Shown in pieces: positions 1-64,000 of a DNA stretch of 64,000 nt; positions within the stretch are counted from its first letter, which is position 1; each line of letters begins with the position of its first letter. A program made the position numbers and the translations under genes. Source of the stretch: a virus; IMG/VR virus record IMGVR_UViG_3300045988_112808; one strand, written 5' to 3'. The notes below the pieces were generated by a model. The model was given only the letters and a program-made list of their open reading frames with translations. It was not told the DNA's origin and ran no database searches.

Positions 1-11
1 AACTTATCAAT

Positions 12-3000
12 ATGGCATCTGAGGGAAGTTACAAAGCTGCGTTAAACACTAACATGGATAAGTTTGTAGGTGATCTTGACCAGCAAATAGACATGCTTCT
101 TCCCCATTATTACAAGAAAGAGGTAGAAGATTATAATTTCGGTCAGAAGCTTTTTAAGGATACCGGTAATTTCTTATGGAATGACGTCCTTGGTAATGGT
201 ATGTCTTTTACCGTAGGAGCCATGATATCAGCGTACATGACCGGAGGACTTGGGGTTGGATCATTGGGCAATATAGGCGCTAAATTAGGTGGAAGAATCG
301 GAGCTAAGTTGGCAGCAAGGCAAGCTGCCAATAGGGGCATAGGAAACCTTAAAAGCGTGTTTAACGACTATGTAAGAAAAGGAGTTGCCACCGGAAGAAA
401 TGTAGGGGAGGCGGCTAAGACCATGACGTTGCTGGCTACCAGTGCCGGATTCGAGTCATCGGTTGAAGCAAATTCTTTTATGAAGCAATCCGAGTCTGAT
501 TTCAAGGATTATTATCGTAAGATTTATGGTCGTGATCCCAATGCAGAGGAAATGGCTGTTTTTCGTAATTCTAATGCTGATGTAGGTAGTGCTATATTTG
601 CCGCCAATATGGGTATAGTAGGATTATCCAACTGGCTTCTTTTTGGTAAGTATATAGGGTTAGGAGGCAAGGCTATACCTGGTTTGGAAAAGAAGCTCAA
701 CAAGCATTTATTTGGATTAGGGACGGAAGTTGCGAAGCCGGGAGAGATGGCTATTAAAATAACCAATCCCAATATAGGACAGAAGATAGCAGGCAATGTT
801 TTCAATATCATGAAAAGACCGGTATCTGAAGGATTATGGGAAGAAGGATCTCAAGGTGCTGTCCAGAATACGGCTGAGGAATATGTTAAGTCAAGATATG
901 ACAATGTTGCTATGAACGGGGCCGTTGATGTTCTTGATGCTATTTCTGAAGGATTTAAAAAACAATATACGTCTAAAGAAGGATGGACTGAAATAGGAAT
1001 CGGTGCTATTATCGGTTCTTTGTTTGGTATGAGGGAAGGCCTCTTTGGAGTGAAAGAGTATAGTAATAATCAGATATTGCTGGAAAGGCAAGTAAATGAA
1101 TATAACAAAGCATCTTCTAATCTTAATACGGCGGCTTTGAATACGTTGAAAAAGTCAATGAGTTTAGGGCCTCAAGTTCGTTCCGATGCTCAGTCTATGA
1201 CCGGCAAGGAGCTTGATGATGCAATGTTTGAAAAGATGTCGATTGACAACCAAATGGGAACCTTAGAGGATTCGGCTGAAAATTTCAGGCAGATGGTTGA
1301 TATGATGCCTATTTCGGAAATAGCCGAAGCCAACGGAATGTCTTTGGAAGAGGCAAAGAAATACAAGGATTCTATTATTGATAATTATAATAATCGTCTT
1401 TCGGATTTCAGATCTGCCCAGAGTTTTGCCGAAGATCTTATAGGTGATGATTCTAAGATTGAGTTTAGAAAATACGTGGCTCGTAATGCTTTTCTTGGTC
1501 TTCAATCGGAATCAAGAATGAAAGACATAGCTTCTGTCATAGAAACGCTTTCGGGTCAGCCTCGCGTGGCATATGCACTAAGTACGTTCTCCCGGCTGTC
1601 GGACAGGGCAAGGGAGCGGGCGATGGCTATCCGTGGCATACGGTCAAGGATAGAAGAGCTTGAATCCGAAATAGAAGATCTTGCTACTCGTCCTCGTAAC
1701 GTAGATGGAAAAGACCCACAAGCTGAATCCATACAACGAAAAACCAAAGAATTGGAAGATCTTAGAACCAATTATAACAATTCGTTGTCTGAGTTATCAA
1801 CGTTAATAGGAAAAGAGTTTTCGATAGAAGAGTTGGTAAGTAAAACCGAATCTGTTTTATCATCGCCTCTTTCTCCCATAAGTTCACAAGATGTAATAGA
1901 AGCCTATGATACGCTTGTGGCTTTTGATGATTATTTTAATGTAAAATCAAGACAGGAAAAGAAGTTTACAGCCAAAGACAAAGCCATGAGATCCTTGGTA
2001 AATGAATACCGAAGGAGTTTGATGGACTATAGGAATATGAATAACTTCTTGTCTAAGATGCTTGATAAAAGATTCTTAGCTGAGGAAAACAGGGGATTTT
2101 CAAAAGCGCTGTCTTCTCTATGGTCTACTCCTTATAAGGGGGATGATAAGGTTCCTGATTTTGCAGAGCCTAATAAAGTTGGTGAATATGACACTGATGA
2201 GGTAGTAGATCAAGCTGTGTCAGAAGGTAAGATTTCGGAAGACGAAGCTTGGACTATCAAGGCTTTTATGCATGCTCTTGATAAAGTAAGGGAAGATAGG
2301 ATGAAGGAAGCAGAAGACGATATAAAAGAGTCACCGCTTACGGAGTCTGTATCGGATGAAGATTATGAGGCTGCTATGGATAATCCTATTATGGTTCCGG
2401 TTGTAAGGCAGTCTATAATTGATAAACTATATACAGGTAATGCCGATCTTCTTACTGCGAGAGAAAAAGATGTGTATGATAAATACAAACAAGATTTTGA
2501 TGATTATGTATCGTCTTTAGGTGATAGTCCTGTTAATCTCATTAAATCATTATCTGAAAAGGCTGACAGGCTTACAAGTCCGAGATCAGTATATGAGGAA
2601 AATAAAGCTATTATTGATATGGCTAAGTCTAATTTGGAGCCAGATCAAAGAAAGGAGCTTGATGATGCTATTTCTTCGTATGTTGATATAATGAACAGAC
2701 GGGATAAAGGGGAGAAGGTTGACGAAGATAAGCTTGCCGATTCGGTATTTACCATAGAAGATCTTGGCCAAGTTGGAAACATCACAGATCTCCTTCCTTA
2801 TATCGAACAAAACAGGATTATTGATAAAGGTCGTATTTCCGAATCTACGTTAAGTAATTTTGGGGAGGATGATGCTAATATAGATTCTCTTGTAAATGAG
2901 TTAGACGAATCTGATAATACACCTGGAGCTAACATAGATAGTGCCCAGAATCCAGAGACGTTGATGGTAAGAAGAATCTCCAATGATGGCAATGAAAGGT

Positions 3001-6000
3001 ATGAAATTGCAGGTCTTAGAGCTGATAAATTTATATCTTCTATAAAATCATTGGTTCCTATTCAAATAAGCTCTGAAACGAACGCTAATGGTACTAAAAG
3101 GTATTCTCTTAACATAGGTGGAGAAACGGCTACTATAATTGAACTGCCTTATCATGCGAGATGGTCTATAGACAAAGAATCGGCTCGTGTTCTTAACCGT
3201 TACACAGACGTGTCTATTCAGGACGTGGGTAATTCCTATTCTTTGGTTTATAAGCGTCTTGATTCAGATGAGTTGGTTCCGTACAGAACAGGTGTCGGAT
3301 TTGGAGAGAATGAGGTAGATAAAATAGATCAGGAAGCATTATCTTCTTTGAAAAAAGGAGATAAGGTTAATCTCGAAATAGATGTAAATGATACCTATAA
3401 TCAGTCTCTTTTTGCCGAATACAATGATGCTGTTCAGTCCGGAGATAAAAAAAGAATAGAATCTGCTGAAAATAAACTGGTATCCAATATGGTTATCAAG
3501 GTCATGAGTGGAAACAGATTCGTTTCTGTTGTAAAAGCTGACACAGGGGGCATAGATGGTATAAGTAAGATAAGAAGAGCGGCTTTCAACAAGTGGAAGA
3601 AGGACGCCGGCCGGTCGGCTACCATCGGCGTCGGCACGCATGTTGTTGCCCAGACCCTTCCCGGAAGACCGGTGTTTAACATGAAGGTAAACGGTCAAGG
3701 ATATGGCCAGGTAGAAAATCTCCCCATTACCGAAAAAGGTGCTGAAAAAGTATCTGATGTCGGATATGTATTAAATGGCAAAGTCGTGCTTAAGAACGGA
3801 TCTAAATACACAGGCTTCCCATTTGCTTATTCTATATTAAATGACAAGGGGAATAATTACAAAAATGTAAGAGTTCCGGTAGTTGTCATCAAAGGTAAAA
3901 ACGGTCTTAATTATCTTTTCCCAGTTAGTCTACGTTCTGTAGAATCAGAGGAAGGGCAGAAATGGATGTCTTTTATAGATATGCTACTTGAATCTGGTGA
4001 TTCTGAATTGCTACAGATGGGTCAAGATGATATACAAGATCTTAATGCGTATCTAACCAAGTTAGGTCTTGATCCGGCTTCGTATCAAGTATCGTATTTG
4101 AATCCTATTTCAGGTCTTAGAAAAGCTCGTGAGGCTATAGAAGAATTATCTACAGTTCCTGATGTTGTTAAGTGGGTAGAAGATGGAAGTAGGAGCGTGA
4201 AAGACATTGTGACGTCTGAAGTAGAATCTGGAATAGATTTCGAAGGTGAGATGTTTGTTGCTCCTAAGATCAGGATCCAGTTTGGTAAATCATCTTCAAG
4301 ACCTAAATCACTTATAGAGGATGATCTTCCTTTCTCTGATGAGGGTAAGACCGTTACTTCTAAGGAAGACGTGGAAGTTTATGAAGAGGAAATGCCAGAG
4401 GAAGGGGCTGCCCGGGAGACTCAGCCGGCGCCATTAGCTCAGCCGGCTCCTGCGGCACAAGATGCGCAGTCTTTACCTGGCAAGAAGCGTACCTCCAGGA
4501 AAAACTTCTCTCTTATGTTAAACGAAATAGAATCTCATATAGAAAAAGAGGGATTGCCGCCTTATGCTAATATTTTTGATTTTATAGCAAGGAAGATTGT
4601 AGGAGGTGATTTGAGGTTTCTTCGTGAGAGAGGTAATCCTAAAAGCCTTAAGGAGGAAATGGGATTAGAACCTAAAGGAACAGTAGGTGATAAAATATCC
4701 ACTCCTTCCGGTAAAGGTGGTAAGACTTTAGAAGAATACGTTTCTTGGCTTCGTTCTCAAACAGATCAGGTAGTCGAGGATTATGTTGGGCCAAGATCTG
4801 ACGAACAAATTATATCAGAGTTGAAAAACTTTTTGAAATATATTAATTTTGTTCCAAGCAAGGCTTTGAATTATTCTCTTAGAGTCAATGGCATGGATAC
4901 CCTAAAAGAATATGGCACAAAAGAGGAAGTAGAAAAAATGGAATCTGATATCAATAGTTTGGTTTCTAAAGTTTTGCCTACGATGGACAACCAAACTATA
5001 GAAGATGTTTCTACTGTAATAAAATCAAACAACTTGCCCGCCATATGGGGGCCCGTGGAAAGCCTTGATATGACAAACGAGGAAAAAATAGAGTTTTTGA
5101 ATAACGTAGCAGATTTCCTTAGCGGCATACCAGAGTATGATGCTGTCGTGGAGTCTATAGAGTCAGAATCAGATAATATTTTAAATGATGGAAAAGAAGG
5201 AAGTGCAGAAGGCGGTGCAGTACGCACTGAGGAAGATGGCGATAAAAAGGGAGATGGAGAAGGCAAAGGACAATCCAGAACAAATGTCGAAGTTGAAAGA
5301 AATGTCGAATTACCTGGATCTGAAGAAGGAAGAGTAGATAACTATAGGAAGAACGGAGATAAGTTCTCTGACATTGCTGAAGTTACTTTATGGCTACTTA
5401 GAAGGGCTGCCGGCATAACCTCTATCCCGGAAGGAGAAGAGGCTTATGTAGAGGGAGATGAGGTTAATAGTATTATGACCGATATGGAATCAAGGTATGG
5501 TATAGACACCATCAATCACTCGCATACGACTAAGGCTATAAGGGATCTTAACGGCGTATCAGGTTATAAAGTAGAATACGGCTTAACCTTTTTGACATAC
5601 GATCCTTTTATTAGAATATCCAATCTAAGGAAAGGATCTAAGGCTGCGAAAGACGAACCTCGTATATCCGAAGAGTCGCTTACTCACATATCAAGGGTGA
5701 CAACCCCTTATTTCCTGTACGGCGGCGATGAAGCATATACATCTGTTCCGGCTAAGGTAGAACCTATACCGGAGAAGATAATGGGTCGTAATGGCATTAA
5801 ATTTGGTATGAGTGTAGTCGAGTTAACCAAATTAGGGTACAAAAAAGCTGGTGGAAACTGGATATATAAATTCTATATGAACTCAGGTGTGTATGATTTG
5901 TATAATATCAGTACCGGTGAAGCGTTTAGGGCAAAACCGGATCTTGGAGTTAAGATAAGTTCCAGTGCATTCATCCGCTCTTTATCTCAATCTGGTAGAA

Positions 6001-6113
6001 AAATACAAAATATGATGAGTAACATGAGTCAGGAAGAGATAGATAGGAATAAGAATCTTGTAGAAGGTTCTGATAATTCGGATTCGATAAATGAGTTAAA
6101 TAAAGAGTGTTGA
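12..6113 (+). CDS. giant virion-associated protein (2033 aa), function unknown; candidate ejected/cargo or tail-channel protein
   Basis: Uninterrupted 6.1 kb ORF in the + strand structural block; N-terminal Gly-rich hydrophobic segment (GGLGVGSLGNIGAKLGGRIGAKL), long coiled-coil-like stretches, low-complexity QPAPLAQPAPAAQ; no recognisable catalytic motif found by eye. Confidence 0.5.
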   Translation: MASEGSYKAALNTNMDKFVGDLDQQIDMLLPHYYKKEVEDYNFGQKLFKDTGNFLWNDVLGNGMSFTVGAMISAYMTGGLGVGSLGNIGAKLGGRIGAKLAARQAANRGIGNLKSVFNDYVRKGVATGRNVGEAAKTMTLLATSAGFESSVEANSFMKQSESDFKDYYRKIYGRDPNAEEMAVFRNSNADVGSAIFAANMGIVGLSNWLLFGKYIGLGGKAIPGLEKKLNKHLFGLGTEVAKPGEMAIKITNPNIGQKIAGNVFNIMKRPVSEGLWEEGSQGAVQNTAEEYVKSRYDNVAMNGAVDVLDAISEGFKKQYTSKEGWTEIGIGAIIGSLFGMREGLFGVKEYSNNQILLERQVNEYNKASSNLNTAALNTLKKSMSLGPQVRSDAQSMTGKELDDAMFEKMSIDNQMGTLEDSAENFRQMVDMMPISEIAEANGMSLEEAKKYKDSIIDNYNNRLSDFRSAQSFAEDLIGDDSKIEFRKYVARNAFLGLQSESRMKDIASVIETLSGQPRVAYALSTFSRLSDRARERAMAIRGIRSRIEELESEIEDLATRPRNVDGKDPQAESIQRKTKELEDLRTNYNNSLSELSTLIGKEFSIEELVSKTESVLSSPLSPISSQDVIEAYDTLVAFDDYFNVKSRQEKKFTAKDKAMRSLVNEYRRSLMDYRNMNNFLSKMLDKRFLAEENRGFSKALSSLWSTPYKGDDKVPDFAEPNKVGEYDTDEVVDQAVSEGKISEDEAWTIKAFMHALDKVREDRMKEAEDDIKESPLTESVSDEDYEAAMDNPIMVPVVRQSIIDKLYTGNADLLTAREKDVYDKYKQDFDDYVSSLGDSPVNLIKSLSEKADRLTSPRSVYEENKAIIDMAKSNLEPDQRKELDDAISSYVDIMNRRDKGEKVDEDKLADSVFTIEDLGQVGNITDLLPYIEQNRIIDKGRISESTLSNFGEDDANIDSLVNELDESDNTPGANIDSAQNPETLMVRRISNDGNERYEIAGLRADKFISSIKSLVPIQISSETNANGTKRYSLNIGGETATIIELPYHARWSIDKESARVLNRYTDVSIQDVGNSYSLVYKRLDSDELVPYRTGVGFGENEVDKIDQEALSSLKKGDKVNLEIDVNDTYNQSLFAEYNDAVQSGDKKRIESAENKLVSNMVIKVMSGNRFVSVVKADTGGIDGISKIRRAAFNKWKKDAGRSATIGVGTHVVAQTLPGRPVFNMKVNGQGYGQVENLPITEKGAEKVSDVGYVLNGKVVLKNGSKYTGFPFAYSILNDKGNNYKNVRVPVVVIKGKNGLNYLFPVSLRSVESEEGQKWMSFIDMLLESGDSELLQMGQDDIQDLNAYLTKLGLDPASYQVSYLNPISGLRKAREAIEELSTVPDVVKWVEDGSRSVKDIVTSEVESGIDFEGEMFVAPKIRIQFGKSSSRPKSLIEDDLPFSDEGKTVTSKEDVEVYEEEMPEEGAARETQPAPLAQPAPAAQDAQSLPGKKRTSRKNFSLMLNEIESHIEKEGLPPYANIFDFIARKIVGGDLRFLRERGNPKSLKEEMGLEPKGTVGDKISTPSGKGGKTLEEYVSWLRSQTDQVVEDYVGPRSDEQIISELKNFLKYINFVPSKALNYSLRVNGMDTLKEYGTKEEVEKMESDINSLVSKVLPTMDNQTIEDVSTVIKSNNLPAIWGPVESLDMTNEEKIEFLNNVADFLSGIPEYDAVVESIESESDNILNDGKEGSAEGGAVRTEEDGDKKGDGEGKGQSRTNVEVERNVELPGSEEGRVDNYRKNGDKFSDIAEVTLWLLRRAAGITSIPEGEEAYVEGDEVNSIMTDMESRYGIDTINHSHTTKAIRDLNGVSGYKVEYGLTFLTYDPFIRISNLRKGSKAAKDEPRISEESLTHISRVTTPYFLYGGDEAYTSVPAKVEPIPEKIMGRNGIKFGMSVVELTKLGYKKAGGNWIYKFYMNSGVYDLYNISTGEAFRAKPDLGVKISSSAFIRSLSQSGRKIQNMMSNMSQEEIDRNKNLVEGSDNSDSINELNKEC

Positions 6114-6115
6114 GT

Positions 6116-6646
6116 ATGAGAAGGAGATTTTTTAATGCTGCGGATAATTTCGTGGGAGGATGTTATAATAAGTTATCTAATGAGGATATAAAAAGGCTTG
6201 GAGGGAAAAGACCTTATGTATGTCAGTTTAATAAAATTCATGTACATATAGGACCTGTGTTAAAAGATCATGATTCTGATGTTAGTTACATAATGTTTAA
6301 TAGTTATTGGAATCAGGGTGGTTATGAATCTATGGTTTATAATCATAGCAATAATGGTATTTTTATATTAGGTGAAAACAAAATTGGTAACATAGAAGAT
6401 CATATACAAGATCTAACATATTGGTACGAATATGATCCAAGCATTAATGAAAATTATTGTTATTTTTATTATGAGGCTAATAACAGCGGAAATGCTATCA
6501 AGTTGAATGGTGAGTTTGGTGAGACCAGTACTGTTTTCAACATTCCCAGCTTGGAAGTCACCACTCTTCGTGATGGCAGTTTGAGTTTTCCGGAGATTTA
6601 TATAGAAGGAATTTGGGATCCGTCATTGTATAAGTCGGTTTTATAA
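6116..6646 (+). CDS. tail fibre/receptor-binding-like protein, MRRRF N-terminus family (paralog 1)
   Basis: Track ORF 6107-6646 begins with GTG; first ATG at ~6116 gives MRRRFFNAADNF, matching N-termini of 20542 and 21164 genes; immediately follows giant ORF stop. Confidence 0.4.
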   Translation: MRRRFFNAADNFVGGCYNKLSNEDIKRLGGKRPYVCQFNKIHVHIGPVLKDHDSDVSYIMFNSYWNQGGYESMVYNHSNNGIFILGENKIGNIEDHIQDLTYWYEYDPSINENYCYFYYEANNSGNAIKLNGEFGETSTVFNIPSLEVTTLRDGSLSFPEIYIEGIWDPSLYKSVL

Positions 6647-6672
6647 TTAACTTTGCAAAAAAGTTAATTACA

Positions 6673-8928
6673 ATGGGTGTCAAATGTCAGATAGAAAAAA
6701 AGGAAAATGAAATAAAACGGGTTAAGGCTCCTAACGGGGAGCCTTCCGTTCTTTACGAAAGTGCCTTAAAATTATTAGGAAACAGCGAGCGGGCTCTTCA
6801 GGTATGGGCTAAGGCTTACACTCTTGGTTTTTTGTCGTATTACGGTCATTGGAATAACCCGGCTCCAGGGGAGATGTTTAACACCGATCCCAATGGCGAA
6901 CCTCTTTTAGAAGACGTGCTGTCGTATATGAAGCGTCAGGCTTATTTTTCCGATCCCTTAACGGCTCAGGATGTTAAGGATGTAAGAGATGTTATGATAT
7001 CCAATTCCATATATAGCATACGATCTCTTATTAATAGAGTTAGAGGCTCTTTTTATGTGGATGGTAATCTTATCCTAAATGAAGAAAATCTAAGGAGATC
7101 CGGCTTGTACAATGAGACAGAGATAAGTAGGATATTAGATAATCCTTCTGTACTTAATGAGGTCAGCTCTTTTATGAGGTTATTATTAGATTATTCCAAT
7201 AACGAACACGATCTCGGGAAAGAGTCTTACTTCACAACCGTAGAAAAACCATACGGTCCTGTTGTGTATAAAAATGGCGTCTTCAATAAATTAGGAAAGA
7301 GAGCATCATATAATCCGGCTGAAGTTTACGAGGTTATAAAAAATACAGTAGGAGGTATTAGTGTTGCTTCAGAGTTTGATGCTGCTTTCGAATCTTTATC
7401 TGATTCATATCCGGAGTTAGTTGAAAGATATCAGTCGGATAAGAGTTTTGCCTTGTCGCTGTTCAACGAATTTTCGAATATGAACATCGTTCCGGTTGTG
7501 GCTTTAGAAGATAATAATATCGTAGAAGGGAAGAGACGGTCATTGTCAAAGTTGCAAGATTATGCTTATTATAGCCCTATTAATGCTGAGTCATTACGGG
7601 CTCGTATATCAGCCTTTCTAAATAGGGTTAATGCTGATACAGAAGAAGACCTTAGAAGTATGATATGGGACGTAGAAGAGGCTTGTGTAGGTCTTGGTAT
7701 AGATATCGTAGGGGCGTCTAAAGCATACGACGGAACAGAAGAATCGCTGAATAAAATTGATAGCTTGATGTTGGATCTCGATATTTATGTAGCAAGGCAC
7801 AACGATGACACTTATGCTCCTACCTTAGCTTCTGCTATTGATAATGTTCTTGGAGATAGCAGGGATCGCCGTGTTATGTTTCTGCCAGAGTATATGGATA
7901 ATATGAATATCGTTTATATGGAATCTGACATAGATCCGGTATCGGCATTTGAAAATCATTCTCTGCTTTATCTTGGTGGAAACCTATATCATAAGGTAGA
8001 AAGAGATAATTTAGGTGATTTGTACGATATAGCTGCCGAGCTTGCCAAGCGGAGTCTAACTTATTTCCCACCTGGTATCTATCCTGAATATTGTTTTAAG
8101 GATGGTGTTTTAGATAAGCGCCGCGTGGAAAACGTAGATAGTAAGGTCCTTGCTGATTCTATTAAAAAATACATCCTGTCTTATACCGATTCTCAGAATA
8201 CGGAAGAGATGAATGCTACCAGATTGGCGTTCGGTCATCTTGTTATTCCTGAAAGTCCGTATGTTAATGAAGAACGGGAGTTTAGCCGATACATAAACAG
8301 AAAGCAGGACAAAGAGAATCCTTTACTCTTATTCGATTTATACCAATCTTATCTTGAAAATAAGCTTCATAATACGGAAGTGTATGAAGGGGCATACAAG
8401 TATCTTGATTTCAAACCGGATCATTTGCTGGGTCTTACCGTTTCAGATCCGGATACGTTAAAACAAATTGAACTATCTTTGGCAGGTAATGATCGTGAGC
8501 AGTTATTTGAGTATAGCATGAGCAGCACCGATCCTTCTTTTACAGATCTGTTCTATTTGGATTATTATGATATGTTATATGCCGGTTCTGATTTCTATCA
8601 CGATCTTTTTACAAAACATCCTAATCTCTTAAATGAGGTTCGGGGTCATAACATAACTAATCAGGATGATAATGTTATCGTAGAAGGTTTGTATGATAAT
8701 TTTATCAGAATAGGAAACATAGTGTTCACTAAAGTCGGCGAAAGTAGTTCCGGCTCTATCTACCAAAATCTGACAGGAACCGAATCGGAGGTGAAATACG
8801 ATTCTACTCAGAAGGCTAAGACGGTAGAAACCGATTACGCTCCATACCAAAACAGATCTGGCTTGACGCAAGATATGATCGTAAGCAAGTCTGAATTGGA
8901 TGATCTTAACAAATTAGAATGCAAATAA
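6673..8928 (+). CDS. hypothetical structural protein (751 aa)
   Basis: Long ORF in structural block, codon usage like neighbours; no motif recognised. Confidence 0.5.
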   Translation: MGVKCQIEKKENEIKRVKAPNGEPSVLYESALKLLGNSERALQVWAKAYTLGFLSYYGHWNNPAPGEMFNTDPNGEPLLEDVLSYMKRQAYFSDPLTAQDVKDVRDVMISNSIYSIRSLINRVRGSFYVDGNLILNEENLRRSGLYNETEISRILDNPSVLNEVSSFMRLLLDYSNNEHDLGKESYFTTVEKPYGPVVYKNGVFNKLGKRASYNPAEVYEVIKNTVGGISVASEFDAAFESLSDSYPELVERYQSDKSFALSLFNEFSNMNIVPVVALEDNNIVEGKRRSLSKLQDYAYYSPINAESLRARISAFLNRVNADTEEDLRSMIWDVEEACVGLGIDIVGASKAYDGTEESLNKIDSLMLDLDIYVARHNDDTYAPTLASAIDNVLGDSRDRRVMFLPEYMDNMNIVYMESDIDPVSAFENHSLLYLGGNLYHKVERDNLGDLYDIAAELAKRSLTYFPPGIYPEYCFKDGVLDKRRVENVDSKVLADSIKKYILSYTDSQNTEEMNATRLAFGHLVIPESPYVNEEREFSRYINRKQDKENPLLLFDLYQSYLENKLHNTEVYEGAYKYLDFKPDHLLGLTVSDPDTLKQIELSLAGNDREQLFEYSMSSTDPSFTDLFYLDYYDMLYAGSDFYHDLFTKHPNLLNEVRGHNITNQDDNVIVEGLYDNFIRIGNIVFTKVGESSSGSIYQNLTGTESEVKYDSTQKAKTVETDYAPYQNRSGLTQDMIVSKSELDDLNKLECK

Positions 8929-9431
8929 TTTTTGTACACATATATAGTTTTTTTATAATTACAATTTGGGAAGTGGGGCTTGTGAAAGTCTCACTTTTCT
9001 TATATATGCACGTATATCAATAACATACAAGAAAAGTTAGATTTTCATTGTTTATGAATTATTTTTGTTAAGTTTGCAATATTAGTTTCAGGAAGGGATT
9101 ATGGAAATAAGGAAAAAGTAAGAACCGAACGTAACTAATAACAGTAGGAAATGAGAATCAGTACCATCAAACGTAACAACAGCATTCATCTTATGTATAA
9201 AAACATTATGAATGATTTAGGTCAATTAAGAACTGTAGTTTCAAAATCCTATATTTATAATCTGATACAAAATCAAACCGGATTAAGTATCAGAACTATA
9301 TCCCATGTCTTGAATCACACAAAAGAACAGGATACAGATTCTTTGTGAAAGGCATACATTTTCCTACATTTGTGTGTTCTTTAGTTTTTAGATTTAAGTT
9401 TTTCATGGTATTAGTTTAGATTAGTGTAGAT

Positions 9432-9466
9432 CAGGGCTCGCAGTGATGCGGGCCCTGGTTTGATTT
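9432..9466 (+). terminator. rho-independent terminator-like hairpin
   Basis: cagggctcgc-agtgat-gcgggccctg 10-bp stem (one G-U) followed by gtttgattt. Confidence 0.45.
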
Positions 9467-9635
9467 AAAAAGTATTAAAATATTTGCTATTTAAAATCCT
9501 GTTCCTATCTTTGCTCCAGAAACAATGAACAACGAGATCCCACCTCTGGTTGTTTGATGTTGAAAGATATTTTTGGCTCATTAGGGTTTGTCATAGTGGG
9601 ATCTGACATTCTCTTTTGGGCCTATTTTTTTTATC

Positions 9636-10202
9636 ATGGATAAAGTTTCTGTTTTTGAAAGTTCGGATTTTGGAGAGCTTAGAATTATTGTAGATCCAAA
9701 AGGAGATGTTTGGTTTGTGGCGTCAGATGTGGCTAAATCTCTTGGATATATAAATGCTAAAGATGCGGTAAAAAGACATGTAGATGATGATGATTCTATG
9801 CTTTTGCAAGTATCTGATAATCAATGGGGCGTAAAACGATCTATATTGAAAACCAGATATATAGATAGTATAAGAATAATTAATGAATCTGGTTTATATT
9901 CTCTTATATTATCTTCAAAATTAGAGTCTGCTAAGAGATTTAAGAAATGGGTAACATCTGAGGTTCTTCCTTCTATTCGTAAAACAGGAGAATATAAAAC
10001 AAGTTCCGGTGGAAAGGGAATTTTGGTCCCTGACTTTTCTAATCCGGCAGATGCAGCAAGAGCCTGGGCTGATCAATATGAAGCTGCTCAAAAAGCTATA
10101 GCCGAAAAGTCGCAGGCAGAGGCAGAAGCCGGCGTTCTGATGGGACGTACATGGGGTACGGTGGTGGTATTTACGACCATTACGGTATGCATGAGAAGAT
10201 GA
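9636..10202 (+). CDS. Bro-N domain protein (antirepressor-like)
   Basis: FESSDFGELRIIVDPKGDVWFVASDVAKSLGYINAKDAVKRHVDDDD matches Bro-N consensus (IR...G.PWFVA.DVA.aLGY.n...Ai..h.d.d). Confidence 0.65.
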   Translation: MDKVSVFESSDFGELRIIVDPKGDVWFVASDVAKSLGYINAKDAVKRHVDDDDSMLLQVSDNQWGVKRSILKTRYIDSIRIINESGLYSLILSSKLESAKRFKKWVTSEVLPSIRKTGEYKTSSGGKGILVPDFSNPADAARAWADQYEAAQKAIAEKSQAEAEAGVLMGRTWGTVVVFTTITVCMRR

Positions 10203-10408
10203 AGGAAATGGAAGAGCGAGAAAACGAGCTGGAAGAAAGGGAAAGAAGGCTCGAAGAGCGCGAACGTCGTCATGAAATGGAAGACCGGGAATACCGGAGG
10301 ATGGGTTACGAATCCTACCCGACCGATTACTATGGAGACGACAGATACTACGGTGACGGACCTCAGATGCGCAGAGGTCGCGGACGTGGCAGAGGTCGTT
10401 CTTATTGA
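10151..10408 (+). CDS. low-complexity Glu/Arg-rich peptide with RGRGRGRG tail; possible frameshift extension of Bro-N protein
   Basis: ORF overlaps 3' end of Bro-N gene in another frame; EERENELEERERRLEERERRHEMEDREYRR then RRGRGRGRGRSY. Confidence 0.25.
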   Translation: MGYGGGIYDHYGMHEKMKEMEERENELEERERRLEERERRHEMEDREYRRMGYESYPTDYYGDDRYYGDGPQMRRGRGRGRGRSY

Positions 10409-10501
10409 GGAGCAGACGCAGAGGATCCAGCTTATCAGAAATATGTAGATACTTACGGCTACCATTTTTCTAATGCTCTCGCTGATGAGGCGGTAAAGAA
10501 G

Positions 10502-10795
10502 ATGGTCAACGTCGATGGATCCAAGAGGATCTGGAAGCAGCCGGAAATAAAAGATATTTTTGAAAAGTGCGGAGCGAAGAAGCCGGATAAAGCGACATGG
10601 GGCGATGTCCAATATGTCTTTGCAATGTACTATTCGGATGGTTTTCCGAAGGTCTTCAAATGTGAGAACGAGTTGGTGAAAGCTACGTTAATGTATTTGG
10701 ATGATCCGGATGCTCCCGAAGGAGTAGCCTTTATAAGATGGCTTGCCGTGCAAGATTACCTCGGCGAAAAAATAAACTGGAAGGATCTGACCTGA
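10502..10795 (+). CDS. hypothetical protein (97 aa)
   Basis: ORF in same frame as 10151-10408, separated by a single TGA at 10406-10408. Confidence 0.4.
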   Translation: MVNVDGSKRIWKQPEIKDIFEKCGAKKPDKATWGDVQYVFAMYYSDGFPKVFKCENELVKATLMYLDDPDAPEGVAFIRWLAVQDYLGEKINWKDLT

Positions 10796-10957
10796 GATCC
10801 AGACCCAGGTCCTTCCGGTGGTGCGGGAGCCATAGTAAAAAATATGATTCCCGCATTCCCGTTTTTCCCGTTTGGAAAAAAAGAATAAAAATGTTATACC
10901 GGTCGGCGGGCAATAGAATACCCGTGGCCGGTTTGTTTCACATAACTTTTTTTTGAC

Positions 10958-11134
10958 ATGAATATAGCACACGAATCTAAATCGAATAAAACCCCATTGT
11001 ATTTAATAGGAGAGTTGATTGGCGTACCGAATACGGTTATGGACTCAGCATTGCATGAACTGAAAGATAGAATAGACAAAGACCCTAAATATAAAGATGT
11101 TAAAAATTGGCTCGAATCTTTACCCAAGATCTGA
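10958..11134 (+). CDS. small hypothetical protein (~58 aa, below track cutoff)
   Basis: ATG ORF MNIAHESKSNKTPLYLIGELIG...LESLPKI followed 20 nt later by a strong terminator; coordinates approximate. Confidence 0.3.
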   Translation: MNIAHESKSNKTPLYLIGELIGVPNTVMDSALHELKDRIDKDPKYKDVKNWLESLPKI

Positions 11135-11156
11135 ACCTATTTTTCCCAATACCAGG

Positions 11157-11191
11157 CCCGATGCGATTTTAACGTATCGGGTTTTTATTTT
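11157..11191 (+). terminator. rho-independent terminator
   Basis: cccgatgcg-attttaa-cgtatcggg 9-bp stem then tttttatttt. Confidence 0.5.
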
Positions 11192-11261
11192 AATTCATAT
11201 TGTTTTATTTTAAATCTAATTAATTCATAAATGTCGTACATTTGTTGAAAAAGTATTCTAT

Positions 11262-11489
11262 ATGGAAAATAAGGAAGATTACGTTGGTTACGAAGATCAA
11301 GAACTGTGTAACCGGTATTACAAAGAGGCCGAAGCCATGAGGCAAAAGCAGGACTGGTATCGGCTTAGGGCTGTCCCTGCTCCGGCCAAGGGAACGCCAT
11401 CGCCCGGCTGGGGTCAGCTTGGACGTGGAAATGAAGTTCGTGTCAAGTACGTTAGCATCAATTCAGGATTAGGAGGGGACAGATTATGA
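11262..11489 (+). CDS. hypothetical protein (75 aa)
   Basis: ORF in accessory island, 4-nt start/stop overlap with next gene. Confidence 0.4.
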   Translation: MENKEDYVGYEDQELCNRYYKEAEAMRQKQDWYRLRAVPAPAKGTPSPGWGQLGRGNEVRVKYVSINSGLGGDRL

Positions 11490-11701
11490 CCGTAGAAGAA
11501 TTGGCTAATAAAAGATACGGTGGCGAATTTGTTTTTATGCTTGGTCATTTGGAAGGTGTAACAAGATTCGTTTTTGAATGTTTCGATCCCAGACCTGATC
11601 ACGAAGGTAAAAATACTTATATGGTTTCCTATTTTGATAAGCGCATCCGTAGAAGAGATGTAGTAGATGTGCCATGTTATATGAGTGTTTTAGCAAAATA
11701 A
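11486..11701 (+). CDS. hypothetical protein (71 aa)
   Basis: ORF, translationally coupled to upstream gene. Confidence 0.4.
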   Translation: MTVEELANKRYGGEFVFMLGHLEGVTRFVFECFDPRPDHEGKNTYMVSYFDKRIRRRDVVDVPCYMSVLAK

Positions 11702-11721
11702 ATTAAAATATTGTAAATATC

Positions 11722-12243
11722 ATGGTTAGAATCGCATATTTCGGAACCGATGGCTGCCCCGGTCATCACGTTATTCCAATACGAGGTAAATTCACAGAAG
11801 AGGATATTAAGGTAATAGAATCTGTAGATTGTGATGATTTCTATAAGGTGTTTGACGTTATGCGTTTTAAGATAGCTGAGTTTAAAGGATGGACGATATT
11901 GGGAATCCCGGCAAGCTTAGACGATCATAGACCTGGGAGCAAAACCGTTATCTTCATAGAGGGTAAAGCTAACGAAGCTGATTTTATGGAAGTCATACAA
12001 GAGTATTCTTTTCTTAAAAATAAGGTAAAGAAACTTATCGAATTGTATCATGATGGAGAATGGCTTGCGACTGGTAAATTGAATCAAGATCCGCCTACTA
12101 ACAAGGAGCGGTTTCAATTTATGTTAGACAAGGATGATAAACTGGTGGTGGTTCCTGGAACGTGGCATGGTAGGTTCAAGAAAGAATGGCCTACTGAAGA
12201 AGAAAAGAAGCATATTGGTAAAAACGGTATTTTAAATTATTGA
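11722..12243 (+). CDS. hypothetical protein (173 aa)
   Basis: ORF; no motif recognised. Confidence 0.45.
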   Translation: MVRIAYFGTDGCPGHHVIPIRGKFTEEDIKVIESVDCDDFYKVFDVMRFKIAEFKGWTILGIPASLDDHRPGSKTVIFIEGKANEADFMEVIQEYSFLKNKVKKLIELYHDGEWLATGKLNQDPPTNKERFQFMLDKDDKLVVVPGTWHGRFKKEWPTEEEKKHIGKNGILNY

Positions 12244-12246
12244 TTT

Positions 12247-12552
12247 ATGTGTGATAAGGAAATTGTTGTATGCGCAGCTATATGGGTTCAAGATCACAAG
12301 AACAAGCCTCACGGTCCAGTAAACATACCATCCGGAACCGTATTTTGTGGATTGAGACATTGTTCCATAATATCTCAACTTGCGGCATACGGTATAGCCC
12401 ATAAAAACCGCAGTGTTCAAGGATTTTTGACGAGCAAGAACCGGTTTTTAACAAGAGAGGAAGCATCTGAACTTGTTAAGAGCAATAATCAGGAAATGGT
12501 AGTAGATAGGAGTGCTATTAGAGAACAATTGTATTCAGAAGATCTATATTAA
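12247..12552 (+). CDS. hypothetical protein (101 aa)
   Basis: ORF 4 nt after previous stop. Confidence 0.45.
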   Translation: MCDKEIVVCAAIWVQDHKNKPHGPVNIPSGTVFCGLRHCSIISQLAAYGIAHKNRSVQGFLTSKNRFLTREEASELVKSNNQEMVVDRSAIREQLYSEDLY

Positions 12553-12570
12553 CTAAAAAAACAAAACAAC

Positions 12571-12924
12571 ATGGGGTTTAAAATCAAAAAGTCAATCACT
12601 TATGATATGATGGACGACAGTCGGGTAGAGTATGAATTTGATAATACCAATGATTTAAATCATATCATATTTAAAGGTAATTGTAGAGAACCTTTTTCAT
12701 TTAGCAGAGTACTTGTTGAAGAATTAATTAAGACATTTGAAACCATACGGGATAGATACTTTGATAATTATGAACTTAAGGTCTATCTTTACAATTGCAT
12801 AATTCAACTGAGCGTAAATCCAAAGGATCCCAGTGAATCCTTTTTTGGCGTATATGATAGAGATGAGATGAAATTGATATACGGAATAAAGATCAGTATT
12901 CTGAAAGGAATGTTTGGCATATGA
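12571..12924 (+). CDS. hypothetical protein (117 aa)
   Basis: ORF. Confidence 0.45.
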   Translation: MGFKIKKSITYDMMDDSRVEYEFDNTNDLNHIIFKGNCREPFSFSRVLVEELIKTFETIRDRYFDNYELKVYLYNCIIQLSVNPKDPSESFFGVYDRDEMKLIYGIKISILKGMFGI

Positions 12925-13238
12925 TGACTAAACAAGATATACAAGCAGCGGCATCGTATATTTTCCGAAGCAGTTTTGTCTCGGAGGACCAGGCAAGGAA
13001 AGCAATGGTAAGAGCCGGCAATAACGCTACCAAGATCCTCGTCAAGACCTTTAGAGGCAAGTTGTTCAAGAAAGCTTTTGAAAGAGCCCGTAGAGGAAAG
13101 GATATCAGTTCTTTTGAAAAACAGGAAAAAGAAAGTGGTTTCAATTTTCTACATAATCCTAATAATGGTCGTATGCAAAGCGGTCATATTATAATAGATG
13201 GAATTGGTCTGTTTAAACAAATAATTCATGAAAGGTAA
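12921..13238 (+). CDS. hypothetical basic protein (105 aa)
   Basis: ORF overlapping previous stop by 4 nt; Lys/Arg-rich. Confidence 0.4.
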   Translation: MMTKQDIQAAASYIFRSSFVSEDQARKAMVRAGNNATKILVKTFRGKLFKKAFERARRGKDISSFEKQEKESGFNFLHNPNNGRMQSGHIIIDGIGLFKQIIHER

Positions 13239-13401
13239 AAAAGTTGATATTCGTTTAGGCAGAGGTCTGGCGAATCAGATTAAGATAAACAAAACCATCC
13301 CAGTGTCTCATAAACCAAAAGAAGAACGTCGAATGATGTTTATTTGTGGTGATGATATTGCTTCTCTTATAAAGCGGTTTGAAAACGAATCAAAGTAATA
13401 T
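13228..13401 (+). CDS. small hypothetical protein (~57 aa)
   Basis: ATG ORF MKGKKVDIRLGRGLANQIKINK...IKRFENESK overlapping stop of 12921-13238; coordinates approximate. Confidence 0.25.
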
Positions 13402-13411
13402 AAAGTAGGAC

Positions 13412-13771
13412 ATGTATCTTGTCCGATTTTTTTTATATATTTGTGGCATGTCAAGAGGTTATTATTGGATACCACAAACAGATGAAACGTTAAATGGCAG
13501 AAGCTATTACGTGGCTAAGATAGTAGGAGATATCACGTTTGATACTAAACGAAAAAGAATCGTATTTCAAGCTGATAGGTATTTCCCTGTAGGATCTGTT
13601 TTCCATTTTACGCACAATTGCTTCAACTATATCATAACTTGCCGACTTCGCAAGCCGGGGCTTTGGTTTGAAGCCAGGAGAGAGGATTCAGGCCCTATTT
13701 GCCCTGAAGATATTGAGCGCTTTGAATCGGGAAGGTTTATACACCGAGATGGGTACATGCATTACATATAA
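13412..13771 (+). CDS. hypothetical protein (119 aa)
   Basis: ORF; real start may be the internal Met (MSRGYYWIP). Confidence 0.35.
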   Translation: MYLVRFFLYICGMSRGYYWIPQTDETLNGRSYYVAKIVGDITFDTKRKRIVFQADRYFPVGSVFHFTHNCFNYIITCRLRKPGLWFEARREDSGPICPEDIERFESGRFIHRDGYMHYI

Positions 13772-13823
13772 GCTGAACTTGACGATTTTTCGTAAGATTA
13801 TAATTTTTTTTCATATTATTTTT

Positions 13824-13861
13824 AAGCCATCAGACTGAGAAGTTAGGTGGCTTTATTTTTT
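13824..13861 (+). terminator. rho-independent terminator-like hairpin closing the small-gene island
   Basis: aagccatc-(14 nt loop)-ggtggctt then tatttttt. Confidence 0.4.
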
Positions 13862-13913
13862 ATGATATGCTTGATTTTTAACTACCTTTGTCTCATAACA
13901 AAAATGTTTTACT

Positions 13914-16900
13914 ATGACATCAGCGTGTATTATTAAAAGAGATAATAAAAAGAAAGTTGTTTCTGTCTCTACCATATCAGGGGACAGGTCTATGTTATTT
14001 GATAAAATAGCATCTATTCCTCTTATGGAGAACAGGGAACGGGCCACTACTGTTTTTAAAACCGTATTTTCTAATAAGTTCTTAAAGGCTTTTGGCGACT
14101 GGAGAAAGAGAGTGCCTATCAACAAACCGGCTTATAATAAGGTAAAATCCAACATCGATCTTATTCCGGAAGCCTATAGAGAAAGGGTGTTGGATAAGGC
14201 TTCTAAGATGAGTAATCCTGTTCTTGTGTCAAAATCAGATGTACCTTATGAAATCCAAGAATCGGGCTTTGGATTCTACAGCCAAAATCTGGGTGATAAT
14301 ATTATGTTGGTGGATGCTATGGTCCCGTCAAGTATTTCCGTACCGGAAGGACCGGGAATAGACGCCGGGCAGTATCTACAAGATGCTATATCTTCGGACT
14401 TCACTCCCGTATCTATGGTACAGGATAAGGGTGTTAATTATATGGTTATAAAAGATGGTCTTAAGATATTTAGCCCAGAGGAGTTACCAGAAACAGATTC
14501 TAATCCTGTGGGTGTAACGTATCAGACCGGAGAGCCTCGTTTGTTTTTCATGAACGATCGTAGTCAATTATTTGAAGATTACGGAGAAGCTCTTCGCTCT
14601 GGCGGGAATGATATTAGAATAGGGTTCTTATCAGGCACCGTTCAAGAATCTACCGTGGATGGCGTGGAAGACATTACTTACAAAGCTGGAAAGTATGTTC
14701 TTAATAATCCCAAGTCTTTTATACCGGTCATGACCGCGTCTGCTTCTACTTCTTTATCAACAAAAGGTGGTATAATTAACTACCTTATAAAGAAAGGTCT
14801 TTTGTCCGGATCTAAGATATTCGATCCTGAAACAAGAAGCTATTATCTTACAGGAGAAGGACATACAGGACAAATTAGACTTTTCAATTCAGCCTTATCC
14901 TACACCGAGCTCCGTAATCATTTTGGTTCCGATGTTTCCATGAACGACCAAGGTATGATAACCATAAGCTCGTTGGATAATAGTAAGGTAACTATGAGGC
15001 TCGCCACCGGAGGAACGGAAAGGGTTAGCAAAGAGCAGATAAAGAACGATCTTAAGTCAGGAAGATACAATGAATTGGACGCCAAGTACGATCATTTTGA
15101 TGCGCTTGTAGTTTCATTCATATTAGAAGACAACGATCTTTATGCTGATACTAAAGCTAAGATCGTATCAGATTATAGCAGGCAGGAACGTGATCAACGA
15201 AATTCTATTGTCGAGATACTGAAAACTCTTGGCGTTAGTGTCATAGGTATGACCGACTATATAGAGAAGTACCAAACCAAATACGGGCATGAACCTTCTG
15301 CTAAGGCATTGGCGGATATTGCCAATAACGTAATAGCAGTTGGTGAAGATGCTACTTTATCTGATTTAGTAGAAGAAACAGCCCACTTCCTTGTAGAGGC
15401 ATACAGAGATCAGAATGCCGTTGAGGCTGTTCTGCAAGATGTAGAAGGTACGGAAGAGTGGAACCAGTATGCAGGTCAGTATTATAATACATACGGTAAG
15501 GTATATGAAGGAGCTGAGCTTGATAATGCTGTTAGGAGAGAAATTCTTGGAAAGATCCTCGCCATGGAGATGCAGACCGGCACAGCACAGGCGCCGGTAG
15601 AGCCCACCTCCTTCCTGGGGCGCGTCCGGCAGCTTCTCTCTGGAATCGTAAGCTGGCTTAAATCAGCTTTATCAACCCAAAGACAAGATTTGAATAACGT
15701 TATTAAAAACATTCGTGATCTTGCCATTACTGACATAGATAAAGGATTTGACACTTCTCTGTTAAAGGATAATGACTTTACATTATACTCCCTTTCTTCT
15801 ATGAACAAGAACAAGTTTCTTGAGTCTAAGATCAGATCACTAAGAAAAACATTAAGAGACTTACGTCAGATAAGCTCTGATAGGGCTGTAACTACGTCTA
15901 TGACCCTTGCTCAGCTTAAGACCATAGAAGATAAGATAAATAAGGTAGAGACCGAAATAGACAAGAATGAGATGGCGGCTGCCATGAACAGCATGATCTC
16001 CACAGCCGAAGCTCAGGTTAGATACTTAAGTAATGTGGTGAACACCATCCTTCATGGTGATACCAAAGACGGTAAGCTTCACTTCAATACCAATGATCGA
16101 AAGAACGTAGATATTATCAACAATCAGGTTCTTCCGATCATGAACGATCTTCGAGGATATATCCGTAACAGAAGTACCGAATTTGATGAACGTGAAAAGC
16201 AGGATTATACAAATAGGATCAATACCGTCATTGCCGACATCAATGGTATTCAGTCTGATATTAAATCAGTACAAGACCTTGATGAAAGTACGTTGCTTGA
16301 TAAGTTAATGAACGAACTTCATGTGCCGGCAGATAAGGTAAAGAGAGTAAAAGAATTTTTTGACAAGGTTCAACACGATGTTTCTTGGATAAGTAGGTGG
16401 TTTGGTATATTAGAGCATTCTTCCAGCCCGTTCAATAACGCTCTTGGAGCTATGATTGCCAAAGACAATTACAATGCGATGGTGAATGCCCAGCCCGCCA
16501 TATCCGACTTCCTGGCATATGCTAAAAAGCATGGTTTTAACAAATCTGAATTTGAAAAACTGCTTCAGAAAGTAGACGGCAAAACTTCCAATTACCTTCG
16601 TAGTGCTCTTGATATGGCTAAATACGATCGTAATAAGAAGCTGGCGCAGATGCGAGCGTTTGCGACTGCCATGAACATAGAGATATCAGAAGAAGAAATT
16701 GGTGATGTGGTTGACAATAACCGTAATTACGTATTTAAAAGAGAAGTAGTTGACAAGGACGGAAATACGGTTACTGAAAACGCTAAATTTAAACCATCGT
16801 CCGATAGGGTTAATACCGATATTTTTACCATCGAGCAGGAAAAGATCTATACGGAGCAGATGGAAAAGTGGGATGCTGAAAATTCAGAATTGGAATTTAG

Positions 16901-19900
16901 TGAAAGTTATGCCACAAGAATGGAATCCATATACAAAAAGGCTGAAGAAGAATTAGGACATCCGGTTTCTCAAACAACCAAAGAATACCTTAATGCCTTA
17001 TCCCGGCAAAAACGGATATTGAGGCAGCCTTTTATTGATAGCGGTGGTAATTTTGATGAGGTTGCCTACTATAAGAGTAGTAACTACGAAGAAGAAGGAC
17101 TGCTTCGTAAACAACGTAAGGAGGCAGCTTCGGAATACATATATGTAGGAACCAGGAGAGTGGAAAAAACCGGCGACCAACTTAAGATGGCCAAAGAAAT
17201 ACAAGCCATAAATGAAGTTTGGAGAAAAGAATCAAATAATGCCACTAATGCCGTATCAGAATCGTTTTTGCAAAAATTAAGAACGATTCAGAGCGAGTCT
17301 GGAGGAGAAGCTGCGCTGAAGACGCTTATGTTGGGGGGTCACCTGTCATTCAACGATCGGTTTTGGAATGACGTAGAATCGGAACAGTCGGCGCGTACCG
17401 AATCAAATAACAAGGCTTCGTATCTTAAAATGGCGCATGATATCATTAGTTCTACGACAAGTGATAGAGATGCGACTGACGTGGACTCGATTGTAAAAGA
17501 TATAGAAAAAAATAAGGCCATTATCAAGGAAATAATCGGAAACAATCGCGATGTGGCTGATATCGGAGAAATCAATGAAGCGACATTTACCTCATCTGAA
17601 AGAGATGCTTTTAGGGCCGCATCTGAAGCTATTGAAGCCGATTACGCTATTTTGATAGATTATGCTAAGATGGTGGGTCTTGAAGATATTGATAAGTACC
17701 TTACTAAAAGCAGTAAGGCTGAAAACGAAGTAAATCAGTCTTATTTAAGTGCTCTTGCTGACTCTAAGGAAATTGAATGGCAGTTTGCACAGCGTCATAC
17801 TACTGCCAAAAAAGCCAAAAGGATTCAGGCTCTTAGAGATAAGTTATTCATGGCTCAAGATAACAGGTATATGTTTACCGTCTCTGAAACCAACTACTTG
17901 TCAGAAAAATTGGGAATAGATAAAAAGCTAGATCGTAGAGATTTTAGGAATGCGGTTAGAGCTAAGATGTCTGACATATTTGGACACGATAACGGAGTAG
18001 CTGAAGTGAACGATATCGTTAATGAATTTGCCAGGAGCCAGGTCTTTTCGTACTATAAACGCATGGCGCCTACCGGATATGCGGCTATGATCGACAAAAT
18101 CGGTCGAGGTGAGATAGATGTGGCGCAGATGGTTAAGGACGTACAAAACGGTACATCCACCCAAGATTATGGCATGGACATATCGTACCTGTCTTTCGAT
18201 CCTGCAAGGGCATGGGTGGCTGAATCTGAAGCCGAAAATAGCGGCCGTAATCCTGATTATGTAAAAGATCATGGGTATGGTCATCGCATGCCTAAGAAAA
18301 GCCTGTATCGTGATGAATCATATTTCAACGACTTCGGCATTAAGTATGATGCTGATGGTAATGAGGTTGCTACTAAAAACATAGAGCAGTGGAATATGAT
18401 TCAAAAACTCAAGGAAATAAAAAGACAATCCCTTGATCTATACAAAGAGCAGAGCCCGAACCTGTATGCTATTCCACAGATATCCAAACAAGATATAGAA
18501 CGTATAGAAGGGTTAGGTATCAGCCTTAAAAGTACGGTCAGGAACTTCGTATCCGACTTATGTCTTGACCGCGTAGATGACTCCCTGTATGGTAAAACAC
18601 GTCAGGGTGAGGTATATGATCCGGAAGATAGGGTTCGGTCCATACCTAAATACTACATATATGAATTAGAGAACCAAGATGATGTATCTCACGATTTTGG
18701 CTACTCTTATTCGATGCTTATGATGCAGTCATCGTTATATAACGAAAAGCAGAAGTCTATAGAGCTTGCCCAAGGACTGGAGCAGATGTTACTGAATAAA
18801 CAATTTGAGGGTGGTAAGAAGGCTGAAGCAACCCAAGCATATCAGATGTTCAGGGACTTCTTCAACGATCATTATTATGGCATTAGGATGAACACCAAAA
18901 AACTTACGGTGAACATCGGAGGATATACGGTAGACCTTACAAGAATTATGATGGCTGTTGAAAGGTTTATGTCGGTCATGAACTTGGCACTGTCTCCGTT
19001 TGTGGCAGCTACCGGCGCCCTTACCGGCCATATCAACCTCATCATGGAATCTGCCGTAGGACAGTATATAAGCAAAGACTCCCTTAAATACGCATCGGCT
19101 GAGTTTTCACGTCTTGCGCCATCTTGTATAGCAGAAACCGGAGACATAGATAGGAAAAGCAAATTATATGTCATAGGTGAGAGAATGGGGATATTCAATA
19201 TCCGAAATCGTATGTATGGTGCCGGATACAATAGAGCGGCCAGGACCTTAATGCGTTCGCCTATGTATGCTTTTATGGAAATCCTGAACTACCCTCTTGA
19301 TCCGCAGGTTATGATTGCTACTATGGACAATGTTCGTTATTACAAAGGCCGGTTCTACACGTTCCAAGATTTCAAGATGGAAAAAGAACGTAATAAAGAA
19401 CAGAGTACCATAAAAAGAGAATGGAATGCATTAAAAGATCGTACTTTATGGAGTATGGTAGACGTCGTGGATGGGAAGGTGGTTGTAAAGCCAGGATCGG
19501 GTGTTACTGTTGAGGAAGTTGAAACCCAGATGGCTATAACCAGAAATCAAGTTCGTAGCTTGTCGCAGATATGTAACGGATCTTTGAATGAAGAAAACCG
19601 AACTGCCGCATCGCGCAACTGGATAGCCAGGTTCATGACCGCCCACCGAGGATGGTTGGTGCTGGCGGCTCAACGTCTGTGGAAAAGACGTGGCTTCAAT
19701 TTCCAGACAATGCAAGAAGAGGAAGGACTGTCAATTACGTTAAAGAATATGATAGCCAAAACATTTAGCTTAGCTTCCGAGTCTGGTATGAAAAACATCA
19801 TAGATGCCTGGAACGAAAATAAAGACAATATGAATGAGGTAGAGAAAACCAATATAAAACGTCTCAGTGTCTATGCCGGCACGTTCCTTATCATGCAAGC

Positions 19901-20327
19901 CGTATCCATGCTTCTTGCCGGATGGCGTGATGATGATGAAAACGAAGAAAGTTGGCTTACTCAATTTGGATCCTATGTCGGATTCAGAACCATAAACGAA
20001 ATAGCTTCACAGATGCCGTTTATTATGGAGCTTAACGTTGTAGATATCATTAACGACCCGTTTGTCATGGGGCGGAAGTTGAAGGATCTTACTGATCTTA
20101 GGAATTACTCACTTGATAAAGTAACATCCGGCACATACAAAGGAGAGTTTAAGTTATTTAGGCAACTCGCCAAACAGACGTTTATCAAACAATGGTATAA
20201 TATCAAGACGCCGGAAGACGTAGCGCGCGCCTATAATTGGTGGCAGCAGACAAACAACAAGTCAATGATGTTCTTCATCGGCGCTACTCCTGATTCGGAA
20301 GGAGACGATGACGTTAGTTACAAATAG
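13914..20327 (+). CDS. giant virion-associated protein (2137 aa), function unknown
   Basis: Uninterrupted 6.4 kb ORF; coiled-coil-rich; C-terminal hydrophobic stretch (LALSPFVAATGALTGHINLIM); no DxDGD-type polymerase motif found by eye. Confidence 0.5.
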   Translation: MTSACIIKRDNKKKVVSVSTISGDRSMLFDKIASIPLMENRERATTVFKTVFSNKFLKAFGDWRKRVPINKPAYNKVKSNIDLIPEAYRERVLDKASKMSNPVLVSKSDVPYEIQESGFGFYSQNLGDNIMLVDAMVPSSISVPEGPGIDAGQYLQDAISSDFTPVSMVQDKGVNYMVIKDGLKIFSPEELPETDSNPVGVTYQTGEPRLFFMNDRSQLFEDYGEALRSGGNDIRIGFLSGTVQESTVDGVEDITYKAGKYVLNNPKSFIPVMTASASTSLSTKGGIINYLIKKGLLSGSKIFDPETRSYYLTGEGHTGQIRLFNSALSYTELRNHFGSDVSMNDQGMITISSLDNSKVTMRLATGGTERVSKEQIKNDLKSGRYNELDAKYDHFDALVVSFILEDNDLYADTKAKIVSDYSRQERDQRNSIVEILKTLGVSVIGMTDYIEKYQTKYGHEPSAKALADIANNVIAVGEDATLSDLVEETAHFLVEAYRDQNAVEAVLQDVEGTEEWNQYAGQYYNTYGKVYEGAELDNAVRREILGKILAMEMQTGTAQAPVEPTSFLGRVRQLLSGIVSWLKSALSTQRQDLNNVIKNIRDLAITDIDKGFDTSLLKDNDFTLYSLSSMNKNKFLESKIRSLRKTLRDLRQISSDRAVTTSMTLAQLKTIEDKINKVETEIDKNEMAAAMNSMISTAEAQVRYLSNVVNTILHGDTKDGKLHFNTNDRKNVDIINNQVLPIMNDLRGYIRNRSTEFDEREKQDYTNRINTVIADINGIQSDIKSVQDLDESTLLDKLMNELHVPADKVKRVKEFFDKVQHDVSWISRWFGILEHSSSPFNNALGAMIAKDNYNAMVNAQPAISDFLAYAKKHGFNKSEFEKLLQKVDGKTSNYLRSALDMAKYDRNKKLAQMRAFATAMNIEISEEEIGDVVDNNRNYVFKREVVDKDGNTVTENAKFKPSSDRVNTDIFTIEQEKIYTEQMEKWDAENSELEFSESYATRMESIYKKAEEELGHPVSQTTKEYLNALSRQKRILRQPFIDSGGNFDEVAYYKSSNYEEEGLLRKQRKEAASEYIYVGTRRVEKTGDQLKMAKEIQAINEVWRKESNNATNAVSESFLQKLRTIQSESGGEAALKTLMLGGHLSFNDRFWNDVESEQSARTESNNKASYLKMAHDIISSTTSDRDATDVDSIVKDIEKNKAIIKEIIGNNRDVADIGEINEATFTSSERDAFRAASEAIEADYAILIDYAKMVGLEDIDKYLTKSSKAENEVNQSYLSALADSKEIEWQFAQRHTTAKKAKRIQALRDKLFMAQDNRYMFTVSETNYLSEKLGIDKKLDRRDFRNAVRAKMSDIFGHDNGVAEVNDIVNEFARSQVFSYYKRMAPTGYAAMIDKIGRGEIDVAQMVKDVQNGTSTQDYGMDISYLSFDPARAWVAESEAENSGRNPDYVKDHGYGHRMPKKSLYRDESYFNDFGIKYDADGNEVATKNIEQWNMIQKLKEIKRQSLDLYKEQSPNLYAIPQISKQDIERIEGLGISLKSTVRNFVSDLCLDRVDDSLYGKTRQGEVYDPEDRVRSIPKYYIYELENQDDVSHDFGYSYSMLMMQSSLYNEKQKSIELAQGLEQMLLNKQFEGGKKAEATQAYQMFRDFFNDHYYGIRMNTKKLTVNIGGYTVDLTRIMMAVERFMSVMNLALSPFVAATGALTGHINLIMESAVGQYISKDSLKYASAEFSRLAPSCIAETGDIDRKSKLYVIGERMGIFNIRNRMYGAGYNRAARTLMRSPMYAFMEILNYPLDPQVMIATMDNVRYYKGRFYTFQDFKMEKERNKEQSTIKREWNALKDRTLWSMVDVVDGKVVVKPGSGVTVEEVETQMAITRNQVRSLSQICNGSLNEENRTAASRNWIARFMTAHRGWLVLAAQRLWKRRGFNFQTMQEEEGLSITLKNMIAKTFSLASESGMKNIIDAWNENKDNMNEVEKTNIKRLSVYAGTFLIMQAVSMLLAGWRDDDENEESWLTQFGSYVGFRTINEIASQMPFIMELNVVDIINDPFVMGRKLKDLTDLRNYSLDKVTSGTYKGEFKLFRQLAKQTFIKQWYNIKTPEDVARAYNWWQQTNNKSMMFFIGATPDSEGDDDVSYK

Positions 20328-20464
20328 ACGAAGAATATCGGACTTGCATTGTTTTTGTATGATTCCAATATGTTATATTAGCATCGTCAAAGAGTAGATT
20401 GTACGTTTTTTTGTTCTTACTTGAAAGATTATGTAGGTTTAATTTTTTCTGAAATTGTTTTCTT

Positions 20465-20505
20465 ACCGGTTCTCAGTCAGAGATGATAGAGAACCGGTTT
20501 CTTTT
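20465..20505 (+). terminator. rho-independent terminator after giant ORF 2
   Basis: accggttctc-(14 nt)-gagaaccggt perfect 10-bp stem then ttctttt; lies inside the 5' end of track ORF 20455-21159, arguing the real start is downstream. Confidence 0.5.
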
Positions 20506-20541
20506 ATGTTGTCAATTATTGCTATCTTGCAAACAAAAATC

Positions 20542-21159
20542 ATGAGACGAAGATTTCAAATAGGGATGGGGGTAAATCCCTCGCTTATAATCAATAAAGG
20601 CATATACATCCAACATGTAGATGGAGGATTATATACAAAAGAAAATTGGTCTAATAAAGGATATTCCAATGATCTATGCAATGGAATAGCTCTTGTAGAT
20701 AAAGTGTGTTTTGTTATAGCCACCGAATATATTGGCACATTTCGTTGGGGTAAGGATGGAAGAGTAGATAATGTATTTGCACAAAATAGTTCTTATATGG
20801 AGACCGTTAAAAAGGATTATTGGGGGCGTGAAAATCAGAATGCGTATCTTGAATATGATACCAGTAATGAAAATTACGCTTTTAATAAAGCTAATAGCTA
20901 TTTATTTAAAAATGGTCAAAATGGATATGTAGGTGGCGCCGGAGAGTTTTTTTTGATATCATTGTATGCGAATGAAATAAACGAATGCTTTTTAATGGTA
21001 GGAGGTACGATAATGAGTAATAAAATGTGGACATCCACTCAATCTACACAATTTACCTATTCGTGGTATTATGATATAAACATCCAAGGGGATCATTTGG
21101 ATACAAGTACAAGGAGTAATCCACGTTATGTCCGCCCCTTTACTGAATTAATTTTATGA
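20542..21159 (+). CDS. tail fibre/receptor-binding-like protein, MRRRF family (paralog 2)
   Basis: In-frame ATG at 20542 gives MRRRFQIGMG; upstream part of track ORF is occupied by a terminator hairpin; C-terminus ...RYVRPFTELIL. Confidence 0.4.
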   Translation: MRRRFQIGMGVNPSLIINKGIYIQHVDGGLYTKENWSNKGYSNDLCNGIALVDKVCFVIATEYIGTFRWGKDGRVDNVFAQNSSYMETVKKDYWGRENQNAYLEYDTSNENYAFNKANSYLFKNGQNGYVGGAGEFFLISLYANEINECFLMVGGTIMSNKMWTSTQSTQFTYSWYYDINIQGDHLDTSTRSNPRYVRPFTELIL

Positions 21160-21163
21160 AATT

Positions 21164-21901
21164 ATGAGAAGAAGATTTGAAAATAATGCTAAACTATATG
21201 AGTATAAGATAGTTAGCGATTGTATAGGGGGGGAGGTAATCGTAGAAGGAAAGAAAGTAGGCACCATTCCACAGGGCGGGCAATTTATCTTTCTGTCTAA
21301 AAAAGAACGGCTGGATTCCATAAGTGTCCAAGGCGGTGTTCCAATGGAAGATAGGCAAGAGATCGATAATAGGGTTGATACGACAGAGGAATTGCTTGAA
21401 CAGGATTCGGTGGTTCTTGCTGTTGCTTTAACAACCTCTCCTTATTATGGATTTAGAGTAAGTGTGATAGCACCTGATGAGTTTACGCTAAGAACAACCA
21501 ATAGGATTAATAGAACCTTTTTAATAACAAGCTTTACTCCACCTGCTGCTATATACGGTGTAAACTTTAGTGATCCTATTGTCCTTAATTATGATAGTTA
21601 CCAATATAAGATGCCAGATCTTGTAATTGATGGACCTCATGATAGAATAGTTAGGGCAGATCCTAATTTTACTTGGACTACAAGATGTACAGATGCCGAC
21701 TTTACACCTTTGCCATATCCAGAATCATGGTCTGGCCAAGGTTTAAATTCTATGTTCTTATCAGAAATGAAACGTCTTACTCCTGGTGATCATCATGTAT
21801 CATATACAGCTTATATTAAATTGGACTTGATAGATGATGGCGGAAGTAAAGTTCATACTGAATATCTGGTATTAGAAAAAACACTTAATTTTACGATATG
21901 A
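21164..21901 (+). CDS. tail fibre/receptor-binding-like protein, MRRRF family (paralog 3)
   Basis: Starts MRRRFENNAKLYEYK; last gene of + strand block. Confidence 0.4.
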   Translation: MRRRFENNAKLYEYKIVSDCIGGEVIVEGKKVGTIPQGGQFIFLSKKERLDSISVQGGVPMEDRQEIDNRVDTTEELLEQDSVVLAVALTTSPYYGFRVSVIAPDEFTLRTTNRINRTFLITSFTPPAAIYGVNFSDPIVLNYDSYQYKMPDLVIDGPHDRIVRADPNFTWTTRCTDADFTPLPYPESWSGQGLNSMFLSEMKRLTPGDHHVSYTAYIKLDLIDDGGSKVHTEYLVLEKTLNFTI

Positions 21902-21947
21902 CAACAATCCCCAACCGTACGCCTATTGTATGGTTGGGGATTGTTGT
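21901..21947. terminator. bidirectional terminator between convergent gene blocks
   Basis: Perfect 16-bp inverted repeat acaacaatccccaacc / ggttggggattgttgt with 15-nt loop, between + strand stop (21901) and - strand stop (21991). Confidence 0.55.
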
Positions 21948-21990
21948 AGTTACCATCTTTTCTTGTATAAGCAGAACATGAAATAAGTTT

Positions 21991-22479
21991 CTAAGCATTA
22001 ACTTCATGACCTCCCCTATCCGTGAAAACTAAACCAATACCTTCTATGATATGTCCTACTACAGGAGCTTTGTCAAATTCCTCCTTCGTAGCCCAAGTAG
22101 CATTATCAGGCATCAGATCCTTGAATGCGTCCGAAACATCACCTTGACACCAGCAGTTATTTGATGTAACAATGCCTTTCCCTTCGATATTGATATACAT
22201 TTTTCTTCCACCACATCCAAGGCTGTTCCATCCGCTCGGTACGTTTTCCACCATAGGCTTAAGCACCCAGCTTACACCGTCTATCCTAACCCATCCCGGA
22301 TCGTCTTTGTGCTTGTCGTACAAGTTTTGCCAAAAAGAGCATTCGTAGCACCATCCCTTGTCTTCCATGATAGTTCTTATCTCACACCTTTCAAATCCAT
22401 CTGCATCCAACGTGTGCGGAGAATGAGGCTGGTGAGGGGTGCCACATTTTGGACATACGAGTTTTAAATTATCTTTCAT
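21991..22479 (-). CDS. hypothetical zinc-ribbon protein (162 aa)
   Basis: N-terminal CPKCG...H motifs; last gene of - strand block. Confidence 0.5.
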   Translation of the reverse strand: MKDNLKLVCPKCGTPHQPHSPHTLDADGFERCEIRTIMEDKGWCYECSFWQNLYDKHKDDPGWVRIDGVSWVLKPMVENVPSGWNSLGCGGRKMYINIEGKGIVTSNNCWCQGDVSDAFKDLMPDNATWATKEEFDKAPVVGHIIEGIGLVFTDRGGHEVNA

Positions 22480-22690
22480 ATTGCTTTACTTTTACGATTT
22501 TAATAGAATCACCAATATTGTATTCTCCTTGGTATCCAACGAATTTTATAATTCTATTATTTTTAAATATTGAAACTCTTTCGTCTTCACCATAATATAT
22601 CACACGTCCACCATCTAAAGGAAGTAGATCATATATAACCCATCCTTCATTAACCTGATCATCAATAAAATAAAATACCTCATATTATTT

Positions 22691-22882
22691 TCAACATAAA
22701 AATTTGTAACCTGGTTTTACTGCCTCTGCTTCTTCTTTTGTATCAAACATTAAGGTAGTGACAGCTCCTATGCCTTCACAAACGTAAGATACTTTTACCC
22801 ACCACCTGAAAATTCCCGATCCGTAATCATCATAATACGGCTCGGAAAGGACCTCTTCTACGTACCCATCTAAGTAATTCAT
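22691..22882 (-). CDS. hypothetical protein (63 aa)
   Basis: ORF overlapping upstream stop by 4 nt. Confidence 0.35.
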   Translation of the reverse strand: MNYLDGYVEEVLSEPYYDDYGSGIFRWWVKVSYVCEGIGAVTTLMFDTKEEAEAVKPGYKFLC

Positions 22883-23625
22883 GATCGCTCCTCCTTATTT
22901 TCAGATTCTGCCTCTTCGAGTATGCTGATCACCTTATCAACAATATCCGAATCAGACATTTTCTCAATAAAAACATCCATTGCCTTAGTTATGTCATTGG
23001 CTTCTTTTTCTTCAAGAGCAATCTCTCCACCGGTAATAGCATCAGATAATGATGTAGATAAGTGTCTTATCTTATCAATGCTCATAAACGTAAATGGATT
23101 ACCACCCCAGCCTCCACCCATTTCTTTCATAATCTGATATCCACCTGAAATAAGTCTGCCTGATGTCGTGGCCAAGGAGGATACGATTAGGGACAGCACC
23201 GCCACCTCCGTCCGCTCCTCCGACACGCCCTTCGACCACACGGCTGCCCTTATAGCGCCGGCCAGGTCGTCTATGTATGGCATGAGGCAATCTTCCATCG
23301 CTTGTGTTATATCAGCTATAACCTCACTACGCTCTTTATTTATGTAGTAGATAGAAGCATTGTACCTCTTTATCTCTTTGTCCATGTCATTTAAAAGACG
23401 CTTGATATTGTGCTTATACATAGGACTGGTTTTAATTACTTCCTTTAGCTTAAGAATGTAATTATAAGCCTGGTCGTTTACAAACAACGTCATGGTCTCA
23501 ACCGTTGAATGAAGCGTGTTAAGACTGTTAAGAATCTTATCGAAATTGTTTATCAAATAAGCTCTTATGGCTTTTGCTGCGTAGTTAATGTTATTAAAAT
23601 TATTCATTTTATTCATTAGATTCAA
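22879..23625 (-). CDS. hypothetical protein (248 aa)
   Basis: ORF starting 7 nt after TnpB-like gene stop; contains a local GC-rich patch. Confidence 0.5.
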   Translation of the reverse strand: MNLMNKMNNFNNINYAAKAIRAYLINNFDKILNSLNTLHSTVETMTLFVNDQAYNYILKLKEVIKTSPMYKHNIKRLLNDMDKEIKRYNASIYYINKERSEVIADITQAMEDCLMPYIDDLAGAIRAAVWSKGVSEERTEVAVLSLIVSSLATTSGRLISGGYQIMKEMGGGWGGNPFTFMSIDKIRHLSTSLSDAITGGEIALEEKEANDITKAMDVFIEKMSDSDIVDKVISILEEAESENKEERS

Positions 23626-23632
23626 CCTTATA

Positions 23633-24820
23633 TCACAAAATATTTATTCTAACCGGATTAAACACAAATCCACTATCGATTATCTTTCCAATGAAAGAAT
23701 CACCGATTACTTTTCTTGCTATTCCAATTGCTCCATTAATATCTGCATTGATCAGCTTCCCAATAGAACTTTGAAACAATCCGCGTTTCTTCCTTCTACC
23801 TAAGTAGGATTCTTGTTTCTTTAGAGGTTCAAAAGCAAGATGGTCAATCTTTGATGTGTAAGATTCCTCATGAGTAATTACCTCTATCCCTAAAAGATTT
23901 GCTTTGTAAACAATCTTATCAATCAATTTAGAATGAGGAATAGAAACAAAATGTTGGTTATTCCTTTTACCGATATTTATCTCGTTTTTCCATTCTTTGT
24001 TTAATCCAATGATGATTGTTCCTATATTGTTAGATTTACAAAAGTCTACAATGTATCTACTGATTTTATGCAATTTGTCTTCTATCCAACAATTTCTAAA
24101 CAAAGTAATTTTTCTTATTCTATTTGAAGTTCCCTTATTACCAACAAAAGACATCAACTTAGCTTTCTTCTTATTGTACCACTGATTTACTGATTTCATA
24201 ACCCGTCCGTTTATAATGAAAGAATTAACTACATTACTAATACATGAACATAAATTATTCAATCCTAAATCAATCGAAAGAAAATTGTCTTTGTTTAAAC
24301 CAAGATCAGTTTCCTTTCTTTCATAAACTACCTCTACTACATAACATGTAGCTTGAGGGATTATTCTAACTTGTTTTAGTTTGTCTTTCTTTACATTTGT
24401 TTTGATAGGTTTGATTATATCTTTAACAAAATAAATACAATTATCACCCTTTACCCTACAATTGCAGTTGGTGAAAACAACCATGTTTTGTTTCTTACCT
24501 TGTTTGTATGATGGAAGGTGAGGTCTATGATTTCCGTATTTAGAAGGATTCTTTTCAAAATCCTTCTTGAGTTTTATCCAGGATTTTATGTTTTTAAATA
24601 CCTGTTTAATCACCTGTTGGGATACATGATTAGGTAAATTCCTGAAATCGAATTGGTTTTCTTTGCAAAGTTTGTTTGATAAATCAAATTCCTTTAAATA
24701 GTTACCTGAAAAGATTCCTTGACGAATGTTGTAAAGAACATAATTATATAACAAGCCGGATTTGAAGCAAATATCCTCAAACCGGTTGTCTTTAACTATA
24801 TGCCTTTCAACTAATCTCAT
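23633..24820 (-). CDS. TnpB-like (IS200/IS605 OrfB family) RuvC-fold protein, apparently lacking RuvC-II Glu and zinc finger
   Basis: RuvC-I SIDLGLNN, TS motif VITHEESYTSK, RuvC-III NADINGAIGIARK, N-terminal FKSGLLYNYVLYN; RuvC-II position reads TIIIGLNKEW; no Cys after TSK; no flanking space for IS ends. Confidence 0.7.
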   Translation of the reverse strand: MRLVERHIVKDNRFEDICFKSGLLYNYVLYNIRQGIFSGNYLKEFDLSNKLCKENQFDFRNLPNHVSQQVIKQVFKNIKSWIKLKKDFEKNPSKYGNHRPHLPSYKQGKKQNMVVFTNCNCRVKGDNCIYFVKDIIKPIKTNVKKDKLKQVRIIPQATCYVVEVVYERKETDLGLNKDNFLSIDLGLNNLCSCISNVVNSFIINGRVMKSVNQWYNKKKAKLMSFVGNKGTSNRIRKITLFRNCWIEDKLHKISRYIVDFCKSNNIGTIIIGLNKEWKNEINIGKRNNQHFVSIPHSKLIDKIVYKANLLGIEVITHEESYTSKIDHLAFEPLKKQESYLGRRKKRGLFQSSIGKLINADINGAIGIARKVIGDSFIGKIIDSGFVFNPVRINIL

Positions 24821-24873
24821 TTGAATGATTTATATCGTAAATGTAATCGTTATTTGTAAAATAATCAAATTAT

Positions 24874-25416
24874 TCAATCATCGCATTCAAATTTTAGATT
24901 TTCAAGTTCGTGTATTTGTAACTTAAGAGACTTAATTAAATTCGTTCTCTGTTCCTCTGCATGTTTTAAAGCCTCTTCCTTGCTTTCAAAAGCACAATCC
25001 CCTATCTGATAAGGGGTGTAACGACCAGGAGTGTCGGCTAATAAAAGACCACCACAATCTTCTATTCTGGCTTTTACCTTTCTTATTTTCCCATCTTTTA
25101 GACACATGTCTGTAACCCATACGAATTTACCATATAATTTATCATACTCTTCTAATCTCTCTTCTTGCAATTCATACCATTTCGGCTTAGGAAATCTTAA
25201 TGTGAATTTAACCTCAGTATCTTTTTCTAAGACATTAATATCGTATGCTTCCGGCCACAGCTCTTTTATGCTGTCTTCGTCTTCGGCATACGCTACAAGT
25301 ATGAATGAATCATCGGATTCACCACTACACCAATATGGATATTTTATAGGCCATTTGACTGGACGGTAGTCGTTACCGCAGTCGGATTTTTTAATGTAAA
25401 ATCTTGCTCTAATCAT
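24874..25416 (-). CDS. hypothetical protein (180 aa)
   Basis: ORF upstream of TnpB-like gene. Confidence 0.5.
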   Translation of the reverse strand: MIRARFYIKKSDCGNDYRPVKWPIKYPYWCSGESDDSFILVAYAEDEDSIKELWPEAYDINVLEKDTEVKFTLRFPKPKWYELQEERLEEYDKLYGKFVWVTDMCLKDGKIRKVKARIEDCGGLLLADTPGRYTPYQIGDCAFESKEEALKHAEEQRTNLIKSLKLQIHELENLKFECDD

Positions 25417-25423
25417 ATCGTTA

Positions 25424-25735
25424 TTAATCTAATAATTTTTCTATTTTAATTGATTTTGATGATAGATACATATTCCACGTTCCTCTGCCTCTATCACCTT
25501 TTTCGTTTTGTTTTTGGATTGTCAAGTACAGATCTCCGTCTTCACATACTTCAACTTTTTTCAAGAAGCCTATCATTTCATCTCCTGCTTCGTGTAAAAT
25601 ACGGATCTTATCTCCTTCTTTTAACCCATAATTGGAATCAAAATATTCTTTTTTGATTCTATCAATATTGTCTTTATGGTTTTTTATAGCATAAAGCTCT
25701 TTTCTTAATAAATAATTTAGTTGTTCTATTGTCAT
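25424..25735 (-). CDS. hypothetical protein (103 aa)
   Basis: ORF. Confidence 0.45.
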   Translation of the reverse strand: MTIEQLNYLLRKELYAIKNHKDNIDRIKKEYFDSNYGLKEGDKIRILHEAGDEMIGFLKKVEVCEDGDLYLTIQKQNEKGDRGRGTWNMYLSSKSIKIEKLLD

Positions 25736-26289
25736 TTCTTTTCCTCCTTATTTAATGGCATTAACCCTTTTCCGTGCTTGTCATACCACAGCATAGCTAT
25801 GCAGTTCCATGCACATTGTGCAAGATGAAAACATCCTGTATCGGAATCCACTCTTTCCCCTTTCATGTATTCCATTAGGTGTCGAAACATCGCAGCACGG
25901 TACCGTTCAATGCCATTGTCAAGATTCTGCCAAGTATTAGGACCGTACTTTTTGGCTCCGGCATGATAGACTTTTACAATGTCCTCAATTTCTTCCATCG
26001 GAAGCAAATCCCATCGTAGTTTATCGTCAATGATGTCATTTTTCACCGATTTGTTTTCTCTGGATACTTTGACAGGAATAATACCCATAATGTCCGTTCC
26101 TACGATAAACGTCTCTCCATTGCAACAAACCTCCGCATATTCATCATCTACCTCTATGTCTGATACTGCCTCCACTATAGCTCCTCTGGCTATTTCTAAT
26201 TCGGAACTGATTACATCACTTTCCAACATGCGAAAAATAGATCCTTTTGGATAAAGGATGTTTTTAGTATTATTGTCCATCTTTTCCAT
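25732..26289 (-). CDS. nucleotide pyrophosphohydrolase-like protein (DUF550/dATP-dGTP diphosphohydrolase N-domain-like)
   Basis: LRWDLLPMEEIEDIVKVYHAGAKKYGPNTWQN resembles W.L.P...a.V...GA.KYG..NW signature as I recall it. Confidence 0.4.
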   Translation of the reverse strand: MEKMDNNTKNILYPKGSIFRMLESDVISSELEIARGAIVEAVSDIEVDDEYAEVCCNGETFIVGTDIMGIIPVKVSRENKSVKNDIIDDKLRWDLLPMEEIEDIVKVYHAGAKKYGPNTWQNLDNGIERYRAAMFRHLMEYMKGERVDSDTGCFHLAQCAWNCIAMLWYDKHGKGLMPLNKEEKK

Positions 26290-26333
26290 TGTTTTATCGT
26301 TGTTTTAATCGCTTGATATAATAATATAATCCA

Positions 26334-26672
26334 TCATTCTCCTGTAAAGCGGTCAAATTCTTCTCCGCTCATGACAATGCGGTTAATGATAATTATGCCG
26401 TTATCGCTATAATCATCATCTTTAATTCCCATATCATCAAGCTCTTTCTTTAAGTCTTCAAATGTGGGACCTTTCTTGTCTTTAGAAAATAAAGTAGCAT
26501 GTACAACCTTTCCGTTGTTTAGTTTTACTCTCACGGTATAGAGATATCCTTTTTCTTCTTCATCCTTTTTATTGATACCATCAAGGATGCTATTTATCAT
26601 ATCCTTGTTCTCACGTGATAGGTTGGGTATAGCTATTTTGACCTTGAATCTAAATACTTCGTTTTCGTTCAT
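26334..26672 (-). CDS. hypothetical protein (112 aa)
   Basis: ORF. Confidence 0.45.
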   Translation of the reverse strand: MNENEVFRFKVKIAIPNLSRENKDMINSILDGINKKDEEEKGYLYTVRVKLNNGKVVHATLFSKDKKGPTFEDLKKELDDMGIKDDDYSDNGIIIINRIVMSGEEFDRFTGE

Positions 26673-26956
26673 GACTTTCTGTTTTTATTGTTTTCAAAAT
26701 ATTGTCTTACGGCTTCTATGGCTTTATCATCATCAAAAACTTCTTCAAACTCCGTGTAGAACCTATCTCGCTCCATGCAGAATGTGTTTTTCCCTTCCGG
26801 TATAGGACGGAACACAACCATCCTCTCTTTGTCGTGATTGGTTCCTATTATGTTATTATCTAAGATAATAGAATACCTTCTTGAACTTTTGTTGATAACA
26901 ACATCATGTTGAAGACCATACAATTTAAGTATTTCCCTTAATTCATTTGTTTTCAT
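26669..26956 (-). CDS. hypothetical protein (95 aa)
   Basis: ORF. Confidence 0.45.
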   Translation of the reverse strand: MKTNELREILKLYGLQHDVVINKSSRRYSIILDNNIIGTNHDKERMVVFRPIPEGKNTFCMERDRFYTEFEEVFDDDKAIEAVRQYFENNKNRKS

Positions 26957-27313
26957 TTATATTACTCCTTCCAAATTTACTTTAATAGAACCATTTATGG
27001 TTTTAATGCTCCCATCTATGGTTGAAATCACATCATCTATATCATTTATAATACTTTCCATGTCATCAACCACCTCCTCCATATCAGTTACAGCCTGATC
27101 TGATTCCCAATATCTTTCTGAGTCTTGTAACGATTCCGGTATATTATCTCTCGCCTCAGTCTCTTCGTCTAAAATCATATCAACATCATCTTTGGCTGAA
27201 TTTATGTTGCACTTCAACTCCGATAACTTTGATTTGATGTATTCAAAATCTGTTTTATACTTATTTACGTTGTTAATAACATCCGATATTTTTTTTCTTC
27301 TCTTGTTGTTCAT
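26957..27313 (-). CDS. hypothetical acidic coiled-coil protein (118 aa)
   Basis: ORF; stop abuts next start. Confidence 0.45.
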   Translation of the reverse strand: MNNKRRKKISDVINNVNKYKTDFEYIKSKLSELKCNINSAKDDVDMILDEETEARDNIPESLQDSERYWESDQAVTDMEEVVDDMESIINDIDDVISTIDGSIKTINGSIKVNLEGVI

Positions 27314-28731
27314 GCTTTTATCCTATTATAATATTCTATAACCTTTTCTTTTCTATCTCCTGGTTTTACTGCCATATTCTCAGCCAAGAACCTAAAATAC
27401 GACACCGGTATGTCCTTGAATCTAATTCCTTCATATTTTCCAAACCACATTATTATACTATCAAGATCGTCTTCTCTCCTACCATCTCCATTCACAGATT
27501 TAAGCGAGGCTGCCCGACGAAGGATCTCGTCTTTGGTAATAATATCACCCATCCTTATATTAGACAGAAGTTGATCGCCAGCAAACATACACCAGCCCTT
27601 AGAAGGGAATTGCTCGATTGTCAGGTCTTCTATCCGACCAAAGCGTCTCATGTTGTCGCAGCAATCAACTATCAGCGCCTCTTTCTTGTCAGGATGGATG
27701 CGGACGGCGCGGCCTAATATTTGGTAATAAGTTGAATATGAGAAAGTTGGTCGACCAAACATCACACAATCAAGTTCAGGAAAATCAAATCCGGTAGCAA
27801 GCGTTGAATAATTAAAAACCACCTTCAACTTACCTTCTTTGAAATCGGATATGATTTGCTCTCTTTTCTTTTTGGTTGTTAGCGATGTTACGACACCGGT
27901 TATGGCTCCCATCCTGGCATTCATGAACTCTGATATTCTATTACATGATTCGATAGAATCCATGCAAACCAAAATGGCTTTACGCTCGTTCATAAGTTGA
28001 AGAAGGCGCTTGTAGATAGAGTTGTTTAAGCCGTTTCGTACAATACTTTCTTTAATAGATTCGTTGGTGTATTCGGCTCCGGTACTGTTTAACATCAGAG
28101 CCGATTCATCAAACGACCATCGTTCGTACTTAAGTGGACACCAAAACCCTTGAGAAGTTAGTTCTTGTATTTGAGTCACATGAACTATTTTCTTGAAGAA
28201 GTTATGCTCGTCTTTCGTCAGCATATTGAGCTTGCTATAGTTCCCTTCCAGCATGGAACTGTAGGTTCGGAGGCGGCAGGGAGTGGCGGTGAAGCCCAGT
28301 ACCTTCGCCTCTGGGAACCTGTTCATAAACTCCATAAATTCAGAACCTTCTTCAGGAGAATATCCTGAATGACATTCGTCTATCAATAAGGTATCTATCC
28401 CTATATCCTTCAACCTCGCTACATCTTTCTTTATGCTCTTTAATGTTGCATAAGTCATAGCCGACAGCTCCTTTATACCACATGAAGCAGAATATATAGT
28501 AGGTTTAGAACCGAATGATACGGCCTTTGCATAATTCTGCTCCAGAATCTCTTTTGAGGGCTGTAATACTAATGTCGGTCTATTTATTTCATGTGCTATC
28601 TTGGATATCAGAAGGCTCTTTCCACATCCGCATGGGGCTACGATTATGCCAGGCTTCTTAGATCTTCCTGTAAGAAACTTAAGCCCGGCATCTACTGCTT
28701 CTTTTTGGTAAGGTCTAAGTTCAAAGCCCAT
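27310..28731 (-). CDS. SF2 DEAD/DEAH-box DNA helicase (ResIII/UvsW-like)
   Basis: RPYQ, Walker A APCGCGKS, DECH, FTATP, ATGFDFP, QILGRAVR motifs. Confidence 0.7.
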   Translation of the reverse strand: MGFELRPYQKEAVDAGLKFLTGRSKKPGIIVAPCGCGKSLLISKIAHEINRPTLVLQPSKEILEQNYAKAVSFGSKPTIYSASCGIKELSAMTYATLKSIKKDVARLKDIGIDTLLIDECHSGYSPEEGSEFMEFMNRFPEAKVLGFTATPCRLRTYSSMLEGNYSKLNMLTKDEHNFFKKIVHVTQIQELTSQGFWCPLKYERWSFDESALMLNSTGAEYTNESIKESIVRNGLNNSIYKRLLQLMNERKAILVCMDSIESCNRISEFMNARMGAITGVVTSLTTKKKREQIISDFKEGKLKVVFNYSTLATGFDFPELDCVMFGRPTFSYSTYYQILGRAVRIHPDKKEALIVDCCDNMRRFGRIEDLTIEQFPSKGWCMFAGDQLLSNIRMGDIITKDEILRRAASLKSVNGDGRREDDLDSIIMWFGKYEGIRFKDIPVSYFRFLAENMAVKPGDRKEKVIEYYNRIKA

Positions 28732-29107
28732 CGCAATCTATTATATTATTTTTTGAAAGTTCTATTATCGCCTCTTTCAACATCTCCCTTGCTTTATTCT
28801 CATTATCTTCAAACAGGCATACACTGCATGTAGCACCTTTGGAGGGGTAGTCTCTGTAGGCTTCTGCTCTTTCTACAACGTACTCACAACAATAGTCGTG
28901 ACTCATGTCTTTTGCTATACTTATAAAATGATCTTCTCCATCCATCAACACGCAATATTCAGCATCGTTTTCGCATGCAATAACACCTTTGTTTTTTAAA
29001 ATGGATAGCACTTTATTTCCAAAAAGTCCAATATAGACCCATATATCTTTCCCTGCATTTTTGTAAAAAATATCCATTCCTTCTTTGATTGTGACTTTCT
29101 TTTCCAT
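28721..29107 (-). CDS. hypothetical Cys-containing protein (128 aa)
   Basis: ORF. Confidence 0.45.
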   Translation of the reverse strand: MEKKVTIKEGMDIFYKNAGKDIWVYIGLFGNKVLSILKNKGVIACENDAEYCVLMDGEDHFISIAKDMSHDYCCEYVVERAEAYRDYPSKGATCSVCLFEDNENKAREMLKEAIIELSKNNIIDCDGL

Positions 29108-29113
29108 AATCCC

Positions 29114-29464
29114 TTATTTTATATCAGTAATTAAAACATATATTTTAGCAATATCTTCAAGACTCACAGAAGAACGTATATATAGTTTTTCTTCGTACTC
29201 ATATAGAGCGTACCCTTCTTTTATGTCTAATATCTTAATCACATGCTTGCCTCTTTCAAATGGATCCTCAAAGTAGCTCTTATGTTCGTATCTTTGACCT
29301 ACTTTGATTTTGTCAGTTTTCTTCTTCATCTTATAACGCTCTACTGCTCTACCTGTTTTTATGAAAGCTGTCGTGAGTAAGTATAATAAAACTAAATACA
29401 AAAGGATCGCTACTCCACATATTAGATCTTCTTTCATTACACTCCTTTTAAATAGTTGAACCAT
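29114..29464 (-). CDS. hypothetical membrane protein (116 aa)
   Basis: N-terminal hydrophobic helix GVAILLYLVLLYLLTTAFI. Confidence 0.45.
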   Translation of the reverse strand: MVQLFKRSVMKEDLICGVAILLYLVLLYLLTTAFIKTGRAVERYKMKKKTDKIKVGQRYEHKSYFEDPFERGKHVIKILDIKEGYALYEYEEKLYIRSSVSLEDIAKIYVLITDIK

Positions 29465-29603
29465 ATATCCTCCAGCTTCTCCTGAAGCTCAAACGCTTTC
29501 TTGAAATTCCCGCATCTTACAGCAACGTCTCTCATGTATTCTACGTTTATAACTTCCGGATCTTGCCGGTATTTCGTTCTTAACTTTTGAACATCCTCGT
29601 ATT

Positions 29604-30623
29604 TCATCGTTTTATCTTTTTAGACGGATCCCAATCTGAAGAGAAAGGGCATTCGTTTTTGTTATGTAATCCAAAGTCACAATAATAACACAGCGCCGAC
29701 GGGCAGGGTAGCTTGTTTTGCGAAACAGGCTGGCTTAGGGTGGCGCGCCGCTTGCTATACCTGGCTTCTTCTGCTCCCTGGATGTACGCTTGAAATGCTT
29801 TTACACTATTATCTTCAAAATCATACATTTTAGACAAAGTGTCATTTAGCATCTCTATAGATTTTGTTTTACGTTCCTCATCTACCTTAACCTTTTGGTA
29901 CTGTCTGGTCCTGGTAAAGAAATAGATGTTCATATCTGGCATAACTCCGCCATATCTTCTATAGATGTAAAATGAATATATAGGATGCTGTAAATTTGTT
30001 TCCAACTTCTTAGAGTCAAAAACCTTATTACCGGATTTCCAATCTATGACATAATGGTGAACTACGTTCTTGCTTTTTATAGCCAGATGAAGATCCACCG
30101 ATCCTACTATGTACACATGAGTATGAACGTCACCATTTATATCAACAGGCTTAGGAAGACGGTACGGCAGCACAAAATCTTCTTCGACTCCAACTATAGC
30201 GCCGTGTCTAATAAGTTTCTCACAGGGATTAAGATCACTATCAGCTATCATAAACCTATTCCCGTCTTTTTTAAATAGATCTACAATCCAAGCAAGAAGC
30301 TCTCCAGATTGCTTCATGGCTATCATCATATTTTCCGGTGATTGCCAAGGTATGTCTTCCTGGTAAGCATAGTAACTTATTGCTTCTCCAAGGTCTTTAC
30401 CAGAAGGCTGTCTTCCGTTCTTAAAAAAGTATTCCAGTGTCTTATGGATAACCGTACCATAAGACGTAGCTTCTTGTTTTTCCGTAGACCTTTTGCCCTC
30501 TACGTAAGTCTTATACCATTTCATTGGACAGGTAAGAAACGTATCTATCTGGGAATAAGATATGGCAAGACGTTTTACACCATTAAACTCCTTATATAGC
30601 AAATGCGTTTCCGGGACCATCAT
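29604..30623 (-). CDS. Cas4-like/RecB-family PD-(D/E)xK exonuclease with C-terminal Fe-S cysteine cluster
   Basis: SYSQIDTFLTCPMKWY, VIDWKSGN (DxK), QHPIYSFY (QxxxY), C-terminal CPSALCYYC...C. Confidence 0.65.
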   Translation of the reverse strand: MMVPETHLLYKEFNGVKRLAISYSQIDTFLTCPMKWYKTYVEGKRSTEKQEATSYGTVIHKTLEYFFKNGRQPSGKDLGEAISYYAYQEDIPWQSPENMMIAMKQSGELLAWIVDLFKKDGNRFMIADSDLNPCEKLIRHGAIVGVEEDFVLPYRLPKPVDINGDVHTHVYIVGSVDLHLAIKSKNVVHHYVIDWKSGNKVFDSKKLETNLQHPIYSFYIYRRYGGVMPDMNIYFFTRTRQYQKVKVDEERKTKSIEMLNDTLSKMYDFEDNSVKAFQAYIQGAEEARYSKRRATLSQPVSQNKLPCPSALCYYCDFGLHNKNECPFSSDWDPSKKIKR

Positions 30624-30979
30624 AAGTCATTGTCTTTAAATCCTTCCGGGTAATATACGACATACTTCTTACCGTCTTCTGGTGTCATGGCAAACTGCAT
30701 GTAGTTATTACGATTACGATGCTTGCCATCTAATCCTCGCTTCCAATACAGAATCCCATCTATATCCACATAAGACCGTCCGCGTTCGGCTCTAACTACG
30801 TCCGTGTGTAGCAGATACCCGTCGGAAGACACGATCCACACTTTATCCCCTTTGTTTAAATAAGATATTCTTTTTCTTACAACAACCTTTTTCTTATTAT
30901 CTAATGCAAATTCCTCATCGGTCATACTCTTCATCCTCCTCTTCTTCTGTTTCAAAATCAATTCCATAACACTGATCAT
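30620..30979 (-). CDS. hypothetical protein (119 aa; real start may be internal MTDEEF)
   Basis: ORF. Confidence 0.4.
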   Translation of the reverse strand: MISVMELILKQKKRRMKSMTDEEFALDNKKKVVVRKRISYLNKGDKVWIVSSDGYLLHTDVVRAERGRSYVDIDGILYWKRGLDGKHRNRNNYMQFAMTPEDGKKYVVYYPEGFKDNDL

Positions 30980-31142
30980 AATGCTTGGTCAGTTCTTCTG
31001 GTTCTAAATCTTGTCCAAAATCCATGTTAAAAATATCGTAATTAGTAAAGCACTTAAAATCACTGTTCCCGCAGGCAGGAAATCTATGAATGCTGCTTTT
31101 ATTTCTTCAATTAGGCCCAAGTGTAACCTTGGGCCATTGTAT

Positions 31143-32843
31143 TTATTTTTTGTCATCTCCTTTTAATTTCTTTAAAGTATCTGCAATCGGAAGCTGATCA
31201 ATGACTCCCAATGCCGGAGCGACGGTCTTGACAACATTGTTAAGGAAATTACCGGTACTGTTCTGACCGCCGTCAAATACCGTGATATTTCCGAGATTAA
31301 TGTGCTCAAATGCTTTAACCTGTTCTCCAGCAATTTCTTTCCACTGATTAACCATCTTGTACTGGATGGCGATCTGAGGATTGGATTCTGCTGCTTCCAC
31401 CATAGCCTTAAATCCGTCGGCTTCTGCCATTAACGACTTTTTCTTACCTTCGGCTTCTGCCTCCAGCTTCATCTGAATAGCTTTTGCCTCTGCCTCAGCT
31501 TTTGCCAAATGTGCTGATGCCTCAGCCTCAGCCCGGCGTTTGATCTTCTCGGCCTCGGCATCAGCTTGCAAGATAGCCTCTTCCTTCTGGGTTTCAGCCG
31601 GCACAATCTTTTCAGCCTTAAGCGCAGCCTGAACTTTCTTAGCCTTAGCTTCTTCCACTTCTTTGTCTGCAAGCTCTTTTGCTGTTTTTACGGCCGCTTC
31701 CGATTTAACTTTTTCTTCTCCGGCCTTCTTTTCTGATTGAGCTTTGATAATCTGCAATTCTGATACTGACACAGCAACCTCCTTCTGGGCATTGTTGTAT
31801 CCTATAGACGCATTTTTCTCAGCCTCAGCCTTCTTAATCTGAGCTTCAGAGTTTTGTATTGCTATAGCTGCTTCCTTGTCAGCTTCAGCCTTGTTCTTTC
31901 CGACTTCTTCCATCCTTTCAGCCTCGGCTTTATTTACTTCAAGTTCTGCCTTAGATCTTACGATCGCCGATTCCTTGTCGGTTAAAGTTTTTGCGATAAC
32001 CGCAGCCCTATCTCTATCTGCTTGAGCTACACCAATCTGTTTTTCTTTATCGGTTAAAGCCAAAGCTATTTCTTTTTCTTTCTTCGTTTCAGCTACTATT
32101 GTTTCCTTTTCTTTTTCAGTACAAGCAATTTGAATCTCTTGTTCTTTTTTGGTATTAGCCACAGCCGTTTCTTTCTCCTTCTGCTGTACAGCAATCTTAA
32201 TAGCCCCCAGCTTCTCCTGTTCTTCGATATTAGCCTGTGCTTCGTTCAGAGCCCTACTTTCAGCCTCCTTACCAAGGTTCATAATATAACCGGCTTCGTC
32301 TCTAATGTCACTGATGTTGATGTTCAGGAGGTAAAGACCTAACTTGTTAAGCTCGTTATCAATGTTCTTTCTTGCCTTATCCAAAAACTCATCCCTGTCA
32401 GAATTAAGTTTTTCGATTGTCATTTCAGCAATAATCAAACGCATCTGACCGTAAACGATGTCCGTAATAAGATTTTCAGTAGATTCGGTATCCATTCCCA
32501 AAAGTCTTTCTGCCGCATTTTGCATGATCTCTGGATTTGTACTGATAGCTACTGTAATAGTCGTAGGAACATCTACTCTAATATTCTGAGATGACAAAGC
32601 ACCGGTAAGCTTGCAATCTATTTGCATAGGCTCCATTGACAAAACATCATAGCTTTGAATAATAGGCAAGACAAATGCCGCTCCACCATGATATAATTTC
32701 GCCGATTTCTTTTCCCCACCTGTCTTACCATAAACGACCAAGACCTGATTAGGCTTACATCTACGATACCTTGATAAGACTCCGATGATTGTCAAAATAA
32801 TCACTACAGCTAAGATAGCTGACACGTACATGATTGTTGTCAT
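31143..32843 (-). CDS. flotillin-like SPFH/band-7 domain membrane protein (YqiK/FloT-like)
   Basis: N-terminal TM helix, VVYGKTGGEKKSAKLYHGGAAFVLPIIQSYDVLSMEP SPFH core, long EA-rich coiled coil, C-terminal flotillin-like tail. Confidence 0.75.
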   Translation of the reverse strand: MTTIMYVSAILAVVIILTIIGVLSRYRRCKPNQVLVVYGKTGGEKKSAKLYHGGAAFVLPIIQSYDVLSMEPMQIDCKLTGALSSQNIRVDVPTTITVAISTNPEIMQNAAERLLGMDTESTENLITDIVYGQMRLIIAEMTIEKLNSDRDEFLDKARKNIDNELNKLGLYLLNINISDIRDEAGYIMNLGKEAESRALNEAQANIEEQEKLGAIKIAVQQKEKETAVANTKKEQEIQIACTEKEKETIVAETKKEKEIALALTDKEKQIGVAQADRDRAAVIAKTLTDKESAIVRSKAELEVNKAEAERMEEVGKNKAEADKEAAIAIQNSEAQIKKAEAEKNASIGYNNAQKEVAVSVSELQIIKAQSEKKAGEEKVKSEAAVKTAKELADKEVEEAKAKKVQAALKAEKIVPAETQKEEAILQADAEAEKIKRRAEAEASAHLAKAEAEAKAIQMKLEAEAEGKKKSLMAEADGFKAMVEAAESNPQIAIQYKMVNQWKEIAGEQVKAFEHINLGNITVFDGGQNSTGNFLNNVVKTVAPALGVIDQLPIADTLKKLKGDDKK

Positions 32844-32875
32844 AACTTTTAAAATTTAATTGTTGATAAAAAAAA

Positions 32876-33364
32876 TTAGATACTTAGTTCTCCTTCTTCG
32901 TATTTTATATTCACCTTGTCACCGTTTTTGTAAGTTTTTCCAGACAAGCATCTTACTCTCATTTGCTCCTGTCTTCCATTTTTCGAAATATTTACCATAT
33001 AATGATTCTTCCCTGATCTAAATACTATCTCCACCTCTCTGCCATTTAAATCTTCCGGACATTCGTACACCATTTCTTGCTTTAACTTAAGAAGTAACTT
33101 ATATACGTAAAACAAAACGATAAAGAAAAACGACCCTATCACAACCCCTACTAAATGAGAACCCGAAAAGTAGGTAGTCCAGCTATATCCAAGAATAAAA
33201 TGTGTTATACCCTTAAATGATATGATGTCTGATAAAGACATGCTTAAATCAGAAGCATTGTCAATATCCGTATCCAGATCAGATCCTAATATCGACAACA
33301 AAAACTGTATAACAAAAGCAAATGATGCTATTAAAGCCATGCATAAAATTATATCACTTCCCAT
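32876..33364 (-). CDS. NfeD/YqiJ-like membrane protein (TM helices + C-terminal OB-fold)
   Basis: Two hydrophobic helices then beta-rich C-terminus (EVEIVFRSGKNHYMVNISKNG...GDKVNIKYEEGELSI); immediately upstream of flotillin gene as in yqiJ-yqiK. Confidence 0.55.
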   Translation of the reverse strand: MGSDIILCMALIASFAFVIQFLLSILGSDLDTDIDNASDLSMSLSDIISFKGITHFILGYSWTTYFSGSHLVGVVIGSFFFIVLFYVYKLLLKLKQEMVYECPEDLNGREVEIVFRSGKNHYMVNISKNGRQEQMRVRCLSGKTYKNGDKVNIKYEEGELSI

Positions 33365-33605
33365 ACCCTTCTGTTATTATTTTGTAAACAAGATCAGTCA
33401 TATCTTTGATGGTCTCCATATCATAATCAATAATAACAATATTGAATTTTTGTTCCACCATCACTTCCAGTTCAATTTGATCAACAGAATCTAATCCAAG
33501 TTCTTTAAACGTCACATCTTCTTCATGAACTATATCTATTTCCGAATTAAGAAACTGAGTAATAATTATATCCTCTATTATCTTTCTGATTCTTACTTTT
33601 TCCAT
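33354..33605 (-). CDS. acyl carrier protein-like
   Basis: FKELGLDSVDQIELEVMVEQKFNI matches ACP LGxDSLDxVELVMxxEEEF phosphopantetheine-attachment motif; 83 aa acidic. Confidence 0.55.
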   Translation of the reverse strand: MEKVRIRKIIEDIIITQFLNSEIDIVHEEDVTFKELGLDSVDQIELEVMVEQKFNIVIIDYDMETIKDMTDLVYKIITEGYGK

Positions 33606-34306
33606 TGCTTTCTAATTTTGTTAAATAAATACGTTTTTATGTTTTTCAATCGCTCTTTGTCTGTTTCAGAACTTCCGGTAAACAAATAATCCGGATTGCC
33701 TTTAGCTGGCGGCGTAGGCAATTTAGATACGGCAAACAACCAATCCATTTCCTTATTCTTCTTAGACTCCAAATAAGGCTCGGTAGCGATCTTAAATTTT
33801 TCAGCTATTAAGTCAAAGAGCTTTGAATTTTTAAGGTTCATATGAACTGAAAAAGCCTGAGAAGGCGGTTTCCATATGAAGTTGCATAAGCTCATTGTAT
33901 AATCTCCTGACTCTGCTATATAAGATTCCGTTACCTGAAGTATGACCTCTTTCTTGAATGAGGTGTTACCCATAAACCAACACAATCTGGATTCCGCTTC
34001 TTTTCTGCTGACACCTATGTCTTTTGAATATGATTCGTACATTCCTATCATAATCTTCAACGTTTCCAGAACCTCGTCTGTCATCTCCGGTGTCTCTATA
34101 TAATTCACAAAAGACGTTCCTTTGTTGGTCAATCTCATCACGCCTGATTTTAATTTCTCAACCAGGCCAAGCTCTATATACCTCCCAGCATCTTCTTCCG
34201 GCATGGCTTCGATCATAACCGAATCCTTCTGTCTTATGGCAAGAAGATTAGCAAGATCATTAGGAGTCATGTCTGATGCTGCAAGTTGTCTGAAATTGAT
34301 GTACAT
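33593..34306 (-). CDS. hypothetical protein (237 aa)
   Basis: ORF. Confidence 0.5.
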   Translation of the reverse strand: MYINFRQLAASDMTPNDLANLLAIRQKDSVMIEAMPEEDAGRYIELGLVEKLKSGVMRLTNKGTSFVNYIETPEMTDEVLETLKIMIGMYESYSKDIGVSRKEAESRLCWFMGNTSFKKEVILQVTESYIAESGDYTMSLCNFIWKPPSQAFSVHMNLKNSKLFDLIAEKFKIATEPYLESKKNKEMDWLFAVSKLPTPPAKGNPDYLFTGSSETDKERLKNIKTYLFNKIRKQWKK

Positions 34307-34308
34307 TC

Positions 34309-34506
34309 TTAATCAGCTTTAATGAAAATAACATCCTTGTTATCTTGTCTATCAATATGTTCACATGGACCAATAATCATGTCTGTACATGAACAATAAT
34401 TGTATTTTTCAAATATACACCTATCGCATGTATCACCTTCCACACATTTTAATCTTACAAGTCCGGCAGTAAACACTTCTCCTACTTTAAATTCCTTCTT
34501 TTCCAT
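34309..34506 (-). CDS. small Cys-rich protein (65 aa)
   Basis: CxxC...C.C..C pattern. Confidence 0.4.
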   Translation of the reverse strand: MEKKEFKVGEVFTAGLVRLKCVEGDTCDRCIFEKYNYCSCTDMIIGPCEHIDRQDNKDVIFIKAD

Positions 34507-34521
34507 ATTCCCTCCTTGTTT

Positions 34522-35124
34522 TTAACTGTTGTACCCTTCTTTAATAATCGAATTTCTACCGGTAGATACCGACTGTCGAAGATCGTCATGTACAGAATCT
34601 ACCGTAGAATACTTGTTTCTGGTTGTAAAAATCACTTCCAGCATCTCCTTGTAATCACCTAAAGCTACTTCGTATCTCGGATCTACTTTGGCTTTTCTTT
34701 CAGCCTCGGCATTACTTTTAGCCAGTTCTCGATCAAGAAGATCTTCTTTGATTCGGTCAGCAATCATATCAAGTTCTTTTTTAATAACTTCTCCTGCTGC
34801 CCGAAGTTGACCTTCTACGTCACCAAGCTGGTCTTGGACGGTTCCTATTTCTTTCTTTAGACGATCGTATTCGTTAATCATACCCATATCACCAGCATAG
34901 CCAGAAAAGTCCTTGATTATTCTGGTTCCTTCTTTAAGGAGCTCAATAACTCGTCTTTTACGTTCTCTGCTTATTAAAGACGGAAGACGATAATTCATAT
35001 CCGCCACCGCCTTATCATGTATGGAGTTGATTAAAAACATCTCTCTTTCATCCCCTGCAAACTCAGTAAGAACCAAAAGGAACTTACTTATCAGGTATTC
35101 GTTTTCTTCTACTGTTAGTCTCAT
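34522..35124 (-). CDS. hypothetical coiled-coil protein (200 aa)
   Basis: ORF. Confidence 0.5.
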   Translation of the reverse strand: MRLTVEENEYLISKFLLVLTEFAGDEREMFLINSIHDKAVADMNYRLPSLISRERKRRVIELLKEGTRIIKDFSGYAGDMGMINEYDRLKKEIGTVQDQLGDVEGQLRAAGEVIKKELDMIADRIKEDLLDRELAKSNAEAERKAKVDPRYEVALGDYKEMLEVIFTTRNKYSTVDSVHDDLRQSVSTGRNSIIKEGYNS

Positions 35125-35139
35125 GGTTCTTATTTTTTT

Positions 35140-36267
35140 TTAATACAATGACTGTTCTTCTTTTGTCTCTTGTTCCTGATTGTCCGTAACGTCTTCCACA
35201 GTATAGAGCTTAGGCGGCGTCGGCGGCTGGTTGGGGTTCACGAACTTCGTCCCGCCCTCCCCGTACATCCATCCATGTCCCGGCAGTATCTCTGGGTGGA
35301 TTGTATTAGTAAGCTCTTCCATACTAACTTGCCTTACCTTCAGTATATGATGAAACACAAGTCCGGCTGTCCTGAATGATGTTTTGTTTTCAGTTTTAAA
35401 CCTATCAAGAGTCTGATACCAATCTTTCCCAAATATCATATACTTATCCAGCCCGTACCTACGAGGATTGTGCAAACCTATCATTAACGTACATAACTGA
35501 CCCAGCGTATCAGATTGGTAAAAATCAGAAAGACGCGGAGGTTGCTCTTGTGGGCTTTTTATCCTTCCTTCTATCTCTCTGTTGAATTGGGATATGATGA
35601 GGAAAAATATGTTTTTATATACTAATTTAGCTTCGTTCATAACCGCCACCAAATCATCTATAGCCGACTTAGGATCTAATCCCATTCTTTTTATCAAAGC
35701 AATATGATCGACTTTAAATATTATAAGACGTTTGTCTTTGTGTTTGGTAGCTATATGATACACAGCCGCCTCAAACTCTTTTACCGTACACGGAGCATCG
35801 ATGTATATTATATTATTCCTGATTTCACCTTGAAGGATTTCAAACATCCTCATCTCTTCTACTGTATTAGAATCTTGCCTTCTTAATATTTCAGGAGCTC
35901 GCTTTTTCATATCTTGGCTCATTCTACGAAGAAGAAGATCTTGAGGATTCATTTCGAACTCGCAATTAACAAGAAAATAATCTTCTGCTTGCGGGTTGAT
36001 CATCGGATTCATCACATTTTCCAATATCTTTTGGGCCACATACGATTTACCTACAGATGGCCGGGCTCCTATGGCAATAGCGTGCTGAGGAAAAATACCT
36101 CCAAGCAAAGCCTCATCAATATAATCGTATCCGGTTTTAGCGGGGATAGGCTCTCCCCGCCTGTATTTCAAGATATTCTCATACGCCTCTTCCATAACCT
36201 GTTTAGAGGTTTTGAATATCCTTCTTATATCTATTTTATTTTTCAGATCCTCTTGCATTTTTGTCAC
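35140..36267 (-). CDS. DnaB-like replicative helicase (RecA-like C-terminal domain)
   Basis: Walker A AIGARPSVGKSYVAQ, Walker B-like IIFKVDHIALI. Confidence 0.55.
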   Translation of the reverse strand: MTKMQEDLKNKIDIRRIFKTSKQVMEEAYENILKYRRGEPIPAKTGYDYIDEALLGGIFPQHAIAIGARPSVGKSYVAQKILENVMNPMINPQAEDYFLVNCEFEMNPQDLLLRRMSQDMKKRAPEILRRQDSNTVEEMRMFEILQGEIRNNIIYIDAPCTVKEFEAAVYHIATKHKDKRLIIFKVDHIALIKRMGLDPKSAIDDLVAVMNEAKLVYKNIFFLIISQFNREIEGRIKSPQEQPPRLSDFYQSDTLGQLCTLMIGLHNPRRYGLDKYMIFGKDWYQTLDRFKTENKTSFRTAGLVFHHILKVRQVSMEELTNTIHPEILPGHGWMYGEGGTKFVNPNQPPTPPKLYTVEDVTDNQEQETKEEQSLY

Positions 36268-36514
36268 CTTTCGTATCCGATTTGGATCCCCTATTAGCTT
36301 TTACTGATTTATACCTAAGACCGTTCTTGGTATGAGAACAATCCTTTCCTTTTCTCCAGCCCTTACCCTTCTTCTTGTCCGTTTCGTAGTTTTTACGACC
36401 AAGCTCTCGGCGTTTGGCTTTCTGTTCCGGTCTGGCATTTATCTCCTTGTCCTTTTTAGCCTTTTTCTTCCTGGCTTCGGGATGAGTCCTGTAGTACTCT
36501 GTCGATCTACCCAT
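36236..36514 (-). CDS. highly basic small protein (92 aa)
   Basis: Lys/Arg ~40%; overlaps upstream gene end. Confidence 0.35.
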   Translation of the reverse strand: MGRSTEYYRTHPEARKKKAKKDKEINARPEQKAKRRELGRKNYETDKKKGKGWRKGKDCSHTKNGLRYKSVKANRGSKSDTKGDKNARGSEK

Positions 36515-36566
36515 GTGCTTATATTTTTTTTGATTAATAATAGCACAAAGATAGGCAATTCACGCC

Positions 36567-37133
36567 CTATTTCAACCTGCCGTAGCTCATATCAGGATCA
36601 CACCAGACATACCCGTCTTTCTCATCATGAAGATACTCAGGACATCCTCTACATGCGCTACTGCCTGACACTATTTGATTGTTTTTATTAGGGCACTTAT
36701 CTCCAGGTTTATGCCATTCTATTCTCGAACCTGATCGTTCTTTGTTTACATGACAGAACTGAAAGACTTTTCCCATCGTCTTCTCGCCAAACATACCTAT
36801 ATGTGTGTACTCTTCCGGTATAAAGAGAAATTCAGATAAATCTTTATACATCCTTTTCCGTTCCTCCGGCGTAGACCATAGTCTATCAAGTTCGGCATGG
36901 ACTCTTATCTTAAGAGACCTCAGTGATGGCCCCGCAAGCCGGCCTTTAGCTTTTCCCTTATTCGGCCCTGATTCATGAACACCGACATAAGCATTGCATG
37001 GTTTACACATCATAACCATCCCTAAGCCTTTTCTGCTATATATTTTATCGGCATTAACCAGCTCAGTTTCTCTTCCGCAATAAGGGCAAATTTCGCCTCT
37101 TAAAACCCGTTGTTGCCGCTCATTAAGTTCCAT
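36567..37133 (-). CDS. zinc-ribbon protein (188 aa)
   Basis: CPYCG...CKPC and C-terminal CRGCP...C. Confidence 0.5.
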   Translation of the reverse strand: MELNERQQRVLRGEICPYCGRETELVNADKIYSRKGLGMVMMCKPCNAYVGVHESGPNKGKAKGRLAGPSLRSLKIRVHAELDRLWSTPEERKRMYKDLSEFLFIPEEYTHIGMFGEKTMGKVFQFCHVNKERSGSRIEWHKPGDKCPNKNNQIVSGSSACRGCPEYLHDEKDGYVWCDPDMSYGRLK

Positions 37134-37375
37134 ACCCTATTCTTTTGTTTTTCTTTAAACTTTTCATACAAACTGCTTTCAGTTTCCATTTCTGAGATCT
37201 CTACCTCTACGTCCTCTCTTTTGAAAATTACTTTCTTGACTGTCGGATACGCGCATTTAGAGATACGAATAGCATTACGAATAGCGTAAACAAAATACGT
37301 TTCTGGTGACGATTCGATCACCACTACCTCGTTTAAAGTGTTTTTGTAATTTTCCATATTATCTACTTGCTTCAA
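37100..37375 (-). CDS. hypothetical protein (91 aa)
   Basis: ORF. Confidence 0.4.
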   Translation of the reverse strand: MKQVDNMENYKNTLNEVVVIESSPETYFVYAIRNAIRISKCAYPTVKKVIFKREDVEVEISEMETESSLYEKFKEKQKNRVWNLMSGNNGF

Positions 37376-37712
37376 TTATATAACCCGGATGATCTTCACA
37401 CGCCTCTTTGTATTTGATAAGAAACTTAAGAAATGAATCATAAGACCCCCATCCGTTTTCCGGCTCGTATCTCAAAAGACTTTTTCTCTTAGAGATCATA
37501 ATACATATACCTTTTGTAAGTACATTCTTCATCTCATTGGTATATATTTCTTTATACAATTCTTCTGGTCTCCAAACATAATCGTACAGCGTTTCTTTAT
37601 TTTCCGATACGAATATTCTTTGTGCCATCTTGTTCATGTTGTGGGTGATGTTTGCAACCCATTCACGATCCTCTTCTTTCTTCTTGTTCTTAATATAAAC
37701 ATCCAGGCTCAT
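37359..37712 (-). CDS. hypothetical protein (117 aa)
   Basis: ORF. Confidence 0.45.
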   Translation of the reverse strand: MSLDVYIKNKKKEEDREWVANITHNMNKMAQRIFVSENKETLYDYVWRPEELYKEIYTNEMKNVLTKGICIMISKRKSLLRYEPENGWGSYDSFLKFLIKYKEACEDHPGYIIEASR

Positions 37713-38703
37713 GATATTTTTCTTTTATCTTGTTACTAATTATCAAATCTGCCACATCATCTCCGTCTCCTACATTTTCAACATTTTGAAGATAGTCCGA
37801 TACTTTTATCCTTGACTTCATCATCATCTCATCTATCTTTTTACTCCATGTCTCAAATGCTCGTCCTTTGTCCGGAAAAGCTACAGTCTTTCTATCTTTT
37901 AAAACATCTATCACTTCCGGCCTTAGATTCTGCAACCCTCCGGTGGCCACAAATAATTCATCTGGTTTATTCACAGCGCATATAATAGCCGTCTTTTCTG
38001 ATTCCACCAGATTAACCACCTTATCCGGATACTGGCTTAGAAGATGCTCCCCGAACAGGCATTGTCTAAACAAGAAGTCCCTTGCATGCAACGAGTGATA
38101 AAACATAACATGAGGCCGCTCATTGTCACCGTCTTTTTCTTTCACTCTTTTTACATCAATCTCATTCCCCTGGCTGTCGGTCTTTATACAAAAGTCCATG
38201 ATCTTGCCGGTTCTGCATACAAAATCTTTGTCTATCTGCCAGAATATACAACACCCTTTCCATCCCCATAAGTCCATTGTTCCGACATGATACCTTCTGA
38301 ACACATCAGATACCCTTTCTTTTCCCCATAGAGACGATAAAAATCTAAATACGGTGTTTCTATCGTCTGGAACCACAGTCCTCTCAAACTCGCTAAAAGG
38401 TATGTAATTTACAACGTCAGGATTTACAGGAGGACGATAAGCTCTTATACACTTGTTTCCCGAAATCCAAAGATCTTTGTCACCTACATCCTTGCCGGTA
38501 GGTCGTTTATCGTAACCGCAAGTCCGTTCATGATCGCATCTTCCGAACTCGTTTCCAACAACCTGACCTGTTGCCACATCAATATAAGGGGTGAGGCACC
38601 GGCTTTTCCCGCAGGCCGGGCAGGTTAGCTTCAGCCGGCTCCTGCCGGGTCTGCGGTCAAGTTGAAACCGGGGTACGTTTTCGTATTTTCTAAAATCAAG
38701 CAT
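37690..38703 (-). CDS. putative DNA primase (T7 gp4-like zinc ribbon, degenerate TOPRIM)
   Basis: CPACGKSRCLTPYIDVATGQVVGNEFGRCDHERTCGY zinc ribbon; LVESEKTAI and FPDKG as weak TOPRIM-like motifs. Confidence 0.45.
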   Translation of the reverse strand: MLDFRKYENVPRFQLDRRPGRSRLKLTCPACGKSRCLTPYIDVATGQVVGNEFGRCDHERTCGYDKRPTGKDVGDKDLWISGNKCIRAYRPPVNPDVVNYIPFSEFERTVVPDDRNTVFRFLSSLWGKERVSDVFRRYHVGTMDLWGWKGCCIFWQIDKDFVCRTGKIMDFCIKTDSQGNEIDVKRVKEKDGDNERPHVMFYHSLHARDFLFRQCLFGEHLLSQYPDKVVNLVESEKTAIICAVNKPDELFVATGGLQNLRPEVIDVLKDRKTVAFPDKGRAFETWSKKIDEMMMKSRIKVSDYLQNVENVGDGDDVADLIISNKIKEKYHEPGCLY

Positions 38704-39046
38704 TTTTAACTCCTCTCATTGCCTCTATGACTCTATCTGCTATAGTTATAGACCATGACACCACATCTGGTACATATACTCCGCAATCTATTTCACCTTT
38801 TCTATTTTGTGCTTTAACAAACTCAATAGAATAAGCCTTAATAAGATCGAATCTACGTTGCTCCCAGTCTACATCTTTGTTTTCGTCATTTACAGGAAGG
38901 GTATCGAGATAAAAATTTAAACTCTCACTTATCACATTCCCATTATCACCATAGAACTGTATTCTGTCATGGTCGCTTCTTGTAGTTGAGCTACTGAAAG
39001 TGATTACGTCTATTATCTCTCCTGTTCTTCTAATTTTTCTTTTCAT
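38696..39046 (-). CDS. hypothetical protein (116 aa)
   Basis: ORF. Confidence 0.45.
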   Translation of the reverse strand: MKRKIRRTGEIIDVITFSSSTTRSDHDRIQFYGDNGNVISESLNFYLDTLPVNDENKDVDWEQRRFDLIKAYSIEFVKAQNRKGEIDCGVYVPDVVSWSITIADRVIEAMRGVKNA

Positions 39047-39276
39047 ACTCTTCTTGTATTTCTGACCAATATAGGCATTATTATTTCGATGGTCTTGCCA
39101 TATTTCTTATGAGATGCAAGTACACATATTGCATATTTATCTCCTATTTTCAAATCTTTCGATAATCTTAATCTCGAACCCCTTTTGATGTTAATAAAAT
39201 AATAACCAAAAGGATTGATGCATATCGGTTTTACGATTTCTATATAATCTCCTTCAGGAATAACAATATCGTTCAT
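39043..39276 (-). CDS. hypothetical protein (77 aa)
   Basis: ORF. Confidence 0.4.
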   Translation of the reverse strand: MNDIVIPEGDYIEIVKPICINPFGYYFINIKRGSRLRLSKDLKIGDKYAICVLASHKKYGKTIEIIMPILVRNTRRV

Positions 39277-40592
39277 ATTATGAATCTTTTAGACATTTCC
39301 TCTGCAATATCATACACGACCGTATGATCCTCTTCATTGTACGGCTTATTGATATTCAGCACTCCTTTTCTCACTTTGAACTTCTTATCTTTTCTAAGGT
39401 GATTCAACATACCTTGTTGGAACACGCAGTCCGCTTTCTCCATAGCAGCATTTTTATCAGACCATTCTTTTAGCGTATAACCTTTACTGTTCGTGCTTTT
39501 TGGAGAAAAATTCATAATACGTGCATCAATTCCGTACCAGTTTTTAACCATTCTTCTTTCAGCCTCCAATTGAAAAGCGTGTTCATTTCGTATGTCACCT
39601 GATTTAAAATCTAAGATAACAATCTCTTCTTTCTCCACTTCTCTCACTTCCTTCTTCGGATCACCTTTTTTGAACTGCCCTGTGGCCCTTTGATACACGG
39701 CTCCAAAATAACCTTCTTCTTTGTATTTGAATGTCATTTCAACCATCGCATCTATCGGCGTAGCTACCAAATAGTCCTCTAATGACAATATTCTTTCAAT
39801 CATCATCGGCTTAACCTTATACTCCGAACAAAACTTAGCAAACTTCATAACTCTGACAATCATATCATCAAGATCATCTATGCTACCAAAGAATTTGTCA
39901 AGATTCTTTTTTGATATTTTAAGCTTGCCTTCTTGCACTGTCTTAACTATAAAACTTCGATTTAAGACCATATCTCTACCTGTCAAGTACAATCCGTATA
40001 GGTAGTGCATGATCGTTCCTTTATCTGCATCATATTCTGATACTTCTTCCGGATTGCGACCAATCATCCTCATCTCCTGTCTCCATTCTTGAAGAGCCGT
40101 CTTGTCATCTACGAATCCGTCTCTGATCATGGTTGTTACCGAGGCGTATATCTTGGCTGTCCCATCGTCCATCTTTCTTACATAAAAACGATTACCGTCT
40201 AATGTCAATCTTACGAATTTGGGAGTCTCGATCTTCTTTAACTCATCACAGATATAAAACGGTTCTAACGTTTCCTGATTTTCTGTAAACGGATTCGAAT
40301 CCTCTTCTCCAGGGTTAGGAGCGGCTTCCTCCGCCGGAGCTTCCGGTTCCTCCTTCTGGGCCTGCTCTGGCTCAGGCGCCGGCTCTTCAACTACTGGAAC
40401 CTGTCCACCTCTTTCCGCTATGTCTCTGTTCTTTATTAAAGACATAACCTCCTTCTTCAACTGCTCCGGTGTTTGATTAGGATCTGACACCGACATCACA
40501 ACATCGTTCATTCTAAACAACGTATTTCCTTTTCCCTCCACCATAGGTACAAACCCTAAATCTGTCAATATTTTTATTTTCTGTTCTATCAT
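39273..40592 (-). CDS. RecB-family PD-(D/E)xK nuclease (YqaJ/lambda-exonuclease-like) with N-terminal extension
   Basis: EIVILDFKSGD (D-h-K-S-G) followed by QLEAERRMVKNWYG (QxxxY-like). Confidence 0.55.
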   Translation of the reverse strand: MIEQKIKILTDLGFVPMVEGKGNTLFRMNDVVMSVSDPNQTPEQLKKEVMSLIKNRDIAERGGQVPVVEEPAPEPEQAQKEEPEAPAEEAAPNPGEEDSNPFTENQETLEPFYICDELKKIETPKFVRLTLDGNRFYVRKMDDGTAKIYASVTTMIRDGFVDDKTALQEWRQEMRMIGRNPEEVSEYDADKGTIMHYLYGLYLTGRDMVLNRSFIVKTVQEGKLKISKKNLDKFFGSIDDLDDMIVRVMKFAKFCSEYKVKPMMIERILSLEDYLVATPIDAMVEMTFKYKEEGYFGAVYQRATGQFKKGDPKKEVREVEKEEIVILDFKSGDIRNEHAFQLEAERRMVKNWYGIDARIMNFSPKSTNSKGYTLKEWSDKNAAMEKADCVFQQGMLNHLRKDKKFKVRKGVLNINKPYNEEDHTVVYDIAEEMSKRFII

Positions 40593-40674
40593 CGCAATTT
40601 CTCAATTAATTCCTCTTTAACATAATACAACACAGTTACAGTCTCATCAATATCTGTGGCTGCTTTCTCAAATA

Positions 40675-41196
40675 CTATTTGGGGTTATATCTGTCAATTA
40701 TTTCAATAATCAACCTACCTCTTTCTTTAATCATTCCCCTGCTTTCCATATCCAGTACCTTCTTTACCGCATATTTCCACACAAAAGGAAATTCTGTTTC
40801 AAGTTTATCAAATTCTATCCGGTCAAGATACATGTCGAATACCGTATGCTCCGATTCATGTAGAAAAACTATATTATCTCTGCAAGTGGCAACCGACTTA
40901 TATATCCTTTTCGGAAGTATGTGACATACGTTACATACTGTAGGAAAATGAATAGCCCTACCAGTCATAGACATCCGAATACTATTTAGCTCTTCCAGCA
41001 TAAGACGAAAAAACCCGGATAAATCCGGGCTCTCTAACTTTTTCTTCTTGCTGCTGTTTTTAATGGATGTAATTCTGTTTTTCTTCTTCGGAGTCAACTC
41101 TTTGCTCCTGCAAGCCTGGCATAAGCCATGACTTCTTATCATCACTTTTCGTCCGCATCGTTCGCAGACGTATAGCTTCTTTTCCTTGCTTTCCAT
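40675..41196 (-). CDS. HNH endonuclease-like protein with N-terminal zinc ribbon
   Basis: CERCG...CQAC; CNVCHILPK...RDNIVFLHESEH (C-x2-CH..PK, N, H). Confidence 0.5.
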   Translation of the reverse strand: MESKEKKLYVCERCGRKVMIRSHGLCQACRSKELTPKKKNRITSIKNSSKKKKLESPDLSGFFRLMLEELNSIRMSMTGRAIHFPTVCNVCHILPKRIYKSVATCRDNIVFLHESEHTVFDMYLDRIEFDKLETEFPFVWKYAVKKVLDMESRGMIKERGRLIIEIIDRYNPK

Positions 41197-41381
41197 TCGA
41201 ATAATAATGATATTATTGAAAAGAACAATCCCGCTGAAGCCAGTAGATAAGGTACGTTCATTAATAATTTAGATACCTCGTCTGTCTTAATCACTATCAA
41301 AAGGAAAGCGCCTGCTGAAAGCAATGATATTATCGCCACAACAAGCGCTATGTTGGAAACTACATCAGCCTTACTCTTCAC
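41142..41381 (-). CDS. small membrane protein (79 aa)
   Basis: Two hydrophobic helices. Confidence 0.35.
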   Translation of the reverse strand: MKSKADVVSNIALVVAIISLLSAGAFLLIVIKTDEVSKLLMNVPYLLASAGLFFSIISLLFEWKARKRSYTSANDADEK

Positions 41382-41841
41382 TCTTCTTCTCGCCTAATTT
41401 TTCAGCTCCCTTCTGAAGATCGTATTTGAATACGTCAATGATCTTCGTTTCAGCAATAGCTTCGCAATTCCAGTCTCCTAACGTGCCCTGCATACCTTTA
41501 GTTAACACAGCCTCAGCGTCTTTCGGATTGCCGGCCTGGACATACATATAGCATGGCGTTTTCTTTTCTTTACCTTTCTTTTCATCCAGTGTAATGTAAT
41601 TCACCTTACACTTATACCAGTACTCAGCTTCTCCGTTGAAGAAGATTTCCGACACTTTAATAGGATTTATTTTAATAATGTCGAACACTTGAAATAAATC
41701 CTTGAAAATCTCTAAAGATCTTGATTCTGCCTCTGTATAAGACAAGGCATCTACCAAATACTTTTCAGTTACTTTCTTTTTTTTGCCGTTCTCGATATTA
41801 TCAATCTCGGCTTTTACCGTAATTTCAAACCAGCGATTCAT
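41371..41841 (-). CDS. hypothetical protein (156 aa)
   Basis: ORF. Confidence 0.5.
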   Translation of the reverse strand: MNRWFEITVKAEIDNIENGKKKKVTEKYLVDALSYTEAESRSLEIFKDLFQVFDIIKINPIKVSEIFFNGEAEYWYKCKVNYITLDEKKGKEKKTPCYMYVQAGNPKDAEAVLTKGMQGTLGDWNCEAIAETKIIDVFKYDLQKGAEKLGEKKSEE

Positions 41842-41852
41842 TGTATTAATAT

Positions 41853-42107
41853 TTAATTAGTTGATTTCTTTCCTTTCTCTATACTATTTTTAAATCTTTC
41901 AGAACACCACTGCAAAACATCCATCATCATCATCTCATTATTAGATAAGATGCCTTTTATAATTAACGCCAATTGATGCTGTGACATTCTTAGGCTCATA
42001 TCAAATCTTCTTTCCTCTTCATTTACTATCGTGGCTACGAAATACTTACACCCCTCTAAGTGCGTCAGGGCTTCAATCATAGCTTCTTTTATCTCTTTTT
42101 CTTCCAT
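41853..42107 (-). CDS. hypothetical protein (84 aa)
   Basis: ORF. Confidence 0.45.
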   Translation of the reverse strand: MEEKEIKEAMIEALTHLEGCKYFVATIVNEEERRFDMSLRMSQHQLALIIKGILSNNEMMMMDVLQWCSERFKNSIEKGKKSTN

Positions 42108-42183
42108 TCTGTTTGTTTTTTGGACAAAGATATGTCTTTTGATAATAAAAAAAGATTCAAAATGATTTAATTTAGCTTAATTA

Positions 42184-42849
42184 CTACTCTTTTGATTCGT
42201 CCGGCATAGGCATGTCAAACTTTTTCCTGATAAACGATTCTGTTTCTTCATTGAATGGATAGGCCTCCTTAATAAAATTCATAGCTACCTCCATATCACC
42301 GTCTGCTATATCTTTATACCTTTCAAAGATACCAACCAGGTCATTGTTATATGAACGCTCTTGTTTTATGTTGTACACGTATCTCAACACCCTGTCTTTA
42401 ATTTCATTGGCTTTTTTCACAGTATCATTGAAGGAATTTATACTTTCCAATTCTGGATCTTTGCTTTCCTTGTTTACCTTATCAAACTCTTCTTTGCTAT
42501 ACCCCGCTTCCCCTTTAATAGCCGGGCAAACACTTTCTTTTATGATCCAAAACTGTTCATACGATCCTGTCAGAAACCTTGATTTTATTTTAAATGCATT
42601 ATATTTAACAAGCAAATTAGCCACCTCAGTTGCACCTTCTATGGTTCTAAAACCGATGCCGATATCTTCTAACATAAATACTGGAACTCCAGTTCTTGGA
42701 TACACGACTTCTTTTTTGTTCTTTATATTCCAGTTTTTAGCTTCAATTGGAATACCTTTACCAGCAAGCTCTTTGTCTATATACAGACTTATCTCTTCGT
42801 CTGTCAATGCCACAATCTCATCTCTGCTTAAATCAAAAACTGTTTTCAT
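42184..42849 (-). CDS. hypothetical protein (221 aa)
   Basis: ORF. Confidence 0.5.
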   Translation of the reverse strand: MKTVFDLSRDEIVALTDEEISLYIDKELAGKGIPIEAKNWNIKNKKEVVYPRTGVPVFMLEDIGIGFRTIEGATEVANLLVKYNAFKIKSRFLTGSYEQFWIIKESVCPAIKGEAGYSKEEFDKVNKESKDPELESINSFNDTVKKANEIKDRVLRYVYNIKQERSYNNDLVGIFERYKDIADGDMEVAMNFIKEAYPFNEETESFIRKKFDMPMPDESKE

Positions 42850-43049
42850 TTCTTTTTATTTATTAAATTAAACAATCTACCTCTTTGTTCAGGCTCCGTA
42901 TATTCTACCCATATATCGGCTGCCACATTTCTAAGAAATTCCATAAAGTCTTGATGATCCCTGTATTCAGCAGAATCAACTTTTCTCACAAAACTTAGAA
43001 TTTCCTTTAACATCTTATTGTTTTCTTCAAGAAGTTCTCTGTCGGTCAT
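42846..43049 (-). CDS. hypothetical protein (67 aa)
   Basis: ORF. Confidence 0.4.
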   Translation of the reverse strand: MTDRELLEENNKMLKEILSFVRKVDSAEYRDHQDFMEFLRNVAADIWVEYTEPEQRGRLFNLINKKK

Positions 43050-43055
43050 AACCTT

Positions 43056-43304
43056 TCAAATTTTCTTCTTATGGTGTTGATTCTTTACCGCTCTGGCTAC
43101 CTCCGACAACTCCACGTCCCTTTCCATTGTTACCCGAAAATCTTCTTCTGTTAAAGAAAAAGACATAGTTAATGTAGGAGTATCCTTAAAATACCAATCA
43201 CATAATTCTTTTAACTCTTTACGTTCATCCTAGTTTTTACATTTATGAATGGTAAGGTAATTCATTCTTTCCTCTTTTTCTTTGTCTGTTAAATCTTTTT
43301 TCAT
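43056..43304 (-). pseudogene. small ORF (83 codons) interrupted by a single in-frame TAG at 43230-43232
   Basis: MKKDLTDKEKEERMNYLTIHKCKN-TAG-DERKELKELCDWYFKDTPTL...KNQHHKKKI; same frame before and after the TAG; no ATG restart for 30 codons. Confidence 0.35.
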
Positions 43305-43337
43305 AATTCTAACTTTTAAAATTGAGTATATAATTAC

Positions 43338-43604
43338 CTAAGGTAATAGATCATCCAAATAAGCCCATGATTCCATTTCATCTAATCTGCATAAAATACA
43401 TCCTGGACGGCTGGATATAAAAGTTCTGTTCTCTTCCAATATACCCATAATTGGATTCTTTGATCCTATTGTTGATTTCTTAGGGAGAAACACAATAAAA
43501 CGGTGGCAATCTGGAATTACTGTTATAGAATGCCACACGCTGTTAATGCGCCATTCTGCACCAGCTTTAAAAAGAGGAACAGCAAATTCTATATCTTGTT
43601 TCAT
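43338..43604 (-). CDS. hypothetical protein (88 aa)
   Basis: ORF. Confidence 0.45.
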   Translation of the reverse strand: MKQDIEFAVPLFKAGAEWRINSVWHSITVIPDCHRFIVFLPKKSTIGSKNPIMGILEENRTFISSRPGCILCRLDEMESWAYLDDLLP

Positions 43605-43648
43605 GTCTTATTATTGTTTAATTAATTTAAATATTTTTAGTTTTGAAA

Positions 43649-43894
43649 TTATTTAATATGCTTATCGGCTGGATTGATTATCAATCCATCGTCACATGAA
43701 GGGAATGATATGTTAGATTCTCCATTATCAAGATTAGTCAGTTTAACCGTTCCAGCATATTCATCATCCACAAAAAACAATTGACCCGAAGAAACCACAA
43801 ACCTGCATTGATATGCATTCATCATTGCTCCAAGTTGTCTAATCTTAGTTTTAATCTCTAAAAGTTGAGCGTTGTTGATTATATTCTTATTCAT
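43649..43894 (-). CDS. hypothetical protein (81 aa)
   Basis: ORF. Confidence 0.45.
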   Translation of the reverse strand: MNKNIINNAQLLEIKTKIRQLGAMMNAYQCRFVVSSGQLFFVDDEYAGTVKLTNLDNGESNISFPSCDDGLIINPADKHIK

Positions 43895-44047
43895 ATTTTA
43901 TTAAAGTTTATCTATTATTTTGTCACCCATTTCCTGCCATTCATCACTCACGCTTATAACCAATCCTATGACAGTTGATGATAATAACAATGTAAAAATA
44001 AGCCATAACAGAAAGCAGATAAAAACACATACATACCTCATGATTTT

Positions 44048-44794
44048 TTAGTTGTTAGATAAAAGCAAAATCGGTTCATTTGACTCCGCAATTGCTTTTA
44101 TTTGTTCTGGATTGACAAAACTCTTAACTTGTTCGCTTATATTACAAATGGACTTGATCATATCAACGAATAATTTCGAGGTACATTCGTTACACTCCAC
44201 TTCCATTACCTGTTTATGTCTATTGTATGATATGCTCGTTACACAATTCAGCCAGTGCGCATAAGTTCCTTTTTCTGTATTTAACCTGCCGTATTCTACT
44301 TTTGTCTCTCCATTTCCATATTCAATTACTCTTTTTAGAAATGGTTTTGCATAAACACTAAAACCGAAAGGTTGGGTGTTTAAGGCATCTAAACGGGAAG
44401 TTCCATCTCTCCATTTTCCATTTTCATCGCCTCCTGTCCATTCCTTAGAGGGGTTAGGGACAATATTTCCGTTTTTGTCATAGGAAAACGTGCAATTCGT
44501 TTCCAGTTGATACTTAATAACAGGCACTTCTTCTACTATTTTATAACTCAAACATCTCTTCAGAACTTCCCTGATTTGACTTTCCAAATCAGAAAGTGCT
44601 ATACTATTGAAATATCCTTCGTTGCCTAATCTGTTTGTAGGTAATTTGATCCCATAAGAATGAATCTTGTCCACATCTTCTTTTGACAAGGTAGTGGTAA
44701 ACACTCCTTCTTTGGTGACATTCACTTTAACAGTTACAGACAAACTGTTATTAGCGTTCTTTTCCGTTATATTTAGTGTTGTTAATGCTGCCAT
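44048..44794 (-). CDS. hypothetical protein (248 aa)
   Basis: ORF. Confidence 0.5.
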   Translation of the reverse strand: MAALTTLNITEKNANNSLSVTVKVNVTKEGVFTTTLSKEDVDKIHSYGIKLPTNRLGNEGYFNSIALSDLESQIREVLKRCLSYKIVEEVPVIKYQLETNCTFSYDKNGNIVPNPSKEWTGGDENGKWRDGTSRLDALNTQPFGFSVYAKPFLKRVIEYGNGETKVEYGRLNTEKGTYAHWLNCVTSISYNRHKQVMEVECNECTSKLFVDMIKSICNISEQVKSFVNPEQIKAIAESNEPILLLSNN

Positions 44795-45083
44795 AATCAG
44801 ATCTTTTTAAAATCAATTCGAATAAATATAATACATTCCTGCTTCATATACCTTATGTACATCAGGGTCATTCTTGTCTTCCGGTTCCAATTCACTCTCT
44901 TCACAAGTATAATTCAGAGTTGTAGTACATATCCTCGTCTGTTTTCTCCAAGGAACAATCTTTCATTAGATTCATATTTTCTCCCCATACTGCAACTTCT
45001 TGTCGTTGCTCTTCTTCTGTCATAAGGGATATTTTGTCTTTTAATTCTTTCCAGGTCATGATTTCTAAAATATGATCAATAAT

Positions 45084-45467
45084 TCATTCTACATCAAAAA
45101 GTTGATCTAACACCAATAATTCGGCATCCATGTCTTCATCTTTCGGGAAACGAACTTTTATGTTTCCGAACTTAGATGTCTTAAACAAGATATAGGGGTT
45201 CATATCTTCGGCAGTCACCGGCTTATACTCCTTAACTTCCGACATCTTGAGATACCAGTCACCTATTTTTACAAACCCCGAAAAGATAGAACACAGATGC
45301 GCTTTCACGGACAGTATTTCCCTTTTATCTTTAAGGGGTATAATTTCCTCCTTCCCTCTTATCCTGATTGACAGGAAAGGACGAATGTTGTCTGTTTCAT
45401 TTTGGAATCTGAAGCCTGTTATGGCTTGCTTGGGGATTCTTCTTCCCATTAATATAAAATAGCTCAT
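45084..45467 (-). CDS. hypothetical protein (127 aa)
   Basis: ORF. Confidence 0.45.
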   Translation of the reverse strand: MSYFILMGRRIPKQAITGFRFQNETDNIRPFLSIRIRGKEEIIPLKDKREILSVKAHLCSIFSGFVKIGDWYLKMSEVKEYKPVTAEDMNPYILFKTSKFGNIKVRFPKDEDMDAELLVLDQLFDVE

Positions 45468-45469
45468 TG

Positions 45470-45811
45470 TTATAAGTGATTTTGTTTTATATCAGGTAAG
45501 TAATTTGTAATAACATCAAGTGATATCCATAACTCTGGCTCTATGCTGTTTTTTATTCTATCACTAAAAAGCGAATTATCATCACAATCACAATGAGAGA
45601 TTGTGATATAACAATCTTGATAATCCCACCAATGAGCCGATTTAAAATCGTCCCCTCCATTCCAGAATCCTATTCTTATACCTCTTGGGTTGAAATCTTC
45701 ATCTATCCAACTTGGATGATAAGCCAACACTTCTTCTCCCTCTGGAGGTTTTTCCTCTTTGTATTTCTTCCAGTTCATATCACTTTTAATTAGTTGGACA
45801 CAAATGTACAA
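45470..45811 (-). CDS. DUF551-like phage protein
   Basis: MNWKKYKEEKPPEGEEVLAYHPSW resembles DUF551 W...lPe.g..VLv N-terminal signature. Confidence 0.35.
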   Translation of the reverse strand: MYICVQLIKSDMNWKKYKEEKPPEGEEVLAYHPSWIDEDFNPRGIRIGFWNGGDDFKSAHWWDYQDCYITISHCDCDDNSLFSDRIKNSIEPELWISLDVITNYLPDIKQNHL

Positions 45812-46590
45812 ATTTTATTAAGATACCCTTCTGTCATCTCTATGAAATTCACACAATCTAATTTGCTTAACTTGTAAATCAATGCCGGATTGTGTACTAT
45901 GGCTATAATTTGTGTTTGTGGTTTATGGAATGACAATACATTATAAATTTGCATTATGTTGTCAATGTCAAGATTCCTGTCTGGCTCATCCATGAGAACC
46001 GTGTATTCAAAACTGCTTTCTGTTAATGTTATGCGGTTTCTTTCATAATACTTCAACAGGTTATCAATTCTTTTAATCCAAAACGCATTTGATTTTTTCT
46101 TGTATTCTACAAGATCTTGTATTGGAAATGTATAATCCTTTTGACCGAACATTAAATTGAAAAGTGATTCCAATGACAACACCACTTTCTCTCCATAAGA
46201 TCTTCGAATATTATTCACATACAAATCTAAGTTGCTGATGTTTTTCAATACGCTATCTCGATTCATCTCCGCCGATGGCAATAAACGGAATACTTTCCCT
46301 GCATAATCGGATGATATGTCAATCCCATCAAGAACCTTGTCATCATCATCATCAAATATAGGTGGAAAATCCAGTGCCTCGATCGGTATTTCAGAACACA
46401 TGGATTTCTCACATAACGCATACATTGATATGATGTTAAGCAAGGTTGATTTTCCACTACCGTTTTTACCTATAATTACATTCACTCCTGGCTTGAAAAT
46501 AAATTCTCTGCCATTTTCAAATGCTTCTATATTAGAAACGTATTCAAATGGAGTTTTTGTATTGTCTTTTATTTTTACCGATGTTATCAT
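45790..46590 (-). CDS. compact ABC-type ATPase (AAA_15/AAA_21-like, no fused effector domain)
   Basis: Walker A VIIGKNGSGKST, signature-like RSYGEKVVLSL, Walker B/D-loop VLMDEPDRNLD, H-loop IAIVHNP; only 266 aa. Confidence 0.65.
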   Translation of the reverse strand: MITSVKIKDNTKTPFEYVSNIEAFENGREFIFKPGVNVIIGKNGSGKSTLLNIISMYALCEKSMCSEIPIEALDFPPIFDDDDDKVLDGIDISSDYAGKVFRLLPSAEMNRDSVLKNISNLDLYVNNIRRSYGEKVVLSLESLFNLMFGQKDYTFPIQDLVEYKKKSNAFWIKRIDNLLKYYERNRITLTESSFEYTVLMDEPDRNLDIDNIMQIYNVLSFHKPQTQIIAIVHNPALIYKLSKLDCVNFIEMTEGYLNKICTFVSN

Positions 46591-46602
46591 ATGTAATCCT
46601 TT

Positions 46603-47442
46603 TTAAAAATCAATTACCGCCCGAACCCTGTAACTATTGTACTCAATGTTGCTGTGCGTGCCGCCAATGGAGAAGCTCACGAACCATGCGCTGACCTTGC
46701 TGTACTCGGTACTGGACCAATACCGCGCCGAGGAGAGGGGAGATGCCGAAACATAAGCGAATGCTTTGTTTAGTTCGTCCATATGATGGGCCATTAAATT
46801 TAATTGACCAAGAGATGGTATATACTCGTCATCTTCCAGCAGATTTCTCAATTTTGGATTTCTGGCTACAAGGCGTTCCGTATTGCCGCGTCCGTCAATA
46901 TCAAACAGCGCATCACATTCACGTTCGTAATATGTCTCACTTCCGGATTCTTTACGGCTATCATTGTCAAGCAACCGTACACTATCATGCTCCTCCAGCG
47001 AGATAGCAAACGATACGTCTTTGTGTTTTAATCCGATATAACGCACATTCTCTTTAATATTCTCTCCAGTAAACGGCTCAGCGTGTCCGTTTCCGTAGAT
47101 TAGATACAAACCATCTTTTCTTGATGGTACTCTATTTTCACATACACATCTTTCATTTTTGGGACTTACAATTATGTTCAACTCATTCAACACATGATCT
47201 TTTATAACCTCCTTACATATTTTACCTACAAAACCATAGCCTTCTTTTTGTTTAAGTTCGTCATTCACCATACATCTAATCCAATGCTCTATCTGATTGT
47301 TTCCTCCGTATGTATTAAGCATACACTGTTTTACGAGTTTTTCCAATAATGGCTCTATGTTTTTGATTATATCTTCTTTGGTAAGGTGAAGTTCATTTAA
47401 TATGCAGATCCTTACCGCCTTGTATTCTTTACTTGCGCTCAT
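46603..47442 (-). CDS. hypothetical protein, partner of ABC ATPase; weak Toprim-like E...DxD pattern
   Basis: FAISLEEHDSV ... ALFDIDGRGN spacing reminiscent of Toprim; 12-nt gap to ATPase gene. Confidence 0.45.
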   Translation of the reverse strand: MSASKEYKAVRICILNELHLTKEDIIKNIEPLLEKLVKQCMLNTYGGNNQIEHWIRCMVNDELKQKEGYGFVGKICKEVIKDHVLNELNIIVSPKNERCVCENRVPSRKDGLYLIYGNGHAEPFTGENIKENVRYIGLKHKDVSFAISLEEHDSVRLLDNDSRKESGSETYYERECDALFDIDGRGNTERLVARNPKLRNLLEDDEYIPSLGQLNLMAHHMDELNKAFAYVSASPLSSARYWSSTEYSKVSAWFVSFSIGGTHSNIEYNSYRVRAVIDF

Positions 47443-47598
47443 AATATATCTACTTAATACTGTGAATTATATTTTTTTTCTCTCTCCCACTATCTTCCCC
47501 TATAGGATTATTCCATCCGTATTTTACAGCCGTAGCTTTAAATAGAGGAAGTCTATAAAATCTATAATCATTCTCAAGATGAGTATATACTGTTGATT

Positions 47599-48261
47599 TC
47601 ATTTCAGTTCTTTAATTAAAGCATCCGCATATATTACAGCTAATTCAGCCGCCTTATCACACGCTTCCAATATTAATTCACCGTGAGGTCCACGTCCCGA
47701 TACGGATGTGATCGGAAGTATGGTTTTTGCTATCTCGTATCTACGTTGTTCCCAATCTACATGGGTGTTACACGGTTCTTGATTGACCTGTATATATCTT
47801 CCTTCAATATTAGAAGATCTTAATGTTTCCGCATTCTCTTCGCCGAATGCAACCAGAATAGACCCACATCCTGGACTTTCACCTATTGTTCCATCTTCTC
47901 TGTGGAATTTTATCCTTCCTTTCATGAACAATATACCTTTTGCTTTCGGGAATACAACATTCTGAAACATCTTATTGTCAAGACGATTAAAAAGAAGAGC
48001 TATTCCATTATTGTGCTCTACCATACGAGTAATAAAATGCTCTATAGTCGGTCTTGAATAAGGTGGGTTTAACCATACCCTTCCTTCCCATTTTTGTTTT
48101 AATCCATCTTGCTCTTTGTTATACATAACCCTGGCTGTCCTCCATAACGGACGCATAGGCGCACATGGATCTAAATCAAATTCCCCTAAAGCGTCTATAA
48201 TTTCTTTAGGTGTGTACCATTCATCTGTACTGTTTTTAGATTTCTCAAATGATGTATTCAT
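47599..48261 (-). CDS. dam: DNA N6-adenine methyltransferase (phage Dam family)
   Basis: DEWYTP, LDPCA and WLNPPYS motifs. Confidence 0.65.
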   Translation of the reverse strand: MNTSFEKSKNSTDEWYTPKEIIDALGEFDLDPCAPMRPLWRTARVMYNKEQDGLKQKWEGRVWLNPPYSRPTIEHFITRMVEHNNGIALLFNRLDNKMFQNVVFPKAKGILFMKGRIKFHREDGTIGESPGCGSILVAFGEENAETLRSSNIEGRYIQVNQEPCNTHVDWEQRRYEIAKTILPITSVSGRGPHGELILEACDKAAELAVIYADALIKELK

Positions 48262-48279
48262 ATATCTATGTTTTATAAG

Positions 48280-48942
48280 TTAATCCCATCCTCCAGTAGT
48301 GTACAAAGATACATCTTCCTCCTCTACGTTTACCCCTTTAATAGCCTGTAGAAGTTTTTTCTTTGTCTCCCGGCACATATTGTAACCATATCCTTTATAC
48401 CGATATGAGCGCTCCCATGTGCTTACTGGAAAAGGAATATTTTCGTCAATGACCAGCCTCTTCATATGAAGATGTTCGAAGAATTTCTCATGATAGAGTA
48501 GTTTGTACTCGTATGCTACTATGCTTGCGGATGAGAATGGAAAATAATCATCTTCTTTTTCTTCGTATTTGGGCTCCTTATAGTAAGCCATTTTTGTCAC
48601 AGTAAAATCGAAGCTTCTAAGAATCTCTTTCGGCTTTCCAAACTCTGACTCTATGAACTCTATCCATACCTTTTCTCCCTCTTTCTGGAACGCACATACC
48701 TTCTCATTTCTGTACTTAAATTTCCATCCTTCTTTCTGATGTTTTTCATCATTGAACGAATCAATAGCCTCCTGAAAATCGCTTTCACTTTCAAAGAAAA
48801 TATCAATGTCTTTTACTCTTTCTCCGGAAAGGATATTTTTAAAACATCCACCAGCTATGAATCCTTTGTGGCCTTCCATATACTTGTCAAGCCATCTTAT
48901 TTGCCAGAAATTATCTGGAGTATCTATTACAAAATTATTCAT
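48280..48942 (-). CDS. Pol-beta-superfamily nucleotidyltransferase (CCA-adding/poly(A) polymerase head-domain-like)
   Basis: FIAGGCFKNILSGERVKDIDIFF fits GG.hR...LG....DhDh NTase motif. Confidence 0.5.
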   Translation of the reverse strand: MNNFVIDTPDNFWQIRWLDKYMEGHKGFIAGGCFKNILSGERVKDIDIFFESESDFQEAIDSFNDEKHQKEGWKFKYRNEKVCAFQKEGEKVWIEFIESEFGKPKEILRSFDFTVTKMAYYKEPKYEEKEDDYFPFSSASIVAYEYKLLYHEKFFEHLHMKRLVIDENIPFPVSTWERSYRYKGYGYNMCRETKKKLLQAIKGVNVEEEDVSLYTTGGWD

Positions 48943-48960
48943 ATTGTTTATGTTTTGCCG

Positions 48961-49215
48961 TTACCAAGCGAGATAAAAATTCCGCTTCACAATAATACAA
49001 TGAGTGTAATTACTCAGGTCGATTCCGTTGTCCGTAAATGCATCCAGGACCCGTTTTTCCACGTATTTGAGTTTTACTGTTATCCCCTTCTTAAACACTT
49101 CTATTAACTTCTCATTGCACTCAATAGGTCCAATAAGACAGTATCTATTCGAAGGACTGTCTGATATACAATATGTCTGACATCCTAACATGTTGCTTAA
49201 AATTACTTCGTTCAT
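48961..49215 (-). CDS. hypothetical protein (84 aa)
   Basis: ORF. Confidence 0.4.
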   Translation of the reverse strand: MNEVILSNMLGCQTYCISDSPSNRYCLIGPIECNEKLIEVFKKGITVKLKYVEKRVLDAFTDNGIDLSNYTHCIIVKRNFYLAW

Positions 49216-49222
49216 AATTTCT

Positions 49223-49699
49223 CTATGATTCTAATATGGTGTCTACAAACTCCGTTATTTTATCAACGGATTCTTTTGATAAGGTATATCTTCTCCAATC
49301 CCATCTAAAATGCGCTTTTGGGAGATTTTTAGTAGAATATTTTTCATTTCCGTCCTTGTTAGTCCATTCGTAATTATCCTCTGGATCCGCCACTTTTATC
49401 CCCGATTTAGGTCCGTTACGAAAGCTATATAGCATTCTTATAACCGATTCAAAATCCGAACCTATATCAAATAGCATATGATACGCCTTGTTTATTAAAG
49501 CCCTATCAGCTTGTTCCAAGTCTTCACCAAACAACTCTCTTACACTCCAATTTTTCATTTCTGAATAACGAATGAAATTAAGTTTCCCTTTTTCTATATT
49601 AGGATTTTTTCTTGATAATACAAGCTCCAAATCTTTCACAAATGATTCTTTTAGCTTCTGTTGTCCTAACAAGGCGGTGTATTTACTTACTATATCCAT
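49223..49699 (-). CDS. hypothetical protein (158 aa)
   Basis: ORF. Confidence 0.5.
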   Translation of the reverse strand: MDIVSKYTALLGQQKLKESFVKDLELVLSRKNPNIEKGKLNFIRYSEMKNWSVRELFGEDLEQADRALINKAYHMLFDIGSDFESVIRMLYSFRNGPKSGIKVADPEDNYEWTNKDGNEKYSTKNLPKAHFRWDWRRYTLSKESVDKITEFVDTILES

Positions 49700-49965
49700 T
49701 ATCCAAAGTTTTTTAATATTACTCCAAACGAATCATATTTAACCCCTAATATATCATGTGCCTTTTGGGATCCACATTCACATTTTCCTACCTTCTGTCC
49801 TGATCCACACCCGCATAAGCCTATTCCCCAATGGTTGATACAGTGGTCGCAGCAGTAGGACTGGTGAAGCCATGTGGCATCACCAGTATCCAAATCCAAT
49901 TTTTTCAAATGTTTCCCAAAACATGCTATTCGAAGCACTATTATCAAATCTGATAGTGACTGCAC
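49699..49965 (-). CDS. Cys-rich small protein (88 aa)
   Basis: CCDHCINHWGIGLCGCGSGQKVGKCECG. Confidence 0.4.
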   Translation of the reverse strand: MQSLSDLIIVLRIACFGKHLKKLDLDTGDATWLHQSYCCDHCINHWGIGLCGCGSGQKVGKCECGSQKAHDILGVKYDSFGVILKNFG

Positions 49966-50059
49966 CGCATTTACATTTTTGTATGTATTCTATTTTCATA
50001 TATGTTCCATTTTCAAAATATCTGGGGACAGATATTCTTGCAACTCCAATTTGCGTACA

Positions 50060-50791
50060 TTAAAGCGCCTCATCAGTTCCTAAAAGATGCTCGTTACCCT
50101 CAAAATGAATACAATAATCCCATAATGTTCCATTGGAACATTCGTACTTATAAGGCAATCCATTATAATCGTCCACAATTTCCCTTGCAAACAAACTGAT
50201 ATTCCATTTTTTATTTCCTTCTTTTCTTACCAGCACTTTATCAAACGGCTTAAACTCATATTTCGGTTTTTCTTCAATCCCGAAGAAGCGTTTCAGATAC
50301 TCTTTAGCTTCAGGTTCTTTGCTTGCCTTTAATGCGTCAACCAACTTTTGTCTTTCGGACTCAGTGGCAAATCTGTATTTTTCTATCTGATTTTCCCAAG
50401 CAGATAAACCATCTTCTATTTTAAGAATACCTTTTTGATTTAAAGAGGCATAAAAAGACGTTAAATATTTCCCATGTGTATTTAAAATAAAGATATAGCT
50501 ACCATCTTTATTACTTAACACCTCTCCATCTTTAAATGTAATATATTCTGGAACTTCAAGAAGGAGGCGATTTTCGCTGCTAAGTGCTTTTCCTGTAGCA
50601 GAAAACCAATCTGCCGATACAGAAATCGAATGAATTACAACCAATAACGGACAATTTGACGAATTGTCTTCATATACGATTTCTGCTCTATTTTGTCCTT
50701 TCTCTGTCACAATCCGACCTGCTATTTCCCCTATGTTTATTTTTTTCGCCATTTCTAAATCAAACGGAATTGTTACTGTTTTCTGTTCCAT
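50060..50791 (-). CDS. hypothetical protein, tandem paralog B (243 aa)
   Basis: Shares IPFDLEMAKKI N-terminus and KPFDKVLVRK...EGNEHLLGTDEAL C-terminus with upstream gene. Confidence 0.5.
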   Translation of the reverse strand: MEQKTVTIPFDLEMAKKINIGEIAGRIVTEKGQNRAEIVYEDNSSNCPLLVVIHSISVSADWFSATGKALSSENRLLLEVPEYITFKDGEVLSNKDGSYIFILNTHGKYLTSFYASLNQKGILKIEDGLSAWENQIEKYRFATESERQKLVDALKASKEPEAKEYLKRFFGIEEKPKYEFKPFDKVLVRKEGNKKWNISLFAREIVDDYNGLPYKYECSNGTLWDYCIHFEGNEHLLGTDEAL

Positions 50792-50795
50792 AATC

Positions 50796-51536
50796 TTATT
50801 TGTTTTTATTAGTTCCTAAAAGATGTTCGTTCCCTTCGTATGGGATACACTGACTAAATCCTACCCCTCCTAAGCATTCGTATTTATTATCTCCTACTGA
50901 TTCTCTGGAAAATAGATGCAATTTCCACCTCTCTTGGTTAGTTCTTCTCACCAGCACTCGTTCAAATGGTTTGAAGTCGCGTTTCGGCATCTCATCTAAT
51001 AGATACTCATATTCACTTAAATATCGTTTTATTATATCTATTTTTCTACTGTCTTCCGCTTTTATAATCTTTTCTGCTAAAAATTTCTTCTCTTCCTCTA
51101 TAGCCTTTCTTACATGCCGTTTTTTATCTTCATCATACACATCAGTCCATAATCCGCTATGATCAAACTCAATATCTCCAGATGTTACCATTCCACATAT
51201 ACTTCCCATTACCCCTTTGGTAATAAGTCCATCATATATAAATTGACATCCTTTAGTGCTTGTTAATACATCTCCTTTCTTAAAATACGCTCCAGCCTCT
51301 ACCCTCAATTCCAGAGTGGCGTCAGCAAAAGTACAACCTTCTGTGTTAGCATATATAGCACTTATCCCATATCCATCTTTTTTTACAAAAAGTAAATTAT
51401 AAGGACTTGTACAGTCTTTCGACTCATATACAAATTCTATTTCAATATCATTAATTAATACCGAACCTTCTATTTCTCCGCTTTTAATTTTTCTCGCCGT
51501 ATTTAAATCAAACGGAACAATAATTGGATTTTCCAT
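50796..51536 (-). CDS. hypothetical protein, tandem paralog A (246 aa)
   Basis: VPFDLNTARKI ... KPFERVLVRR...YEGNEHLLGTNKNK. Confidence 0.5.
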   Translation of the reverse strand: MENPIIVPFDLNTARKIKSGEIEGSVLINDIEIEFVYESKDCTSPYNLLFVKKDGYGISAIYANTEGCTFADATLELRVEAGAYFKKGDVLTSTKGCQFIYDGLITKGVMGSICGMVTSGDIEFDHSGLWTDVYDEDKKRHVRKAIEEEKKFLAEKIIKAEDSRKIDIIKRYLSEYEYLLDEMPKRDFKPFERVLVRRTNQERWKLHLFSRESVGDNKYECLGGVGFSQCIPYEGNEHLLGTNKNK

Positions 51537-51616
51537 ATCTTTTCGTTTTTAATTGTTATAAAACAGGATGGGTTACTTACGCCCATCCCAGTTGTTTCGC
51601 AATACTTTCCATCTCG

Positions 51617-52630
51617 CTATATGCAATCCGGTGGCATCCAGCGGTTAACAAATCGTTTTCGTACCGATTTAGACTCCACTGGTGGCCGGTGACGTCCTCC
51701 ACCAGACCGTGCCGAAACTCGGCGCATTGCCGACACAGCCCGCCACAGTTTTCTGGCTTCTGCTATTCCAATCTTTATCTGTTTACTTGTCTCAATAATA
51801 TTTCCTTTTATACGAATCCAGGCGTTAGGTTTTTCACCAGGAATATAGAAAGGTGTATTCAAGAAATTGATTTCTCCTGACTTCCACTCTTCCAGTTTTT
51901 CATCAAAATCCTTGTAACGGGCTTCTTCTTCCTTTCTTAATCTCTCTAATTTTATTCTTTCTCTTTCTTCCTCACCCTTTCTCCATCTTTCAGATCTTTC
52001 TGAATACTTAATCCATGTACCTTCCCCGCAAACTTCATCAACAATCACATTTACGGTCCCTAACACTTTTAATCCTTGATGATCTAATAAAATTTGAAAG
52101 ATGCGTTTTAATTCATGTACGTGCTTACGCTTGATACTATCTCCGCTCTTGGATAATTCATGATTGGTTCCAAGCCAATCATTAGCACTCTTTTTAAGGA
52201 TACTCTTAGCAGTCCCCATGTTAAAGAACTGAATGTAATCCATCATATTCCCAAAAGCGCCCCAAATATCTGTATAAGATAATTCTGTTTTAGCTCTTTT
52301 GTATTTTTCAATAGACTTCTTAATTGATTCCAGTTTGCTGGCAACAAACCTCATATTACCAGTATCCGATATATTATCCCCTACACTGAAAACCATTGCC
52401 CAAGTTGGTATCGCATTACGAACATAGCATTGATGTTTGCTCGTAGTAGCAGAATAATAATCTTCATTTATCAGGTATGCTTTCTTCCCTTGTTTGTTTT
52501 TTACTATTCTCCCGACTTCAAAGTGATGCCCATAAGAATAAATACTTGTACCTTCAAAGAAGAAATTGCTCCCTGATGCTGATTCTTCTTGTTCATGAGC
52601 CCACAAGTGAGCGACCATTGAATTGTTCAT
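51617..52630 (-). CDS. hypothetical protein (337 aa)
   Basis: ORF; Arg-rich GC-rich 3' end. Confidence 0.5.
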   Translation of the reverse strand: MNNSMVAHLWAHEQEESASGSNFFFEGTSIYSYGHHFEVGRIVKNKQGKKAYLINEDYYSATTSKHQCYVRNAIPTWAMVFSVGDNISDTGNMRFVASKLESIKKSIEKYKRAKTELSYTDIWGAFGNMMDYIQFFNMGTAKSILKKSANDWLGTNHELSKSGDSIKRKHVHELKRIFQILLDHQGLKVLGTVNVIVDEVCGEGTWIKYSERSERWRKGEEERERIKLERLRKEEEARYKDFDEKLEEWKSGEINFLNTPFYIPGEKPNAWIRIKGNIIETSKQIKIGIAEARKLWRAVSAMRRVSARSGGGRHRPPVESKSVRKRFVNRWMPPDCI

Positions 52631-52642
52631 ATAAATATCTTT

Positions 52643-53050
52643 TTAATTGTTTAACTTACCTTTATCATATGACATTCTCTTTTCGTATTTTTCAATACGT
52701 TCGGTTATCATATCGCAGAAGACTTGCCCCTCTTTTTCGGAACCTCTGAAGTAACCAACCATCTTCAGGATATTTCCGTCAAATTCATGGACAAACTTGT
52801 TATAATAATGTTCACCCATTACCCGTCCGTATTTTTCTACGAACAAATCCTTGTCCAGTGATTCATCCTTAAAGCAACGGTTGTAATCCCATCTTACGAT
52901 ACGAAACAATGTTTCAAAATTCAATCTTTCCATATCTTGTATTTTATGGATTTCCTCACATTCTTCATCCGTTAATCCAGTGTAATCATCATTGATTAAC
53001 GGACAAGCCCAACAAGATGGCAACCTGTATCTTATTACTTTTATGCTCAT
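52643..53050 (-). CDS. hypothetical protein (135 aa)
   Basis: ORF. Confidence 0.45.
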   Translation of the reverse strand: MSIKVIRYRLPSCWACPLINDDYTGLTDEECEEIHKIQDMERLNFETLFRIVRWDYNRCFKDESLDKDLFVEKYGRVMGEHYYNKFVHEFDGNILKMVGYFRGSEKEGQVFCDMITERIEKYEKRMSYDKGKLNN

Positions 53051-53496
53051 AGTTTTATTAATCTACAGTTACTATCTTCAAATACCGGAACCTTCCCTTG
53101 TTCTCTAAAATAAGCAGTGGCCACCTTGAAAGCATAAAGCGGATTTACTTTCTGGATTTCTTGTTGTGATTTATAGAAAGATACTGGCTGGCATACATAG
53201 AAATTTTCATTGCCAAGGCAACCGAAAAGCCAATCCATATCGGATCCACCGCAATTAGTACCTCCAAGTACGATTATATCGCACCCGGTCTTTCTTGTTC
53301 CCAAAATAAATGTCTTGTTCTTATTCTCTGGCTGCATAAATATCTCCCTGTCGATTATAAACCAGTCACTCTGGCAGCTCTCTACATCCCGGCGAACGAT
53401 TTCGTCAATTTCATGGGCATATTCTTCTTGTGTTTTCATAAGATATGTTATTAAAAAATGATAACTGAATGTATTTCTTAAAAGAAACTCCAACAA
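53047..53496 (-). CDS. hypothetical protein (149 aa)
   Basis: ORF; GCDIIVLGGTNCGGSDMDW segment not assigned. Confidence 0.45.
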   Translation of the reverse strand: MLEFLLRNTFSYHFLITYLMKTQEEYAHEIDEIVRRDVESCQSDWFIIDREIFMQPENKNKTFILGTRKTGCDIIVLGGTNCGGSDMDWLFGCLGNENFYVCQPVSFYKSQQEIQKVNPLYAFKVATAYFREQGKVPVFEDSNCRLIKL

Positions 53497-53548
53497 AATG
53501 TTACGATAAATTCTCCCATCCCGTATTCAGCAAGTTGCTTAAATGATT

Positions 53549-53890
53549 CTATCCCATTACAATAATAAAAACATCATCATTATCATCATCGTTGATACTC
53601 AGCGATAGTTTGATTGTCGCTCTTTTATCGTCTCCTGTCTCCTTCCATACAATCTGACATTCTACGTATTCAGGCTCCTTACCTGTTCTTTCTACAAATT
53701 CATGAAATCTTAAATCAATTTCATGTTTGACTTCTTCAACGTTAGATATTATTACCTCATTTTCACAATCCCCGCAAATAGCATGCGCGAAAGATCCATC
53801 AAAATAATCTATTATTTCTCTGGTATTCGGATTTACTATGGCTTCACAAGCAACCTTTGTTCCACCACATCTTGTACATATATATCCCAT
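53549..53890 (-). CDS. zinc-ribbon protein (113 aa)
   Basis: CTRCGG...C and CGDCENE. Confidence 0.45.
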   Translation of the reverse strand: MGYICTRCGGTKVACEAIVNPNTREIIDYFDGSFAHAICGDCENEVIISNVEEVKHEIDLRFHEFVERTGKEPEYVECQIVWKETGDDKRATIKLSLSINDDDNDDVFIIVMG

Positions 53891-54103
53891 AATTATCTTC
53901 TTTTAAAATGTTCAATAATTTCATCTACTGTAACCTTACGCCATGTGATGCAGCCCGCGTCTCCCCTGAACCGGAGCTCTTCGCACTTTACCCCACCTGT
54001 CTCCTGTGGCGTCCGTCACTATCAGCCGTTGACCTGAATCAGTATTATTTGTAATTCTTTGGTGTTCTTTCTGATAATACACCCTCATGATCTCCCCATC
54101 TCC

Positions 54104-54904
54104 TTATTCTTTCAAGTTATGTTTTTTCATTATTTCTTCTATCAATTCGTCTGTTTCCATATAATAATCCCAACAGGAATCAACCTCTTCCCATTCTTCT
54201 CCCTCTTCATCCTCCCTGGATTCATCTTTGTATTTCTTGACAAATTTCACTTTCTTTTCAAGCACATACCCCTTTACATCTCCCCACATCCACATACCTA
54301 TGAATTTCACTTCATCATCAATCAATTTGTCAATTTGGGTTTTCCAATCGGAAGTATTATTACTAACCATTTTTGTGTACCTCTCCTTTGTACAGAAAGC
54401 TATACCTTTAACATAATCCCATTGACTGTATCCTGTTGTGGACCATTCTTTGACAAATATATCTTTGCCTAAGTCTGAAAGAATCTGAATCAATTCTTTA
54501 CATCCTAAGTCTTCTATAAATTCATACGTATAATCATACGTGTAAAGATCTGATGGAGAAATGCTAAAAATTTCTTTATAATACCACATTTTATCATGGT
54601 TATCATATCTCAGTTGATAACCGTCAATCTTGCCTTTCTTAAAATAATTCAGCAAGTCTTTCCATTTAACATATTTACTAATAAGTTTATGTAGTGCATC
54701 TATAAGCGAGTGTCGACTATCTCCGTATTTACCAAATACTTCTCTCCAATCGCACACATCTTGCAGTTGGTATGAATCGCTATATTCCCATAAGAAATAT
54801 GCTGCCATATCCCAACTTTCACAAGGACATATACTGTCAGTATCATAGTATATTTTTATACGATAATTCCCTACTTCTTTTGTTGTAATAAGTCTGTCTT
54901 CCAT
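54104..54904 (-). CDS. hypothetical protein (266 aa)
   Basis: ORF. Confidence 0.5.
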   Translation of the reverse strand: MEDRLITTKEVGNYRIKIYYDTDSICPCESWDMAAYFLWEYSDSYQLQDVCDWREVFGKYGDSRHSLIDALHKLISKYVKWKDLLNYFKKGKIDGYQLRYDNHDKMWYYKEIFSISPSDLYTYDYTYEFIEDLGCKELIQILSDLGKDIFVKEWSTTGYSQWDYVKGIAFCTKERYTKMVSNNTSDWKTQIDKLIDDEVKFIGMWMWGDVKGYVLEKKVKFVKKYKDESREDEEGEEWEEVDSCWDYYMETDELIEEIMKKHNLKE

Positions 54905-54917
54905 GTTTTTTTATATT

Positions 54918-55370
54918 TTAAATAGTTTTTAACTTCTCATCAATAAATGCATCTATTACATCATAGTATGAACCATTAAAATCATAATTTTCATATTTTT
55001 CCGTAAACTCTTTAGCCCACTCTCGAATGATGTTAAATGCCTGTTCCCTGCTATATTCTTTTGGTCCTGTTAGATACTCCACAGCTTCCACCGATAACTC
55101 TTGCAGATTTCGTAAGTAATTTAAACCAATGCTATATGGTAGCTTACCTACTTCTATACATACATGATGATCTTGTTTAAAGGCGTCCTGCAAGTCTTCA
55201 GGACTCTCTATCAATGACTCAGACTCATCATCTACCCTCACCTTGTATAACTCAAAATCTTCATTTTCTGCCGACACCCATATCTTGTAGGCTTTTTCGT
55301 TGGACAATCTTTTCCAAACAAATCCGTCGCTGAATACAATCAGGCTACCTGTTACTATCGTTCCTTTCAT
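54918..55370 (-). CDS. hypothetical protein (150 aa)
   Basis: ORF. Confidence 0.5.
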   Translation of the reverse strand: MKGTIVTGSLIVFSDGFVWKRLSNEKAYKIWVSAENEDFELYKVRVDDESESLIESPEDLQDAFKQDHHVCIEVGKLPYSIGLNYLRNLQELSVEAVEYLTGPKEYSREQAFNIIREWAKEFTEKYENYDFNGSYYDVIDAFIDEKLKTI

Positions 55371-55651
55371 TTTTCTTCCTCCTCATTATCCCATCCTAAA
55401 CAAGAATCTAAATGTGAAATAAAAATTGTAGCTCCCTTATTTTCTTCCACAGTAGGATACTCTACCTCATAATAGTCAAATTCAGAGCTCTCTAATCCGA
55501 CCCTATCTTCATCCCATCCATTTTTGGTTCCATCCTCTGCCATTTCTTTAAGCTTTTCCAAAGCCTCTTCTGGTGTTTCTGCTTCAATGGATAATCTATC
55601 TTTCATCCATCCATAAACTCTTCTTTCTACTTCAAATATAAATTCTTTCAT
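55367..55651 (-). CDS. hypothetical acidic protein (94 aa)
   Basis: ORF. Confidence 0.45.
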   Translation of the reverse strand: MKEFIFEVERRVYGWMKDRLSIEAETPEEALEKLKEMAEDGTKNGWDEDRVGLESSEFDYYEVEYPTVEENKGATIFISHLDSCLGWDNEEEEK

Positions 55652-55691
55652 TTCGCTATTTTTTTTTGTTTATTATATTTCACATCTTGTA

Positions 55692-56012
55692 TCAAATAAC
55701 CTCCTTGGAAGCATTATTTAATGGTGATTCCTTCAATCTCTTTAGATTAAATCCTATCATATTCCCACACTGTGGACACTTAAAACCATAAGGTTCACTA
55801 ACCATCCTGTCACTTCTGTTGCACATCATACAGTATGGTCGCCATCCGTCATACCATGTCCCTCCCTTGGCTTCCTTCAATCTTCTCAACTTTTCTTTTT
55901 CTGGAAGATCTATATTCTGTTTTAGTGTTTCCATTAATCTGTTGTTTACCGTGATAATATCAATATCTGAGACATCAAAACATAATACGGCTATTTTGAT
56001 TTTCGCTTCCAT
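55692..56012 (-). CDS. zinc-ribbon protein (106 aa)
   Basis: CMMCNRSD...CPQCG. Confidence 0.45.
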   Translation of the reverse strand: MEAKIKIAVLCFDVSDIDIITVNNRLMETLKQNIDLPEKEKLRRLKEAKGGTWYDGWRPYCMMCNRSDRMVSEPYGFKCPQCGNMIGFNLKRLKESPLNNASKEVI

Positions 56013-56018
56013 GATTGT

Positions 56019-56198
56019 TTATTGTTCTACATCAATAATCCCATACTCTGCTACTTCCAACACATCCTGCACTATTTCCGGATAGTCAGTCGTATCTAAC
56101 GAAGCATCTTGAACGTATGCTTCCGCTAATTTCTTGGCTTCTTCAAACGATTCGGCTTGTATATATAAATCAAGCGTCAATGAAAACGGATATAACAT
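56019..56198 (-). CDS. small hypothetical protein (59 aa, just below track cutoff)
   Basis: ATG ORF MLYPFSLTLDLYIQAESFEEAKKLAEAYVQ...; fills gap between two called genes. Confidence 0.35.
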   Translation of the reverse strand: MLYPFSLTLDLYIQAESFEEAKKLAEAYVQDASLDTTDYPEIVQDVLEVAEYGIIDVEQ

Positions 56199-56200
56199 AG

Positions 56201-56515
56201 CTAATCTGTTATTCTGTAATAATAATCAAGTTCTTCTCCCTTAAAGTTGTTCATGGCATACTCGTCAGCTTCCCGCCACAACCGGTCATACAATGCAGCC
56301 AGTTCACGATTGCTTTTATAATGTTGCCAGATTTTATGATTCAATACCAGCGTCAATTCTGTAAAGAACTTATAATCGTCTTTCCATTCGCTGAACGCAC
56401 GTTTGTAGGTATCTTTGACACCTGCTATACCATACTTGTCGGCTATGCTGAAATCTTCCCAAAAGGTAGTTATCAGGTCATAGCCATTCTCCTGCATAAA
56501 TTCTCGAAATGTCAT
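56201..56515 (-). CDS. hypothetical protein (104 aa)
   Basis: ORF. Confidence 0.45.
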   Translation of the reverse strand: MTFREFMQENGYDLITTFWEDFSIADKYGIAGVKDTYKRAFSEWKDDYKFFTELTLVLNHKIWQHYKSNRELAALYDRLWREADEYAMNNFKGEELDYYYRITD

Positions 56516-56522
56516 ATCCTAA

Positions 56523-57218
56523 CTATTTAAAGGCAATTCCATAATTACTCCAAAACTTTACTTGTTGAGACAAATTCCACGGCATAGTGTTGTATGCTTG
56601 AAAATATTCCCACTCGATTTTATCCTCAAAGCCGGGACAATGATGTTTGACGTAAGCATAAAACTCATCATGCTTCTGTTTTGCAAAATCATCCCCTTCT
56701 TCATCCAGCATGACAATTTTTGGTTTGTTTGCCTCCCGACATTGTTTTGCGGTTTGATAGAATCGCCGAAAGTGTTCGGCATAATACTCGTTTCCGCTAT
56801 AATCAACGAAGGTAACTTTACCTCCATAAATTTTGCAAACCCTTAAAGGTTCCCGTGTTGCTCTCTTTACCGGTCTTGAACCATCCCATAGCCAACCACA
56901 GAACTGTATGCCATCCCAGACAAGATACGGTAAGTATTTTAAAGAAAAAGACTCTATATTCAACACCTCATATTGTACAGGATTAGTTTCTTGTGCTGCA
57001 TCTTCAGCGGTTTTGTATATGGGCATACTTACCTTAAATTTTTCCTCTCCCAATTTGCTGCCAAACCAAAAGATATGTTCGGTATCCACGTTGTTTCCAC
57101 AAATACCGGTATCTTTTATTCTCATGCCGCGATATTCTGCTTCACGAATCACTCCGTTTCTGTGCATAAATACCCTTGTTCCAAAGGGGAACGGGTAAAC
57201 TGATACTTTTCTTTCCAT
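56523..57218 (-). CDS. hypothetical protein (231 aa)
   Basis: ORF. Confidence 0.5.
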   Translation of the reverse strand: MERKVSVYPFPFGTRVFMHRNGVIREAEYRGMRIKDTGICGNNVDTEHIFWFGSKLGEEKFKVSMPIYKTAEDAAQETNPVQYEVLNIESFSLKYLPYLVWDGIQFCGWLWDGSRPVKRATREPLRVCKIYGGKVTFVDYSGNEYYAEHFRRFYQTAKQCREANKPKIVMLDEEGDDFAKQKHDEFYAYVKHHCPGFEDKIEWEYFQAYNTMPWNLSQQVKFWSNYGIAFK

Positions 57219-57268
57219 ATTGTTTTATTTATAAATTAAAATTCAGCAATATAACTATATACATAATT

Positions 57269-58024
57269 TTATTTTCCCCAGCACCAAAAATTTACAGCGT
57301 ATTTCCCGGTAGTTATAAATATCTTACCTCCTCCTATCTCCGCAAGTATGTTCTTTCCAAATATCCTTGTAAGAAGCGGTATATACTTTGCATCTATAGG
57401 TAAATCCTGGATTTCTTTTATAGGTCTATATGGCACAAACGCTTTGTTCTCATATACCATCTCAATATACAATCCATCCGGTGATTCAAACACGTCTTTC
57501 CCTTTCTGTCTCATCCCAGATCGTATTATCCGTTCTTTCCAAGATTGAATATATGATTTTCTAAGGGTCTCATTTATCTTATTAATGACCTCTTCCTTAA
57601 ATTCGTAATACTCATATATACGACCTTTGTAGTCAGCTATCATTTCTTCAATCTTACTTTCGGATGCCCATAATCCATAATACACATAGCAATCCAATAA
57701 TCTATCTACTGAAGAAACACCAATCAGTACCATTTTAGAAAGTGGATTTCCCTCTTTTTCCAATTCTTCTCTTGCTCTGTCTGTCACCGCATCCCACCAT
57801 TGCCCTTCACACTTCTCTATCTCCCCGTTGTCAAGTACGATATCGAACTTTCTACCTCCGAAAGCTTCTCTTCTCTCATTTCTCTTTGCAAGGAAATCAT
57901 AGAATACACCTCCTATCCTTCCAATAATGGTATCATCTCCGTACTTTGTGCTAATTTTATCAGGCATTTCGTCGAAGACAAGAAACTTCGATTTTCCTGA
58001 TTCTACTAAGTATAATAGCTTCAT
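57269..58024 (-). CDS. hypothetical protein (251 aa)
   Basis: ORF. Confidence 0.5.
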   Translation of the reverse strand: MKLLYLVESGKSKFLVFDEMPDKISTKYGDDTIIGRIGGVFYDFLAKRNERREAFGGRKFDIVLDNGEIEKCEGQWWDAVTDRAREELEKEGNPLSKMVLIGVSSVDRLLDCYVYYGLWASESKIEEMIADYKGRIYEYYEFKEEVINKINETLRKSYIQSWKERIIRSGMRQKGKDVFESPDGLYIEMVYENKAFVPYRPIKEIQDLPIDAKYIPLLTRIFGKNILAEIGGGKIFITTGKYAVNFWCWGK

Positions 58025-58035
58025 GATTTATCTCT

Positions 58036-58515
58036 TTAGATGTAAGTTATGCTGCCAACATTAATCTGCATTATATCGTTTTCCAGCGTAATGAAATTAT
58101 TTTGTTTTATGGGTCCAAACATCAATCCATATACACTTACTGTATTAAACAGCCTAACAGTGTGAAAATCTTCATTTAGCTCTACCCTGTTTTTATCCCA
58201 ATATCCCAAATCGTTGATAGTTGCCGGGAATCCTCCTACGTCGTTATGCCTGTAGTAATCGTTTTTATTGAAAACGATTCCCTTTATTAACAGGTTACCG
58301 ATGCTTTTCATGTTGAATCCGGACAACGCGATCTGCTCTGAGATATAACTAATCAAACAGTTATGATACGTGTTTGGCCTATCTCCTCTCTCGTTAATAA
58401 TTTTCTTCCATTTCTTCGTTAATGGAACCCTAATATCCATATATGTACCAAATACGACTATGTTAGGACATTCTCCTTCAAACTTCGTTAAATCTTCTAC
58501 TTTCATAATTAACAA
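58036..58515 (-). CDS. hypothetical protein (159 aa)
   Basis: ORF. Confidence 0.5.
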   Translation of the reverse strand: MLIMKVEDLTKFEGECPNIVVFGTYMDIRVPLTKKWKKIINERGDRPNTYHNCLISYISEQIALSGFNMKSIGNLLIKGIVFNKNDYYRHNDVGGFPATINDLGYWDKNRVELNEDFHTVRLFNTVSVYGLMFGPIKQNNFITLENDIMQINVGSITYI

Positions 58516-58608
58516 ACATTTGTATTGTTTTCGTTGTTCACTATCTGATTAATGTATGATCCTGGCCACGAACAGCCAGGCTGACCTCATAGCAGGACGG
58601 GCGCTGCC

Positions 58609-58797
58609 CTACTCTAGCTGTTCTACCCACTCTCTGTACCCTACGTTAAAACCAATAGGATCATACCTTTTGATCATAGTACCATAATTCTCTCTACCGC
58701 AATACCTGTTTTTTCCTCCAATAATCCATCTCTCATCGTCTCTATCTGGAGATATGGAGTTAAGATACTTTTCATAATCCTTTCTACTCTTTCCCAT
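58609..58797 (-). CDS. hypothetical protein (62 aa)
   Basis: ORF. Confidence 0.35.
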   Translation of the reverse strand: MGKSRKDYEKYLNSISPDRDDERWIIGGKNRYCGRENYGTMIKRYDPIGFNVGYREWVEQLE

Positions 58798-59143
58798 CTT
58801 TGTCTTGATTTAAACAATAGTTAATAAAATAAGCAACCTGTTCATTTTCCCCTGTATTATCAAAATCACCTAAAGTCATATCATCATAATCCAGCAGAAC
58901 CATACGAAAACCGTTTTTTTTGACATACACCTCCGTTAAAAACATAGGAATCCCAGCAATTTCTATTATCACCGGAAACTGATCATCAAAGTCAAACGCA
59001 TTATTATCTTCTCCCCATTTTTTAAATTTTAGCTTTATACTTCCACCGTTCTCCACTAATGCCTCTTTGATGTACTTTAATCTTTTTGCATTCAGATCAA
59101 TCTCTGCTTTTTCTATTTCTTTGTACAATTCATTCAGATCCAT
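58784..59143 (-). CDS. hypothetical protein (119 aa)
   Basis: ORF. Confidence 0.45.
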   Translation of the reverse strand: MDLNELYKEIEKAEIDLNAKRLKYIKEALVENGGSIKLKFKKWGEDNNAFDFDDQFPVIIEIAGIPMFLTEVYVKKNGFRMVLLDYDDMTLGDFDNTGENEQVAYFINYCLNQDKDGKE

Positions 59144-59645
59144 ATTCCACTATATTTATGTTGTCAAATTTTTCTTTTATAACATCCAAGGCTCCACACT
59201 CGTTTGTTATCATAGCATGCATCCCTGGCTTCATTCTCCACAGATTAAAATACCTTGTCACATTCATAGTGGCATTAAATAATGATATTTCATATCTTGT
59301 GTTTCCATTTTTATCACGCCCTATGTTTTTAATATAACATATGTCTGGCTTGTATTTGAAATAATTAAAAAGCCTATACCATCCCTTCCCGTTACATGTT
59401 TCACGATTCCATATTCCAGCAAGCTTCCTATATCCCCTTACTGGTATTTTCTTTATTTCTTTTGGTACGATCTTGACATACTTTCCTTCTCCGATTGGTA
59501 TGGTCATATTACCTGCCTCTTCAGTACAAAAGTATTCTATTTCAGATGCCATTCCTTTATACACATAGAACCGGTATAAGTTCCCGTCAGGGTCTACCCG
59601 ATCCATGTAATATAATATCACTTTGTCTACTTTTATCTTTTTCAT
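59130..59645 (-). CDS. hypothetical protein (171 aa)
   Basis: ORF. Confidence 0.5.
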   Translation of the reverse strand: MKKIKVDKVILYYMDRVDPDGNLYRFYVYKGMASEIEYFCTEEAGNMTIPIGEGKYVKIVPKEIKKIPVRGYRKLAGIWNRETCNGKGWYRLFNYFKYKPDICYIKNIGRDKNGNTRYEISLFNATMNVTRYFNLWRMKPGMHAMITNECGALDVIKEKFDNINIVEYGSE

Positions 59646-59893
59646 TCCTTTATTCTACTTATCTTTAAATTGTTATTCCCACAGTATTCCTTCAGCCAAC
59701 TATCCGTTAGATAACGATTAACTCTATCGTATTTCTTTTTCGGACCCTTGCTCCAGAATTTCCATTCGTTTGTGATATTGTACCCATATTTATCAAACCA
59801 ATAGATATAATACACTACGTTACCATATAAATCCACTCTTTTTCTTTCCTGTATGACTACCTCGTAAGGTATCTTCTTGTCTCTTTTCTCCAT
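59642..59893 (-). CDS. hypothetical protein (83 aa)
   Basis: ORF. Confidence 0.45.
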   Translation of the reverse strand: MEKRDKKIPYEVVIQERKRVDLYGNVVYYIYWFDKYGYNITNEWKFWSKGPKKKYDRVNRYLTDSWLKEYCGNNNLKISRIKE

Positions 59894-59970
59894 CTTTGTC
59901 CTCCTTTATTGAATAAAAAAACGGCACCTATCTTCGCAGACCAGTGCCGGCAACTAACTTACATGGAAAA

Positions 59971-60381
59971 CTACTTAACCTCAACTAATTCTACAGAGCC
60001 GTAGAATTTAGTGAAGCTACCAACAAATTCTCTTATATTTTTATATTCTTCTGGTCGTTTTCTGTTACCATCTTTTATATAATTCACCCACAGTCTATCC
60101 TCTATGTTCTTAATCGCATTCTCTATCGTAAATTCGTCGCTGACGCTCATTAAACACGAAGACCCGGTTTTCTTATGTGGTTTATATATCCTTGAAAAAG
60201 ACCACATTTTTATTCTATCATATATATATCCGTTGTTGGGATAAACGAATCCTATCCGGCTGTCACCTTCTTTAGCGTAAAACACACCTGGCTCCTTCCC
60301 GCCCTTTCTATATACTACAAATCCTTTTTCTTTTAGGATATTAACCACTTTATCTAATTTATTTTCTACGTTCATTTTCAT
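59971..60381 (-). CDS. hypothetical protein (136 aa)
   Basis: ORF. Confidence 0.45.
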   Translation of the reverse strand: MKMNVENKLDKVVNILKEKGFVVYRKGGKEPGVFYAKEGDSRIGFVYPNNGYIYDRIKMWSFSRIYKPHKKTGSSCLMSVSDEFTIENAIKNIEDRLWVNYIKDGNRKRPEEYKNIREFVGSFTKFYGSVELVEVK

Positions 60382-60832
60382 GCAAAAATTTAAAAACGAC
60401 TCTCATTATAGTTGCGAAGTTCTCTACCTTAATCCACTCATGAGCTACTGCTCTAAGTACAGACGTTTCATATGTTGGAATATTGTCTTCTTCAAGCACC
60501 TTACAAGAAGCCAGAACTCCTTCGGTCGGCTTTAGTCCACGGTCATGCAGCTCGCAGAGACCGTCTGGCCGGCGGAATGCGCACCACCCGTCTTTCTCTG
60601 TCGGCTGGATCATCGCTATTGGTTTTTCCTTCACTGCAAGATACCCTACCATCCACATTGTTTCTTTTAACCTATCAGCGTATCCGGCATCTATGATAGC
60701 CTCTATGTCTTTTGGCGTACCAATACAAGGAACCTTACACATGTTCTTGCATTTATCACATGTACAAGGTTGCTCCCATCTATTATGATCTATGCCTACC
60801 AACTTCTTTATCCGTTCTACTTCCTCTTTCAT
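60359..60832 (-). CDS. Cys-cluster protein (157 aa), possible Fe-S/zinc-binding
   Basis: CTCDKCKNMCKVPC cluster near N-terminus. Confidence 0.4.
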   Translation of the reverse strand: MKEEVERIKKLVGIDHNRWEQPCTCDKCKNMCKVPCIGTPKDIEAIIDAGYADRLKETMWMVGYLAVKEKPIAMIQPTEKDGWCAFRRPDGLCELHDRGLKPTEGVLASCKVLEEDNIPTYETSVLRAVAHEWIKVENFATIMRVVFKFLHENERRK

Positions 60833-60833
60833 G

Positions 60834-61115
60834 TCACACTTCTTTCGTTAGTTTATCATAATATGCTTTCAATTCCGGTGAAGCATATTCCATAAATGCC
60901 TCAAATAAACATAGTACTTCTACTATCGCGTATATAGCGCACCCTTTCATCGTTGAAAGCTGTTCAAGATCATTACTGTACAGGCACGTAACATAAGCAC
61001 CTACATTAAATACATGTAAATCTATCCTTACGTATTCCATACATAAAGATAATGACTTAAACAAATCCTTTACATCATTCTTATCAAAGAGTTCTACAAA
61101 TTCTCTCAATTTCAT
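60834..61115 (-). CDS. hypothetical protein (93 aa)
   Basis: ORF. Confidence 0.45.
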   Translation of the reverse strand: MKLREFVELFDKNDVKDLFKSLSLCMEYVRIDLHVFNVGAYVTCLYSNDLEQLSTMKGCAIYAIVEVLCLFEAFMEYASPELKAYYDKLTKEV

Positions 61116-61495
61116 CTTACTACCCTTTCCACGTGTTTAATTAATACTACTGCCATCCCTTTGCCGGTTTTTATCGCACATTCCGATCCTTTTATCCATT
61201 CTACACATCCTACATACTTTTCTGTAGAATGAAAACCTGGATTGTATTTCCCGGATGTACTAAACTCTACCGTATCCCCTACCTTCAGATCCTCAAAAGC
61301 AATAGCCCATGTGGTCCAAATTCTATCATGTCTTCCAGGCTGAATGGCTCCGATTACGCCTTTCTTACGACCGTTTTTTATTGCCTTTAGTATTATCTTT
61401 CTATCACCTTCAATAAGGCTGCAAAAACACCCATAAAAGGTCAAATCAACCTGTTTTCCTCCTATTTCTTCTCTTATTTTTGTTATTCTGTTCAT
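61112..61495 (-). CDS. hypothetical protein (127 aa)
   Basis: ORF. Confidence 0.45.
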   Translation of the reverse strand: MNRITKIREEIGGKQVDLTFYGCFCSLIEGDRKIILKAIKNGRKKGVIGAIQPGRHDRIWTTWAIAFEDLKVGDTVEFSTSGKYNPGFHSTEKYVGCVEWIKGSECAIKTGKGMAVVLIKHVERVVR

Positions 61496-61739
61496 TTTCT
61501 GATTTTGTTTTATTTTTTTCTTTGTTTTTTCTATCTTCTATAGAAGATGATAATAACATTATCTTTTCTATGTTACTTTTTGACTGTAAAAAAGAATCGC
61601 ATTTCATTACTACTACGATCTTCTTAAGTTCCCCATTATCATACAGCGATACACGCATCATGTTTTGCGCCTCGTCCACTATCAGACCTGGAGTAGTCTT
61701 AGCCATTTTGCGTAGCTTATTATACTCCGGTCTTTCCAT
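61446..61739 (-). CDS. hypothetical protein with Lys/Arg/Asn-rich tail (97 aa)
   Basis: ORF. Confidence 0.4.
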   Translation of the reverse strand: MERPEYNKLRKMAKTTPGLIVDEAQNMMRVSLYDNGELKKIVVVMKCDSFLQSKSNIEKIMLLSSSIEDRKNKEKNKTKSENEQNNKNKRRNRRKTG

Positions 61740-62004
61740 TTCCTCTGTTTATTACTCTATAGTATTTATCTTTATCTCCCTCTTCCAACTTCTCCAAATA
61801 GAAAATTCCATCATGCAAATGAGACAAACAAAACCTGTATCCGTATTTCTGCGTTCTTCTTACATGATCCCGCAATCTTATCTCTTCACTTTTGTCTTGT
61901 ACTTTGATTTTAATACTGTCTCCTTCTTTGATTGTGTATAAAATAGTTTGAATCTCTTCTTTTTTCATCTTATAAAATATTTTAACGGCAGCACCTATAC
62001 TCAC
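61720..62004 (-). CDS. hypothetical protein (94 aa)
   Basis: ORF. Confidence 0.45.
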   Translation of the reverse strand: MSIGAAVKIFYKMKKEEIQTILYTIKEGDSIKIKVQDKSEEIRLRDHVRRTQKYGYRFCLSHLHDGIFYLEKLEEGDKDKYYRVINRGNGKTGV

Positions 62005-62031
62005 GCACCACTACTGCCTTATGTTTAACAA

Positions 62032-62841
62032 TTAAATACTTAACTCTTCAATGGTCAAGCCTTTTTCTTTTGCCCATTTTAACATCGAGCATAATTCTGT
62101 TTCTGATTTATATTTCGGATCACGCCACGCCCATCCGAATTTATCCAGGACATGATGATATAATTCGTCGGCCTTTGCCGTGTAAATGTCTTTGAATAAA
62201 TGCTCCGAACCTTCCGGTATAAGCATCTCTGTTGTTGCAAAATCGGAATACGATAAACATCCGTAAGCATATTCTGTTATTTCACTCCACGCTTCTCCGG
62301 CTTTAAATCCAAATTCTTTTACAAAAGCCAAAGTTAGATACATATTTAATAATATTGTTACATCATATCCCGAATCTGACTTTCTTTCTATTATTTTCTT
62401 TTCAAATTCCTTTAAATCTTCAGGTCCTAAAAAGATGTATCCTGATACCGACCGATAATTAGCCTCCGCATACTTCTTGCATTTATCATCATTAACAATC
62501 TTACCAATGTTAGATAACATCTTTTGCCTCCATTCATCACAAAACTCTACCTCTACGTTTATCCAATCGGTACCATAATTGTATTCTTTTGGATGTCCGA
62601 CCGATATTACCTTTATGTTATTCACACCATATTCATAAAGGCGTTCGCCCACCTTATTCGCCCATTCCTGTACAAAAGGAATAAACTTATTGCAATAAGA
62701 ATCAAAATCAAAATCTAATTCCTCCTCATATTCCGGCATCTCTTCATAATCTTGTTCAAAGAAATAGCGAGGATCTGCTATTGTTTCATAGAAACTTACG
62801 TTAATGAAACAAAACTCGTTGGTTGTCGTTTTTAATATCAT
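62032..62841 (-). CDS. hypothetical protein (269 aa)
   Basis: ORF. Confidence 0.5.
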   Translation of the reverse strand: MILKTTTNEFCFINVSFYETIADPRYFFEQDYEEMPEYEEELDFDFDSYCNKFIPFVQEWANKVGERLYEYGVNNIKVISVGHPKEYNYGTDWINVEVEFCDEWRQKMLSNIGKIVNDDKCKKYAEANYRSVSGYIFLGPEDLKEFEKKIIERKSDSGYDVTILLNMYLTLAFVKEFGFKAGEAWSEITEYAYGCLSYSDFATTEMLIPEGSEHLFKDIYTAKADELYHHVLDKFGWAWRDPKYKSETELCSMLKWAKEKGLTIEELSI

Positions 62842-63092
62842 AGCTTTTTGTATTTACGTACATTTTTCTTGCCATAGAATCTACACATGGCACGAATCTG
62901 ACTATAAAATACTTTTGTCCTCCTGGCCTCAAAGTATTTAAACATTTCTTCATTCTTTGTTTCCCACACGTAATCCGTTTGAGAACTCATGTGATTTTTG
63001 TCCTTGCGTGAATAATGGTAATATGATACCACAACACGTTTCGCACCATTCTTTACAGGTACGATATTCACATCTATGTTATTATCTGTCAT
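62838..63092 (-). CDS. hypothetical protein (84 aa)
   Basis: ORF. Confidence 0.45.
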   Translation of the reverse strand: MTDNNIDVNIVPVKNGAKRVVVSYYHYSRKDKNHMSSQTDYVWETKNEEMFKYFEARRTKVFYSQIRAMCRFYGKKNVRKYKKL

Positions 63093-63123
63093 ATTATTAT
63101 CGTTTTATATATTATACAAATAC

Positions 63124-63158
63124 AAAGAGCGCATACCTTCACAGGCCGGCGCTCTTTT
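63124..63158. terminator. symmetric hairpin with A-tract/T-tract flanks
   Basis: aaagagcgc-(16 nt)-gcgctcttt perfect 9-bp stem between - strand genes 63212-63445 and 62838-63092. Confidence 0.35.
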
Positions 63159-63211
63159 CAATAAAAATGAAAAAACTAACATTACATAAACATATTGTTT
63201 TCTGCTCTTTA

Positions 63212-63445
63212 TTACAATACTTTTGTCCCACAATTGTTATATCGTCCGTACTCTTTTTTCGTATCATTCAAGATTTCAAACACCATCTTCTTATGATCTT
63301 TGTTTGGTAACTTGTCTTTAACAGCCGATATCACGCTCGCTATAGACGTAAAGCCTGAATCTGTTATTGAACACAACAACAAACCTCTGTCGTCGTCTGT
63401 GCTTATCGCTGACGCCTTTATAATATCATTCCTATATATTCTCAT
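63212..63445 (-). CDS. hypothetical protein (77 aa)
   Basis: ORF. Confidence 0.4.
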   Translation of the reverse strand: MRIYRNDIIKASAISTDDDRGLLLCSITDSGFTSIASVISAVKDKLPNKDHKKMVFEILNDTKKEYGRYNNCGTKVL

Positions 63446-63623
63446 AATCTTTCGTTTTATTGTCTACAAACTTATCTATATCGTCTCTTATTCTTTTTAG
63501 CACTCCGGCTATAATTTCCGGCATCTCTCCTTCGGTACGGTTCAGAGTTTCTATCACCCCATCAATCCTACCAATTTGACGCCATAAGAAATTGGCGTCT
63601 TTCGCATTAAATTCCCTCATCAT
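63432..63623 (-). CDS. hypothetical protein (63 aa)
   Basis: ORF. Confidence 0.4.
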   Translation of the reverse strand: MMREFNAKDANFLWRQIGRIDGVIETLNRTEGEMPEIIAGVLKRIRDDIDKFVDNKTKDYENI

Positions 63624-64000
63624 GTCTTATTTTACAGTAAACAACTTGCTTTTTTAAGCACCAGTCTTGCGATTCTGAGAGTGAACACCGTTCGGAGTTG
63701 TTAAAAAATATACAATCTTTGCAGAACATAAGAGGATCTTCGTCGTCACCAACTACTTTGACATCATACTCTATACCATACAATTTTAATCTAAATACAT
63801 CTCCTGTTTTTTAGAAGACAAATCCATGTTCGGACCGAATGTTATTACTTCCATATAATTATGTTTTATTGTTTGTGAGATGCCCAGAATCGAACCAGGA
63901 CCGGCACATACATACCGGCACGCCGCGCCATCCCTCTATGATACACAAATAGACATGCCTATTCTCACGAACCGACATGCCAAAACCCAAAACTTAATTT

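Follow-up and report, generated by a model that had tools for sequence, protein, structure and literature searches.

A host-type NfeD-like/flotillin gene pair beside an acyl-carrier-protein-like gene in an epsilon crAss-like phage

Gene layout at the locus

The window, a stretch of 64,000 nucleotides from an IMG/VR virus record (IMGVR_UViG_3300045988_112808), shares 97.5% identity over 7.5 kb with csAssE-Sib, an epsilon crAss-like phage with a complete genome (GenBank OR575929.1). The flotillin block described here lies among genes for DnaB, a primase and a PD-(D/E)XK exonuclease. Both observations confirm the phage source given in a preliminary description of the locus; the phage is a common human-gut crAss-like phage.

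The preliminary description had reported three consecutive, overlapping minus-strand genes encoding an acyl-carrier-protein (ACP)-like protein, an NfeD-type membrane protein and a flotillin (Table 1). The coordinates and strand are correct and the peptide strings quoted there are found in the translations. The ACP and NfeD-like ORFs overlap by 11 nt, but a 32-nt spacer precedes the flotillin gene, so that within the trio only the first two ORFs overlap. A 237-aa ORF upstream and the 50-aa ORF downstream likewise overlap the three-gene block, the latter covering 14 nt of the 3' end of the flotillin gene. The order 237-aa ORF, ACP, NfeD-like gene, flotillin gene and small ORF is kept in a second phage lineage and also in a variant whose coiled coil is shorter. 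The start/stop overlap of the ACP and NfeD-like ORFs, kept in both lineages, is compatible with co-expression and a functional connection. Scans for sigma-70-type promoters, terminators and Bacteroides-type promoters gave nothing above chance near the locus.

Table 1. Features of the locus (window coordinates)
Feature	Coordinates	Strand	Description
ACP-like gene	33354..33605	-	83 aa, acidic, pI 4.3; LGLDS motif with Ser40; PF00550, PHROG 5934
NfeD-like flotillin partner	32876..33364	-	162 aa; N-terminal membrane helices, Asp-rich acidic loop, C-terminal OB-like barrel
Flotillin	31143..32843	-	566 aa; Band_7 and Flot Pfam matches
Small ORF	31004..31156	-	50 aa, C-terminal hydrophobic helix; from the ORF list
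Present/absent segment	31032..32872		1,841 bp; whole flotillin gene and most of the 50-aa ORF

The 50-aa ORF has hydrophobic windows at residues 19–50, and its position in the second lineage is taken by a 52-aa ORF with 34% identity. It matched no family in Pfam or PHROGs, and no homologue was found at 33 bacterial NfeD-like/flotillin loci. The 237-aa ORF had been considered, from its size, as a phosphopantetheinyl transferase; this idea was dropped, as the ORF gave no family or PDB match and no motif was seen.

The flotillin and the ACP are annotated in OR575929.1 and are listed in the supplementary ORF table of PMC11054128, and the caution in the preliminary description that prior annotation would reduce novelty therefore applies. 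The main text of that paper discusses neither gene, and the NfeD-like identity was not recognised. Literature searches combining crAss-like phages with flotillin or SPFH found no paper.

Predicted proteins

The flotillin assignment is upheld by two Pfam families, Band_7 (PF01145; residues 30–211, E = 7.6e-26, 91.7 bits against a gathering cut-off of 23.6) and Flot (PF15975; residues 450–559, E = 9.4e-10, 39.1 bits against a cut-off of 27). The predicted N-terminal anchor comprises hydrophobic residues ~1–28, followed by RYRRCK (hydrophobic segments were called from 19-residue Kyte–Doolittle windows above 1.6), and a Glu/Ala/Lys-rich coiled-coil stretch, visible in the translation, spans residues ~212–449 between the two domains. 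The coiled coil varies in length among relatives (408–659 aa), and a tandem-repeat search found no repeat that accounts for this variation. The NCBIfam FloT model (NF058507) gave E = 1.3e-42 and 146 bits, far below its equivalog cut-off of 700; the large protein accordingly belongs to the flotillin family without being a FloT orthologue.

The preliminary description had also invoked the HflK/HflC proteins of Escherichia coli, which regulate FtsH, the protease that controls lambda CII. The same NCBIfam scan (E ≤ 1) returned the FloT model only, with no HflK/HflC model scoring, and the locus contains a single SPFH gene with an NfeD-like partner rather than two SPFH paralogues. The protein is of flotillin type, no link to FtsH was found, and the connection is reduced to an analogy: HflK/HflC share with the phage protein the SPFH superfamily fold and the idea of a scaffold or cage, but they belong to another subfamily, face the periplasm, form a hetero-oligomer of two paralogues and have neither a Flot domain nor an NfeD partner.

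The 162-aa protein matched nothing in Pfam (E ≤ 10), NCBIfam, PHROGs or PADLOC, and a word-indexed homologue search returned near-identical phage copies only. Hydrophobicity analysis gave two strong segments (residues 1–30 and 65–94), in agreement with its earlier description as a two-helix membrane protein; the count is approximate, however, since residues 50–67 form a third helix, of lower hydrophobicity, in an AlphaFold2 (AF2) model. A conserved, acidic Asp-rich loop is present, and the C-terminal part (residues ~110–161) is predicted as a five- to six-stranded, OB-like β-barrel, in line with the closed five-stranded barrel of solved NfeD domains. The model was built from a 69-sequence alignment obtained by searching a representative library; six near-identical sequences alone gave a pLDDT of 53. 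At the level of fold, the OB domain resembles those of the NfeD structures 3cp0, 3wwv, 2k14 and 8z5g, while a Foldseek search of the PDB with the model returned generic OB folds only.

Profile searches for Band_7, Flot, NfeD and PP-binding had been proposed as checks, and all except that for NfeD gave the expected match. The PF01957 (NfeD) and YqiJ models matched neither the phage protein nor two Bacteroidaceae homologues, even at E ≤ 10, and PF01957 matched just two of 71 members of the NfeD-like family (best E = 6e-5). BLASTP found no match between the phage protein and E. coli YqiJ, and hhalign gave a weak collinear one (E = 0.027). The fold of the model and the gene context nevertheless support the identification of the middle protein as an NfeD-like partner, and it is at these two levels that the earlier assignment stands.

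The ACP-like protein matches PF00550 (PP-binding; E = 6.8e-6, 26.7 bits against a gathering cut-off of 20.8), PHROG 5934 'acyl carrier protein' (E = 2.1e-8) and, using phmmer, many solved ACPs (best E = 7.7e-6). Ser40 of its LGLDS motif corresponds in the alignment to Ser36 of E. coli AcpP. It does not vary in the second phage lineage, despite 38% overall identity, or in 71 close copies; the ACP-like character and the conserved serine are both borne out. The best scores against the NCBIfam AcpP equivalogs (30.3 and 28.5 bits) miss the cut-offs of 71 and 70.45, as do the scores for all NCBIfam ACP equivalogs; the protein has an ACP fold but is not an AcpP orthologue. A word-indexed search with the ACP again returned near-identical phage copies only, and in a collection of 50,697 phage genomes the sole tblastn relative (E ≤ 1e-3) was that of csAssE-Sib.

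The gene evolves fast: residues of helix II vary among the copies, and five of the 71 are disrupted. The annotation of a 151-kb relative includes no phosphopantetheinyl transferase, acyl-ACP synthetase or lipid-metabolism gene; host AcpS could modify the phage ACP. The phage ACPs of PHROG 5934, classed under 'moron, auxiliary metabolic gene and host takeover', likewise have a small, acidic PP-binding fold with an Asp-Ser motif; the present ACP differs from that kind in its fast evolution and in having no partner enzymes annotated in the genome.

Host origin, selection and deletion of the flotillin gene

The flotillin is 63–66% identical over its full length to chromosomal flotillins of Bacteroides and Phocaeicola, and the NfeD-like protein, likewise collinear with its homologues there over the full length, is 35–40% identical to them. 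In 31 of 33 bacterial loci an NfeD-like gene lies directly upstream of the flotillin gene in the same orientation, in keeping with the claim that NfeD–SPFH pairs are a conserved bacterial operon type. The loci of B. xylanisolvens XB1A (L012:4471-6641) and P. vulgatus (L019:4430-6689), for example, consist of two genes in the order and orientation seen in the phage. The domain layout is also that of the phage pair (flotillins of 543–566 aa, partners of 165–177 aa). The trees of both genes place the two phage lineages together in a single clade, adjacent to those of Bacteroides and Phocaeicola. These comparisons show a host origin, leading us to propose a single, ancient capture of the pair from a Bacteroidaceae-type host. 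Recent capture, which the preliminary description had suggested testing, is contradicted by the 63–66% identity and by the separate phage clade. The phage pair differs from the Bacteroides/Phocaeicola operon in lying inside a replication block, with the ACP ORF overlapping at its 5' side and the 50-aa membrane ORF at its 3' side. In the phage, moreover, flotillin presence is polymorphic, and divergence is far greater in the proximal coiled coil and NfeD-like protein than elsewhere.

Among close relatives, dN/dS is 0.038 for the flotillin, 0.043 for the NfeD-like gene, 0.076 for DnaB, 0.052 for the exonuclease and 0.38 for the ACP, all values being pooled against one reference genome and not phylogenetically independent. 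Between the two phage lineages, for which synonymous sites are saturated, identity is 82% for the flotillin, 78% for DnaB and 38% for the ACP. The flotillin and NfeD-like genes are shown by this analysis to be under strong purifying selection, similar to that on DnaB and the exonuclease.

Not every genome of the species carries the flotillin gene. The 76 loci of close relatives comprise 48 that are intact, 20 from which the flotillin is cleanly absent and eight with other deletions that have different endpoints. About a quarter to a third of related genomes are without the gene, and the module is missing or damaged in roughly one in three genomes of the species; pattern matches in IMG/VR numbered 163 for flotillin and 212 for DnaB. 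In 14 of the 20 flotillin-less IMG/VR loci, blastn joins window positions 32873/32871 to 31031/31034, with 3–6 nt common to both sides of the junction. The upstream breakpoint, 3 nt past the NfeD-like stop codon, is unchanged in the other six, which have extra or replaced sequence just downstream. Several further independent deletion endpoints occur in the region. Every clean absence of the flotillin also removes the 50-aa ORF. All 20 flotillin-less genomes, spanning many haplotypes, retain an intact NfeD-like gene, which is unexpected if the sole role of its product is as partner of the phage flotillin. The NfeD-like/flotillin module is accessory, and the flotillin is dispensable despite purifying selection where it is present.

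Frequent natural deletions of varied size, together with the variable length of the coiled coil, might be taken to mean that the pair is functionless host DNA that hitch-hikes and is being lost. This explanation is largely refuted by the selection analysis (dN/dS of ~0.04 for both genes, and a flotillin that remains well conserved between the lineages despite saturated synonymous sites); with a gene order common to two diverged lineages and reading frames intact in most genomes as further counter-evidence, we give it next to no probability.

The many independent deletion alleles within a conserved block are typical of conflict genes and, together with strong purifying selection where the gene is present, could indicate an accessory 'moron' that blocks superinfection or shields the membrane from abortive-infection effectors and is subject to fluctuating selection. 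Carrier states are conceivable in view of the repressor/antirepressor genes that epsilon crAss-like phages encode (PMC11054128), and SPFH proteins have been tied to membrane-stress responses (PMC8581546); we count both in favour of such a role. However, PADLOC defence models match none of the proteins, the genes lie in the replication block and not in a recognisable moron island, and neither experimental nor comparative evidence was found that ties them to a defence or exclusion system. We regard a conflict function of this type as unlikely.

The ACP behaves differently from the pair. None of the 33 bacterial loci has an ACP within 5 kb, the ACP evolves at another rate, and it is retained where the flotillin is deleted; the ACP is on these grounds a separate, fast-evolving phage gene with a tie to the NfeD-like/flotillin pair that is positional only. 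A reading in line with the preliminary description is that all three genes form one operon, in which the ACP would have an acyl or phosphopantetheine role and the SPFH protein would control FtsH in the manner of HflK/C. Adjacency, co-orientation, start/stop overlaps kept in two phage lineages and the serine that is invariant in the copies examined speak for this proposal; in addition, flotillins of B. subtilis have been linked to FtsH. It is hard to reconcile with the bacterial loci, with the quite different rate and occasional disruption of the ACP, with losses of each gene without the other (two genomes have lost the ACP and kept the flotillin) and with the lack of annotated partner enzymes in the 151-kb relative. 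Tight overlaps, moreover, are common to the whole block, and the SPFH protein is of flotillin and not HflK/C type. We consider a three-gene unit of this kind very improbable.

It is mainly in the proximal coiled coil and in the NfeD-like partner that the phage has diverged from the host. Phage and host are 76–79% identical in the SPFH domain and 83–86% in the Flot domain, for which Bacteroides and Phocaeicola share only 74%; in the proximal coiled coil, phage and host are 31–33% identical, whereas the hosts are 66% identical among themselves. The start of the flotillin coiled coil is the segment to which the OB domain of NfeD binds in S. aureus (PMC11222466). The apparent joint divergence of the NfeD-like protein and the proximal coiled coil fits a physical partnership, for which it provides indirect support.

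The host-like Flot region, which is involved in oligomerisation, together with the host-like SPFH domain, could alternatively mean that the phage proteins act mainly on the host flotillin, redirecting existing microdomains rather than adding more. The phage flotillin would then co-assemble with that of the host, and the NfeD-like protein would bind host or mixed assemblies and alter their clients or stability, which would fit its persistence in flotillin-less genomes. That persistence could merely mean that the deletions are recent, however, and the segment that corresponds to the S. aureus docking site is, with the NfeD-like protein, the part most diverged from the host, which argues for a phage-specific pairing rather than for binding to host flotillin. 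Such a hijack or poisoning of the host scaffold has, in our judgement, a low probability.

Proposed role and relation to known systems

What flotillins and their NfeD partners do in bacteria is still a matter of debate, and we know of no experimental study of either in Bacteroidota. Superinfection exclusion, anchoring of the replication compartment and protection against defences that act on the membrane, the functions named in the preliminary description, would be candidate roles for the phage proteins. The reading that we favour, and hold to be somewhat more probable than its alternatives together, is that the phage carries a host-derived NfeD-like/flotillin membrane-scaffold module in its replication/early block that would re-tune host microdomains. 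Building on the identities, fold, host origin, selection and polymorphism described above, we infer its assembly, its docking and its benefit to the phage by analogy with FloA–NfeD of S. aureus (PMC11222466) and QmcA–YbbJ (PDB code 8z5g). An ancestor of the epsilon crAss-like phages would have copied the module, in a single event, from a Bacteroidaceae-type host chromosome. [quoted passage not shown] Held in the membrane by its helices, the NfeD-like protein would bring its cytoplasmic OB-like barrel to the proximal coiled coil, dock there and stabilise the oligomer. The phage may thereby add to or re-tune host flotillin microdomains, which support both membrane proteins and the integrity of the membrane under stress, and could draw a conditional gain in fitness while it exploits the infected cell.

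A more speculative variant, which we think quite improbable, is that the phage NfeD-like protein and the re-made proximal coiled coil constitute an orthogonal docking interface on an otherwise host-compatible flotillin, which would enter or take over host assemblies and recruit membrane clients of the phage's choosing. Such clients might anchor replication or assembly, for example, or hold the membrane against abortive-infection effectors; the presence/absence polymorphism would then mirror an ongoing arms race, and the ACP might act as a third adaptor, itself evolving rapidly to new demands.

Beyond the existing annotations, the present analysis adds the NfeD-like identity, the apparently single and ancient host capture, the purifying selection, the dispensability of the flotillin and the separate standing of the ACP. 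The practical gain is modest: a 'hypothetical/transmembrane protein' becomes NfeD-like, the ACP is placed outside the module and the module is seen to be accessory, not core. One of the most abundant human-gut phage groups has retained an entire NfeD/flotillin operon of host type, on which strong purifying selection acts, and the flotillin-plus and flotillin-minus genomes of one species amount to a natural knock-out series for the role of the flotillin in infection. The same series could be used to ask which part of the flotillin is read by the NfeD partner; the divergence points to the proximal coiled coil.

In the studied systems NfeD–FloA (S. aureus), YuaF–FloT (YuaG) (B. subtilis), YqiJ–YqiK and YbbJ–QmcA (both E. 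coli), the gene for the membrane-anchored OB-barrel protein is located directly upstream of the SPFH gene, as in the phage, and the phage flotillin has the architecture of YqiK and FloT (SPFH domain, EA-rich coiled coil, Flot domain). Its relationship to YqiK is remote (23% identity), and none of these pairs is phage-borne.

SPFH proteins are known from other phages, including the 'flotillin family protein' of Vibrio phage KIT04, ORFs of the T4-like phages 44RR, Aeh1 and RB43, and PHROG 200; the authors of another phage genome paper comment that why a phage should carry an SPFH gene 'remains unclear' (PMC13239085). The KIT04 protein is ~30% identical over half of the protein and branches elsewhere, both of which point to an independent acquisition. 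The ORFs of 44RR, Aeh1 and RB43 are reported only as SPFH/Band 7 Pfam matches, whereas the pair described here is a complete host-type operon.

Gene order and protein assignments

The preliminary description of this locus placed three consecutive minus-strand ORFs within 31143-33605, and their exact coordinates and the quoted peptides were recovered. The ACP-like and NfeD-like ORFs overlap by 11 nt and a 32 nt spacer separates the latter from the flotillin gene. Replication genes surround the block (a DnaB-like helicase, a PD-(D/E)XK exonuclease and, further on, a primase), and positions 29000-36500 share 97.5% identity with OR575929.1 from csAssE-Sib, a 151-kb epsilon crAss-like phage of the human gut (PMC11054128). 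GC and AT skew change sign at ~22 kb in the whole-window composition profile, matching the point where structural genes on the plus strand give way to the replication/early block on the minus strand, in which the flotillin pair lies. At 123531-125272 of OR575929.1 (L001 11529-13270) a 'hypothetical protein' CDS overlaps the downstream DnaB-like helicase by ~140 nt as annotated, and the helicase start differs from that of the GTG-start ORF in the window (35140..36267), probably because the start codons were annotated differently.

Features of the flotillin locus and other deletion alleles found in relatives (window coordinates)
Feature	Coordinates	Strand	Length	Remark
Upstream ORF	33593..34306		237 aa	overlaps ACP start
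ACP-like ORF	33354..33605	-	83 aa	
NfeD-like membrane protein	32876..33364	-	162 aa	
Flotillin	31143..32843	-	566 aa	
Small ORF	31004..31156		50 aa	overlaps flotillin stop; C-terminal hydrophobic helix
Deletion allele	32620 joined to 30987			
Deletion alleles	32997, 33423 or 32765 joined to 30968			unrelated sequence of 216-363 nt in between
Deletion within flotillin	32786 joined to 31754			
Deletion of ACP and NfeD-like N-terminus	33579 joined to 33062			

The largest protein is securely assigned by profile matches as a flotillin, as first proposed: Pfam Band_7 (7.6e-26) and Flot (9.4e-10) both exceed their gathering scores, the N-terminus is a hydrophobic anchor and the middle is a long Glu/Ala/Lys-rich stretch. 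It is not a FloT orthologue, scoring 146 bits where the cut-off is 700. Flotillin lengths range from 408 to 659 aa among the listed relatives (P0049-P0168), the longest checked (622 and 659 aa) being bacterial; much of the variation among phage flotillins appears to reflect in-frame coiled-coil indels, as in the 481-aa P0147 with its otherwise normal locus, and no DNA tandem repeat explaining it was found.

The middle protein gave no match in Pfam, NCBIfam, PHROG or PADLOC even at permissive thresholds, and BLASTP detected no similarity to YqiJ. Searching 1.84 billion representatives by profile recovered 231 that make up a family of proteins of 155-185 aa; 69 of these sequences formed the input alignment for AlphaFold. 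The resulting model is confident (pLDDT 85.7): it has three helices (residues 2-27, 50-67, 70-94), an acidic loop that is disordered, and a β domain (110-161) with pLDDT above 90. The family profile matches YuaF over its whole C-terminal domain (E 0.24, non-significant), and of 71 members of the family two are hit by Pfam NfeD. BFVD contains a viral homologue, 35% identical, under the name 'NfeD-like C-terminal domain-containing protein', and Foldseek against the PDB returned generic OB folds only. Taken together, these results lead us to call the protein NfeD-like by predicted fold and gene context; on both counts the earlier NfeD claim stands, but not at the level of NfeD sequence models, which do not recognize the protein. 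Between the first two helices (residues 28-56) the family alignment shows a strongly conserved motif, an Asp-x-Asp-x-Asp acidic run followed by SFKG..HF; K51, G52, G59 and G77 are invariant and D35, S49, H55 and F56 nearly so. This Asp-rich region, of low confidence in AF2, is possibly a metal- or lipid-headgroup-binding loop.

The ACP identification also holds: Pfam PP-binding scores 26.7 bits against a threshold of 20.8, PHROG 5934 and many solved ACPs are matched, and Ser40 (LGLDS) aligns with Ser36 of Escherichia coli AcpP. All NCBIfam ACP equivalog cut-offs are missed, which marks it as an ACP-fold protein and not the housekeeping AcpP.

Origin and selection

Along its entire length the phage flotillin shares 63-66% identity with the flotillins encoded on the chromosomes of many Bacteroides and Phocaeicola species. 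Immediately upstream of these host genes is an ORF of 165-177 aa, homologous over its whole length to the NfeD-like protein (35%, E 9e-30; 40%, E 2e-37), and an NfeD-like gene occupies this position in 31 of 33 bacterial loci, bearing out the proposed NfeD-SPFH operon type. Homologues of the ACP (queried with the phage, second-lineage and E. coli AcpP sequences), the 50-aa ORF and the 237-aa ORF are absent within ~5 kb at all 33. The second lineage, another phage group with contigs of ~150 kb, has the same order (237-aa ORF, ACP, NfeD-like, flotillin, small ORF), as does the variant with the 481-aa flotillin. Neighbour-joining trees, one for each protein of the pair, group the two phage lineages in a single clade next to those of Bacteroides type and of Phocaeicola. 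Host origin and co-transfer of the pair, and the independence of the ACP, we count as demonstrated; the simplest reading of these comparisons is that a two-gene operon was captured once, long ago, from a Bacteroidaceae-type host, and not recently as had been considered, with the ACP a separate phage gene that merely adjoins it. A functional trio exerting FtsH control, as originally suggested, has only adjacency in its favour; no HflK/HflC model scores for the phage flotillin.

Between the two lineages synonymous sites are saturated for every compared gene except the 50-aa ORF; amino-acid identity is 82% for flotillin, 78% for both DnaB and the exonuclease, 62% for the NfeD-like protein and 38% for the ACP. 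Against close relatives, pooled dN/dS is 0.038 for flotillin, 0.043 for the NfeD-like gene, 0.052 for the exonuclease, 0.076 for DnaB and 0.376 for the ACP. The low ratios and the identities demonstrate purifying selection and imply that the pair is kept as functional protein, contradicting the possibility that it is passenger DNA. The ACP evolves quickly: across 71 copies (L126-L205) positions 41, 43, 47 and 48 vary, in predicted helix II (the recognition surface), Asp39-Ser40 is constant and five copies are disrupted by early stops or frameshifts (Q43*, two instances of E22*, and two altered lengths). Stop-codon recoding occurs in some crAss-like phages and might concern these premature stops.

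Presence and absence in relatives

Loci were anchored on DnaB, not flotillin, to avoid bias; 76 IMG/VR loci with a DnaB identity of 98% or more were informative. The whole block is intact in 48; 20 lack flotillin and the 50-aa ORF while keeping the ACP and NfeD-like genes; the other eight carry different, independent deletions within the block running from ACP to flotillin. The flotillin gene (segment 31032-32872) is polymorphic for presence within the phage species. In 14 of the 20, blastn joins 32873 directly to 31031, with 3-6 nt common to both sides, a junction that starts 3 nt past the NfeD-like stop codon; the remaining six share the upstream breakpoint and have extra or replaced sequence immediately downstream. 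The protein database also shows fusion proteins that arose from further deletions. Every flotillin-less genome retains an intact NfeD-like ORF, and these genomes span many haplotypes. The module is strongly constrained where present yet repeatedly lost, which demonstrates dispensability and makes it accessory. The polymorphism would also suit a role in conflict between phages or between phage and defence systems, although PADLOC lends this no support.

Immediately downstream of the flotillin block, around a 119-aa ORF (30620-30979) and ~30968-31031, several relatives (L136, L141, L179, L187, L191 and L194, also L164, L172 and L178) have ~216-420 nt of unrelated DNA next to 30968 in place of the window's sequence, which suggests a second small variable cassette alongside that of flotillin.

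Divergence from the host copy and other phages

Phage and host flotillins are 76-79% identical in the SPFH domain (Bacteroides versus Phocaeicola, 82%) and 83-86% in the Flot domain (74%), but 31-33% in the proximal coiled coil (residues 212-330; 66%); the NfeD-like partner is 35-40% identical to its host counterpart. In Staphylococcus aureus the OB domain of NfeD attaches where the flotillin coiled coil begins, and it stabilizes flotillin oligomers (PMC11222466). That the same two elements have diverged suggests a co-evolved, phage-specific docking interface. By homology, the flotillin would anchor in the host inner membrane and oligomerize on its cytoplasmic face, the NfeD-like barrel would dock on the proximal coiled coil, and during infection the phage might supplement or re-tune host flotillin microdomains to conditional benefit. 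Alternatively, the phage proteins might act on host flotillin itself, consistent with a host-like oligomerization domain and with retention of the NfeD-like protein where flotillin is lost.

Flotillin and ACP annotations are already known from OR575929.1 and a supplementary table (ORF140 and ORF142; ORF141 is 'hypothetical'; PMC11054128), which in part reduces the novelty first envisaged; the text of that paper does not mention them, and a literature search for crAss-like with flotillin or SPFH found no linking paper. Beyond those annotations, we add the NfeD-like assignment, the Bacteroidaceae co-capture, evidence that the ACP lies outside the module, dN/dS and identity figures on selection, the way divergence from the host varies by region, and the polymorphism in presence. 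The operon type is known, and the pair is a new, phage-borne member of it; the kind of system is not new.

A flotillin relative is encoded on 163 IMG/VR contigs. Among 50,697 deposited phage genomes csAssE-Sib alone has these flotillin, NfeD-like and ACP genes, and the T5-like Vibrio phage KIT04 is the one further isolate that encodes a flotillin. The KIT04 protein (LC487410.1 27313-28734; a 473-aa 'flotillin family protein' preceded by an 82-aa ORF) is only ~30% identical to ours over half of the query, branches elsewhere and was acquired independently. SPFH-only ORFs have long been noted, without explanation, in T4-like and other phages. The tail-anchored 50-aa ORF (31004-31156) has a positional match of 34% identity in the second lineage; co-deleted with flotillin and without a counterpart at bacterial loci, it is possibly a fourth component, specific to the phage.
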